From the NCBI RefSeq assembly GCF_004010195.1, contig NC_057719.1, positions 39,179,335 to 39,243,334 of the forward strand: DNA of 64,000 nucleotides, read 5' to 3'. Each line of letters begins with the position of its first letter. The stretch's first letter is position 1. The position numbers and the translations under genes are program-made. This document shows, one piece after another, positions 1-64,000 of the stretch. A model generated the notes under the pieces. The model did no database searches. It was not told the origin of the DNA and worked only from the letters and a program-made list of their open reading frames with translations. The DNA is from Chiloscyllium plagiosum (taxonomy: Eukaryota).

Positions 1-1535
1 TTCCAAAGGTCCATCGTATCCTCTCCCAACCAGTGCCCCACCCTTGACCCAGGCGCTCCTTAATGGGATGAGGAAAATTCAAATATACTATAGAGCTAGA
101 GTTAACAGTGATCTCCCTACCCCCACCCACACCAACACCTGGATATATTTGGTAATGTTAATAAATACCATGTATAAACATATATAACTATAAAATTACA
201 ACCTCAACAAGTAATAATTAAATATAATAATACGAAATAACAAGGGAAAACAACCCCCCTCCTAGAGACGTAGGTAAAATAGAATACGGTAACCACTTTT
301 CCCCACCAACATTAACTAGATCCCCCAGCCTATATATATATAGAATAATAAAAAAAAACAAAAAAGGGGAGAAAATCGTTAAGTAGAGAACAAATAAATA
401 AATCCCTCTCCCCACCCCCCAAGATAATATTAAACAGTAAGGTAAAAAAAAAGAAAAGGGGGGAATATAAACCAGAGTGGGGGGAAGGCAAACCAACATC
501 CATTATCTCTTACAATTTATCTAAGAGAGTCCAAAAATTCCTTAGGTTTTTCCGGCACTCCGAAGTTATACACGGATCCTTCATGGTTAAAGCGTAGCGT
601 CGCTGGGTAGCGTAAGGAGTACTGAATATTTAAGTCCCTTAAACACTTCTTCGCCTCAGCGAATGCCTTCCTTTTTCAGACCAGAGCTGGGGAAAAGTCC
701 TGGAATAACATGATCTTGGATTCTTTATAGATCATGGCTTGGGAATCTTTTCCAAGATTTCTAGAGGCTTCTAGGAGTATCCGCCTCTCCTTATAGCTCT
801 GCAGCCGGAACAGGACCGGGCGGGGACGCTGGTTTGAGCTGGGCCCGTGTATTGCAACCCGGTAGGCCCATTCCACCCTTACCTGGCCTGATCCAGCCTC
901 CAGAGTTAAATGCTGTGGCAGCCACTGTTTGAGAAACGCTGTAAGCTGGCCTTCCTCTTCCCGTTCGGGAAGGCCCAGCAAACGAATATTTTTTCAACAA
1001 CCTCGATTATTGAGGTCATCAATATGATTCTCTAAGGTCCGGACTCGCTGCTTGAGAGTCCGAACCCGATCCACGGCCGATTGTGCTGTAGTTTCGGAGG
1101 TCGCGGCCTTTAGCTCCGCCCCTCGGACGCGGCACTCGATTTCCTTAATGTCTCGGTCGTGCTTTTGCAGTGCGGCCGAGAGTAAGTCTACTCGACTTCG
1201 GGATTCTTCAATAAAAGCATCGATCTTCACATCCAGTTTGGAGATGATTTCCACCAGGCTCGCCACCGTAGGCAAGTCCCCCGGGGCGGCTGCGGACGCC
1301 TCAGCTGGAGAGGGTGGGGGAGGGGTTCCTGCTTGCTGAGAGCTGCAGGCTCCCTTCCCTTTAGTCATTTTTACTGAAGATTAGATTGTTTAAATTTAAT
1401 ACTAAGCAACTAATTAAACAACTATTTTAAATGATTTGGTGAGTGTGGTGGGGGTGGATGACCCACTTTGCCCAAGTCTTGGGAGGAGCACTATAGACTC
1501 AGACTTGCTGGGTCGCCGCCATCTTGGATCCCCCC
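1..1535 (-). mobile_element. LINE-1 5' portion (5'UTR, ORF1, inter-ORF spacer); continues off the left edge
   Basis: The minus strand starts GGGGGGATCCAAGATGGCGGCG, an L1-type 5' end with a YY1-like CAAGATGGCG motif (1517-1526), followed by an L1 ORF1-type frame. Confidence 0.88.
517..1368 (-). pseudogene. L1 ORF1 RNA-binding protein, 283 codons with two in-frame TGA stops
   Basis: One continuous frame: coiled coil ...LENHIDDLNNRGC*KNIRLLGLPEREE...RPRPVLFRL...IMLFQDFSPALV*KRKAFAEAKKCLRDLNIQYSLRYPATLRF...EFLDSLR*. Matches the L1 ORF1 RRNNIRIxGLPE and LxYPAxL motifs. Confidence 0.88.
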
Positions 1536-1736
1536 GGTCTTATGGTCTAATGCCTTTTGTAAGTAACAAAACTTTGGATGATCAGGGTACCAAAGATAAT
1601 GCACCTTCATCCAAGAACTTCAGAAAGGTTGGAATTTGTCATTGACACGAGGTATCTGGACTTATTGAAAAGTCTTGTTGGAACTTTGCACTTTTTAGAG
1701 GAAGTATCAGTTTATATCAGTTTCTAAATACCTAAG

Positions 1737-2115
1737 TTTGCTCACTGAGCTTGAAGGTTTCAGACATTTCGTCACCATACTAGGTAACATCATCAATGAG
1801 AGTCTCCAGTGCAGCACTGGTGGTATGTCCCTCCTTTCTGTTTATAGGTCTTGGTTTCTTAAGGTGGGTGATGCCATTTCTAGTCCTTTTGTTTTCAAGA
1901 GAAGATAGATAGGGTCTAAATCGATCTGTTTATTGATGGAGTTCTGGTTAGAATACCATGCTTCTAAGAATTCTCGTGTGTGTCTTTGTTACGCCTGTCC
2001 TAGGATGTGTGTGTGTGTTGTCCCAGTCAAAGTGGTGTCCTTCTTTGTCTGTATGTATAGAACTAGTGATAATGGATCATGTCTTTTGGTGGCCAGTTGG
2101 TGTTCATGTATCCTG
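1737..2115 (-). mobile_element. Penelope-like element 3' fragment (Penelope/Poseidon-type GIY-YIG C-terminus plus terminal repeat)
   Basis: The minus strand encodes HEHQLATKRHDPLSL...EGHHFDWDNT..ILGQA*QRHTREFLEAWYSNQNSINKQIDLDPIY. A degenerate hammerhead motif lies at about 1763-1800. Confidence 0.75.
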
Positions 2116-2720
2116 GTGTAACGTAACTTGCAGGAAACCATAAGAAGAGAAATGTTGTTGTAATTGGGGATCGTATAGTTAGAGGCATAGACACTGTTCT
2201 CTGTGACCAGATTAAGAGTCCTGCCTGGTGCTCGGGTTCAGAATATCTCATCTGGACTTAGAGAAACTTGGAGTGGGAGGGTAAAGATCCAGTGGTCGTA
2301 GTCCATGTAGGTACCAATGACATAGATAAAACTAGGACAGATAAGGGAGTATGAACAGCTAGGAGCTAAATTAAAAAGCAGAACCAAAAAGGTAATAGTC
2401 TCTGGATTACTATGTGAAACATGAGCTAATTGGCACAGGTCAATAAGATTAAGCAGGTAATCTTAAACAGGCTCAAAGATTGCTGTAAGAGAAATGAGTT
2501 TGAATTCATGGGACGTTGACACCAGTACTAGGAAGAATGGGCCTGTTCTAATGGGACGGTCTTCATCTGAACTGTGCTGAGACCAGACTCCTAGCAAACT
2601 GCATGACCAGGGCTGTAGACAGAGCTTTAAACTTATTGTGTGTGTGTGTGTTTGGGGGGTGGGGGGGTGGGTGTTGGTTAGCTATAGGAGTAATTAGAAA
2701 ACCCACATTAAAGGAGGAGA

Positions 2721-2868
2721 TCATAGAGATGTAAAACATGGAAACAGACCCTTTGATCTAACCTGTCCATGCCAACCAGATATCCCAACCAATCTAGTCC
2801 CACTGCCAGCACCCAGCCCATATCCCTCCAAACCCTTCCAATTCATAAACCCATCCAAATGCCTCTTC
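2721..2868 (-). mobile_element. Short 3' CR1 fragment inserted antisense into the older CR1
   Basis: KRHLDGFMNWKGLEGYG C-terminus plus a CR1 3' tail; same family as 29003-29510 and 58668-59130. Confidence 0.8.
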
Positions 2869-4149
2869 AGGAGAGTTATTAAAATCTCCAGCACAGACAC
2901 AAATAGGACAGAGCCTATGGAAAGTGTAAGCAATCAAACTTTAAGCACACTGGACAAATGAATGACAATGCAAAGAAGGACAGTTAATACAGGACTAGAG
3001 GTGTTATATCTGAATGCATGCAGTATAAGGAATAAGGGATATGAGCTTGGAGCGTGGATCAAAATTGGGAGAGATGATGAAGTGAGCATCATGCAGATGT
3101 GGCTGCAAGTGGATCAGGATTGGAAGCTGAATATTCAAGGATGTACGTCCTATTGAAAAGATAGGTAGGTGGGCAGAGGGGGTGGGGTTGCCTTATTAGT
3201 AAAAAATGAAAATAAATCAATAGTAAGAAACAAAGTAAGGTCAGATGGTGTAGAATAGGTGTGGGTAGAATGGAAGAACCACAAAGGTGAAAAACAACAT
3301 AGTTGGTTATGTGCAGGCCTTCAAACAGTATCAGAAGTGGAGGTGCAAGATACACCAGGAGGCGGAAAAGATGTGTAGGAAAGGTAAAGTTACAGTGATC
3401 ATAGGTGATTTCAATATGCAGGAGAACTGGGAACATCAGTTTGGTAGTGGACTGCAAGAAAAGGCATTTGTGGAATGTTTATGAGATGGGTTTTTTTTGT
3501 AGCAACATGTGGTGGATCCCACAAGAATTTAGTGTTGTGCAATGAGGCAGACTTGATAAGGGAGCAAATGGTAAAGGAATCCTTAGGAGGCAGTGAACAT
3601 AATATGATTAAATTTACTCTGGAAGACATCCCAAAAATTCAAGAGTGATGGGGCAGATTTGAGTATGGTGGCCATCACCAAGGAGAAGGTGCTAGAAAAA
3701 CTGAATGGCCTGAAGGTGGATAAATCACCTGGACCAGATGGACTACACCCCAGAGTTTGAAGGGAGATAATTGAAGATACAGTGGAGGCGTTAATGGTGA
3801 CTTTTCAGGAATCGCTAGAATCAGGGAGGATCCCCGAGGACTAGAAAATCACTAATGTGACACTCCTGTTTGAAAAGGGAGTAAGGCAAAAGACAGAGAA
3901 TTATAGACCAACTCGTCTAAGATCCTGGAATTAATTGTAATGGATGAGATTTCTGAACACTTGGAAGTGTGTCGTAAAATAGGGCAAAGTCAGCATGCTA
4001 TCATCAAGGGGAGGTTATGCCTGACAAATCTGTTAGAATTCTTTGAGAAAGTAACAAATAGGTTAGACCAAGGAGAACCAATAGATGTCATCTCTTTGGA
4101 CATCAAGAAGGCCTTTGTCAAGGTTGCGCCTAGGAGGCTACTGAATAAG

Positions 4150-4499
4150 GTAAAGAGAATGCAAAGACTGCAGATGTTGGAGTATCAGAGTTGAAAAGAG
4201 TGGCGCTGGAAAAGTACGGCAGGTCAGGTGGCATCCAAGGAGCAGGAAAGTCGAAGTTTCAGGCATAAGCACTTCATCAGGAATGTAGAAGAGGAAGGGG
4301 AATGAGAGATAAATAGGGGGTTTAGGGTGATTGGGGGAAAGGTAGGTGGGAAGGCAATAGGTGGTTGCAAACCTGCATCTACCTATTGCCTTCCGAGCTT
4401 ACCTTCCCCCAGTCCCACCATCACCCCCAAACCCCCATTTATCTCTCATCCCCTTTCCCCTTCTATATTCCTGCTTTTCCAGCACCACAGTTTTCAACT
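4150..4499. mobile_element. PLE-derived fold-back insertion within the CR1
   Basis: The CR1 frame is interrupted between ctgaataag and ctgagtaag (imperfect TSD). The ends are inverted (gagttgaaaa...ctggaaaag / cttttccag...ttttcaactc). Confidence 0.65.
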
Positions 4500-6573
4500 C
4501 TGAGTAAGATAACGCCCCATGGTGTTAGGGACACAGTGCGAGCATGGATAGAAGCTCGGCTGTCTGGCAGAAAGCAGAGTGGGAATAAAAGGGTCTCTTT
4601 CAGGATGGCAGCCTGTTACAGGTGGTATTCCGCAAGGGTCAGTATTTTCACTTTATACATTTACAATCCAGATGAAGGAACTGAGGGCATTCTGGCTAAC
4701 TTTACAGATGATACAAAGATAGGTGGAGGGACAGGTAACATTGAGGAGTCAGGGAGGCTGCAGGATGATTTGGACAGGTTAGGAGAGTGGGCAAAGAAGT
4801 GGTAGATGGAGTCCAATGTGGAAAAGTGTGAGGTCATGCATTTTGGTAGGAAGAATAGAGGCATGGGCTATTTTCTAAATGGAGAGAAAATTCAGAAATC
4901 TGAAGTGCAAAGAGCCTTGGGAGTTCTAATCCAGAATTCTCTCAAGGTAAACTTTCAGGTTGAGTCTGTAGTTAGGGAAGCAAATGCAATGATGGCATTT
5001 ATTTTGAGAGGACTTGAATACAAAAGCAGACATGTACTTCTGAAGCTTTACAAGGCTCTGGTTGGACCACATTTGGAGTATTGTGTGCTGTTTGGGCCCC
5101 ATGTCTCAGGAAGGATATTCTAAAGCATGTTCAGAGGAGGTTCATGAGAATGGTCTCAGGAATGAAAAGCTTAATATGTAAGTAACGTTTGAGGACTCTG
5201 GGTCTGTATTCACTGGAGGTTAGAAGGATGAGGAAGGATCTAATTGAAACTTACAGAATACTGAATGAGCTGGACAGAGTGGATGTTGAGAAGATGTTTC
5301 CATTGGTAGGAGAGACTTAGACCCAAGGACACAGCCTTAGAGTTAAAGGGAAGACCCTTTAGAATGGATATAAGGGGAAATTTCTTCAGACAGAGAATGG
5401 TGAATCAACGGAATTCATTGCCACAGAAGGCTGTGAAGGCCAGGTCATTGATTATATTTAAGACTGAGGTAGACAGGTTCTTAATTGTCAAGAGGATCAT
5501 GCGTTACGGGGAGAAAGTTAGAGAAAGGAGTTGAGAAACCTATCAGCCATGATTGTTGGCGGAGCAGACTCAATATACTGAATGGCCTAATTTCTGCCCC
5601 TATGACTTATGATCTTAAAACTAGACAAACTGACTAAGCAGTGACACTTTTGACTCAGCATTGCTGTTAATTTATATGAACTGCTTGTTTTTAGGTTTTG
5701 CTTCAGTAAGCAGCGGGTTGTCTGTTTATATTTAGAAAGTATCGGAACTTCCAGTGGTCACCCTATTTAGCTAATCCCACTCAACTGACTTTTTGAAAAC
5801 ATTTTTTCCTTTTATAGGTTGAAGCTCATACCTTTCTCACCTTCTCTTCATTTGGTGGTTATTCAGGGAAAAAGAATGTATGAATATCAGTTATGCTAAA
5901 GGCTGGCCAACTCGTGAGAGCAGTTGAGGTGCAGGGCGATGGGGATGGGGGTGTTAAAAGAAGCCATATCATACTGAGATCCAAACCTCATTCAAATTAA
6001 ATTGATGTGCTGTAAATCCCAAATTGATATCTCAATACAGCTTTCAAATTTCAATATCAGGAGGAGAAAAGACTGCTGAGTTAAGAACAAACATATTCAA
6101 GTGAGGCTAGGATGTGGGTGGCGGGGACAGTGTTGAGGCTGTGAGAGTGGGAGGATTCAGAATCCCAGTGCATCAAATTAGTTTGATGGTGATCAAAGTC
6201 AAATTTCTGCTCCTGTTGGCTAATTGACATAATTAGTTTGGATCTTTGTAAGGCCTCTGTGTCCACACACCTCAAGAACCGTAATTGGAGTTCTGTGGAT
6301 GTTTCATATTTGTAAAGCAGCCTGTTATCTAGACCAGGCAGGCCCTCCCCCTGCCCCACAGCAGTGGGCCTTTCTGTGTTAGCAGCAGACTTCAGTGCAA
6401 GCTGCCTATTGATTCTCAAGGCCACTTTGCCACACCAACACAAGTCTTGGCAATTATTTTAAGAATCAGACAAAATCCCATGTCTGTCTCTTACACATTT
6501 ACACTGTTTAGTTTCAGCAAGATTATTAAATGTCATTATAGTAACTGTATACGCTGAAAGCTTGTGACAAGTC

Positions 6574-7875
6574 TAAAACAAAAACAGAAATTGCTGAAGA
6601 AACTCAGCAGGCCTGGCAGTGTCTGTGGAGAGAAAGCAGAGTTAATGTTTCAAGTCCAATGACTGTCCTTCAAAGCTGAGAGTAGCTAAGAAATGGTGAT
6701 CTATATTGCTGAAGACAGGGTTGGGGGCAGGAAGGAGAGGAGTGAGCAGATATGTGCAGGTGGAACCCAAAGAGAGGGGACAACAGTTAGGCAGACAGAG
6801 GGATAGATGATACTATGCCAGGGAGAAAGAAAAACTGATCATGGAGACCATAAGTAACTAAAATGGTTTGGTTGTGTTGAAAGCAGTCCATGTCATAACA
6901 GGGCCTACAGTGCAGGCGTGGGTATAGGGTATAGAGGAAGGTGTTCAGGTTCTAAAAGTATTGAACTTGATACGCAGTCATGAAGGTTTCAAGGTTCCAA
7001 GTAGAAAATGAGATGCTGTTCTTCCAGATCATGCAGAGTTTTGCTGGAGCACTGCAGTAAGCCTGTAACAGAGATAAGAACTCTTCATCGGGACACTATA
7101 AAAAGTTAACTCTGCTTTCTTCCCACTAAATGCTGCCAGACCTGCTGAGTTTCTCCAGCAATTTCTGTTCTTGTTTCAGATTTCCAGCATCTGCAGTTCT
7201 TTATTTTATTGATGTGCAGGTAAATTACTGCTTTGTCATGAAGAAATGTCTGGGGCATTGGATAGTGAGGACTAGGGAGGTAAATGGGCAAGCGTTACAC
7301 CTTTTGTGAAAGCATGAGAAGGTGCCATGGGGATGTTGGAAGGTTAAGGAAGTGGAGAAGGAGTGGACCAGAGGGAATAGTCCCTGACAGGGTAGGAGAG
7401 GGGCATACGTTTGGTGGTGGCCTCCCATTGGAAATGGGCTGATGACGTGGAAGGTAAGGATGAGAGGGAAGCTGTCGTTGTTGTGGAGGGAAGAGAAGGG
7501 GTGAGGGCAGAAGTGTAAGGAAAGGGTCAGACACTCACCCTATCAACTACAGTGATGGGGAATCCTTGGTTGAGGAAAAAGGTGGATATTTCTGAGACAC
7601 CCTGCAGAAGGTGACATCATAATATGCACTGCTTTCAACACAGTCAGCTAACGTTCAGCGACTTATGCTCCCCATTATCAGTTTGTCTTTCTCCCTGGCA
7701 TATTATTATCCATCCCTTTGTCTGCCCAATTGTTTTTTTTCTCTGGGTTCCATCTCCACCTATCCACTCATTTCTTTCTGGCTCCATCTTCAGCATATGT
7801 ACAACATTTTCCTTCCACTATTAGTTTTGAAGAAGGATCACTGGATTTGAAACGTTAGCTCTGCCTTCTCTCAGC
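6574..7875. mobile_element. Composite old Penelope-like (Neptune-type) remnant with oppositely oriented terminal repeats
   Basis: Terminal-repeat motif aaacagaaattgctg...ctcagcagg.ctggcag on both strands; minus-strand GTFSCFHKRCNACPF zinc-knuckle-like segment resembling 48310-49480. Confidence 0.65.
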
Positions 7876-7984
7876 AAAGTATTTATTACAGTTTTAACAG
7901 TATTAAAGCAAGTTAGTGCTGAATTTAATGTATATATTCACAGTTTAATGCTATTGAGACTACATCCTTAATAATTGAGCATGC

Positions 7985-8117
7985 AGGTGACTATCACCTG
8001 ATGTTGGAGCATTGCTCCGAAAGCTCGTGTGCTTCCAATTAAATCTGTTGGACTATAACCTGGTGTTGTGTGATTTTTAACTTTGTACACCTCAGTCCAA
8101 CACTGGCATCTCCAAAT
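7985..8117 (+). mobile_element. Short PLE-type terminal repeat of a second family with a degenerate hammerhead
   Basis: cac-CTGATGtt-GGAGC-att-GCTCC-GAAA-GC-TC-gtg; related sequence at 43974-44156 and 46895-46977. Confidence 0.6.
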
Positions 8118-8188
8118 CAGGATATTTATAGCTGAAAATGTGTTGCTGGAAAAGCGCAGCAGGTCAGGCAGCATCCAGGGAACAGGAG

Positions 8189-8224
8189 AATCGACGTTTC
8201 AGGCATAAGCCCTTCTTCAGGAAT
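8189..8224 (-). ncRNA. Minimal hammerhead ribozyme motif (antisense arm)
   Basis: Minus strand reads attc-CTGAAGA-A-GGGC-TTAT-GCCT-GAAA-CG-TC-gatt. Confidence 0.6.
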
Positions 8225-8428
8225 GAGGAAAGTGTGTCCAGCAGGCTAAGATAAAAGGTAGGGAGGAGGGACTTGGGGGAGGGGCGTCGGAAATGCGATA
8301 GGTGGAAAGGTGGATAGGTGACCTATCACCCTCACCTTGACCTCTTTCCACCTATCGCATTTCTGACGCCCCTCCCCCAAGTCCCTCCTCCCTACCTTTT
8401 ATCTTAGCCTGCTGGACAAACTTTCCTC

Positions 8429-8464
8429 AGTCCTGAAGAAGGGCTTATGCCCGAAACGTCGATT
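8429..8464 (+). ncRNA. Minimal type I hammerhead ribozyme motif (PLE-associated)
   Basis: AGTC-CTGAAGA-A-GGGC-TTAT-GCCC-GAAA-CG-TC-GATT: intact CUGANGA and GAAA core, 4-bp stem II, palindromic ACGT in place of stem III, helix I AGUC/GAUU; predicted cleavage after C8460. Confidence 0.72.
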
Positions 8465-8828
8465 CTCCTGTTCCCTGGATGCTGCCTGACCTGCTGCGCT
8501 TTTCCAGCAACACATTTTCAGCTCTGATCTCCAGCATCTGCAGACCTCACTTTCTCCTCCAGGATATTTATAGTCAGCTAAGGGATATTGTTTTCTCTAC
8601 AAATGAACTGCTCATAGTTTTAAAAACTAAGGGAATATTTGCATAAAGATTACCTAGAATTAACACTGCCAAATGTTTGCATAGTAGTAGTTTTACTGGC
8701 ACACAAAATGTTAACTCCAAGCTAGTAATCAACTTGTTTTTAAATTATTGAACCAGTTTTAATTGACATTCAAGCAGAAAAAATGGTTGATATTATCTGA
8801 ATATTAATAATGATTCTCTTCTGCCTAG

Positions 8829-9468
8829 AAAAAGACATTAAAGAACTTATTGAGCAACAAAGATATTTCAAAGCTGACCAGCATCTCATCAAGTTAGAAT
8901 ATGAGCGATACACTAATGATGTGGCAAATGACGAAAGCACCAAAAAGGAAGAGAAAGCCATTAATTCATTGTACGAGTTGCTTAGTGCTGAAATTTTCAA
9001 TGTGGTAAAAGAATCATTTAACATTTCCAAAGAACACCCAAATCTCTTGAAAATGGCAGTCCAAGTGAAAATCCAAGAAGAAAAAGCAGACCAAATATAC
9101 CTGGAAGAAAAGGAAAAATCTGGAAGTGTTCCTGAGTTCAGGCCGAGGCAATGGGACGCTAAATGGCTGAGCATTTTACAGCACTCCGTGAACGAAAGGA
9201 TAAGTGAACCACTCAGTGGTTCTGAAGACAGTAAGACTGACTGGCTCACACAGTGTTTAGTGCAACTTCGTAGCCAACTCAAAGCAGATTTTGACACCAT
9301 TGTGAACTGCATTAATCCATGTTACCCTGAGGAATACAATATATGTGTGAAGTATGCTGAATGCTATTGTAAAACAGTTTCTTCTCATATCTCATTATTA
9401 GCAGAGAGTGGACTGAAAGGAAAAGAAGTTTATCCACTTCTCTATTGGATTAATAAGTGCTATCCAGA
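8829..9468 (+). CDS. TNFAIP2: TNFAIP2-like coding exon A (large exon)
   Basis: Acceptor ttctcttctgcctag, donor GA|gtaagt; encodes KDIKELIEQ...RPRQWDAKW...INPCYPEEYNIC...LLYWINKCYP; phase 1 in, phase 2 out. Confidence 0.92.
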
Positions 9469-10204
9469 GTAAGTCACTCTGATTCTTTTCTTACTATATT
9501 ATTTTCTTAACCGTTGGAAATTTAAATTACTTTGAACATTATAAATTTCTCAGATGCCAATCTCTTTTCACGCCGAGAAATGAATAGAAAAAGTGCTATC
9601 AACCAAACAGTGTTTCCTCTACAATTTAACTTGAATTTTAATCACTGACCTCAATTACTCATAGAACTCAGCATTTTTAGCATATTGATTTCTTTGTGGA
9701 TATTTTCAGTAAATTGCTGTTCCATTCAAATTTGACCCCTTTACATACACACAATTCTTTGCCTGTGTAGCCTCTGTAAACCTCCCTATTTTTTTTTCAT
9801 AAAGAGTTTAAGGCACCTGGATGATTTTTTAGAATTGTTTTCTGCATTCTTTATGAAGAAACAACTTCCACTGTTTGACATCTGACACCACTTACGTGTG
9901 GAGTTCTAAGTGAAATGAAAGGTTGACAATTCTGTTACTTAAAATGCCGCTGCATTATTATCACCAAATTGCTGACTGAGTTAAATAATTTAAGTATGTA
10001 TTTTAGTGAATATCAGATTTGGTTAGATGCCATAGACTTAGTGCATTACTTCGTATAAAAGAGTTATGTTTTGCAATTGCCTAATTTATCAGTATTCATC
10101 ATTTAACTCGCTGGTAGGAGATTTTGATTTAATGCCACTGTCAAAGCTGACTTGCAAAGCCAAAACATCTAATATCAATCCATGCTATGCTCGAAATGTA
10201 TTGT

Positions 10205-12155
10205 GGGCCCGATGGAAGAGGGTGGTAGAGAATTTTCCTGGGGTGGGAGGGGTCTTTGATGTTGGTTGCTTCCCTGAGGCAGCAGGAAGTATAGATGGAG
10301 TCAGTGGGTGGAAGGGTGGTCTGCATGATTGACTGGGCTGTGTTCACGACTCTTTATAGTATCTTGTCTTGGGCAGAGGGTTGCCGTACCAAGCTGTGAC
10401 GTATCCAGATAGGATGCTTTCTGTGGAGCATCTATATAAATTGTAAGAGTCATTGCTGACATGCTGAATCTCCTTAGCCTCCTGTGGAAGTAGAGGCATT
10501 GGTGTGTGTTTACTTGACAGTAGCATCGGTGGACCAGGACAGATTGTTGGTGATATTTACTCTGAGGAACTTGAAGCTCTCAGCCATCTCCACCTCAGCA
10601 CCATTGGGGTATGTCCTCCACTTGGCTTTTTGAAGTCAATGACCAGTTCCTTTGATTTGCTGACATTGAGGGACAAATTGTGTCTTTACGCCATGTTGTT
10701 AATGTTCCAACGCAGCAGTGAAACCCCTCTGCTAATTAAACCAAACACCCAGAAAATCTCACCTTGCCTCGTAATCTATTAAAATATGAGTGACAGAGAA
10801 CTCCATAAATTCCACTACCTAAAGAAAAATATTAATTTTATTCTTTAACTCTAAAGTTAACATTAAACAACAACTATTTATAACTCTAAGCCCCTTTTCT
10901 CTTAAAGTCTGTTTTTTATCTCCAACTCTATAACAGTATACTGATCCAATAAAGACCCATATTAAAACTGCATCAACTTAATTTTCAAAATCAGACAGCA
11001 GCTGTCATCATCAGTGTTGGTCTTCTTTCAGCTGCCAATCCCCCAGGTCATCTTCAGTCTTTTCTGCGATGATATTTCAAATGAAAAAGGTATCTTTGAT
11101 AGAGAGTGTTTTGAATGACAGTCTCTCTTAAATGGCAGGTTGCACTCTCTCTCCTGCTAACTCTCAAAATGTCAGTTTATGTATACCCTAAACATTGGAT
11201 TGTCTCATTAGTTCAATGTTGTCAAAACAGTAAAAGTCAAATTTGATTGGGTTCTAGTATCCTGGGCATAATTTAAGCTGATTGGTTAAATTCAAACTGT
11301 TATGAACATAGCAGCCAAATGTTACATATTTTCAATTTTCAGTACACTCTGAGACTACTAGTCAGTCAATGGCAGGTGCCTGCAAACTCTCACTGCCAAA
11401 ACAACTTTCACTCTCTCTTAAAGGTACAATATACACCTTCAACTTCATAACACTAAGCTGTCTGTCTCTTTTCTGTTCTCTGTCTCATCGTTATTTGAGA
11501 TCCAACCCACGACAGTGCTGTCATCAACAAATTTGTGAATGGAGTCAGAGCTCGATTTGGCCACACAGTTGTGAGCGAATAAAGAGTACAGTAAGTGGCT
11601 GAATACGCAACCTTGCAGGGCACTGGTGTTAAGGATTATGGTGGAGGAGGTGTTGTCGCCTGTTCTTTCTGATAGTGGACTGTGGGTCAGGAAGTCGAGG
11701 ATCCAGTTACAGAGGGAGGAGCAGAGTCTTGGGTCTCGGAGTTTGGAGATGAGTTTGGTTGGAATTATGGTGTTGAAGGTAAAGCTAAAGTCAATAAGTA
11801 GGAGTCTGACGTAGGTCTCCTTGTTGTCCAGATACTATAGAGATGAGTGTAGGGCCTGGGAGATGGCATCTGCCAGTTGTGATGGTAGCAAACTATAGTG
11901 GATCAAGGCATTTTGGGAGGCTGGCATTGACGTGAGCCATTACTAATCTCTCAAAGCATGTCAGAGCCACCAGGCTGTAGTCATTAAGGAACATTGGCTG
12001 ATTTTTCTTTGGCACCAGGATGATAGTGGTCTTTTTGAAGCATGTGGGAGACTCGCATCAGAGTGAGGAGAGGCTAAAGATGTTTGTAAGTAATCCCACC
12101 TGCTGATCCATGCAGGATCTGAATGTATGCCCAGGGACTCCATCCAGCCTGTCGT
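10205..12155 (-). mobile_element. Degenerate Rex1/Babar-type LINE, interrupted by an LTR-like segment
   Basis: Minus strand [17 protein letters not shown]...[10 protein letters not shown]...LNTSALQGC and YRCSTESILSGYVTAWYGN. Confidence 0.8.
10697..11452. mobile_element. Solo-LTR-like insertion
   Basis: Begins TGTTA.. and ends ..TAACA, splitting the Rex1/Babar element; no ORF and no clear TSD. Confidence 0.5.
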
Positions 12156-13739
12156 GTTCTGAACTAAAATCTAAAGTCTGTTTATCCCCCACTTTAGAAC
12201 TGAAGCTTCCAAATACTGATAATACGTTGTGAGCTTTCATTGCAATGCAGTTGGTTCCCCCATCCAAGTCCTTGAGGTAGATTGTAAATGGTTGAGACTC
12301 CAGCATCAATCCTATTCCATTCCACCAATTTGCCAAAGCCCCCAGAACAAGATTTATTTAATCCCCACTCTCTGTTTCCTATTAACGAACAGGATTATGT
12401 GCTCTTATATGAAGCAATGTACTGCAAATGCTGGAGACTGCTGGGATGGTTCAGTGGGTCTGGCGGCGCGTATGGGTTGAGAGGTAGAGTTGGCATTTCG
12501 GGTCCACTGATCCTTCTTTACAACACTGGACGGAGGGTCACTGAACTTGAGATGTTGGCTCTGTTTCTCTCTCCACAGTTTCTGCCCAGCCTGCTAAGAT
12601 TCTCCAGCAGTTTCTGTTTTTGTTTCAATGTTTGTATGCTGACAGCAATCTCCGATGTGGAAGCTCACCTACTGGTGTTTGGAAATCCAAGTACGCCACT
12701 TCTGTCACTTCCCCCCTTGTCTACTTTGATTGGTATTTCATCAAAAACTCTAATAGATTACTGAAACTCATTGGGTCAAGAATTCATATTTTTCTTGCAT
12801 CTGATATATGACCATCAACACTTTTGATGTGTTATCAGCATCAAACCCTTTTCTAGCCTGTAATTAATATTGGCTAGTGTTGCGAAACATTGCTATTTGA
12901 GAAGCCTGTGTGATAGTCTTACAGCGATACGTGTGACAGCAATATCTCAAAGTGTTGAAGAGCACATAAAAGGTCAGCTTGTTTCTGTTTGGCAAGAGAG
13001 AACTGGTGGTGTCAATATCACATGTAAGATAGAGCAATGCTAGGGTTCAACATTGCCTGTGTCGTTGCATCATATAAACAAATGGGAATAACATCTCGGC
13101 AAAACTGTGATTCACATTGCAAAATGGCCTGAACTGGTCTCTGTCTGGCCTGAATTTATTAGTATTTGTTTTCAATGCAAGTTAAAGAAACCATCTTACT
13201 TTTCCTGTGTACCATTTGGCACTTAACCCTGCCATTCATTTCCAATCATTCGGGGGGTTTGCTCATGAAATGGTTAGTTTGGAGACTCATTCATGGAGAT
13301 TGATGCCATGATTGATCAGCACCAAGATGTTTAAAAAGTGAATTGGGGGCACATTGCTGTTTCCTCGTTTGCAATCCCTTCTACTGGCTGAAAATAATTG
13401 CGTGGAATTTATGTCTTGACTTTGAGAAGGATTTGTGTGTTGGGTAGCTGAAGGGGGTCAGTAAAGGCTTATGGTGGTAAATATGTCACAGAGCAAGGGC
13501 GCTGACCTGGCATTGCTCCGATGCCATGACTCCAGATCCAAGTGAGACTGTCCATCAAACTTCGATAGAAAATATTGGCCAGGATTTTTCTTGTGGTCTT
13601 TGGAGCCCTTCTCTCAGATGCGTGAGTGAAAGGTAAAAGTACACACTCTGAAGTATTTAATTTACAGAGACATACTCTGTAAGTTAACTTAACTAAAGTG
13701 TTTCAGTCTGCTGTGCCAAACTGCTCCAAAAGACAGGAT

Positions 13740-14022
13740 TTCCTGCAGCAAGTGGTAATCTGTGTTGACCATGGCTCTGTTAATTCCCCTTGTACCTGTG
13801 AGGCTCCAGGTTCACGTTTCACTCCTGTGATTGAGCTGGTCTGCAGTGCACTGGTGAGGGAGAGCTGCCCAGTTTCAGATACTGTCATCTGGAAAAATCA
13901 TTGAATCAAGGCCTCATCTGCTGGGTTGGTACAAAATACCTCTGCTGTTATTTTGAAGAAGAGCCAGGAACTTACCCTGGGTGCCCTGGCCAATATTTGT
14001 CCCTCAGTCAATATCACAAAAA
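13740..14022 (+). mobile_element. DeuSINE-like (SacSINE1/AmnSINE1-type) remnant
   Basis: gaagaagagccaggaacttaccctgggtgccctggccaatatttgtccctcagtcaatatcac resembles the Deu central domain as I recall it. Confidence 0.65.
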
Positions 14023-14028
14023 CGGATT

Positions 14029-14619
14029 GGGTGGCACAGTGGTTAGCACTGCTGCCTCTCAGCACCAGGGACCCAGGTTCAATCCCAGCCTCGGCCATCT
14101 GTGTGGGTTTGCTCCAGTTTCCCCCCACAATTCAAAGATGTGTACGTGGATTGACCGTGCTAAATTGCTCATAGTGTTCAGGGATGTGTAGGTTAGGTGC
14201 ACTAGTCTTGGGAAATTAGATTACTTACAGTGTGGAAATAGGCCCTTCGGCCCAACAAGTCCACACCGACCCGCCGAAGCGCAACCCACCCATACCCCTA
14301 CATGTACCCCTTTTTACCTAACACTACGGGCAATTTAGCATGGCCAATTCACCTGACCTGCACATCTTTGGACTGTGGGAGGAAACCGGAGCACCCGGAG
14401 GAAACCCACGCAGACACGGGGAGAATGTGCAAACTCCACACAGTCAGTCGCCTGATTCGGGAATTGAACCCGGGTCTCTGGCGCTGTGAGGCAGTAGTGC
14501 TAACCACTGTGCCACCGTGCCACCCACAAATGTAGGGGAATGGGTCTGGGTGGGTTATTCTTCAGAGGGTTGGTGTGGACTTGTTGGGCCGAGGGGCCTA
14601 TTTCCACACTGTAGGATTC
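14029..14619 (+). mobile_element. tRNA-derived HE1/V-SINE-like element (outer copy)
   Basis: A box ggtggcacagtggttagc, B box ggttcaatccc, 3' tail gggccgaggggcctatttccacactgtagg; split by an inner copy. Confidence 0.85.
14216..14527 (-). mobile_element. HE1/V-SINE-like element (young inner copy, antisense)
   Basis: Full head to tail on the minus strand ending gtaagtaatctaa; very similar to 57119-57435. Confidence 0.9.
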
Positions 14620-14795
14620 AGTGTCTACAACATTCCAATGTATATTTGCAGTAAATGAGATAAATTGTATCCCAGCACAACATGGCATCCAGTTAATTTT
14701 CTGTTTTTTTTTTGGTGATATAGTGATCAATATCCCTTATTTTTTACAATATTTGTACAAATGGCATACATTGTGTATATATTACATGATAACAT

Positions 14796-15486
14796 GGGTG
14801 GAATTTAATCAGGTGACAAGAGATGTGAAAGATGTGTCATCTCTTTGTGGGAGGGTCGTAGCATTAAGGGCGAATCCACCTCATCAGGGGTTATCTTTCT
14901 CTGACATCAAGATCCCTGGGGAGTGGAGAGGTGGAGTGGAATTCCTTCCTGCTGGGAACTGCCAGCACCTCATAATTGTCATGCGGTGCACTGCCAGCTA
15001 GGCAATGGCTGCTTTGTAATACAGTCACCCAAGAGTCCAAGCCACAGGTGACTGATGGTATAAGGAGATTGATGAGTGGGATTACATGCGTGAGGAAACC
15101 CAGGATTGGCAGCAAGGCCAAGTGTTGACTTTCCAGCATTCCTGCCCCTAGTCTTTCCTAATGGCAGATTTCTTGATCAGCCTCCGAGTGCTTTGACTGA
15201 AGGATCACCCTATTCCCACTCCCTGGGGAGCTCATAAGGAACTCTGATGGGGTTTACTTTTTGAACTTGCTGCATCAAGCGATTGAATACCAGCAGCAGA
15301 GAGATGAGCTCTTTAATTGGGCATTAACATCCCATTCAAGAGCCTCAATTTGAAGTAGGATAGCAGATCTGTCAATGAGAATTCAGGGAGAGATGGGAGA
15401 TGGTGGTGAGCACAACACTGCCACCATTGCACTTGAATAAATGACCCCCTCACCCGGAAATACAAAAAGGCCTTTAAATTCTGCCC
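14796..15486. mobile_element. Possible old non-autonomous DNA transposon (MITE-like)
   Basis: Imperfect 12-bp terminal inverted repeats gggtggaattta / taaattctgccc; no ORF. Confidence 0.4.
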
Positions 15487-15639
15487 TGTATGTATGCTGT
15501 TGATGCTTCTACAATAGTGTATGCTGTATCATGATGAAAAATGAGAATTGAAGATTGATTTAATTTTAATGTTAATTTAATTAATTGCATTTATCACACA
15601 TCAGATTTGTGAAACTTCCTCTTTTTTGATATTGCTTAG

Positions 15640-15751
15640 CATAATGATTGCTGTTATACCATCTGAAGATACACGTCAGCAACTGTTGAACACATTGCTC
15701 CCAGAAAAGATAATCAACCATTTGAAAAATGAATACTTTTCTGTTTTACGG
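15640..15751 (+). CDS. TNFAIP2: TNFAIP2-like coding exon B
   Basis: ttgcttag|C ... CGG|gtaaat; (D)IMIAVIPSEDTRQQLLNTLLPEKIINHLKNEYFSVLR; 112 nt, phase-compatible. Confidence 0.85.
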
Positions 15752-15947
15752 GTAAATGTTTAATACTTTTTTACATATTTTGAAATAAGTTCAAAAATAT
15801 TGTACATACAGTAACACCACGATGAATGTTGATCCATTTATCACAAGTATGTTTTGCTACAATATTTTGCAGGTAACTTTTGTACACACTAAATACTTTA
15901 TAGACAATGTTTTTGCATTATTTAATTGTTCTATTTTTAAATTTTAG

Positions 15948-16070
15948 TCAGATGCTAGAATGTGTATGATTAAAAGCCTGCATATTGAAGAAGAGAACTG
16001 GAGAAGTGGAAAAGAGCCTTTGGTACTAAATGATTGTTACCACAGCGAATTACCGATTGATATAATTCAG
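15948..16070 (+). CDS. TNFAIP2: TNFAIP2-like coding exon C
   Basis: attttag|TCA ... CAG|gtacct; SDARMCMIKSLHIEEENWRSGKEPLVLNDCYHSELPIDIIQ; 123 nt. Confidence 0.92.
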
Positions 16071-16154
16071 GTACCTACATCAGAACTCATTTTCAAAACA
16101 AGATATAACTAATTCCTTCGACATTTATTGTTGCAACGTGCCCTAAGCAGTACA

Positions 16155-17660
16155 TAGAACATAGAACATTACAGCACAGTACAGGCCCTTTGGCCCTCCA
16201 TGTTACACTGACCTGTAAAACCAATCTAAAGCCCATCTAATCTACACTAGTCCATTATCAGCCATATGTTTATCCAATGACCATTTAAATGCACTTAATG
16301 TTGGTGAGTCCAATATTGTAGCAGGCAGGGCATTCTGTGCCCTTACTACAATCTGACTCTGTCCTATATCTATCACCCCTCAATTTAAAGCTATGTACCC
16401 TTGTGCTAACCATCACCATCCGGGGGAAAAAGGCTTTCACTGTTCACCCTATCTAATCCTCTGATCATCTTGTATGCCTCTATTGAGTCAGCTGTCAATC
16501 TTAATCTCTCTAACGAAAACAGCTTCAAGTCCCTTAGCCTTTCTGCATAAGACCTTCCCTCCATACCAGACAACATACTGGTAATTCTCCTCTGCACGCT
16601 TTCCGATGTTTCCACATCCCTCCTATAATGCGACGACCAGAACTGTGCACAATACCCCAAGTGAGGCAGCAACGGAGTCTTGTACAGCTGCAGCATACCT
16701 CATGGCTCTGAAACTCAATCCCACTACCAGTAAAACATTACTCACTCTATGTATTCTTAAAAACCCAATGTGCCTGGGTGGCAACTTTCAGAGATCTATG
16801 TACCTGGACACCGAGATCTCTGCTCATCCACACTAATCTTACCATTAGCCCAGTACCCAGTATTCCTATTGCTCCTTCCAAAGTGAATCACCTCACACTT
16901 TTCCACATTAAACTCCACTTGCCACCTCTCAACCCAGCTCTCCAGCTTCTCTATGTCCCTCTGTAACCTGCATTGTCCATGACTCCACCGACTTTAGATT
17001 AGATTCCTTACAGTGTGGAAACAGGCCCTTCAACCCAACCAGTCCACACCGACCTCCGAAGAGTAACCCACCCAGCCCATTTCCCTCTGACTAATACGCC
17101 TCTGGCTAAATTGTAACTCTCAAGTGCCCTAACTGAGCCTTCACGTCTCATCTTTACATAAGCCTCCTTCTTCCTCTTGACAAGAGATTCAACTTCTTTA
17201 GTAAATCACGGCTCCCTCGCTTGACCACTTCCTCCCTGTCTGACAGGTACAACCTTACCAAGGACTTGCAGCAGCTGTTCCTTGAATAAGTTCCATATTT
17301 CAAATGTGCCCATCCCCTGCAATTTCCTTCCCCATCCTATGCATCCTAAATCTTGCCTATTTGCAACATAATTGCCTTTCCCCCAGTTATAACTCATGCC
17401 CTGTGGTATAGACTATCTCTTTCCATTGCTAAAGTAAATGTAACCGAGTTGTGGTCACTATCACCAAAGTGCTCACCTACTGCCAAATCTAACACTGGCC
17501 TGGTTCATTACCCAGTACCAAGTCCAGTGTGGCCTCGCCTCTTGTTAGTGATCTACATACTGTGTCAAGAAACCCTCCTGCATACATTGGACAAAAATTG
17601 ACCCATGTAAAGTACTCGACCTATAACATTTCCAGTCAATAGTTGGAAAGTTAAAATACA
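16155..17660 (-). mobile_element. CR1-clade LINE fragment(s) with a SINE tail fragment at about 16995-17100
   Basis: MLQLYKTPLLPHLGYCAQFWS...LFSLERLRL; upstream NWGKGNY segment; (atagaac)n-type tail at 16154-16168. Confidence 0.88.
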
Positions 17661-18342
17661 GCCTGGAAAGGGCAGCAGAAGACATTTAGATGATTTATAA
17701 AATACAATGGAGTTTCCAAATGAGCCATTATCTATCAGATTGGGTTACATCAAATCCAAACAATTGTGTGCATGAATTTCTTTGCATTTGACCGTCTGTA
17801 ATATTTTACACTGGCTTGTAAACCCATCACACATATACATGATCATAAATTCTCTTCCTATTAAAAACGATCTGTAAATAATTAAAATAGACATCTTAGA
17901 ATTGCTTACTTTGCTATTATTGTGGAATTGGATAGAAATTTCCAGCCTTCTGGAGAACAGGGGGTGTCTTCGCACTGAGGCACTCTATACCCAAATGAAC
18001 AACTCAGTATCAGGAACATGCAGGATGGGCCCGAGAAACTGTGCCCTGCTGCTTGATGTGTGTTAATTTCTAGCAGCAGTCAGTTTTTGAAGCCTGTTAC
18101 CAATTGACTACATGCATCCCAAATTGGTTAGGCCATCAGCTGCCCCAGCTTTGTAGTAATGGGATTTTAAAGACACATCCCAGTAACTTGATAGTTACCT
18201 CCCAATTGTCCAAATGTTCCAATACGTCACCTTTCCTTTCACACGGACACAATGTCTCCCCTCTTCTTCTGAGTTCCCTCCCTATCTCTCTCATGTTGCT
18301 TACAGACAGCAAACCCGGAGAAACCCTGCAAATTAGAATGCT

Positions 18343-18783
18343 GGATAAAAGCAAATTACTGCGGATGCTGGAATCTGAAACCAAAAGAGGAAATGCTGGA
18401 AAATCTCAGCAGGTCTGGCAGCATCTGTAAGGAGAGAAAAGAGCTGACATTTTGAGTCTAACTGACCCATTGTCAAAGCTAAAAAAAAAGGGAGAAATAG
18501 GGAGGTATTTATACTAAACTGAGAGAAGGTGAGTCATGGCTCCAGAAGCAAAGGTAGCAATAAAGAGGTGATAATGACAGTGCGTAGAGAGATTATAGGG
18601 AGATTGGGAGCTGGGAATGACCAAGGCTATGTGACAAAATATGGGGGGAATGGGGGGATGGGTGAAGCAGAGGCAAAATGGAAAACAGGGGAGAAGGGTA
18701 GCAAAAGGGAAAGAGGAGAGGACAAAGGTGATGAGAGAGTGGGGAGCGACAGAAAGACAATCAAAAAACAAGAGGAATTAAAG
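18343..18783 (-). mobile_element. PLE terminal-repeat insertion with 13-bp TSD
   Basis: TSD aaattagaatgct (18330-18342) / aaattaaaatgct (18784-18796); contains the gctggaaaatctcagcaggtctggcagcatctg family motif. Confidence 0.7.
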
Positions 18784-20011
18784 AAATTAAAATGCTACCC
18801 ACTCGCCAAACATTAAGTGGCTGATGCACCCACAAAATTCCTTCCCCTGAGCATCCAGTGCCAGGAGGCAGTCAGCCTCTAGTTACAGGTGAAGATTGCC
18901 ACTAGGTTTGCAGTCAAAGAGATAGTCCTTCTGTGGTGGGAGAACTGACACCAGGCCAAAAATAAAAGGCAGTTCAGGGAGGAAGAGGTTGACGACTGGG
19001 GGAGTTGGGCAGGGAGAGTAGTGGATGGCAATGTTGCCCCACCAATATGAACAGGAAGCCCTACGATTGATGTGATTTCCTTCCCACCCTCCAACCCCTC
19101 CCACCATATCTATCCCCTCCCATCTTTTCAAAGAATCACTTGCAAAAGTTTCTTTTGCACTCTGGCCCACCTGCCACTGCCCAAAGTTTTAATTTATTTT
19201 TGAAATATAAAATATTTTTTAATGGACAAAAGTAAGTGTGTCAAGGGGACCAAAAGTATGATGGAGGTCTAATGTTCAAGTTTTCTCCTTTCTGCAGAGA
19301 TTTTCTGGACTGGTAAATGTCCGCTCAGCCTAATTGTTTCTCTTGCTGTTCTTCCAGGACACTTCAAATATGCTCAGTTTCTTGGGTATGTTGTAAATGG
19401 CTATCAACATGACATCATGTGCAATCTTGTTTTTTATAGCAACTTCCAGGTTCTTCCTCAATATCTGCTGTTGGGCTACTTGAGTTGTCTTTGGAGCAAT
19501 TATTCCCCTTGTCTTCCAGGGCCCTGTTCACTGTTTTATGGCAGTAGTGATAATTGATGACTCTTAGTTCTAATTACTTTGGGCAATTAAGGGCCTCAGA
19601 AGGCTTAAGGCTAAATGGCCTAGCATTACCCACTCACCATGTTATGGGAACATCTGGATGAAGAGAGGGTCGGCTCACTATTTGACATATTTTACATGAA
19701 AACATGACTAATGGGGATTCGTACAATTCAACACCATTTTTCCTTCATTTAACAACAGCAGTTTTCAAAACAAAATTGTAGAATTACAGGGTGATAAGCA
19801 TTTCCAAGCTATTGCTTTGGTATAAATTTCACCTTGATCCCATTTATATTTATCCACACCTAAATTTTATTACCTTTCTAGTTTAAAGTTGTCTGTTTAA
19901 GTTTCATCAAACTGTGGTAATTTTACAACATTGATTTATTCATTCTAAAGGTCTAAAGCCTTTGCTACCTTTCTCCTATCAGTATGCTAAGATTTTCCTT
20001 TTAATTGTCAG

Positions 20012-20112
20012 ATAATTGATGGAGCAGTTAAAGACGCCAGAACACTCACTTGTGAACTGGGTGATCAAGCACTAAATATTATGCTGGAGGAAACAAATTA
20101 CTTCTTGAAAAG
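20012..20112 (+). CDS. TNFAIP2: TNFAIP2-like coding exon D
   Basis: ttgtcag|ATA ... AG|gtacag; IIDGAVKDARTLTCELGDQALNIMLEETNYFLK(S); 101 nt. Confidence 0.88.
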
Positions 20113-20419
20113 GTACAGTAAACCCTGTGAAATTAGATAATATTATAGATTAAACTATGACTCCGAATGAATCCTGAAATCCTAGATGGCTTTATTGAAT
20201 GAAGAGTTATTCTTCATGTCAATATTTCTAGGCCAGAATTTATTCATATACTTTATGTAGGGTGTGAAACAGCAAATATTTATCATGCATTAGGGTGTAT
20301 TGATTTCAGTTTGGTGTGTGTGATCACCCCTCAGAATTCTAGCTCATGGCAATTAACTGCATGTGCAGTCTTTTAATATGGGATGGTTGTTGCACTATAG
20401 CTGCCATATGGTACCATAT

Positions 20420-20541
20420 TAAGGGCTTATGCGCGAAACGTCGATTCTGCTGCTCCTCGGATGCTGCCTGACCTTCTGTGCATATCCAACACCACACTCT
20501 TCAACTCTAACCTCCAGCATCTGCAGTCCTCACTTTCTCCT
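20420..20541 (+). mobile_element. Short PLE terminal-repeat fragment truncated inside the hammerhead motif
   Basis: aagggcttatgcgcgaaacgtcgattc...ctgcagtcctcactttctcc, same family as 8440-8559. Confidence 0.75.
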
Positions 20542-21029
20542 ATATGGTTCTACAAGTCTGACCAGGAAAATCTACTACTCTTACTAACTGCCAGAGATAT
20601 TTAGAAGACTTCACAGATTGATAATCAAGTAGATAGTATGTCAAGCTCTAAATTTGTAAGTTCTGGGAGCCACACTTTAGAAATACTGTAATATGAATGC
20701 ATTGGAGACAAAGCAGATAAGGCATATGAGAATGGTTTCAGGGATGAAAAGCTTCAGTTATGAAATAGAAACTGTTGGGACTTTTTTCCTTGGAGAAAGG
20801 AAGGCTAAGATTAATGTTTTCAAGATCATGTCTGTGCAAGGTATATAGGGAGAAACCGTTCTCACTTGTACAAAGATCCAGATTTAACGTGTTTTTACGA
20901 AAGGAGCAAGTATACTGTGAGAAAAAGCTTTCACAAAGTGAGTGTTTAGGTTCAAAAATGCACTACCTGATAATGTTGTGAGGATCGCTTAATTGAAGCT
21001 TTCAAGAGGACATTGGATTTTTTAAAAAT

Positions 21030-21245
21030 TCACTCATGATGCAGGCGTCATGGCTAGGCCAGCATTTATTGTCCACTTCTAAATGTCCAGATGACAGTTA
21101 AGAGTCAATCACATTATTCTAAGTCTGGAGTCACATCTCAGCCTGACTGGGTAAGGATGGCTGTTAACTCCCCTGAAGGGTATTAGTGAACTAGATGGGT
21201 TTTTCTGGCAATTGACAATAATTTCATGGTCATCATTGGACTCTT
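21030..21245. repeat. Interspersed repeat, unclassified; second copy at about 43525-43755
   Basis: Both loci share ggc.aggccag...ttg.cca...ctaa.tgtcc...cagtt...agt.aa.cacat...ctg.a.t.acat...gtaagga...cccctgaagg. Confidence 0.6.
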
Positions 21246-23490
21246 TATAATCAATACCCACTACTTTGTTGAAGTCTCCAGCTAAGGGCTTAATTTCTAT
21301 TGTCTGTCATGGTCTCCTTTGATAAATATTTTTAAGTGTCTGACATCAATCACTTCTCTCTACTCAGGGCTATTTTATATCCCTTCCCTCTTCCTGCGCC
21401 CTCTACTAAAATTTTAAATGTTTTAATGGACAAATTGGTAAATTACCTATATAATTTTTTCTCCTAAATTTCGGCCACTGATGTCACTAGTACTTCTTTG
21501 ATATTTTTAATGGAGAGATAATGTTCCATTAAGGGAAAACAACAGTGCCCAGATTGTGTAGGGTTGTGTTTCCTGAAACCCTAGTAGGTTCATATTGTGC
21601 TTGTGGAAAGTTCTGCACATGCAGTTTGTGAAACACTGTGCCAGTAAAAGACATGTCAGCTCTCACAATAAATGTGAACAAAGAGGATAGAATGATGTCA
21701 CTAGCAATACTGGCAATGGTACTGCACGATCACATTTTGCACGTGTGCACTGACAGCATTTTCAGGGTCGAAGCAGACTTTCTTACTGTGTAAATCGCAT
21801 TTTAATGGATTTTCCAAATACAATGGCTTCGTTGTTTTCCATATGAAGTTTTATCAGTGCTTTCTTCACAAATAATCTACTTAATGACAACACTACATCT
21901 GTGCTAAAAAAAAGATTGATTCCAACTACTTCACAAGGAACGAATGCTGTTTTGCGAGATGTTAATGTGTTATCAAGCCCAAATCAGAAACTAATGGAAC
22001 TTTCAAATTCCTTACATTTGTCCTGTCCAGTGTTGCCTCTAATTTTACAAATGAGATTTCTGCGATGCATACAATCTACTGAATTCCATTATTTACTCTT
22101 CCATGGTGCTGTCCTCCATTTTTCTAAAATTATCAAAATCTGACCACACCCCATAAACAGTCAATAAATTAACCCTTTAACAATTTTTTTCATGCAAGTT
22201 AACAGTATTATTTAATTTCTGTTTTGATTGCTTCAAACCTGTCCAAATTGTCACCTGTATTCAAATTGTTAGGCTGTAATTCAGCTAGATGCATTTGTAT
22301 GTGCAAGAACTTTTGCAAACAAATCACGGCTCCTTTCCCATTTTCACTGTACACTCTCTCAGAGTCCTGTAGAAACTCAATTTTGAGAAAGGTGATGGTT
22401 CTAAACTTTTACTTTCATTCTTTTACCTCTTACCATCTCCTTTAGAGTATACTTTTCCCACATCTCTGCTGTCATTTCTCTCCTTCAAACTCTCTGTGTG
22501 ACTCTCAGCCCTTTCATTATCTCCTCTTGATATTACTGCACTTCTCATGATCTCACTCCCCATACCCAGCTTCATCCTTACACCACTGCTTATTATGTTT
22601 ACTTGCTTGCTTTCTCTCCTGATTATCTCAGTATGTTCCCCACCCTTAATATGCAGCTTCCATTCTTTGCTGCCCCCTTACCCCATCACTGTGACTCTCT
22701 GCTCCCTCCTAAGGATATTTACACTGACTCCAACAACCATTAAGTTCCATTCCTTGCTATTCTTTTCCATCAGCTTACTTTCTGTAAACCTTTGCAGTTG
22801 AGTCTCTTTTGAAGTACAGTAGCCTTTTCATTTCAGACCTCCTTACAGTTGCATTCTGCTTTCCCGCCCTTGTCATTTTGCTGGTATCAGCCAATGTGGC
22901 TGCATTATTTGGGCAAGCTAATGAGCCCAGTTACCCTCCACCTATTACACTGTAAACAATTAGCTATAACAAACAAGACCGCATATGACAGATTTCTCAT
23001 AAGCTGCTCAACCTGGTGAGGCCTCACCCCTTACATGTTAAGTATTTAGAATTCCCAGCAGGACTACATATGACCAACATTCCCTCTCAGGTGCATGGCC
23101 ATGCAGTTGTGTAGACCTCAGAGGTCTGTGCAAGAGCAGGAAATATCCAATGGAATGTAGTGAAAGGTTGAGACTCCTTAGGAGCTGGTTGATCCAGTAA
23201 GTGGCTGGGAGGAGTCAGCGTCACCTAGAGGAGCAGGTGAGGAAAATAACAGGTGAGTACCTGCAAAGTTGAGATCCCTGTGGATAGGACATTTAGCAAA
23301 GTGGTCACATTGTAGATTAGGACCAGACAGTGTAGAAAGACCAGGCACGCAGCACAGTACATCTCACTCACTAATCAGTTTTCCATTTTAAATACTGGTG
23401 AGGGTGATGGTTTATCAGAGGGATGTTGTGAAAGCCAGGCTTGTGGCACTGCAAGTAGTTCAGCTCAGGAGAATGAAATGTGGATGGGTA

Positions 23491-23735
23491 AAGGGCTCTT
23501 GTGATACAATGGTAGTGTGTCTACCTCTAGATCTAGTGGCCTGGGTTCATGTCCCACCTCCTCCAGAGGTGAGGAGTAACAACTGTGAGCGGTAATTAGA
23601 AAACATCAATTTTGAGGGCTCTTGCAGCACAGTGGTAGCTTCCCTACCTCTGGACCAGGAGATCTGGGCTCAAATCCCACCTCCTTCAGAAGTGTTTAAT
23701 AATATCTCTGAATTGGTTGATGATAAAAAATACAA
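23491..23735 (+). mobile_element. Tandem pair of short tRNA-like SINE heads
   Basis: Two units of about 120 bp starting agggctcttg...tggtag...ctacctct...ctggg.tca..tcccacctcct.caga; related fragments at about 28890 and 55185. Confidence 0.6.
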
Positions 23736-24779
23736 ATCACTTTCATCTGGTCGAAAGGGATACCTGAACCATAATAGGGAACAATACCCCACCACCAACA
23801 TCATGGGGTTTATTTTTGATTAGAAATTGGATTGTGCCCAATAAAAAAAAACGGCTACAAAAGCAGGTCAGATGCTAGGAATCTTGTGTAGCTCACCTCC
23901 TGGCTCCCTGATACCTCTCCACTGTCTCAGTATCCCAGTCCTGCTTTCTCTCCCTATACTCCTTGATCCTTTTAGCCCCAAGGACCCCATCCAGCTCCTT
24001 CTTGGATATATCTAATAAACTGGCCCTCAACAGCTTCATGTTGGGGAGACTTCCACAGGTTCACAACTCCCTCAGGGAAAAAAATTCTTCCTCATCATAG
24101 TCCTGAATGGCTTGATTTATAGTTGTAAAACATTAGGTACTTTGTTTAGCATTGACTGTAAATTATTTTCTTCCCTTTGCACCAAAACTTTCTTTTCAGT
24201 ATTCTGACCAAAGCAATGGAGTTGCACAGACCTTTAAGAGGTCTCTGCTTCTGTGGCTCAAACTTCATTTTCAAGGGGCATTTGTCCATAACTGAGATAT
24301 AGAGGGGCTATATTATGCTGATTGACTCCTGAAATCCAACATTCTAGCTTAAGTTCTCACTTTTTAGAGACTATATCCTACTTGAGGACAGCAGAGAGCA
24401 AGAGCACAGTTGTTTATGATTCATATGTGAATGCCTAGAGTGATCCCATGTTCCCAGGGTCTGGAGGACTACCTTTTGGGAATCCCCTGCAGCCATCCTT
24501 GGATTGACCTGGTGGGGATGTTTAGGTTCCTGGCAGAGGGGAAGTGTTGCAGCAGGCACTACTGGATATCATGAGATGGTGACAATCCTTGAGTGACTGC
24601 CTGTGGTTCTTCATTCCTATTGGTGCAATTTGTTTGTGTTGTGAGCTACCAACCTTACCCAAGGGTTTTATTGAGACTTTGCTGGATGATGTGCAGCGGG
24701 GAATAGTGGATTTGAGGCTTTCTCACGAGATGGCCACAGATATCCAATCCCCTGATCCCTTCCCCTTGCTGTCCTGCTG

Positions 24780-24990
24780 GCTCAGCAGCCTTCTGCTTAA
24801 AGGCTTGAGGAGCCTTATATCTGGAAACCACCTCCACAGCCGTATCTGCCCAGGTTGCCCTCAATAGCCGGGCTGGCCTGCTGTATAGTCATCGATAGGG
24901 AAGAGCAATTTGTTTCTCTCCTGGACAGGCTTTGGGAGAATACCAAGTGCTACGTTTTGCCTAGTGTCAGCCACTGCCAGAGGTGGGTGG
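24780..24990 (-). pseudogene. Harbinger/PIF-type Myb/SANT-like DNA-binding ORF remnant
   Basis: NVALGILPKPVQERNKLLFPIDD / (frameshift) LRATWADTAVEV resembles the L..LL..V..RR..LFP...AW..IA.EV pattern of Harbinger Myb-like proteins. Confidence 0.45.
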
Positions 24991-26541
24991 GAGAGATGAG
25001 CAGAAAACGAGTGATGCTTCTGGAGTGAAATGCTGTGTGTGTACCCCTTAAATATAGCACTGGGAATTTTGAGATCAGTGGTCCCAATAGGAGCCAGAAT
25101 GTAAATAAAAAAACTGAAAAAAAACTGCAGATGCTGTAAATCGGAAATAAAAACAGAGGTACTCGAAAAGCTCAGCAGGTCTGGCAGCATCTGTGAAGAG
25201 AAATCAGAATTAATGTTTTGGGTCCAGTGACCCTTCCTCAGAGCCCAGTGTCTGGCTGCAGTTCCAGGGTGTGACGATGACGATTGCTCTGTACACTAGG
25301 ATTGTAGTTAACTCACTGAGACCTTGTCAAAGGTTCGCTGCCAAGTCTATACCCATACTGTTCTCACACTTCTCATCCAGATGTATGACAATGGATGACC
25401 TTTCGAGAAAAACAGCTGCCAAGTTATAGGAAGTACTCAAAATAATCCACAGCTAACTTATAAATGTTGAATATTTTACTGACCAAGCATGGGTTAATAT
25501 ATGAGGTTTTTTAAGGCAAAGTTCAACAACAGACTGGTTTTCTTCTATGCAAAATCGAAGAGATGGAAAATGACTTGCAAATCTGTTGCAGAATGGGCAA
25601 TGACACTGCAATTGTCTGTGAACTGTAGTTTGTCTGCAGTTGTCAGGTTAGTTTTGCCTCGGAGGCATCCCCTGAAGTCATCAGTTAGTGGTCAAAGGCC
25701 AGATGGGTGCGCAGCTCATGAAGATGGAAGGCCAGAGGTATGACTACCAGCTCAGAGAGAAACGGCTGGCTTCAAATCAGTTCAAATAGAAAAGCCGCCT
25801 CTGTTTCAAAGCACAGCCTCGGCAACATTTTAAACTTTAATGTTAAGAAGATAGACTCAGCCAATAGGTCACTGTTTAATCCCACGACAAGAGAAATAAA
25901 CATTTTTTTTTGTGTTCTAATTTGTAGGACAGAAATTACTGTATTTTTTCAAAAAAAAAGGTTTTTCTTAGCTTCCTCTGATAGAATTCAAATATTTTAA
26001 GAAAAATGTGATGGCTGAGCTAATGCAAAGTTTTAGCTACAAAGCTATAATTTTCTGTAAACTGTGGTAAAGTCACAGCACATACTCAACTTCAGAACTT
26101 TTTATGTACAATATTATATCCGAATTGCTGCTGTAAGTCTGAAGATTGCAATCAACAGGAAGTGTTTAGGTTCTTCTTAAATGAATGGTTACATTCCATG
26201 AAAGAAAACCGCACAAAATTATGATCTAAGGATGGAAATTTCCTCTCGCAAATGAAAGGGTCTCACTTAAGGTCTTAAGTGATGCTTTTCATTACTTCTT
26301 GTAGAATATAGTAAATGTTATGATCTTTATAAATGCTCAAATGAACTCCTCAATTGAACTAGTATTAAATTAGCTGCAATTTAACTGCCCTGCGTCAGTG
26401 TTATAGAAAAAGTGTAGCTGTGAGTCAGTACGCAAACATAACATGGTGCTAATGTTGTTCATTTGTTAATCTAGGCTAAGACCTACGCATCATCTGTAGT
26501 CCACACCTTCATGAGGACCAACTGGGTTGATATCAACTTGG

Positions 26542-26742
26542 AAAAAATGAGGACTGCAGATGTTGGAAATAGAGTCAAGAGTGTGGTGCTGGAAAAGCAC
26601 AGCAGGTCAGGTAGTATCCGTGGAGCAGGAGAATCGATGTATCAGGCATAAGCCTGATGAAGGGCTTATACCCGAAATGTCGATTCTCCTGCTCCTCAGA
26701 TACTGCCTGACCTGCTGTGCTTTTCCAGCGCCACACTCTCGG
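26542..26742. mobile_element. PLE-derived fold-back with a central hammerhead-like motif
   Basis: Inverted arms gagtgtggtgctggaaaagcacagcaggtcagg / cctgacctgctgtgcttttccagcgccacactc; CTGATGA-A-GGGCTTATACCC-GAAA-TG-TC at 26654-26681. Confidence 0.8.
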
Positions 26743-27017
26743 CCTCACTAGATTGATAGTAATGCTGACAAAGCTCCTCTTGACTCTTTCTTCATCTATA
26801 TCCCTTCGATGTTTCTGAGTGTGCAGAATCTGCTTGAGCATCCTCTATAATGGTGTTTAACTGTGAAAAGCCCCATGCTGTACACCTTTTCAGTATGGGG
26901 CATTGAGCTATGAGGAAGATTGAACACATGGGCTGCACACTGAATGTGTCACACTCTTGAATGTCAGTTCATTCCTTGAAAAGCTCACACATAGGAAAAC
27001 CTTTAGGTTCAATTCTC

Positions 27018-27318
27018 TGCAGTATGGAAACAAACCCTTTGGCCCAACAAGTCCACATGTATCGTCTGAAGAGTAACCCACCCAGACTTAATCCCCTACC
27101 TTATATTTACCCCTGACTGATGCAGCTAACACTATGGACAATTTAGCATGGCCAATTCACCTAACCTGCACATCTTTGGATTGTGGGAGGAAACCGAAGC
27201 ACCTGGAGGAAACCCACACAGACACGGGGAGAACGTGCAAACTCCACCCGGACAGTCACATGAGATGGGAATCGAACCCTGGTCTTGGCGCTGTGAGACA
27301 GCAGTGCTAACCACTGAG
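27018..27318 (-). mobile_element. HE1/V-SINE-like element
   Basis: Minus-strand cagtggttagcactgctg...ggttcgattccc head and a shared tail. Confidence 0.85.
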
Positions 27319-27765
27319 CTGCACTTACCCCACTGAGATGTGTGGAATCACCAGTGATTTCCCCCCCTTTCATCCATAACACAACATGGGTGAAAGTGTC
27401 AAAAAAATGTGTGTTGGCCAGTTTCTGAGACTTTTTACATCATCTTTGGCCTCAGTGTTGTTTGCATTCAAAGTTAAAGTTCAGGGATCTCTGAAGGATG
27501 AAGCTAACTGTATTCACCAACGCGATTACTTGTGAAACAATGCTTGGTGTTTGCAATGTCTTAAATCCCTTCTGATGTATGAAGATGTTCCTCACCTATC
27601 ATGTGGATCTCACTTTACCTGGTTCCATAGCAACAATGCTACCACATCAGATGCTATAACAGTGCAAGTGCATATATATTTACAATGATGTACACCTATG
27701 TGCCCTCAGTACATTTTCCTCTTCCTCTCCTTGCCACTACGTATGGATCCAAGCTTACTACTGCA

Positions 27766-28265
27766 NNNNNNNNNNNNNNNNNNNNNNNNNNNNNNNNNNN
27801 NNNNNNNNNNNNNNNNNNNNNNNNNNNNNNNNNNNNNNNNNNNNNNNNNNNNNNNNNNNNNNNNNNNNNNNNNNNNNNNNNNNNNNNNNNNNNNNNNNNN
27901 NNNNNNNNNNNNNNNNNNNNNNNNNNNNNNNNNNNNNNNNNNNNNNNNNNNNNNNNNNNNNNNNNNNNNNNNNNNNNNNNNNNNNNNNNNNNNNNNNNNN
28001 NNNNNNNNNNNNNNNNNNNNNNNNNNNNNNNNNNNNNNNNNNNNNNNNNNNNNNNNNNNNNNNNNNNNNNNNNNNNNNNNNNNNNNNNNNNNNNNNNNNN
28101 NNNNNNNNNNNNNNNNNNNNNNNNNNNNNNNNNNNNNNNNNNNNNNNNNNNNNNNNNNNNNNNNNNNNNNNNNNNNNNNNNNNNNNNNNNNNNNNNNNNN
28201 NNNNNNNNNNNNNNNNNNNNNNNNNNNNNNNNNNNNNNNNNNNNNNNNNNNNNNNNNNNNNNNNN
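27766..28265. other. Assembly gap (500 N)
   Basis: Run of N. Confidence 1.
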
Positions 28266-29002
28266 GCCACGAAAAAGTGAAGACTGGGAAGGTCCGCTCT
28301 GATACAGCCTGTGTAGCTTGCTTTGGAATGTAAGGAGGTAATGTTTTGTCTGATCAAGATTAAATACAGAGATTTCAACCCAGATCAGGGGACTTTGGCT
28401 GTGGAGTCTATTTGAAGGAGTTATTAATTTATTCTCACTACAACACTTTTTCGTTGTCTAATTTAACTTATCTACATATCAAAGGATGCAACAATTGGGA
28501 TAAAACCATTTTCTTCCTGTGTTTTCAACAAAATGCATTTTAGGAAAACTGCAATGGCTTAGTTTGAGCTGCAAGATTTAAATTCCTGTAAAATATGAAC
28601 TAGTCTCAACACTGACACAGCCTCAGGAGAGAACTTTGTAAAAAAAGCCAATTTTTATTGTGTTGCATGAAAACTGCGATGAGGATGTCTGAAGAATGCA
28701 ATTCACAAAGAAGGGGGTAAATAAAGGTGCAAAGAGGAGGATGATCAAATAGGATAATGTATTTGAAGCTTAGGAGAAACAGAGTGGCACATTCAGAGCA
28801 ATATTGACTACAGTACGTTGCAACTTTGGAAAAGGTCTAACCTATTCAATCTTCAAGGCTGTTTCACTATCTAACCAGAGCATAAAGGTGTATTAGTAGT
28901 GTCCCTACCTCAAGTCCCACCACAGGATGCGATGAATACAAAGATGGGTTGTAACAAGTTTAGACAAGTTCATTAAAGTATAACAAGAAGATGACTTATT
29001 TA

Positions 29003-29510
29003 TCATAGAGTCATAGAGGTGTACAGCATGGAAACAGACCCTTCGGTCCAACCTGTCCATGCCGACCAGATATCCCAACTCAATCTAGTCCCACCTGCCA
29101 GCACCCGGCCCATATCCCTCCAAACCCTTCCTATTCATATACCCATCCAAATGCCTCTTAAATGGTGCAATTGTACCAGCCTCCATCACTTCCTCTGGCA
29201 GCTCATTCCATTCACGTACCACCCTCTGTGTGAAAAATTTGCCCCATAGGTCTCTTTTATATCTTTCCCCTCTCACCCTAAACTTATGCCCTCTAGTTCT
29301 GGACTCACTGACTTCAGGGAAAAGACTTTGTCTATTTATCCTATCCATGCCCCTCATAATTTTATAAACCTTTATAAGGTCACCCCTCAACCTCGGACGC
29401 TCCAGGGAAAACAACCCCAGCCTGTTCAGCCTCTCTTTATAGCTCAAATCCTTCAACCCTGGCAATGTCCTTACAAATCTTTTCTGAACCCTTTCAAGTT
29501 TCACAACATC
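29003..29510 (-). mobile_element. Young 5'-truncated CR1 LINE
   Basis: Open 139-aa C-terminal frame KLERVQKRF...LFSLERPRLRGDLI...FFTQRVV..WNELP plus a (ctatgact)n tail. Confidence 0.92.
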
Positions 29511-29804
29511 TTGCTTTCTTTGCCTAACACATATTTTTGAATCTCAGTCAGCCTAAATAAGAGACAACACAGATTATCATTGGCCTTTATGTAAAAAGAG
29601 TTGATTCTACGTTCACTTTTCATTATCCTCACACTAATTCTAAGATATCCCCTTGATCTTAATTTCCCATCAAAGGAAATAAATTATTTTGTTCTACCCC
29701 ATTAAATCCTTGTCAGATTTTGAACATTTCAGAAATACGTAAAGCAAAGAAACCTAATAATCTAATTAATTAAACTGAATTAATACATACAATATTTTGT
29801 TTAC

Positions 29805-31548
29805 TAGGAGAAAGTGAGGACTGCAGATGCTGGAGATCAGAGCTTAAAAATGTGTTGCTGGAAAAGCGCAGCAGGTCAGGCAGCATCAAAGGAACAGGAG
29901 AATCGACGTTTTGGGCATTCTTCAGGAATGAGAAGGGTGTGCCAAGCAGGCTAAGATCAAAGGCAGGGAGGAGGGACTTGGGGGAGGGCGTTGGGAATAT
30001 GATAGGTGGAAGGAGGTTAAGGTGAGGGTGATAGGCCGGAGAGGGGGTGGGGGTGGAGAGGTTGGGAAGAAGATTGCAGGTCTTCCACCTATCGCATTCC
30101 CAACACCCCTCCCCCAAGTCTCTCCTCCCTACCTTTTATCTTAGCCTGCTTGNNNNNNNNNNNNNNNNNNNNNNNNNNNNNNNNNNNNNNNNNNNNNNNN
30201 NNNNNNNNNNNNNNNNNNNNNNNNNNNNNNNNNNNNNNNNNNNNNNNNNNNNNNNNNNNNNNNNNNNNNNNNNNNNNNNNNNNNNNNNNNNNNNNNNNNN
30301 NNNNNNNNNNNNNNNNNNNNNNNNNNNNNNNNNNNNNNNNNNNNNNNNNNNNNNNNNNNNNNNNNNNNNNNNNNNNNNNNNNNNNNNNNNNNNNNNNNNN
30401 NNNNNNNNNNNNNNNNNNNNNNNNNNNNNNNNNNNNNNNNNNNNNNNNNNNNNNNNNNNNNNNNNNNNNNNNNNNNNNNNNNNNNNNNNNNNNNNNNNNN
30501 NNNNNNNNNNNNNNNNNNNNNNNNNNNNNNNNNNNNNNNNNNNNNNNNNNNNNNNNNNNNNNNNNNNNNNNNNNNNNNNNNNNNNNNNNNNNNNNNNNNN
30601 NNNNNNNNNNNNNNNNNNNNNNNNNNNNNNNNNNNNNNNNNNNNNNNNNNNNNNNNNNNNNNAGGAGTGGGAAGTGGAGGAGATGCGGTGGATAGCATCG
30701 TCAACCACATCTGAGGGGAAATTGCAGTCTTTGAAGAAGGAGGCCATCTGGGTTGTTCGGTATTGGAATTGGTCCTCCTGGGAGCAGATGTGGCGGAGTC
30801 GAAGGAATTGGGAATATGGGATGGCGTTTTTACAGGGGGCAGGGTGGGAGGAGGTGTAATCTAGGTAGCTGTGGGAGTCAGTCGGCTTATAGTAAACGTC
30901 CGTGTTGAGTCGGTCGTCCAGATATGTGGAACAGTCCATCTTCCGCAGCTACACTGGCACCACTCCCCACCTTTTCCTCCGCTACATCAATGACTGTATC
31001 GGCGCTACCTCGTGCTCCCACAAGGAGGTTGAACAGTTCATTCACTTTACTAACACCTTCCACCCCAACCTCAAATTTACCTGGACCGTCTCAGACTCCT
31101 CCCTCCCCTTCCTAGACCTCTCCATTTTTATCTCGGACGACCGACTCAACATGGCAACACGATGTCTGGAGGAAGAGCGCCTCATCTTCCACCTAGGAAC
31201 CCTCCAACCACAAGGGATGAATGCAGATTTCTCCAGCTGTCTCATTTCCCCTCTCCCCACCTTTTCTCAGTCCCAACCCTCAGACTCAACACCGCCTTCT
31301 TGACCTGCAATTTTCTTCCCGACCTCTCCGCCCCCAACCCCTCTCCAGCCTATCACCCTCACCTTAATCTCCTTCCACCTATCGTATTCCAAACGCCCCT
31401 TCCCCAAGTCCCTCCTCCCTACCTTTTATCTTAGCCTGCTTGGCACACCCTCCTCATTCCTGAAGAAGGCTTATGCCCGAAACGTCGATTCTCCTGTTCC
31501 TTTGATGCTGCCTGACCTGCTCCGCTTTTCCAGCAACACATTTTTAAG
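29805..31548. mobile_element. Rearranged Penelope-like (Neptune-type) element with inverted terminal repeats and 15-bp TSD
   Basis: RT segments FLRYINDC...HPNLKFT...LPFLDL (+) and TDVYYKPTDSHSYLDYTSSHP..CKNAIPYSQFLRLRHICS (-); C-terminus LIFHLGTLQPQGMN; TSD caatattttgtttac (29790-29804) / caacattttgcttac (31549-31563). Confidence 0.88.
30153..30662. other. Assembly gap (510 N) inside the PLE
   Basis: Run of N. Confidence 1.
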
Positions 31549-31612
31549 CAACATTTTGCTTACAGCTGTCGTGATACATATAATATGGAATAAAATGTAA
31601 AATGTTTTTCAG

Positions 31613-31711
31613 TTTTCAGATGTCAGCAGAGAATTTTGAAAAAAGCCATTTGAACCATCCAAATTTCATTTCTGTTGTAATCTCAATAATCAACAGCTGT
31701 GAATCTATCAG
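31613..31711 (+). CDS. TNFAIP2: TNFAIP2-like coding exon E
   Basis: tttttcag|T ... AG|gtaagt; FQMSAENFEKSHLNHPNFISVVISIINSCESI(R); 99 nt. Confidence 0.88.
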
Positions 31712-31929
31712 GTAAGTTTAATATGCTGCCTGATGTACTGCCTGTCACATTGAAAACAGGAGCAGTGTCATGCATGGTCAAGTATATAACCATTCTGTAG
31801 ATTTCTGTGTAAGGCAGAAAGATCTAACAATTACTGCAAAATGCTTTTAAATGTTTATGTTTGGACAACAGTCAGCAAATAGGTGTCAGTTAGATTTCTC
31901 AGATTGATCAATAAAATAGGGTGTAGTCC

Positions 31930-32115
31930 TCCCAGACCATAGGGTTGCTCTCTCATTAAATAGAGGTGACTGGTCGCGGTTTAACCTGAGGATCATCACA
32001 ACTCAGGTGAAGGAGAGATTGAGAAAGACAGTGCCCTTCATGATAACCTCAGCCAGGAGGAGGAATTGAACCCATGCTGTTCATGCTGAACCAACTGTCC
32101 AACCAACTGAGCGAA
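31930..32115 (-). mobile_element. tRNA-derived SINE of another family
   Basis: Minus strand gctcagttggttgg (A box) ... gggttcaattcc (B box). Confidence 0.6.
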
Positions 32116-32542
32116 CAGACTTTCCATTAATGAAGTAGTAATGTACAAGAACTTGTTTGCAATCATCACACAAGCCGATCTGAACAGTAATAGGTAACAT
32201 GATGGATTTATATCAGACCTTGATGCACCCATTATCAGGGTGAAGACAGAGACAAAAATCACCTACTTTTCACATAACTATATCTAGTTCCACACTAGCA
32301 TGAGTTTTCCTCACCGACCTGAGAGCTGGGATGGGGCCGACAGCTCAGTTCCACAGCACTACTGAGAACTCCTGATGGTCCTCAGCTGATTCTTGTCCCA
32401 TTCTCTTCACTAGAAAGGTCACACATCAGATATCAGATAATTGTTTTAACTATTAACCCAATAGGTTTATCTTTACAAGTCTCCTCTCAATGCTCTGTCA
32501 GTTTAAACATGTGAGATTTATGCATTTTTCATCTGTTTTCAG

Positions 32543-32666
32543 GAATCACAACACAAATGAGAAAATCACAAACCTTGTGTTGAAAGAGAGCATCCATTCA
32601 GTTCTGAATGAAATGGAAAAGAAGAAAAAAGACATTATTTTAAAGACTTTATTTTGTAAACTAAAG
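32543..32666 (+). CDS. TNFAIP2: TNFAIP2-like coding exon F
   Basis: gttttcag|G ... AAG|gtacaa; NHNTNEKITNLVLKESIHSVLNEMEKKKKDIILKTLFCKLK; 124 nt. Confidence 0.85.
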
Positions 32667-32996
32667 GTACAATAAGAACAAAGTCAACTAACCTAATTTG
32701 CAAGGACTGTAGAAGTAGCTTCTTATAAAATTGTGAAAGGTTAACTAATAATCTTCATCTTCTTGAGTATATAGTCTATAAACATTTCATTATGCTTTGC
32801 TCAATTCCTGTCATCTTCTGCAGTTTTTACTTTTGACAATATGCAAATCTGCATTAAGTAGGATTCTGTTAAAATTTGGAAGCAGCTAGCTGAGCAACCT
32901 GTTGATTTTTGGTCACAGTCAGATTTTGAAAGAAAGTTGTTTTACATTTAAATAATTTGAGTTAAAATAGATTAAATCTTTTATATTCTCCCTCAG

Positions 32997-33119
32997 CCTC
33001 ACTGTAAAAAGCTGGTGACAGAAAAATGGCTTGAGTGTACAGAACCAATAGATGAAATACTTGAAATAACAGAGAAGCATCTCACAAAATTAAAGAAATT
33101 GAAAGCACCACATTATCAG
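32997..33119 (+). CDS. TNFAIP2: TNFAIP2-like coding exon G
   Basis: ttctccctcag|CCT ... CAG|gtatgt; PHCKKLVTEKWLECTEPIDEILEITEKHLTKLKKLKAPHYQ; 123 nt. Confidence 0.9.
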
Positions 33120-33539
33120 GTATGTCACAGACAATGTATTGTTGATATGAGAGAAAACACGTCATGGGAACCAACTTTTCAAATAACCGTAAAGCTAACA
33201 AGCAATGGCTGTGTAAACTTTCTGCTAACCTTTTGAGAGAATGTTAGCATACTGATGTTAAATCAAGTTGTAAAAGTATTTATGATGGAACACTAAGCCA
33301 TCCAAAGTTTCAGAATCATTCTAAACTATCTTAACTAACCTCAAGCAGGATAACATATGGGACAGTTAGTAGTCTTGGGTTAGGACAAGAACAACAGTGG
33401 GACTCACTTCTGTTCAACACACCCCACGTAAAGGGATCCGTGTTGAATCATGAATGGATGGAGACAAAATCAAGTGTAAAAAGTTTGCTATCACTGATAA
33501 ATTTGGGGTATCAATATTGCAACCCTCATGGAAACATAA

Positions 33540-33650
33540 GGGAAATTTCTCCAGAGATATAGAGGCACGTTTGGAGAAGGAGGGGCTGGGACCGATGTTG
33601 ACAAAGTAATGGTGAAAGGCAATGTGCTGGATTCCTGACAAACTGATGCC
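33540..33650 (-). mobile_element. Very old L2/Crack-like LINE remnant
   Basis: IAFHHYFVNIGPS resembles the FNNYFVNIGPxLA motif that precedes RT in L2-group ORF2. Confidence 0.35.
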
Positions 33651-34402
33651 TCCTTGTGGTTTTACTGGAGGCGGCATCAAGGAAATGATGGTAAGTAGCA
33701 TAAGACAAAGTAGTTGATGTAAGGATTGATCAGCAGGGTGCTTTCACATGCGGGAGATCCACCTTCTCTGTAAATCTTCCATTCATAGGAAGTATGGGCA
33801 TAATGCTGATTCCAAAGAACACAATATGTTTATGCAGTGTTCAGTTTGAAGCCAGAAATTAGCGAACCTTGGTCATTCACCTAAAAAGACTTGAAATTGA
33901 ATTTATGTTCTCCTGCAAACAGAGCTGCTGAATAATGCTGGGAATGAGTAAAATGGCTGCTGAGCTCATCAGAGATATCACACCCTCCATCTGTTGCCAC
34001 CCTCTCCACCTCCAGTCAACTCAGGAGACCGCCAACCACCCCTCATTTCAGCTGCTCTGATTGGTCATGATTCCAAATATTAAGCGGGTAGACTTGCTGC
34101 ATTGTGAAATCAGGACCCAAACATAGGCCCCCTGATTATTTTCTATCTTGGAAAAATGTAACCCTCATAACAATAACAGTCTGCGGAATGTGCTCAATCT
34201 GAAAAATCAACCTGTAGCAGCAGAAACTAGAGGGAAAAGTATCAACTTTAAAGAAAAGCTCTTTCATAAACATTTTACTTGGATCCAGAAGATTCATAAG
34301 AAAAAAGATATTTTCAAGCCTGATTATAACGTTAGCTTTCAGGTGGGAATAGAATGTTCAATATGTACACCCTACTGTAATTTCCTTTATTTATTTAAAC
34401 AG

Positions 34403-34558
34403 GATCTATTGATGGAAATCCATCAGCAGCTTATTACAGAATATATCCTTCGAATTATGAAGAAAAAGTTGAGCTGTAAAACAGAAAATCAGGAGAAACA
34501 AGTGGCAGACCAGATACAGAATGAATCTCAACATTTACAGAAACTATTCAATTTCTAT
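34403..34558 (+). CDS. TNFAIP2: TNFAIP2-like coding exon H
   Basis: ttaaacag|GAT ... TAT|gtaagt; DLLMEIHQQLITEYILRIMKKKLSCKTENQEKQVADQIQNESQHLQKLFNFY; 156 nt. Confidence 0.92.
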
Positions 34559-34845
34559 GTAAGTAAACACAGTGACTTATGAAAATGATGCAGGCTAGGA
34601 TATGACAGTAATAAAGGAAAACAAACTGCCCAAAGGATTGGGAGATACTGATATACAGATAGCACAAGTGTAAAAACATTGTGAGGAAATCCAAATTAAG
34701 TTTATAGTGCAACACACAAAGCTAATCAAATAAGGTTGGTAAGCTACAGGCTGAGACAATCACTTTGAGTGAAATGATAATGGAGACTGGCTCAATAAAA
34801 AGGACGACCGAACACAATAAGGTCACTAAAAGTCATAGTGAACCC

Positions 34846-34975
34846 CCCTGAAGAAGGGCTCATGCCCAAAATGTCGATTCTCCTGCTCCTTGGATGCTGC
34901 CTGACCTGCTGTGCTTTTCCAGCAACACATTTTTCAGCTCTGATCTCCAGCATCTGCAGTCCTCACTTTCTCCTA
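34846..34975 (+). mobile_element. Short PLE terminal-repeat fragment
   Basis: cctgaagaagggctcatgcccaaaatgtcgattctcctg...cactttctcc; the hammerhead GAAA is mutated to AAAA. Confidence 0.75.
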
Positions 34976-35339
34976 GGATTTTACAACAATCCATAATGGT
35001 ATCATTGGCACCTTTGCTGAGACTAGATTTATGTATTAAGTTTAAACTCCATCAGCTATAAAATAGTGCTTTAAACCCTGTCCCCTGGGAATTAACCAGG
35101 ATCTCCTGTGTTGTGAGCTAAAGAAAAAAAAGCAAAGAACTACAATGCCAGAAATCAGAAACAAAAGCAGAAACTGCAGGAAAAACTTCACATCCAGAAA
35201 AACTGAAGTGTTCTGAAGAGGGGTCACTGGACCTGAAGCGTTAACTCTGCTTTCTCTCCACAGATGCTGCCGGACCCACTGAGATTATACAGTAGTCTCT
35301 GGTTTTGTTTCTCTTTGTGGGTTGTCGCAAAACCATTGC

Positions 35340-38300
35340 ACCACTCTTTTTCCCCTGAACTTTCTGCACATACTGATGGACCTCTGTTTGTGGATAGCAT
35401 GTTGAGCGAGCTGGTCATACCATAAGTAAGGGCTGCACTGATAGAAAAGCATTGGGTGACCACCAGGAAGACGAGTAAGTGTGGGCAGACAGTGCAGAAG
35501 TCCTGTGTGACTAGCCCCCTTTCAAATAGATATTCCATGTTGGATACTGTTGGGGGAGAATGGCATCTCAAGGAAAGCAGCAGCAGCCAAGTTTGTGGCA
35601 CTACAGTTAGCTCCGTCACACAGCAGGGGAGGAAAAAGACTGGGAGAGCTTTCATGATAAGGGGTCACGATTGTAAGGGTAAGTGGTAGGTAGTCCTGTG
35701 GCAGCAAACAAGCCTCTTGAATGGTGTGTTGCCTCCCTGGTGCCAGGTCAGGGATGTCTCAGAGTGGCTGCAAGGTGTTCTGAAGGGAAAGGATGAACAG
35801 CAGCTGTGATACATGTTGGTACCAATGACATGGGTTTAAAAAAGAGGTCCTGCAGCAGAAATTTGGAGAGTTCGGTGGTAGATTAATGAGGAAGACTGTT
35901 AACGCTGTAATCTCCAGATTACTTCCGCTTAGTACCATGTGCTACTGAGTATAGAAACAGAAAAGTAGGTCAGATGAACACGTAGCGAAAGGGATAGTGT
36001 AGGAGGGAGGGATTTAGATTTTTGCATCACTGGGACAGTTTCTGGGGTAGGCGGGACTTGTACAAGCTGGACAGGTGGCACCTGAACTGGAATGGCTCCA
36101 ATATCCTTTGCTCATGCTGTTGGGGAGGTTTTAAACTGATTTGGCAGGGAATGGGGCACAGAGCAGATGCAAAGTCAGGAGCAAGGTCCAATCAGACATA
36201 GAAGGAAGACAGAAAGGGCATGGGCATGATAAGGCACATACGAGGTCTAGAAAGCTGCATTGTATCTATTTTATTGCGAGGAACATGACTGATAAGGCAG
36301 ATTAGCACAAAGGAATATGATATTGTTGCAAACACTAAGACATGAAGAAGAATAGGACTGGCAGTTCAACATTCCAGGGTAAAGAAGTTTCAGGCACAAT
36401 ACGGGATAAGTCAAAGAGGTGAGGGCATTGCTTTATTGATAAAGGAAATAATCACTGCAGCAATGAGAGAGGGTGTTCTCAAAGGGTCTTCAAATGAGGC
36501 CATCTGGGTAGAGCTTAGACATAAAAAAGGGGTGATTACTTTACTGGGATTGTACTACAGGGAGATAGTCACAGAAAGATAGAGGAGCAGATATGTAGGC
36601 AACTTACAAAAAGGTGTGAGAAAAACTGGGTTACAATTGTAGGGGACTTCAACTTTGTTAGCATTAACTGGGTTCACCTAGGTGTGAAAGGATTAGACGA
36701 GGTGGAATTTTGAAAGTGCATGCAGAGGGTTTCTTGCACCAGTATGTACATAATCCTGCTAGAGATGGGGCAGTACTCGACTTCATCCAAGGGAATGAAG
36801 CTGATCGAGTGGTTGCAGTTTGAGTGTGCGAGCATTTTGGGAATAGTGACCATAAATCTGTAAGTTTCAAAGTCATTGTGGAAAGGGTTAGGAATAGTGT
36901 AAAAGGTAAGTTACGTTAACTAAATTGGGGGAAGGAAATTTTTAGTATCATTGGACAGGATCTGGCAAACATAGACTGGGAGCAGATACTTGCAGGTAAG
37001 TCTATATTTGGAAAGTGGGAGTCTTTTGAAAGTTGTATATTGGGAATTCAACGCCAGTGTGTACCTCTAAGAGTGAAGGGCAAGAGCAGCAGATCCAGGG
37101 AATCCTAAATGTCAAGGGATATCAAAAATTTGATAAAGAAAAAGAAGGAAGCATATGTCAGGTACAGGACATTAAGTACAGGGGAGGCCCTTCAAAAGTA
37201 CAGAGAGTGTAGGAGGTTGCTTAAAAAGGAAATGAGGAGGGCATGGAAGGACCATGAAATAGCTTTGGCAGTTGGGATTAAAGAAAACCTCAAAGCATTT
37301 GGCGGCGGCATGGTGGCTCAGTAGTTAGCACTGCTGCCTCAGCACCAGAGACGCAGGTTCGATTCCAGCTGTCTGTGTGGAGTTTGCACATTCTCCCCAT
37401 GTCTGCGTGGGTTTCCTCCCACAATCCAAAGATGTGCAGGTCAGGCGAATTGGCCATGTTAAATTGCCCATGGTGTTTAGGTACATTAGTTAGGGATAAA
37501 TGTAGGGGAATGGGGCTAGATAGGTTACTCTTCGCAGGGTCGGTCTGGACTTGTTAGGCCAAAGGGCCTGTTTCCATACTGTAGGGAATCTAATCTTATA
37601 AGTATGTTAAGAGTAAGAGAGTTATCAGTGAAAGGTCCCTATTAGAGATCACAAGGCAACCTGTGCATAGAGCTAGTGGATGTGGGTAAGATCTTAAATG
37701 ATGAAGGGCTTATGCCCGAAACATCGATTCTCCTACTCCTCGGAAGCTGCCTGACCTGCTGTGCTTTTCCAGCACCACACTCTCGACCCAAGCATAGTTC
37801 ACCATCTTTCAGGTCTGATATTGATCAACTGGTAAATATTTCAGAGCATTGACAGATGGAGTTTAATCTTGATCAGTGCAAGGTGATATATTTTGGGGAT
37901 CAAATAATGGAAGAATATACACAATGAATGGTAGGTTCCTAGGGAGTACTGAGGAACAAAAGGATCTTTGTGTACAAGTCCATTGATCCATGAAGGTGTC
38001 AGCTCAGGTAGACAAGGTGGTGAAGAAAGTCTACAGGATGCTTGCCTTCATTAGCTGGGGTGTTGAACATAGGAGCCAAGAAATCTTGTTAGAATTTTAT
38101 TAAACTTTGGTTAGGTGACAGATGGAATACTGTACAGAGTTCTGAACACCACACTATTAGAAGGGTGTGATTGTACTGGAGAGGGTGTAGAGGAGACACA
38201 CCACATTGTTACCTAAAATGAAAAATCTAGTTATGAGGAGAGATTGGATAGGCTTGGTTTGTTTTCCTTGGATTAGAGGAGGCTGAGGGAGGATATGATT

Positions 38301-38665
38301 AAGGTATACAACATTATGAAAGACATAGACAGGATAGGTTATGATAATCTTTTCCCATGGCAGAAATGATGAAGACAACATGGCACACATTTAAAGTGAG
38401 GAGTAAGTAATTTAGAGGAGAACTGAGGAAAATTTGTTTGCCCAAAGGAAGATAGAAATATGCAACATGCCACCTGAGAAGATCATGGAGGCAGCTACTC
38501 TCGCTACATTAAAAAGCATCTTGGAGAACACTTAAAATGCCAGGGCATTGTTGGATATGAACCAAGTGCAGATAAATGGGATTAGTATTATTTGGTGTTT
38601 GTTACTCAATATAGACATGTTGAGCCAAAGAGCCTGTTTCTGTGCTATATGATTCCATGACTCTG
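35340..38665 (+). mobile_element. Degenerate CR1-clade LINE (ORF1 esterase, endonuclease, 3' RT region; central deletion)
   Basis: PLSNRYSML, VCCLPGAR and HVGTND motifs; IVGDFN; C-terminal RLREDMIKVY; CR1 tail near 38620-38665. Confidence 0.85.
37301..37597 (+). mobile_element. HE1/V-SINE-like element inserted in the CR1
   Basis: ggcggcatggtggctcagtagttagcactgctgcctc ... gggcctgtttccatactgtagggaatctaatc. Confidence 0.85.
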
Positions 38666-38886
38666 TGGTCAGCTAAGTAAAAACTCACTCATTTAGGGCT
38701 TTCTTCACAGTAGAAGACAAAAATAACATATCAGAAATTGTTTGGAATCAAGGTTCTAATTAGAGTGAGGAATTTAAAATAATTGCTTTTACCAAGGAAA
38801 ACCTAATTGATGAAAGCAGTGTAACCAAACCCTGATGGCCCATAATCCTGGATTTTGCATGACATGCCTCTAGACACTGGGGTTAT

Positions 38887-39109
38887 TGTGATAGAATTAG
38901 CCAGTTCGACCTCTTAGAATATGAGTTCCCTGATTGGGTCTGTTAATCAGGTCCAATCAGGGAGCTCTGGTTGACATAAAAGGATAAATGTTCGGGATAT
39001 TGCACTGCTGAATGTCCAACTGATTGACGGCATTGCTATTATCAAAGATTATGCATTTGTAAATACAGGGTGATTGGTGATAGGATGCTTTCCCTGAAGA
39101 GTTATTTCA
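38887..39109 (+). mobile_element. Short solo-LTR-like insertion in an old CR1 (about 38700-39760)
   Basis: TG...CA ends; internal inverted repeat gagttccctgattgg / ccaatcagggagctc; interrupts CR1-like sequence. Confidence 0.45.
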
Positions 39110-39764
39110 GGGGATACATCAATTTTGAAGTTCTGACATTTCCTCGACTTTCTGGAAATGGCCTCATGGATTGAAGTTAACAAATGTAAGCCAGCTATTC
39201 AAGAGAGGTTAGAGAAAGGAAACAGGGAACTAATGACCAAAAAGTGTGAAATAAATAGTATGGGAAATGCTAGAATCTACTGTTAAAGGAGTGATAATAT
39301 GGCACTTGAAGCATTCATCATATCAGCAGGGTTTATGACTAGGAATTTGACAAATCCATTAATGTTTTTGATTGATATAATTAGAAAACTAGAGAAAGGG
39401 TAACCAATGTATGTAATACTTTTGGGTTTTCAGAAGCTATTCAAGGTACCACAAAAATATGTTGTTACATAAAATAAGGGTGTGTGGAATTGCAAATAAT
39501 TTATTATTATGAACTGAGATTGGACACAAAGCAAATTAAGAATAAACAGGTCATTTCTGTATAGGCAGCATTGTAACAGGATCAGTGCTTGGGCCTTAAC
39601 TGTTTCCAATCTAGGGAGATGAATGTAATGTATTCAAGTTGCTGGTAAACAAGATTGACTAAGGCCTTTTCAAAACAGTTGTAAAGGACTATAGAGTGGT
39701 TTTCTAATTGAACAAGAAAAGTTGGACCATGTCATAGGGGAAGTGAGGAAGTATTCACTTTGGT

Positions 39765-40010
39765 AGGATTACCAGAGTCACCCCATAGCCTTCCCCCCAA
39801 TCTCAATGCTGGCTTCCTCAATCATACACTGGGAACTTTTGAACACAAGACCCTGTCTAGAGCCCGCAAGAAAATATTTGCATTTTGGGCTCCCCAAGCG
39901 ATGACATTCTTCCAGCTGCTGGTGGATGACAGAATTGACAAAATTGCCGTTATGTTCAATCTGTTTTGCAACAAAGTATAAATCTGGCGGTGGACCATCA
40001 TCAATAATAA
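39765..40010 (-). pseudogene. Harbinger/HARBI1-type DDE transposase remnant
   Basis: LNITAI...KNVIAWGAQNANIF...GGRLWGDSGNP follows the order of the SLNVQAIC, NVVARWPGSxHDAxIF and GxLLGDSGYP motifs. Confidence 0.55.
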
Positions 40011-40192
40011 CAAAAACGAAAGGATGAATTGATCATTGTATCAATTTATATCAGGTTTTGGGTAATGGTTACAGCTCATTTCAACTGACCACATCATCAA
40101 TACACATTGATAACTGTTCTGTCACCAGTGTCATATAATGTCTTTTTTAAAGTAGCTAAGAAGAGAAGTGTTTTTCTTTTCCATTTAACCAG

Positions 40193-40314
40193 GGACCTGA
40201 AGACAAAGTTCTCGAATCAGCCCTCCTTAAAATAGCTGAAATCATCAGACTAAAAGATGTTGATGCAATTATCATCGAAGTTGCTGCACTTTTTCGAGAT
40301 TTCCCAGATATTAG
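40193..40314 (+). CDS. TNFAIP2: TNFAIP2-like coding exon I
   Basis: ttaaccag|GGA ... AG|gtaaga; GPEDKVLESALLKIAEIIRLKDVDAIIIEVAALFRDFPDI(R); 122 nt. Confidence 0.92.
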
Positions 40315-42016
40315 GTAAGAACAGTCAGAAAATACAACTATACAACTCAAAAACACCAATACATCTGAACCTAACACTTATAACAAAGGAAAAACAGTGA
40401 CCTCTTACTAATTGAATTCTGTTCTTTTCCAAAAAAAAACAAATTTCCAAGGTAGTTAATCATATCATGTAGATTCTAAAGATTTTTAAATGTTCTTCTC
40501 AGTGTTTTAAGTTTTGTAGTCATCCTGATTATTTTGATAAGATATTTCCATTTTTTGAAAGATGCAAGAGTGTAAGGACAAAAATGTCTGTGTTTATTAA
40601 AAGGTAATGTTATTATAATATTTTCAGCAAAATCCTAAAAGTATGTATTCAATATATGGTGAGTGGAGCTGAACATAATAGCAAAAAAAATCCCAAATCA
40701 CAAAACCAGATAACTGCTATATATGACTCTGCCATGTTTTACTCAATTAAATGACATTTTCGTGCAATTTCCTGTTATTTCCTATTTTCCTCGAAAATTC
40801 TGGCAATCAGATCCAGCAAAAAATCTTTACAGGAACTGAGCGCACAGTCAGTTTATGTAGATATTACAGCTCCTTTCAGATATTCCAGACTGAATTTGAA
40901 TTGTTCAAAAGTGTTTGTGGCATTGTCTGAGAGCTAACTAAATGACACAGGATGCTGTCATGCCATGATCAGTTGCCATGCAAAAGCTGCAGTATATTTG
41001 CAATATATGGAAATCTCTGCAAACTGACTAATGCACAATAGGGCATGATTCTTTTTGGTATGCAAATAGCCTGTATGCAAATAATCTGATGTAACTCCAT
41101 AAAGATCCTTTCCCATTGAAAGATTTGTCTGGTGCTGCTTTTGACGTGCAGTCTTACACTCTGCATTGAATTAGCATTGGTCTCTTGATGTCATAGTAAT
41201 GATTGGAATTTGTGCTATGCTGTAAGGCTACGGGCAAAGTCTCTATTAAGTTCTACATGAATGAGTTTGGACTTTCCAAAATTGTAAAACTATGGTGCAT
41301 CACATGCAACAATTGCAAACCTCTGACTCAAGCCTCCCAATCCAGGCATAGCATCTGTTTCAAAGGGGCCCTGCAGCCACTTCCAGGGAGTTTTCCTATA
41401 GGTGACATAAAGTATCTGCTTCATTTTTGGAATATTGAGACCTTAGAGTTTGATATGCATTTAGTTGGCAATCCTATGGCAGGATACAAAACAAAATAAT
41501 TTTTAAAATGCTTGTGCAATTAATACAATCAAGTACATTTAACAGCTGCTTTAAAGCAATGGCATTATCAGAGTGAAAGTGGTTAAAGTGTGGGATCAGT
41601 CAACCTAGACAGCAATGTTCCTACAGAGTACTGTAGCTAATGTTGATTCTTTAGATTCCAGTATGGAAATGTCTTAAGTGCAATATCATATGCAATTGAA
41701 ACAAAAATTCAAAGAAGGCAAGTTCCAAAATTGAGAATTCTGATTCCTGTTTAAGCACAAGGATTTTATTATAATTGGATGATTCACTTCTAGAATTTTT
41801 GATTAAGTTAGCAATTCCCACATATATGCAGTCAGCTATTGACTATAGATTGTCAGTGTGCTGGACAGAATATTTATTCTTCAATTTTCTGTCGATTGTA
41901 TGAGAAACGAAGCTCACTGACTTCAATAATTTCAGTCCGAGACAAGATTTGAATCAGTAGTTCATTTATTTCGCTCTTGCAAGAGGGATGTGGTATCTAC
42001 TGTGTACAAAGGCAGT

Positions 42017-42037
42017 CACACACACACACACACACAC
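42017..42037. repeat. (CA)n microsatellite
   Basis: About 10 CA units; a shorter (TG)n occurs at 2637-2651. Confidence 0.9.
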
Positions 42038-42691
42038 TGAATTCAACTAGTCCACAATATTTATGTAATTCATTCCTATTCCCTCCTCCCATTGCTCCTC
42101 CCCTATTTACATCTCCCACTTCTGAAAGACCGGTGCCCATTACTCTTGTTCATCTCTTGCCTTATCCAGCCTTGTCTATGACAAAATGCTTATTTCTGGC
42201 CTCACAAAGCCGTTTGACCACATCCTGCTGTGGTCCATTGTTAGGTATATCCTCCTTCACTACCATCTGTTTCCCTTACTTGTTATGACCTCATGACTTC
42301 TTGATTGTGGTTTGTTCTTGTTTTTGCAGAAGAGGGAAATAGATGTGTATAACTACTGTCTGTACAGGCATATTAACCCCCTCCCCTCACAGTACCTTAT
42401 CTATTTGTCTGTAACACCTACCATTGTTTGCAGGCACATTTCACTCTTGTATGCACACTTTAGCTATTACAAAAGCAATTATGTATTTCCTTCACATAGT
42501 TTTCATTCTTGTTGACTCAGCTCTTGGCTGAAACAATTATACACTGGTGTGAGTTCATTTACCTTGCATAAGTAATTATGATTGCAGAAGTAACACTACT
42601 TTATCTATATCCCACAATTGTAAATGTAGCTTTTGTTTCAATGAAACTCTTTTCAACTGTTCATCCTAATCAAATGGTCCATTCTCTGCAG

Positions 42692-42848
42692 AAAGGGGCA
42701 TGTTAGAGCTATCTTGTCCATGAAAGTCAGCGTGAAAAGATCAGATGAAAAGAAGATTCTGAAAATTCTCAACACACCAATGAATGACTCCAATTCTTCC
42801 ATAGAGAGGAAACTCTTTTCCAATCCTACCTTATTTAAGGCTCTCTAG
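42692..42848 (+). CDS. TNFAIP2: TNFAIP2-like terminal coding exon
   Basis: ttctctgcag|A AAG GGG CAT...; KGHVRAILSMKVSVKRSDEKKILKILNTPMNDSNSSIERKLFSNPTLFKAL*; TAG at 42846-42848. Confidence 0.9.
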
Positions 42849-43973
42849 AAATCATCGAGAAAGCATCAAAAGAGTGATTTATTTTACTAAACAACAAACA
42901 GATCATTGTTGAATAATAACTTGTCACTTTGTTTATACAATGGAGTGTTTCCTACTGTGACACACTCACCAGCCTGTGGTTGCTGTCTAAATAGAAAAAT
43001 AAGTACTTGCATTTTATGGAGCACTTGTCCTCAGCATATCTGAAAGAACTTTATTTCTTTCGGGATTTCTGACTACATTGTTACAGAACATTCCTGGCCT
43101 AATATGTGGTAAAATGCAAATTTACCTCTAACTTATATTTGTACATTCGGATTCAAACAGTGTATTGCAGATATATTGACACTCTACTGTTAGTTCAGAT
43201 CCTGCTGCTGCTTTGACATCATTATTCATCAAAGCAAGTGGCAGCAGTGGTGAGAGTCATTATCAAATTATGTTGACTGATTCTGCTTTTGCATAGTTGG
43301 AGGAGCAGTGGATAAGAAATAGTCTATCTGACTAATAATAGACAGGAGTGACCGGCTGACATTAAACAGAACAACAAACTGCTCCATAACGAGGTCCTGA
43401 TCGGGTCTGAAAGCCACACTGCAATGGTTCACATTCAAGGCAATTTTTGTACAGAAAGCAAAATCATTCTGAAAATGTCAAGAATATAATCCATTCAAAG
43501 TTTTTTTCAAATTTTTTTTTACATTTTCATAAGATGTGTGTATTGTTGGCAAGGCCAGTGTCTGTTGCCCATCCCTAATTGTCCTTGAACTGAGTGACTT
43601 GCCATGCCATTTCAGAGGGTAGTTGATAGTTAAACATCTTGCCAGGGGTCTGAATTGACATGTCGCTCAGACTTAGTAAGGACAGTAGGTTTTCTCCCCT
43701 GAAGGATGGTAAACAAGATGACTTTCTACAACCGTTTGATTGATTCATGATTTCTATAAAATCGAGTCTTTGTTGTTAGATCATAAAACCCCTACAGTGT
43801 GGAAGCAGGCCATTTGGCCCATTGAGTCCACACAGACCCTCTAAAGAATTTTAAAATATTTTATATACAAACAATTTTCACACTTGGATTATGAAGTTTG
43901 TTATTATTTTCCAGGCCAATTGTCACAGATCACTAGGTGTTGCATCTTAGTAGGAGAGACACAATTATTGAGT

Positions 43974-44156
43974 TAAAAATCACACAACACCAGGTTATAG
44001 CCCAACAGCTTTATTTGGAAGCACTAGCAGGTGGTTGTGATGAAGGAGCAGCACTCTTCCATATAAGGTGCTTCCATATAAATCTGTTGGACTATAACCT
44101 GGTGTCGTGTGATTTTTAATTTTGTACACCCCAGTCCAACACTAGCATCTCCAAAT
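43974..44156. mobile_element. PLE-type fold-back insertion with 14-bp TSD
   Basis: TSD cacaattattgagt at 43960-43973 and 44157-44170; inverted arms of about 50 bp. Confidence 0.8.
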
Positions 44157-44881
44157 CACAATTATTGAGTATCTTGTGACATAACAATAAAACAGGGATA
44201 GCTATAATTTTTTTTAAAACGTACTGTCTACTGATTACATTTGGTGCTAATGAGCTTCTTTGAAAACAGTAAATTAGAAATAACTAATGATAGGACCAGA
44301 GAGTGAACTGTCAATACTTCTGTATCCTGTATTGTAGCATACATTAAATGGTTTAATAACCACACTAAACAGAAGGAAGGGGAAAGCCAAATGGAACATC
44401 ATAAACATTTGTTGATGCTGTGAACAATTATTTTGGGCTACTCTGTTTAAGTTGTCAGTATTTTAACAGCTGGTTATCTGTGAGAGCATTTAACAATTTT
44501 TATGTTATAATTCATGTTACTTTTCTTCAACTGTCATTTAGTTAAAGTATATAGATACAGCTGCATAAATATTTCTGCACAGAGTTCTACAGAATTAAAA
44601 ATGTTTGTGTAGTTTCCAAATATACCTAAAACTAAAATATGCAATGTAATAGACTTAAAATTTCCAAAGCAAATATAATTGCTATGTTAGATGTTAACTC
44701 TAATTGTGCAGGCTTGTGTTCTAGCATTATTTATACAGTATTAAAAATCTTTACTTGTGTTTTTTTTCTAATGCATATATAAAATAATGTGCCTTTTAAA
44801 CAAATTTCTGTAATATTCTCTGTTGGAAGCACATTGAAAGGCTTAACCACATTGTTACTGGCTGTGTTCGAGTTCTTCAAC

Positions 44882-44934
44882 AATAAAACAAAATGTAGTA
44901 GTTATTCAACTTTTTATTTGGGTTTTTCAGTGTC
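44882..44934 (+). terminator. Candidate polyadenylation signal of the TNFAIP2-like gene
   Basis: AATAAA at 44882-44887 followed about 25 nt later by a U/GU-rich tract, at the end of an AT-rich stretch. An alternative AATAAA lies near 44186. Confidence 0.5.
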
Positions 44935-46153
44935 TTAACCAGACATGTTATATAACACAGTTTCTAGTTTGCAAATTGAAGTTCATACACAGTGTTGGCT
45001 CCAAGCTCCATTTGATGTTCCTCTGAAGCTCATGTAACTGAACACATACTGAGCAACGTAAAGGGCTGCATGGAGAAAGAAGCGCAAAGGGTGATAGGTG
45101 GATGGTATGAGTTGGCACTGAGCTGGCATAGGAATTATAAAGAGTCATGGACATAATTGGGGTTATATAGGGCATGAGGATTCATAGGAGGTGGGTACAA
45201 GACGATGGGTTGGCATAAGTGATATGAGGGACTACAGGGGTGGGTGCAAGAGTGTAGTTTGAAAGTGATAGTACAAGTTGAGTGAGAGGAATGAAAGATG
45301 ACAGCAGGAGAAGTAGTTTCTGTTTTAATCTTTATTTAAGCACTGTGCTGGATTCCTGAGGCAGGATTTCCACCCGGCCCATTTTGGGGGCTGAGACCTG
45401 CCTCAACTTGCAATCCAGCCCAAGTTGAAAGTCTGATGTTTGGTGGTCATTTTTAAAGGTCAGGTTTGCCTGCTGGGATTTCTCTGGGGTCTGCTTCTTC
45501 AAGCGGGTAACAAAACTTTGGGCCACATTTGTGCATCCTAATTGTCCAAACTCCATAAAATATAGGCCTACGAGCCCAATTTATTCATTCTTTTATGATG
45601 GGACAATCCTTTCATCATAGGAACTAATTTAGTGAGTGTTAATTGTCCCACCTCCAATACATTACACTTCCTTAAATATGGAGATCCAACCTCTGGGACT
45701 CAAATTCCATGGCAGTAAAAGCTGGCTCTAAATGGTGACAGGAAATTACAATTTTGATCCCAGTCAGCACTGGTCATTTATCAATGAGCAACAGGAGGCC
45801 GGTTCATTGTTTGTAATTCAACCAACAATCAGGGATAAATGGGCAAAAGAAAATCCCGAATCTTTAATCTGAAAACTTATTACACTGCACTGAGTACTTT
45901 GTCCAACCATAAACTCTGTCAATGTAACCAAAACCACTTTCCTTTTCAGCATGATTTCTGCGGCAAATAGGAACAGCAGAATCAATAATGTTTTGCTGTG
46001 AATTGCTGTGGGCAGTATCTGCTTTGTATCGTAAATAAGGGATTTCACAGCCAGCAATCCACTGTGGCCCAGTTACCACCCTCAACAACCGTTATTGACT
46101 CAGCATAAGGAGGACAGGAATCAAGTCTGTATCAACTTACCACTAACTTTATT

Positions 46154-46274
46154 GGAAACAAAAATAGAGATTACTGAAAAAGCTCAGCAGGTCTGGCAGC
46201 ATCTGTGGAGAGAAATCAGAGTTAATGTATTGGTTGAGTGACCCTTCCTCAAAACAGACGCTTCTTCAGAATCT
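46154..46274 (-). mobile_element. Short PLE terminal-repeat insertion with 13-bp TSD
   Basis: TSD cactaactttatt at 46141-46153 and 46275-46287. Confidence 0.8.
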
Positions 46275-48309
46275 CACTAACTTTATTAGTCTAGTTCAAA
46301 CAGACATACATTTCCTACTATTTGGTTAAGGAAAGGTTAACAGCAAGCATGCAATTTGTACAAGACTCGAAACTAAATACTCCCCATTGGTTTCCATGAC
46401 AGTCCCTCCTGAACAGTTAACAAAAATAAAGGCTAATATCCCAGAAAAGAAGATTACTCTGGCCAGGCGATTTCTCCATGTGTAGGGGTTATCTCCACAC
46501 TTCCAAGCAGAGGGTCCACATCTTCGTGAAGGTTGCTGTTCAGAGCTTTTGTTGCTAGCAAGCCAAATTCCTTCATTTTTATCTTTCTTCTTTATCTTCC
46601 CAAACCGTGGTGTCTTGTCCTTTTTAGCTCTTAGCTCATCTGACGAGCTGGTGTCTTTCCACTATAGGCTCACTTCAAGGACTCCATAAGGATTACCTCA
46701 TTAGTCTTCCACCAAATAAGGACTTTACACCTTATGTCATCCCTCAGGGCTAATCTGGTTCAAGCCAGTGTCTAGGGCGGGTGTAACTCCTGTTGGCAAG
46801 CTTGCTGTTTTTAAATGTGGACAACTCCTGGCCAACACCACAGTTCCCTGGCCAAAATTTTGTAAACCTGATCCCAGATTAAGCCATGATGTGGAAGTAC
46901 CGGTGTTGGACTAGGGTGAGCAAAGTTAAAAATCACAACACCAGGTTATTGACCAACAGGTTTATTTGGAAGCACTGGTCTCAAACCAATCTTACTGTTG
47001 TTCATCGCCTACTATATATTTTTCTGCCTTTATCTAAAATACTTAGGATACTTGTGCCACACGCACAGCTGTAGGAGAATGAATTACCAAAAACCTCAGA
47101 TCTACAGTTTTTCATGCTTAGACTTACATCAATTGGTAGAATTTCCTTTTTAATTGTTTTATTATGATCCCAATAGATGTTAATACTGGACAAATCAGAT
47201 CCCAGAGTGAAGCCTGGCTCAGAAAATCATAAGCTTAATTTTTGCAGTTGGTTACTGTGGCGGTTAGTCACTGAAGATACTCACACAAGGCTATAAATGG
47301 TCTCTAACAAAAGAACACAAGTTTATTACAGAAAAGCAGAAAATAAACAGAACCCTCTCTACATATGTACATAAGACATTTTAGAAAGATCTAAACCTAA
47401 ACACTAAAGCAAAATATCAACCTGTTTTCCAGCAAAATCTTTGAAGTCATTCATCCCTGAAGTGTCTCTCCTTTCTTAACTCTTTAATTTCTGATTTAGC
47501 TGACACTTTCATTTTGAGAGCCCAGAGATACCTTTCCAGTTCAGAAGCCTGGATTCCTTGTCCTTCCTGATGGCCTAAACCTCTTTTCAGTTCTGACAAC
47601 TTGCAAACTTCTACACAAACTCTCAGAGTCTTCTCAAACCTAACCCGTCCTTCTCGGAATGGAAACCCAGATTCCTCTGAACTGATATCAAATAGGGAAC
47701 TCAATGAAATCTGCCTCTTAGCTCTCTGTGTTTTGTACGTTCAACGTCTTAAGCATTTCTTCACTTAACAGCACAGATATCCTGTGAAACTACCTCCACA
47801 GAAATGAAACCACACATCCATTTTGTCTCTCATTGGTGAACAGAGCATATTCCATCTCTAAGGACACCCAAGCACAAACATAGCCACACAAGTTGGGAAT
47901 TAAGACCTCCTCCACAGCCTAGCAAGTTAGCTGTTTTTTTTAATGCCCCAACTTACTCAATGATGCTGTCGTCCACCTCTGGAGCAATGGGAAATGAACC
48001 CAGGTTTCCTGGCTCTGGCACTGCACCACAAGAGCCCATGCAAGTTAGTTGCTTTGTTTTTCATGTCCAGAAGTGGTCTTATGCACAACTGAATGTTTTT
48101 GTTCCCTTCACCAAATCACCCAGGATACTTTTTCAAACCATCTGTGTTTCCCAATTGATGAATTTACATGCAAAGCCCACACCCCTCCACACTGGATGCT
48201 CAAAGATCAGGAGCGTGAAGCTGAAGTGAAACCAAATACACACCAAAAGATTTTTTCAAATAACTAAAACAGGGCTGCAACCACTCAAAACCAATCTGTA
48301 CACAGTACC

Positions 48310-49480
48310 AGTTTAACAGCTTCAATTAGGATAATTAGCTGCCATTTCTGCCACCTCCAGTGTGATGCCACACCAGACACACATCCCCCTCCCCTCTCCT
48401 GTCAGCCTTCCATAAGGACCTTCCCCCGGGACACCCTGGTCCACTCCTCTTTTACTTCCAATGCCCCCACAGTCCTACGACACTTTCCCCTGCAACTGCA
48501 GAAGGTGTGATACCTATCCATTTAGTTCCTTCCTCCTCAGTATCCAAGGGCCCAAACACACCTTCCAGGTGTCACCTGCACTTCACGCAATCTAGTCTAC
48601 TGCATTCACTGCTCACCATGTGGTCTCCTCCACATTGGGGAAACAAACCTTAGACTGGGTGATCGCTTCGCAGAACATCTACATTCTGCACACAGAAAAG
48701 AACCCGAGCTTCCAGTTGCCTGCCACTTTAACACACCACCCTGTTGCCTGGCCAACATCTCTGTCTCAGGCTTGCTGCAGTGCTCCTGCGCAGCTCAGTA
48801 CAAGCTGGAAGAACAGAAACCGAAAGAACTGTGGATGCTGTAAATCAGAAACAAAAACAGAAGTTGCTGGAAAAGCTTGGCAGGTCTGGCAGCATCTGTG
48901 GAGAGAAATCAGGTCTAGTGACCCTTCCTCAGAAGGGTTATGAAGAAAGGTCATGGGAAATGAAAAGTTAACTCTGATTTCTCTGCACAGATGCTGCCAG
49001 ACCTGCCAAGCTTTTCCAGCAACTTCTGTTTTTGTTTCTGGAAGAACAACACCTCATTTTCCATTTTGGGAACTCTACAGCCTTCTGGACTCAATATCAC
49101 AATGAACAATTTTAGGGCATGAGACACCTTCTTCTATGTCATTGCCCAACTCCCATACAAGATGCCTTGTTATCACATGGTCTGCTTTTACACACAACCC
49201 ATTGTTAGCTACTGATTATCCCCATTAGTAGCTTTTCAGCCTCTAGCCAGATCGTCATTCACTTCTTTGTCTGTCCAACTGTTTTCTCTCTTTGGGCTCT
49301 ATCTCCACCTATTATTTACTCCTTACCCTTTTCCTCCCACCCTATCTTCTGCCTTAAAAAACATTTTCCTAGTTAGCATCAGAACTGAGGAAGGGTCACT
49401 GGACTTGAAACGTTAACTTTGGTTTCTCTCTACAGATGCTTCCGGATGTGCTGAATTTTTCCAGTAATTTCTGTTTTTGT
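48310..49480 (+). mobile_element. Penelope-like (Neptune-type) 3' portion: zinc knuckle, GIY-YIG endonuclease, terminal repeat
   Basis: TFPCNCRRC..., TCTSRNLVYCIHCSPCGLLHIGETNLRLGDRFAEHL...PVACHFN, LEEQHLIF..GTLQPSGLNI; hammerhead-like CTGAGGA-A-GGGTC-ACTG-GACTT-GAAA-CG-TT at 49385-49414. Confidence 0.85.
48816..49037. mobile_element. PLE fold-back nested in the PLE endonuclease region, 11-bp TSD
   Basis: TSD ctggaagaaca at 48805-48815 and 49038-49048; inverted arms of about 65 bp. Confidence 0.85.
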
Positions 49481-50379
49481 AGCGGCTTCGGCTGTTGGAC
49501 CAAGAGAAATCAGCTGGCGGCATTGGATGAGCAATCAGTCTTAAGCCATAGGTTGCCAAGGTAGAAGACAGTTGTCATAACTTGAATGAAAGCAATATAT
49601 GCATGTATCCTGTAATACAATTGTCTGCGTTAAACACCATCCATGACTTATTTGAAGTAATTAACAGTTTATGCAAATGTCAGTATTTCAAGTCCCATGG
49701 TGGAATTTGTATGCACTTTTTTTTCTTATTTTGGGGAGTCTGAAATTACAATATGATGTAAATTGTCAGACTAGTTCTTTTATATAACTTAAATTAGTCA
49801 AATAAAGCAGCTGGTTTATGGAAAAATAAGTATGCTGTGCCAGATGGATAGAAACAAATTGGTCTTTTAAAATCTCTTACCACAATGGAAATGTAACCTC
49901 AGTGGGTATTGGAGGGGATTTCTTTCTGAAAAGAAACAGGCATTGCAGTAATGAATAGAAATTGTTATCAGCATTGATTCCAAAATTATAGGAAATTGCA
50001 TGCTTAGCAATTGTCCTAGTCATCACTCTTTGAAAGACAACAGGGTGCTGATAAAGTACAAAATTAAATTGTGTCGGTATATGTCAATCCAGTTCAAAAT
50101 CACTGATGATATATCTATAATTAATACTTTTGGAAATCTGAAATTTTTTTGTAGTGCATTATTTAGCCAGTAAGCTGAGAAAAATCCTATACAATCCAAC
50201 ACACAGCAAATTTCACAAACATTTTTATTACCTGGACTTCAGTATGCAGTTTTTTTTTGAAGTTCAGATTTTATGGGGCCAAAATAAACTAGATTGGAAC
50301 ATGCCAGGACAGTTGTTGACTCTTCCATACTTTAATTCCAGCCGCTGGGCTTCCACTTTCTATCTCAGACTTAAATATC

Positions 50380-51870
50380 TGTAACAATCCAACCTCTACA
50401 GTGTTCTGCAGTAAAGAATTCTGCAGATTCACTACCCTCTGCAAGAGAAATTCCTTCTCATCTCAGTCTTATTTGGGAGACCCCTTTCTTTGAGATTATG
50501 CCCGACAACCCACAACATGTGCACCTATTCTGCAAAGTCCCCTAAGAATCTTATATGGATAATTCTTGTCCAAAGATTACCTCTCTTTCTTCTAAACACC
50601 AAAGACTACAGGCCAAACTATTCAACCTCTCCTCATCCTTCCATACCCAAAATAAACTTGGTGAGGTTTTCTAGATTGCTTCTAATAGCAGTTTATCTTT
50701 CATTAGATAAGGGGACCGAAACTATCCACAGTATTCCAGTGTGGTCTAATTAGTGCCTTGTATGGTTTTAGCAAGATTCTCCAACATTTTACTCTAAAAA
50801 TAAAGGAATAAAGGTCAATAGTTCTTTTTCCTTCCCTATTTTCTGCTGAAATTACAAGATAGTTTTTTGTGATTTATACATGAGGATTTTCAAATAGCCT
50901 CTGTAATATTGTTTTCTGTGGTCTTTCTCCATTTAAATATCGTGCAGCTCCTTTATTCTTCCTGCTAAAGTGCATAACCTCACGTTTTCCTCATATCTCT
51001 TCTTCCTCAGGCAGCTGGGGAAATTTGGCATTACGGCAAATACCCTTGCCAACTTTTATAGGTGTGCCATCGAGAGCATTCTATCTGGATGCATCACCAC
51101 CTGGTACAGCACCTGTACCATTCAAGATCAGAGACGGTTACAGAGAATGGTGAACTCAGCCTGGACAATCACAAAGGCCAACCTCCCATCTATAGAATCC
51201 ATCTACCAGGCCCACTGTCAAGGAAAGGCCGCCAGCATTCTCAAAGATCCAGCCCACCCTGACAATGTTTTTCTACAACCTCTACCATCGGGGAGAAGGT
51301 ACAGAAGCCTGAACGCATGCACCAGCCGGTTTCGAAACAGTTTCTACCCTACTGTTGTTAGAATACTGAATGGACTCACAAACTCTTAACATTTGCCTGT
51401 ACCTGTGTTTTTTGTTTTTGCCACTGTTTACCTATTATTTACTATCTATGCTACTTAACCATGTGATCTGCCTGTATTGCTTGCAAGACAAAGCTTTTCA
51501 CTGTGCCTCACGCATGACAATAAATTCAATTCAATTCAATTCCCACACTATATTTCATCTGCACACTTGCTTCACCCGTTTATATTCCACCTGCAGATGT
51601 TTTGTGTCATCCTCAACACTTTCTTTCCCATCTGCTTTTGTGTCATTTGCAAACTTGGCTACAGTACATTCAGTTTGCTCATCCAGGTCATTAATATGTT
51701 TCCGTATTGTAAACATTTGTCGCACCATCACTGATCCTGTGGCACTCCACTAGTTTCAGGTTTCCATGATGCACATAGCTGATGCCGACCCATACTAATA
51801 AACCACCTGCAGAACCATGGAGTCCCACATTACTAAGTAGCCTAATGTGTGGTGCCTTATCAAATCAGAT
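50380..51870 (-). mobile_element. Old CR1 fragment split by a Rex1/Babar insertion
   Basis: Minus strand YKALIRPHWNTV and FANDTK motifs on either side of the insertion. Confidence 0.7.
50995..51542 (+). mobile_element. 5'-truncated Rex1/Babar-type LINE 3' end
   Basis: Open frame LFFLRQLGKFGI...FYRCAIESILSGCITTWY...LPSGRRYRSL...RFRNSFYP; ends AATAAA+(ATTCA)n. Confidence 0.88.
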
Positions 51871-51927
51871 GTTCAACAGAAAATTCCAGAAGGTCTTGTA
51901 GCTTCAGCTACCAATGATCTGAGTTTC

Positions 51928-52318
51928 TGTGCCAAGCAGGTTAAGATAAAAGGTAGGGAGGAGGGAGGGGGTTGGAAATGCAATAGGTGGAAGGAGGTTA
52001 AGGTGAGGGTGATAGACTGGAGTGGGGGTGGGGGTGGAGAGGTCAGGAAGAAGATTGCAGGTTAGGAAGGTGGTGCTGATTCAAGGGTTGGGACTGAGAT
52101 AAGGTGGGGGAGGGGAAATGAGGAAACTGGAGAAATCTGAGTTCATCCCTTGTGGTTGGAGGGTTCCTAGGCGGAAGATGAGGAGCTCTCCCTCCAGCCA
52201 TCGTGTTGCTATGGTCTGGCGATGGAGGAGTCCAAGGACCTGCATGTCCTTGGTGGAGTGGGAGGGGGAGTTGAAGTGTTGAGCCATGGAGTGGTTGGGT
52301 TGGTTGGTCCGGGTGTCA
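51928..52318 (-). mobile_element. PLE endonuclease C-terminus plus partial terminal repeat
   Basis: MAQHFNSPSHSTKDMQVLGLL...LIFRLGTLQPQGMNSDFSSF. Confidence 0.85.
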
Positions 52319-53951
52319 ACCATTTGCAAAGGTAATCTGCAAGTGTTGTAACTTCAGAACTGATGAGAGACAAGAATCCTCTCTGAAATTCTTTTCTACC
52401 TACTCAGTCCACATCTATAGCAACCTCAAATGATTGAACTACAGAAGATATCACAGCTGCTGAATTCTGACTTTCACTTTTCAATTCCTTTCATCCTCTG
52501 GAAAACAGAATTTACAAGTAAGTTACAGGCTCACAATGATAAATATCTTTAGTCCTTAAAATCTTATCCAAATTTAATATTTTATTGACTTTTAATCTTT
52601 GTTTTATAAATTATAACTGTTGTACCTTTGCTTCGTAACTTGCTGCACTTGTTACCTTTGGTCTTCTTATGATAAAAAGCTTTATAACTGGTCTTTTTAA
52701 AATTAATACACTCAAAAATTAAAAGAAGAGCGAAGTGAGCTACATAAATTCAAAAAGAAACTGTGAACTGACCACTCTGAGACTACCGCTACTTAGGGAA
52801 GAAGGAATTTTTATAAAACAAACAGCTGCTGAAGCAATTTTTAAATGGAATGTTAAGTCCAGACAGTGGAAAACTCATTAGAAATTGTAACTCTAGTGTT
52901 TATTGATTCATTGGGTCCCAATTTCAGCAGAATCCGAGGGGAGGATGCAATCAAAACACCTCTGTGTTTCTATAAGTTACATGTTCTGAGTATTTGTTAC
53001 ACATTAGACTGGATTTCAATTGAAAGCACTCTTCAGAGACCCAGAATATCCTGTTCATCCTCATTTAGATAAGTTTCATAAGAAATTATTCTTTACACTG
53101 TTCATGGGATATATCAACCTTTGCTGTGGAAACCAGACACACAATAGGTTGCCATTACAATTTAGCTTTATTTAGACATTATTTTACATTTGTGTAAGTA
53201 ACAAGGTGGCACTACAATACCATAGACTCTAAGAGGGATGATTTACCAGGTCTGCGGATGTGGAGGTAATGGCGCAAACAAATGTGGACAAACATTAATC
53301 TTCCTAATGCTGTCCTAACCCCACCTTCTCCTGCTTTTCTGAGAGACTGTTTCTATGTGGTGATGGTAACACATCCAGAGTGAGAAGAGTCCAATTAAAC
53401 CAGTTAAATGGACAATTTATTGCAAACTTTGAACGCAATGAATTTTTAATGGCACATCACATGGGCCCCATGGTATTTCAGAACTTCAGTACTCAGAGAC
53501 CACAGTTGGATGCTAAAGCAAAATGAAAGTAAGATGCAATCTGACCATTTAATGGCCCATAGCAAGTCCAGGGTAGTCACAGGAAGAGGCTTGGTCACAG
53601 CAAGAGACTGCAAAAGTAAGTGGTGCCAAGATGTTTTGGGTGTTCTGAGTAAATGAATACAAGACAAAGAGGTCATGCAGGGTTAACAGAGTGGGGAGAC
53701 TGGGTAGGTGAGGGTGAGTGAGGGAAAATGGTGACCTAGTGAGTTTTCTTGCACTATCATCCCAACCTCACCTCATTAACTGAGTTACACTCCTATGGTA
53801 TGCCTCTTGTCCAATGCTAAACTGATTCTCTCACCTACTGCAGTCAAGAATACTCACCACTGCTGGGACATCCTGGGGATCCTGGCACCAGCATCATCAT
53901 TGTGCACCTGGTCAAGCCCTGGCATCACAGTTTGTGACATTCACCCTGGGC

Positions 53952-54110
53952 ATGGAAGATATGAGGAAATTAGCACGTTGTTCTGCGGACAGGGATCTTG
54001 AGATCCTGATGGATGGGATGGTCTTGCCTCAGGACTGGCAGAAGCCATGTCACCAGACAACACCAGCCTTATCCGAGGTTGCCAGCCTACTCCAAGTTTG
54101 CCACCTGGTC
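53952..54110 (+). pseudogene. Harbinger/PIF-type Myb/SANT-like ORF remnant
   Basis: MEDMRKLARCSADRDLEILMDGMVLPQDWQKPCHQTTPALSEVA resembles the APRFSDxDLExLLDxV...LFP.DG.KP...T..AW.EVA pattern. Confidence 0.55.
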
Positions 54111-57100
54111 AGTATGGTCTCAACAGTTTGGAATATCATAGACCTTTCCTCTCCTGTGCTAGTGCCACCATTTTCTTTCAGCTACCTCACTCTGATTCTC
54201 TCTCTGCTACTAATCCTACCTCTTGCCAAGGTTCATGCCCATCTCACTGTTTCATGCATGAAAATCATCATGAAAATCAACAAAAATTACACTTAACCGA
54301 TTTCTGGTAAGATTCATACTTTTGTGTTCCCAACCAATCAATTAGACCTTTGCTCATTCTTTGGCACAAAACCAACATACAGTGGTGGTCTCTGCTCCTG
54401 GCATGTTTGCCTGACCATTTTTTGTCTTGATGGCCATTGATTCTTCTCAACCAAATGAAACAAATTTCTAATGCTCCCTTCATAGCTGCTCTCAATAGAT
54501 TCTATCATAAAGCCCTATAAAATCTTCTAACATTTGTCCCTTGCTTAATTGCTCAACAATATTTCTTTGAGCTATGGTTCCATATCAGTCTCTGACTGAT
54601 ATCTCCTTGAACATTCATGGTATAACTGGCTGCCTCTTGGTCAGTTTGATCATTATTGTAACTAGTTTAACTCTTTCCACCAGATTTTTCTTTTAATTTT
54701 CACATGTACTGCAGTACAGAAATACAGGAGTACTGTGAAAAGTCTCCAGATCCCAATTCTGCAGTGCCGTCTTAAAAATACAATATTTTTAATTCAGAAT
54801 TTTAAAAAGGCAGGAGAAAAACATAAAAGAAACAGAGACAAAAGGAAAAAAAAACTTCAGATCTTAAAGTTCTTGTCCAAAAGAAAAGGAGAAACTCCAG
54901 ACTTTAAAGTCTTATCACCCTGTGATTTGAATAAGTTTACCACCAGGTCAACAATTCATGTTTTCTATGTTTCTCTGCTCATGGATAAGATCTTGATTGT
55001 GAACCATATATACATTCTCTGCCATCTTATACCTCTTGTGAAGCAGAGTTGCTTGTAGCATACAGTGCCTTTATTCTTACGAACTAGCTGCATTCTGCTG
55101 CTCTACTGTGATAAGTCTGATATCGGGGTTAGGATTCCTGTAGCACTTCAATGTTGCTTTACTCCTATTGTTTTTAAGGACTCTCTTGTCCCTACCCCTG
55201 GATCAAGAGGCCTGGATTCAAGTCCCACATGCTCCACAAGTGTGTAATAGCATCTCTGATTAGGTTAAAGGTTTTTAATCCTGCAGTATATCAAAGCTAC
55301 TTTATTCTCTTTACCTGATGAGCTTTTAAGTCTGCTGCATGGCAATACTATTTTACTTTCCTTGTCTTTCTAACTGTGCAGCATAACAATTCCATTTCCC
55401 TGTGCTGCTGACTGAAATGTTTTCTCATGATTTTTCAGCCAAAGTAAAGGGTTCCCCGCCAACTGTGGCTAAAGGTAGGTTTACCCGCCTTTGTAACTTA
55501 ATAAATAATTCTTGTTCTTTTCTCTGACTAAAATTCTGCTGCTTAAAGCAATACAGATGAAGCCTGTGGCCTTAGTAGTTCATTGTAGATACAATGACTA
55601 TGTCCGCAGCTTATCTAGTAATGCTTTTGCCTTACAACTTTAATAGATGCCTAGATACAGCTGCTACAAATTAATACTTGCTGCTACAGCATTAAAAAAT
55701 GTTTCTTTAACATGAACTCTGGCTTCAATTACAGATCTCACACTCTTCCTGCAGCCACAACAATTCCTTACTTTCTCCATCTGTTAGATTCTGTCTGCTG
55801 AGGCTTCTAAATTGTCTCTTTTTATTGCAGGTGGCAACTGAATTAACTGATCACAGGTCTGCCAGCCCAATCAGAGCATTGACATCTCTGATTCCTCACC
55901 AGCACCAACAGAAGAGGAAGCTGTTGCTGAGGAATGCAGGAGCATTCCCTATAGCAGGTAAATAAGAAGTAAACATTAGACTCACATGTCAGAGAGGAAA
56001 GCCTTCTGAGGAAATTGTTGGGGCTATGGAGACTGCCTGTCCTGCCTGCAGCCCTTTCTTTATTTTCATAGATTGACTTACTTTTTGCCCGGAGTTGCTG
56101 GGAGGCTGATCCTGTTTATCTAACATCCTCCCCTTGGGGTTCAAGGTTGGGTATTACCCTGCTATCCTCAAAATGGCACCCATAAAATGGCCTTTAATGA
56201 CGGAAGTTGGCAGCCTGCATTTCTGACTAGGCTTATGTCAATGAAATATCCCAGGGTTAGGTGAGAGAGTCAATTTCTCCAAGACTTTATTAAGCTTTCC
56301 AGGGCCTCCCAGCCCACCTCCCAGAGACAAGTAAGCCTTGCCCCATGGCTCCTTCCTATCAGCAAGTATTTAAATGCTGTTTCTACCCTTGGCATATTTT
56401 TCATCTTCTTATTGTTTTTCAATTTACTTCTTGGAAACTGTGTTTAGAATTTCTTTTTCTCTTTTCCAACAGCTGAAAATATTTAAATGGCAATTATTCA
56501 ATAAGGAATCGAGTGCAGACCATATGGAGTGTCCTTGCTGCCAAGTGTCTTCTTCTCAAGTGGCAAGCTTAAAATTCCATTCTATTGACATGTGGTGGCT
56601 TTCAGTCTCTTTTTTTGTCGATTATTTTGAAACCATATCACTGACAACATCCCAGGGTTTCTCATTTCATACAGAATCAACATTGGTGTCCTGCAGCCCT
56701 CAAGTTGAAGGGAGGCCCTCCTGTATCTGCCATACTCTTTGAGTTGTATGAATGTCTGTAAAAATTCTAAAATGAAGCCTCCTAGAACTGTGTCAAAGTT
56801 CCCATGCCAATTGTTAATTAGATGTTTAGACATTAGCTAGATTTTAGAAATATATATTCGGTTTATTTTGCTCTGTTTCCTATTGACTTTCTGACTATTT
56901 TCTGCTATAGAAATTGAATGTATAATAACCATATTATTATATTAAAAGTAATATGCTAATGTTAATTAACATATAACATCTGTTAATGTTATTTAAAATA
57001 TAACAGCATTGAAGTTGGTATCGCTTAGATTCACCAGAATGAGAAAAATATGAGGACAAATTACATCAAATTAGTTGTTATGGTCTTGAGTAAAGGAGAT

Positions 57101-57118
57101 TGAAAGACAGTCTGTAAT

Positions 57119-57435
57119 TAGATTAGATTAGATTACTTACAGTGTGGAAACAGGCCCTTTGGCCCAACAAGTCCACACCGACCCGCCGAAGCGCAACCCA
57201 CCCAGACCCATTCCCCTACATTTTACCCCTTCACCTAACACTACGGGCAATTTAGCATGGCCAATTCACCTGACCTGCACATTTTTGGACTGTGGGAGGA
57301 AACCGGAGTACCCAGAGGAAACCCACGCAGACACAGGAAGAATGTGCAAACTCCACACAGTCAGTCGCCTGAGGCAGGAATTGAACCCGGGTCTCTGGCG
57401 CGGTGAGGCAGCAGTGCTAACCACTGTGCCACCCA
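57119..57435 (-). mobile_element. Young HE1/V-SINE-like element
   Basis: Complete head to tail with (TAATC)n-type tail; near-identical to 14216-14527. Confidence 0.9.
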
Positions 57436-57469
57436 CCTGTGCCAGGCCCCATTGAAATAAAACTAAATT

Positions 57470-58377
57470 GGTCTTTTTGGGACTATACCCATTGGAATTT
57501 AGAAGAATGAGGGGGGTGGGGGGATCTTACAGAAACATAAATTATGGAAGGGATAGATAAGATAGAAGCAGGAAAGTTATTTCCACTGGTGGGTGAAACA
57601 AGGGGTCATAGCCTCAAAATAAGGGGCAGCAGTTTTAGGTTTGAGTTGGAGAGGAATTACTTCACCCAAAGGATTGTGAGTCTCAGAGGGTAATAGTCAT
57701 AGAGATGTACAGCACAGAAACAAACCCCCTCAGTCCAACTCATCCTTGTCGACCAGAAACCCTAAACTAAACTAGTCCCATTTGTCAGCACTGGGTCCCT
57801 CTAAACCCTTCCTATTCATATACCCATCCAGATGCCTTTTAAATATTGTAATTGTACCAGCCTCCACCACTTCTTATGACAGCTCATTCTATACATGGAC
57901 CACTATCTGCTTGAAAAAGTTGCCCCTTTAGGTCTCTTTTAAATCTTTCCCCTCTCACCCTAAACCTAAGCCCTCTAGTTCTGTATTCCCCCAACCTGGG
58001 GAAAGACTTTGTCTATTTACCTATCCATTCCCTTCCCGATTTTATAAACCTCTATGAGGTCACCCCTCAGCCTCTGACACTGGGAAAACAGCCCCAGTCT
58101 GTTCAGCCTCTCCCTATAGCTCAAACCCTCCAACCCTAGCAACATCCTTCTGTGGAATTCCCTGCCCAGCAAAGCAGTTGAGGCTACATTGTGGAATGAT
58201 TTTAAGGCAAAGATCGATACTTTTGTGACCAGTAAAGGAATTAAGGATTATGGTGAGAGGACAGGTAAGTGGACCTGAGGCCACAAGAAGATCAGCCATG
58301 ATTTTATTGGATGGCAGAGTAGGCTCAATGGGCCAGATGGTCTACTCCTGCTCCTAATTCTTATCTTTTTATGTTCT
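57470..58377 (+). mobile_element. CR1 3' fragment containing an antisense CR1 insertion (about 57697-58149)
   Basis: The host ...ttcacccaaaggattgtgagtct resumes as tgtggaattccctgccc after the insert, which matches the 29003-29510 family. Confidence 0.8.
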
Positions 58378-58667
58378 TTGAGCAGCCACATTGTTACAAG
58401 GCCATTTCTCCATCCAATCATTTTAAAATGTAGACATTCCTTTGCTATATGAATTCCTGCAATACATTCTGTGAGAGCACAGCTGTCTATTGGGAATGCA
58501 AAGTTTTGATCGCAACCTTCATGAATATCTGGCCTTAGCCTGGGATGACATGCTGACAGGATACTTGTTCCTATTTGTTAATCCAACAATCCCTCCTAGG
58601 AGGTGTGTTGTGTGAAAAATAGATAAAAACATTATAAAGTTGAGCTATGATTCTCCATAAAATCAAA

Positions 58668-59130
58668 AGATGTTGCCAGGGTTGGAGGAGTTGAGCTATA
58701 GAGAGAGGCTGAACAGGCTGCAGCTGTTTTGCCTGGAGCATCGGAGGCTGAGTGGTGACCTTATAGAGGTTTACAAAATTATGAGGGGCATAGATAGAAT
58801 AAATCGACAAAGTCTTTTCCCTGGGGTCGGGGAGTCCAGAACTGGAAGGTATAGGTTTAGGGTGAGAGGGGAAAGATATAAAAGAGACCTTATGGGCAAC
58901 ATTTTCACGCAGAGGGTGGTATGTGTATGGAATGAGCTGCCAGAGGATGTGGTGAAGGCTGGTACAATTGCATTTAAGAGGCATTTGGATGGTTATATGA
59001 ATAGGAAGGGTTTGGAGGGATATGGGCCGAATGCCGGCAGGTGGGACTAGACTGGGTTGGGATATCTGGTCGGCATGGACGGGTTGGACCGAAGGGACTG
59101 TTTCCATGCTGTACATCTCTATGACTCTCT
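58668..59130 (+). mobile_element. Young 5'-truncated CR1 LINE
   Basis: 126-aa open frame LPGLEELSYRERLNRL...WNELPEDVV...KRHLDGYMN; tail ctctatgactct. Confidence 0.92.
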
Positions 59131-60089
59131 ATAAGGGCTGTCTGCACACTGCAATCTCACCTTAGTCATTGGGAAACAGGAAGACAATGCAAGAGAATGG
59201 CTGATATTAACCATTGACCAAATACATCAACAGGGGGAATAAATTGGAACCACAGCACTAATTGACAATGCAAATTATTGATATTAATCTGTCTGACTTT
59301 CTGATAATTGAGCAAATAAGAAAGTTTGTGAATTATATTTTCCAAAGTTTTGTAGGACTAATTATTAAACATTATCGGTCTTGTAGAATGTAAACAACAA
59401 ATTTCGTGACAGCATGTAGTGACTTGCTATAATTTATCAAGTTATTTCTTCATTTTCCTGGAAATGAGAATTATTTTTACATTTGGAAATTCCCACATAC
59501 CTTGGATATGACTGGGATTTCAAATCTGATAGTTCTATCATGAATGCATTGCAGCACTCCCTTGTGATTCCATTCACACCAAATGGTTGAATCAGAAGAG
59601 CACGGAATAGTTTAGGTCAGAATGGAAACTATTCAGAGAGAGACCAGCAGAAATGATCTATTTGGAATACAGCCTATTCTATTCTAAAAATTGTTGACAC
59701 ATTCCTCTTATGCATGGAGCCATTTCTTGGGACATTCCAAATACTGTAAACTAAACTGACTTACTTTAAGCAGCTTCAGGATCCAAGGAAGCTTTGTAGG
59801 ATTGTTTTTTACTGATGCTTCCTATTGCTGTCAGTCAATGGAAAATGCCGGCAATCATGCGAAGGTGACACCTGCAGGCAGCTTTGCTGTTTAGCACTTA
59901 CACAGGAACCTTATGATACATGTGAATAATTCAAGTAAGTAATGTTCTTTACTTGGTCTTAGTGCACTTACAACAGCATCAATATTTTGTATTTATTTAT
60001 TAATATTAACACGGGGAAGTATGAACAACTAAACTACAAGATTACAGGTAACTAATGATTTGGAAAAATGGAGCAATTAGAATTAGGGA

Positions 60090-60670
60090 TAAGAATGTAA
60101 CAGAGCCTATGGGAGATCATTAGGCTGCTGGATGCCACTCTGCCATTCAGAATGAGCATAGCTCATCTTCAGCCTCAAATTCACTTTCCTCCCCACTTCC
60201 AAACCCTTTTATTCCCTAGGAGATCAACGCTTTATCCCAACCTTGAAAATACTTGATCATTGAGCATCCACAAACCTCTGAGATAGAGAATTCCAAAGAT
60301 GCACAACCTTCTGAATGAAGAAATTTCTCCTAATCTCAGAACCAAGTAATCAACCACTTATCTTGATTCTGTGCTTCTGTGTTCTAGATCAACTAGTCAG
60401 CTATTAAATTCTCAATGCCTACCCTCTCAAACAGGTTAGAATCTTAGATATTTCAGTGAAATCCCCTTTCATTCTTTTAATCTGCATAAAGGGAGTCTGT
60501 ATTCTCAGCCTCATCATCTAACAACACTATCATTCCAGGACCCAGTCTCATGAAACTTAGTTGTACTGAACTCCAAAGCAAGTATATAATTCCTAATGTA
60601 TGGAGAATGAGACTGTGCATGGTACTCCAGGTGTGTTTTGCCTAAAGCCCTGCAGCAACTGTAACAAGAT
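60090..60670 (-). mobile_element. Old CR1 3' fragment
   Basis: Minus strand RALGKTHLEYHAQ...SPYIR and downstream WNSL-type motif. Confidence 0.65.
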
Positions 60671-62313
60671 ATAGTGAAAGACAGAGGAAAGGAAAACATC
60701 TTGAAGTCACAAACATGTCATGGACGAAACATATACTTTTGCAAAATATCTTCACTTACACTATTAAAATGCCTGCTGTAGTGTAATTTTCACTGTTGAA
60801 CCTGGTGAAGTCACATCATGTGAGAGATATGCAGCCTCTTCAGGCATCCAATGTATGAAAGAAGTTGTAATGGCCAATCATTGCTTATCTCTCACAAGCA
60901 ACTTACTTTTTGACTATAGACAGCTTCACGAATCCTGGTACCATGTCATTGCTGATTGCAACCAAGGTATTATGAGGACAGCACTGAGGCTAGACACAAT
61001 GTACAGGGATTGTGCTAGAGATTAGTGGACATGCATCATCCCACACTGTGAGTGAGGGTATGGAATCTGTGATTACTCATCTAAGGACTACACATTTTGT
61101 ACTTGGAAATAAAAATGAGGAAATTGAAGTTTGGATTTTCAGTTGTTTTCTTTCACAATTCAAAGGAAAAATGGAACTGTGTGACGGGCTTTTGCTGAAA
61201 TTGATTTTGATATTTTTGTGGGACACTGCAGCATCAGGGTTCTTTGGGAAAAAGAAGTAAAACTGCCCAGAAACAAATTAGATGTAAGTGGCAATTTGAC
61301 ACAGAACTGTGAGGAGACAGAGCACTTGAAACTCAGACCTTTGCGCCTGCCAGTAAATAACGTCACTCTCTCTCGCTCTCTTTCACTGTGAGTGGAAAAG
61401 TAATTACACTCAAAGATTACACAAAAAGAAAGAAAACTTCCGACTGAAGTTGAGACCTAGGGATCCAACTGTCTGACTGTAGATCAATGCAGTCAAAAAC
61501 AACGTGATATCATTGCTTTAAAAAAAAATTGCAAGAATGTCATCTTATTTCCCCTTTTGGATTAGACTCTGACTTAACTGACTTTGTACCTTTTTGCCTA
61601 GATCTTTCCTGTCTATGATATTCCTAAAAAGATTGTTTTTCTCTTTGTCTTGTCCATCCTGAATGAGCATGTATGGATTTAAAAAGTACATTGTTTACGT
61701 TTGCATATTAGCAATTAGTAACTTATTTTATCATAGATGGTGGTGACAGTCAGGCATTACCTTTCCTAGATATTAAATTGATCATTTTCATACATGAAAA
61801 CTCATGGAATAGTGGGACTTGATTTCCTGAACCTTATTCATTTTAGAGTTGTGATATTTCATACACAAATATGATTAGAACAAAAAACCTAGAATTCAGT
61901 TTGATTGCTTATGGGTGGTATTACAGAATCACTGGATAAATAGTTAATACAATTGGTCCTGCCAGGTTTTTACCTGCAAAGAATACTCTGCCTCCAAAGA
62001 GAAAAGAGTAACTTATTCCATCCACTCTGGATGTGTTGGCAGCTAATTTGTCTCCTTATTGCACTGCTGTGCTTGGGAAAATGATGGCAGTTTGAGTTCC
62101 GTGTCCTCATTGTTGAGTTGCAGGTTCTGCCTGAGACTATCGATGACTTGCCCCCAATTCTTTATGCTTCCTTTTATGTTACTGTCCCTGCTTCCATGGT
62201 AACCTTTCAACCTCCTCTAGTCTCTTGTCAACACCTTTACATTGCTGTTGATGTCTCCAATTTATACCATAAGCCTCTGATATTGAGAGTTTCCATGACT
62301 ACTTTGGCTATAT

Positions 62314-62445
62314 GGCAAAAACAAGGACTGCAGATGCTGGAAACCAGATTCTGGATTAGTGGTGCTGGAAGAGCACAGCAGTTCAGGCAGCATCCAAGGA
62401 GTTCGAAATCGACGTTTTGGGCAAAAGCCCTTCATCAGGAATATG
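62314..62445 (-). mobile_element. Short PLE terminal-repeat insertion with 12-bp TSD
   Basis: TSD ctttggctatat at 62302-62313 and 62446-62457; minus strand CTGATGA-A-GGGC-TTTT-GCCC-AAAA-CG-TC. Confidence 0.8.
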
Positions 62446-64000
62446 CTTTGGCTATATACTCACCTCATATTGAGGTCAGAATAATTGCAACTTACGAAAA
62501 TGCCCCTTCTGCAGCTTCCCATTCACTAATATGACCCTTGAAATCCCACCCTTCTTGAATTGCTCCCTAAGGGAGCGATGAACTATCATCATTCCCTCAG
62601 TTTCCCAGACCAGTGGACCCCAGCTGGGATGTTCCCCACATGCTGACCGCATGTCAACACATTGACTTCCGGAAGCTACTGCTGTGCATGGAGCCTGGGG
62701 ATTTATACAGAGACAGGAAATATTACATGGAAAGTAGGTGGTCAACCTCTGGCATGAGGTCAGATCAGTCTTTTGGCTGAATGTGGTGACCTCTCATGCC
62801 TGACCATGGTTCCCCTCATTTCACCGAGGACTGGTCCTCTTTGACGTTCAGGCATTGCCAATTGGTGGAAGCACATGCAATGTGTTCACTCAATAGGCTA
62901 CTGTCACATTCTGTAGGTTTGACATCGATATAGCCCAGTGTCACACAGAATCATGTCCATCATCCTTGATTGTTCAGTTCTCTGAACTATGTCAAGCTAA
63001 ACTGCTCTCCGACAGCACTGAAAAATAACCTAACAAAAGTTTAGTTGAGTAATAAGAAATGAGCTAAGAGGTACAAAAGATATTCTATGTAGATGCATGT
63101 GCCCTGCAGCCAGTGTCCTGGCAGAAGTAGGAAGGTATAAGTGGCTATGAGCTCCAGTTAAGTCCTGAAGAGCTGATGTGGTGTGTGAGTTGTGCTAAAA
63201 GCAGCCACAATGATGTGCCGAGGCTGGTGCTTTTCAACATGGATAGAGGGTTGATGAGGATAATATCCATGGAGCATGCAGAGAAATGGCAGTGACGATA
63301 GATCTGGACAAAGGCCTGGATTAGAAAATGGTGAACAGTGTCCCCAGGTAACTGCTGTGACTTGCCATGTCAAGAATTGGCACCATCTAATTTTTTGGGG
63401 AAGGAGAGAAGGGTTGGGAACCACACAGAAGTAAAATGAGATTAGTTAACATGTAAATATGTAAATATATGGATATAAATATGTGGAAATAAAGTAATTA
63501 ACGAGATTTAGAACTTGCTGTTTAAACTTTCAGAGTTTAATTAGGAAATGTATTTGCTCAATATCAAGAAACTGATTTTTATAATCTGTTTCAATGAAGT
63601 TTTTGGAAACATGAATAATCAGCTTTATGATAGGCCAGCATTGTTCGAGTCAGTAAGGTGGAATGGCTATTTGCTGAGCAGAGCAAGAATGGACTTGCAT
63701 TATGTTTCTCTTAGTTGGCACTGCAGACTAAAATAGCAGCAGTCATCCACTTAAAAGCTCCTTCCACTATTTTGTTATTTAATCTTCAGAGGAAATGTAA
63801 TTACTAGTTCTTCTGACGTTTTGCTTTTGAAAGCCAAGCCAAGAAAGTGTGTCTTTCTTGAACTTAAGTCACCTCAGAAAATCATTGGTTCACTCAATGC
63901 TGCTGCTAAACTGTTCCCTGAGATAACACACTTTTGATTGCCAGGGAAATGTTGCTCAAAGTTAATATATGCATTGCCAAGTGCATTTGATGATTTTTCT

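Follow-up and report, generated by a model that had tools for sequence, protein, structure and literature searches.

In this work we have examined a hammerhead ribozyme motif at positions 8429-8464 on the plus strand of a 64,000-nucleotide stretch of Chiloscyllium plagiosum DNA (the window), together with the gene and the repeats around it. The gene is TNFAIP2-like and belongs to the Sec6 family. Its large coding exon (8829-9470, plus strand) encodes residues 99-312 of the protein P0002, gives a Pfam Sec6 match, is 99.5% identical to this C. plagiosum TNFAIP2a-like protein and is found in spliced contigs. Runs of exactly matching peptide placed eight of the nine later coding exons, at 97-100% or with overhanging ends, and residues 1-8 and 9-98 are encoded by exons upstream of the window. 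Because exons lie on both sides of it, the motif is intronic; it stands in sense orientation in an intron of about 16.5 kb, 364 nt 5' of the acceptor at 8829, in agreement with the preliminary description of this DNA, which had put it in sense about 365 nt before the large exon.

The same description had read the motif as a hammerhead with every core nucleotide and an ACGT palindrome. Reading of the sequence and a strict descriptor (core, stem II and a stem I of at least 2 bp) agree on this, and all parts of a minimal type I hammerhead are present. Stem I (8429-8432 with 8461-8464) has 4 bp including one G-U, the core extends from C3 at 8433 to 8439 and is followed by an inserted A at 8440, stem II (8441-8452) has 4 bp, GAAA occupies 8453-8456 and the palindrome 8456-8459, and the predicted cut falls between 8460 and 8461. 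There is a single base between positions 9 and 10.1, a G10.1-C11.1 pair, a palindrome at 15.2-16.2, a short helix I and no stable helix III. The G at 8430 is a rare variant, seen in 1% of 73 aligned copies of the repeat family described below, with T in 98 of 99 reads; it gives the motif its 4-bp stem I, the usual stem I of the family having 2-3 bp, and it is also found in locus L002. In the whole window the strict descriptor has exactly two matches, the motif and an antisense twin at 8189-8224 on the minus strand (C3 at 8220) with a G10.1-U11.1 wobble and a 2-bp stem I. It found 0 matches in 30 locally shuffled windows and none in the 9.9 kb upstream of the window (L064), where 2,685 N, like the 1,010 N of the window itself, could conceal a further copy. 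A looser hammerhead pattern matched the window 16 times, against 8.2 by chance. A search of both strands had been proposed as a check; the descriptor recovered the motif and its twin, but an Rfam scan returned no hammerhead model at E ≤10 and matched the surrounding hairpin with miRNA models only.

The two-armed insertion and its surroundings

The preliminary description overlooked an inverted repeat of 192 nt around the motif (8130-8321 against 8332-8523, 95% complementary), whose right arm contains it. The whole unit, 8130-8557, is an insertion between 14-bp target-site duplications at 8118-8131, the last 2 bases of which are common to the arm, and at 8560-8573. Its long arm (8322-8557, plus strand) is a pseudo-LTR with the hammerhead and a tail and covers family positions -111 to +124, C3 being 0. 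The short inverted arm (8130-8321, minus strand) covers -101 to +90, is without the 34-nt tail and is predicted to pair with the long arm in the pre-mRNA. With the arms ending at +90 and +124, reverse transcription would have been primed from both strands of a staggered cut, at two fixed positions of the RNA some 34 nt from each other. The insertion appears to be recent because the arm is 98-100% identical to dispersed copies: over 226 nt it is 100% identical to a copy on another contig and it is 98-99% identical to 38 more, among the best 40 scored of 981 first-look genomic candidates. At a site which separates subfamilies the two arms differ, ACAC against ACAA, as they also do in L027, and two template RNAs may have contributed to one insertion; most other two-armed loci that we viewed have matching arms. 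The insertion landed at the end of a damaged hammerhead of a second family (7998-8026, plus strand; A9U, palindrome AGCT).

The region is predicted to fold at -401.9 kcal/mol (z -39), with 34 of the 36 motif bases paired outside the motif. In the folding model the pair probabilities of stems I and II in context are 0 to six decimals, and forcing the hammerhead fold costs 56.6 kcal/mol in context, 5.3 in the right arm alone and 0.1 in the isolated motif. In simulated growing transcripts ending at 8400, 8440, 8464 and 8480 the sense arm was 94-96% paired. The antisense arm would be transcribed first and would pair with the emerging sense arm, so that the catalytic and the substrate halves would both be unavailable; the motif is thus predicted to be buried in a duplex of about 190 bp, formed before the motif is transcribed. 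This is a nearest-neighbour prediction, however, and in the cell the duplex could be undone by the action of helicases, editing or RNA-binding proteins.

By eye, possible cryptic acceptors (a pyrimidine tract and CAG) were seen at 8430 and 8563; the rare G at 8430 creates the acceptor-like site at 8420-8430, and the junction of tail and duplication creates that at 8545-8563. No use of either was seen in the RNA reads of the locus. Reads were examined over 8325-9600. Contigs from X1 and X2, which are RNA only by guess, hold the exon 8829-9470 and continue into other sequence at both ends or at one, as spliced RNA would; X19 is poly(A) single-cell data, sampled at about 2 in 100. Exon depth was about 5-fold, 92% of reads run on into other loci and nearly all repeat reads stem from other loci. 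At this thin coverage the depth of the unique intron at 8583-8797 was 0 in each run giving reads, and no pile of molecule starts or ends marked 8460/8461, which is a weak test given such depth and reads mostly from other loci. Differences of the A>G type occur at 6 places in the family reads; they come from many loci and could be separated from differences between copies only with matched DNA.

By one BLAST criterion the window contains 11 family copies covering the motif. In the gene's part of it, 6 sense copies stand beside 4 antisense ones (binomial p 0.75), the latter previously overlooked. The six further sense copies which had been listed earlier do exist and are in sense orientation, but none of them passes the strict descriptor and the one at 35213 belongs to another family. 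The copy at 20421-20540 (plus strand) is truncated within the core and has an intact substrate half without CUGANGA. That at 26654, in a second, small two-armed insertion (26540-26743), is damaged: it is without the 5' strand of stem I, has a mismatch in stem II and lies inside its own hairpin. A third two-armed insertion (29807-31544), which retains remnants of RT and thumb and is interrupted by an N gap, holds the copy at 31460. This copy lacks one base and has its inverted partner about 1.5 kb off; it pairs with 29901-29929 in the fold, and its substrate half survives. Inverted partners are found for two of the six as well as for the motif with C3 at 8433. Short family copies lie at 34847-34973 (plus strand; G12A) and 37699-37779 (plus strand; without C3 and palindrome), and the damaged hammerhead-like motif of the different repeat family, at 35209-35246 (plus strand; A15.1G), is unmatched by the family query. 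An antisense copy (4155-4285, minus strand) is in the same intron as the motif, and another (62324-62442, minus strand) is past the last coding exon of the gene. Other repeat families form hairpins from inverted repeats at 48846-49040, 43973-44119 and 4278-4473. Reading frames at 676-1380, 4326-5123, 11445-11834 and 29085-29543 (all minus strand) and at 58661-59050 (plus strand) resemble fragments of LINEs.

The retroelement family and its copies in the genome

Judged from its sequence, the family is a young Penelope-like retroelement, probably of Neptune type. The earlier suggestion of a minimal type I hammerhead from a Penelope-like element is confirmed by a reverse transcriptase (RT), a GIY-YIG domain, a pseudo-LTR, a tail and a target duplication, the RT and GIY-YIG evidence coming from two different copies (L060 and L024), both broken. 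In L024 a GIY-YIG domain (E 7.5e-6) precedes the right-arm sequence of the family, and a C-x4-C-x2-C linker in P0001 lies ahead of this domain. The design recurs at full size in L060, where an RT frame of 674 residues (RVT_1, E 8e-9) is accompanied by a 3' pseudo-LTR that carries hammerhead and tail, by an inverted arm of 1.2 kb upstream and by a 15-bp duplication. The tail in L166 and L119 continues into the ORF leader, with the conserved frame beginning about 165 nt after C3, which places the ribozyme in the 5' leader of the element. The location of the hammerhead in a pseudo-LTR was confirmed in all four of these loci, and the family has the features of an EN+ Penelope-like element, namely RT followed by a C-terminal GIY-YIG, pseudo-LTRs in inverted or, as in L119, direct orientation, a one-sided tail and a target-site duplication (TSD). 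A survey of vertebrates found Neptune and Poseidon only. A CX2-5CxxC linker is described as a feature of the Neptune clade that is common to Nematis (PMC8557442). L119 (2135-2711) is also a natural direct tandem, though a partial one: its two intact hammerheads are separated by 334 nt, it has a 16-bp duplication, and it would suit a cis-dimer assay better than the locus in the window.

Among 139 copies chosen by BLAST and not by structure, variation between subfamilies is found at N7 (T 0.54, A 0.42), in loop II and at position 1.3. The non-CpG core positions are conserved at ≥0.94 and the CpG positions decay by 13-24%; since the sequence 3' of the motif is conserved too, the informative contrast is that of N7 and the loop with the core. 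Other sampled families retain the palindrome, as ACGT or AGCT. In the random sample (L065-L144 and L175-L234) at least two further minimal-hammerhead families are intact, one of them with a 6-bp stem II.

To estimate copy number we sampled 140 stretches of ten kb, taken at fixed coordinates from 40 contigs and amounting to 1,356,167 called bases. The motif is covered by 199 copies in them, of which 129 come from the first 80 stretches and 70 from the following 60. This is about 147 per Mb, which extrapolates to some 0.52 million; 47 of the copies are intact, extrapolating to about 0.12 million. The window, with 11 copies against 9.2 expected, is not enriched (P 0.32). Counting as pairs only partners within 100 nt, 113 of the 240 copies that extend past the motif have a head-to-head partner and 2 of 240 a tail-to-tail one. 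One long and one short arm make up 52 of the 56 close pairs, and such hairpins occur about every 24 kb (56 pairs in 1.36 Mb). As 27 of the 47 intact copies stand alone, with no inverted partner up to 3.5 kb away, the genome would, by extrapolation, tolerate unprotected copies in the tens of thousands. We also considered whether the antisense twin protects the host, with unpaired copies decaying faster, and rejected this: 20 of 69 paired and 27 of 68 unpaired copies are intact (Fisher p 0.21), a difference in the wrong direction.

RNA start and probable cutting of the family ribozyme in vivo

The 5' ends of the copies bear on where the RNA starts. Copies beside N or a stretch edge, and those whose upstream flank recurs at a second locus (in the first sample, 14 of 118), were left out of the counts. 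Of 172 genuine 5' ends between -20 and +60, 99 are at -5 to +6 and 16 at -20 to -6, while 38 further copies reach beyond -20. In the reads, 116 loose 5' ends occur at 8431 with unrelated letters upstream. Since the 5' ends are at the first bases of the ribozyme, most copies appear to derive from uncut RNA, as is the case for PAc, a Poseidon element of Anolis. Of the 172 ends, 9 are at the cut (+26 to +30) against 4.9 expected, which is not a significant enrichment (P 0.06), and ordinary 5' ends at +28 number 3 of 104 in the first sample. The 5' edge falls on TCATTCC, which resembles an initiator. Alternatively, the edge could reflect a nick at ATT and not a transcription start; ATT is given as the preferred nick motif of PAc (PMC11167929). 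A cap-derived G before A(-4) was found in 7 of 11 cases in the first 80 stretches (p 0.01) but in only 1 of 5 in a prespecified replicate of 60 (p 0.78), and we do not retain it. A 3' splice site as the source of the edge was also rejected, the family having no AG there and the upstream flanks being unrelated or inverted.

The joins between U6 and the family bear on cutting in vivo. Among the 30 best of 48 scored U6 loci, U6 is joined directly to related subfamilies at +28, the first base past the cut, in two loci. In L241 (G000:C10:28340192-28343298) the U6 3' end is joined to the Penelope family at this base, and in L258 (G000:C7:109200994-109204093) the same join occurs in both arms, with a 13-bp duplication, which indicates that the join was already in the template. 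RtcB is reported to join the cyclic-phosphate ends of U6 to 5'-OH RNA (PMC6789731), and hammerhead cleavage leaves a 5'-OH (PMC6155905). The family ribozyme therefore probably cuts in vivo; the evidence, two U6 joins, is indirect and concerns the family, not the copy at 8429. We lean, cautiously, towards a wider reading in which the minimal hammerhead cuts in the germ line, U6 becomes joined to the 5'-OH of exactly the cut base ahead of retrotransposition, ordinary copies derive from uncut RNA starting at the first nucleotide of the ribozyme, and the 8429 copy is a working ribozyme switched off by its antisense twin. If this is true, cutting in vivo would be demonstrated for a class not previously shown to be active in animals, with about 10^5 intact genomic copies.

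Meaning of the locus and comparison with known systems

Taken together, the observations very probably mean that a young and very abundant Penelope-like retroelement brought its pseudo-LTR hammerhead into this intron on one arm of a head-to-head insertion. A long RNA hairpin is predicted to bury the motif, which is therefore likely inert with respect to the host gene. There are points against inertness: at 4 bp its stem I is better than that of most of the family, the family ribozyme appears able to cut in vivo, and an enzyme half needs only a substrate half as partner, which the copy at 20421 retains. Could several copies in the one pre-mRNA then pair through the ACGU palindrome, cut at 8460/8461 and in this way change splicing or give rise to small or circular RNAs, as was originally proposed? 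The motif is indeed intact, sense and intronic, a strand-swapped dimer of the isolated motif is computed at -16.9 kcal/mol, and substrate halves remain at 20421 and 31460 in a family that seems to cut in vivo. But the isolated dimer favours another fold, at -24.9 kcal/mol, and the in-context cost of burial given above applies on top of this. There is no second intact sense copy in the called sequence, and 12 kb and three exons separate the motif from the closest sense copy downstream, itself damaged. Neither copy number nor strand is enriched over background, no RNA ends are listed at the cut (at weak read coverage), and even the direct tandem of L119 costs 18.5 kcal/mol to force into a cis dimer. 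We consider cis dimers in this pre-mRNA very unlikely, and our results do not support the proposal; the geometry of the locus argues against the effect on TNFAIP2-like splicing.

It is also conceivable that the duplex of about 190 bp is itself the active entity, a substrate of ADAR, Dicer or a helicase some 300 nt before the acceptor which modestly tunes splicing or yields small RNAs. Its length and stability, the A>G differences and the two good-looking cryptic acceptors speak for this. The A>G differences, however, cannot be told from copy differences among many loci, the lack of reads or contigs at 8583-8797 gives no sign of exonisation, and a hairpin of a kind met about every 24 kb is unremarkable; on this evidence an active duplex is improbable, if less so than cis dimers. 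The least credible of these alternatives, and one to which we give hardly any weight, is that the copy has been domesticated as an intronic ribozyme, in the manner of the amniote RECK hammerhead. Domesticated intronic hammerheads do exist (PMC6155905) and the motif has a complete core, sense orientation, an intronic position and an improved stem I, but its arm is identical to that of a copy on another contig, hence recent, its stem I variant is common to L002 and it has no stable helix III. Returning to the buried retroelement arm, its ribozyme would act on the element's own RNA, probably with the help of protein, and not on the TNFAIP2-like pre-mRNA. The locus itself matters little, being one among very many retroelement stubs. 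It does provide a caution for ribozyme scans: where an intact core is found in a Penelope-rich genome, an adjoining antisense arm should be looked for.

How does the family compare with known systems? The minimal hammerheads of metazoan Penelope-like pseudo-LTRs described by Cervera and de la Pena (2014, PMC4209133) have the same type I core, with the single 9/10.1 base, G10.1-C11.1, the palindromic 15.2-16.2 and a short helix I, and the same paper describes thousands of dispersed single copies and close opposite-strand pairs, as here. Helix II has 4 bp here and 7-8 bp in the Schistosoma families, and the copy number of about 0.5 million (0.12 million intact) contrasts with 4,000-9,000 in coelacanth and Xenopus. 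The portions of that paper considered here do not name sharks; they report no cleavage for a single minimal motif and little for dimers. Insertions of EN+ Penelope-like elements are described as having an inverted 5'-truncated copy, a one-sided tail of 30-40 bp and a TSD (PMC8557442, PMC3846280); the shark family shares with them the head-to-head arms, the tail on one arm, the TSD and the order RT then GIY-YIG, as well as the CX2-5CxxC linker of Neptune/Nematis type with the elements of PMC8557442. Unlike those insertions, the shark arms are mostly stubs of 85-130 nt, with 5' ends clustered where the ribozyme begins. Metazoan non-LTR retrozymes (bioRxiv 10.64898/2026.07.22.740005) are likewise non-coding, hammerhead-bearing and related to PLE pseudo-LTRs, but they are tandem direct repeats whereas the window locus is an inverted pair; no direct repeat was found in 7500-9500, and we rejected a retrozyme at this locus. 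When the literature was searched for Penelope hammerhead ribozymes in sharks, a single review came up, where 'shark' describes the shape of the motif (PMC6155905). In the titles and opening lines of abstracts returned by this and related searches, which were on subjects other than U6 together with Penelope, neither the family nor U6 joins at a PLE ribozyme are named.

A functional parallel can be drawn with PAc (Frangieh et al. 2024, PMC11167929). There, as probably in the shark family, two internal RT start sites define the tail, both strands are cleaved and extended, uncleaved RNA is the main template and the ribozyme is active only with protein; the layout of one long and one short arm agrees with PAc, for which two RT start sites and extension of both strands are shown in vitro. 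The ORF of PAc begins in stem II but the shark frame about 165 nt after C3, and for PAc no RNA-seq ends were found at the cut, which in the shark family is marked by the U6 joins. These joins resemble the U6/LINE-1 chimeras made by RtcB ligation (Moldovan et al. 2019, PMC6789731), in which the U6 3' end is likewise joined to 5'-OH retroelement RNA and then retrotransposed; unlike those chimeras, the shark joins are at one defined base, the ribozyme cut, in both cases found. The kind of element is already known, and the family fits the Penelope-like layout described in these papers. What it adds is two testable handles on such elements: the U6 joins at the cut base, for whether the weak ribozymes act in vivo, and the 5' ends at the edge of the ribozyme, for the start point of the RNA.
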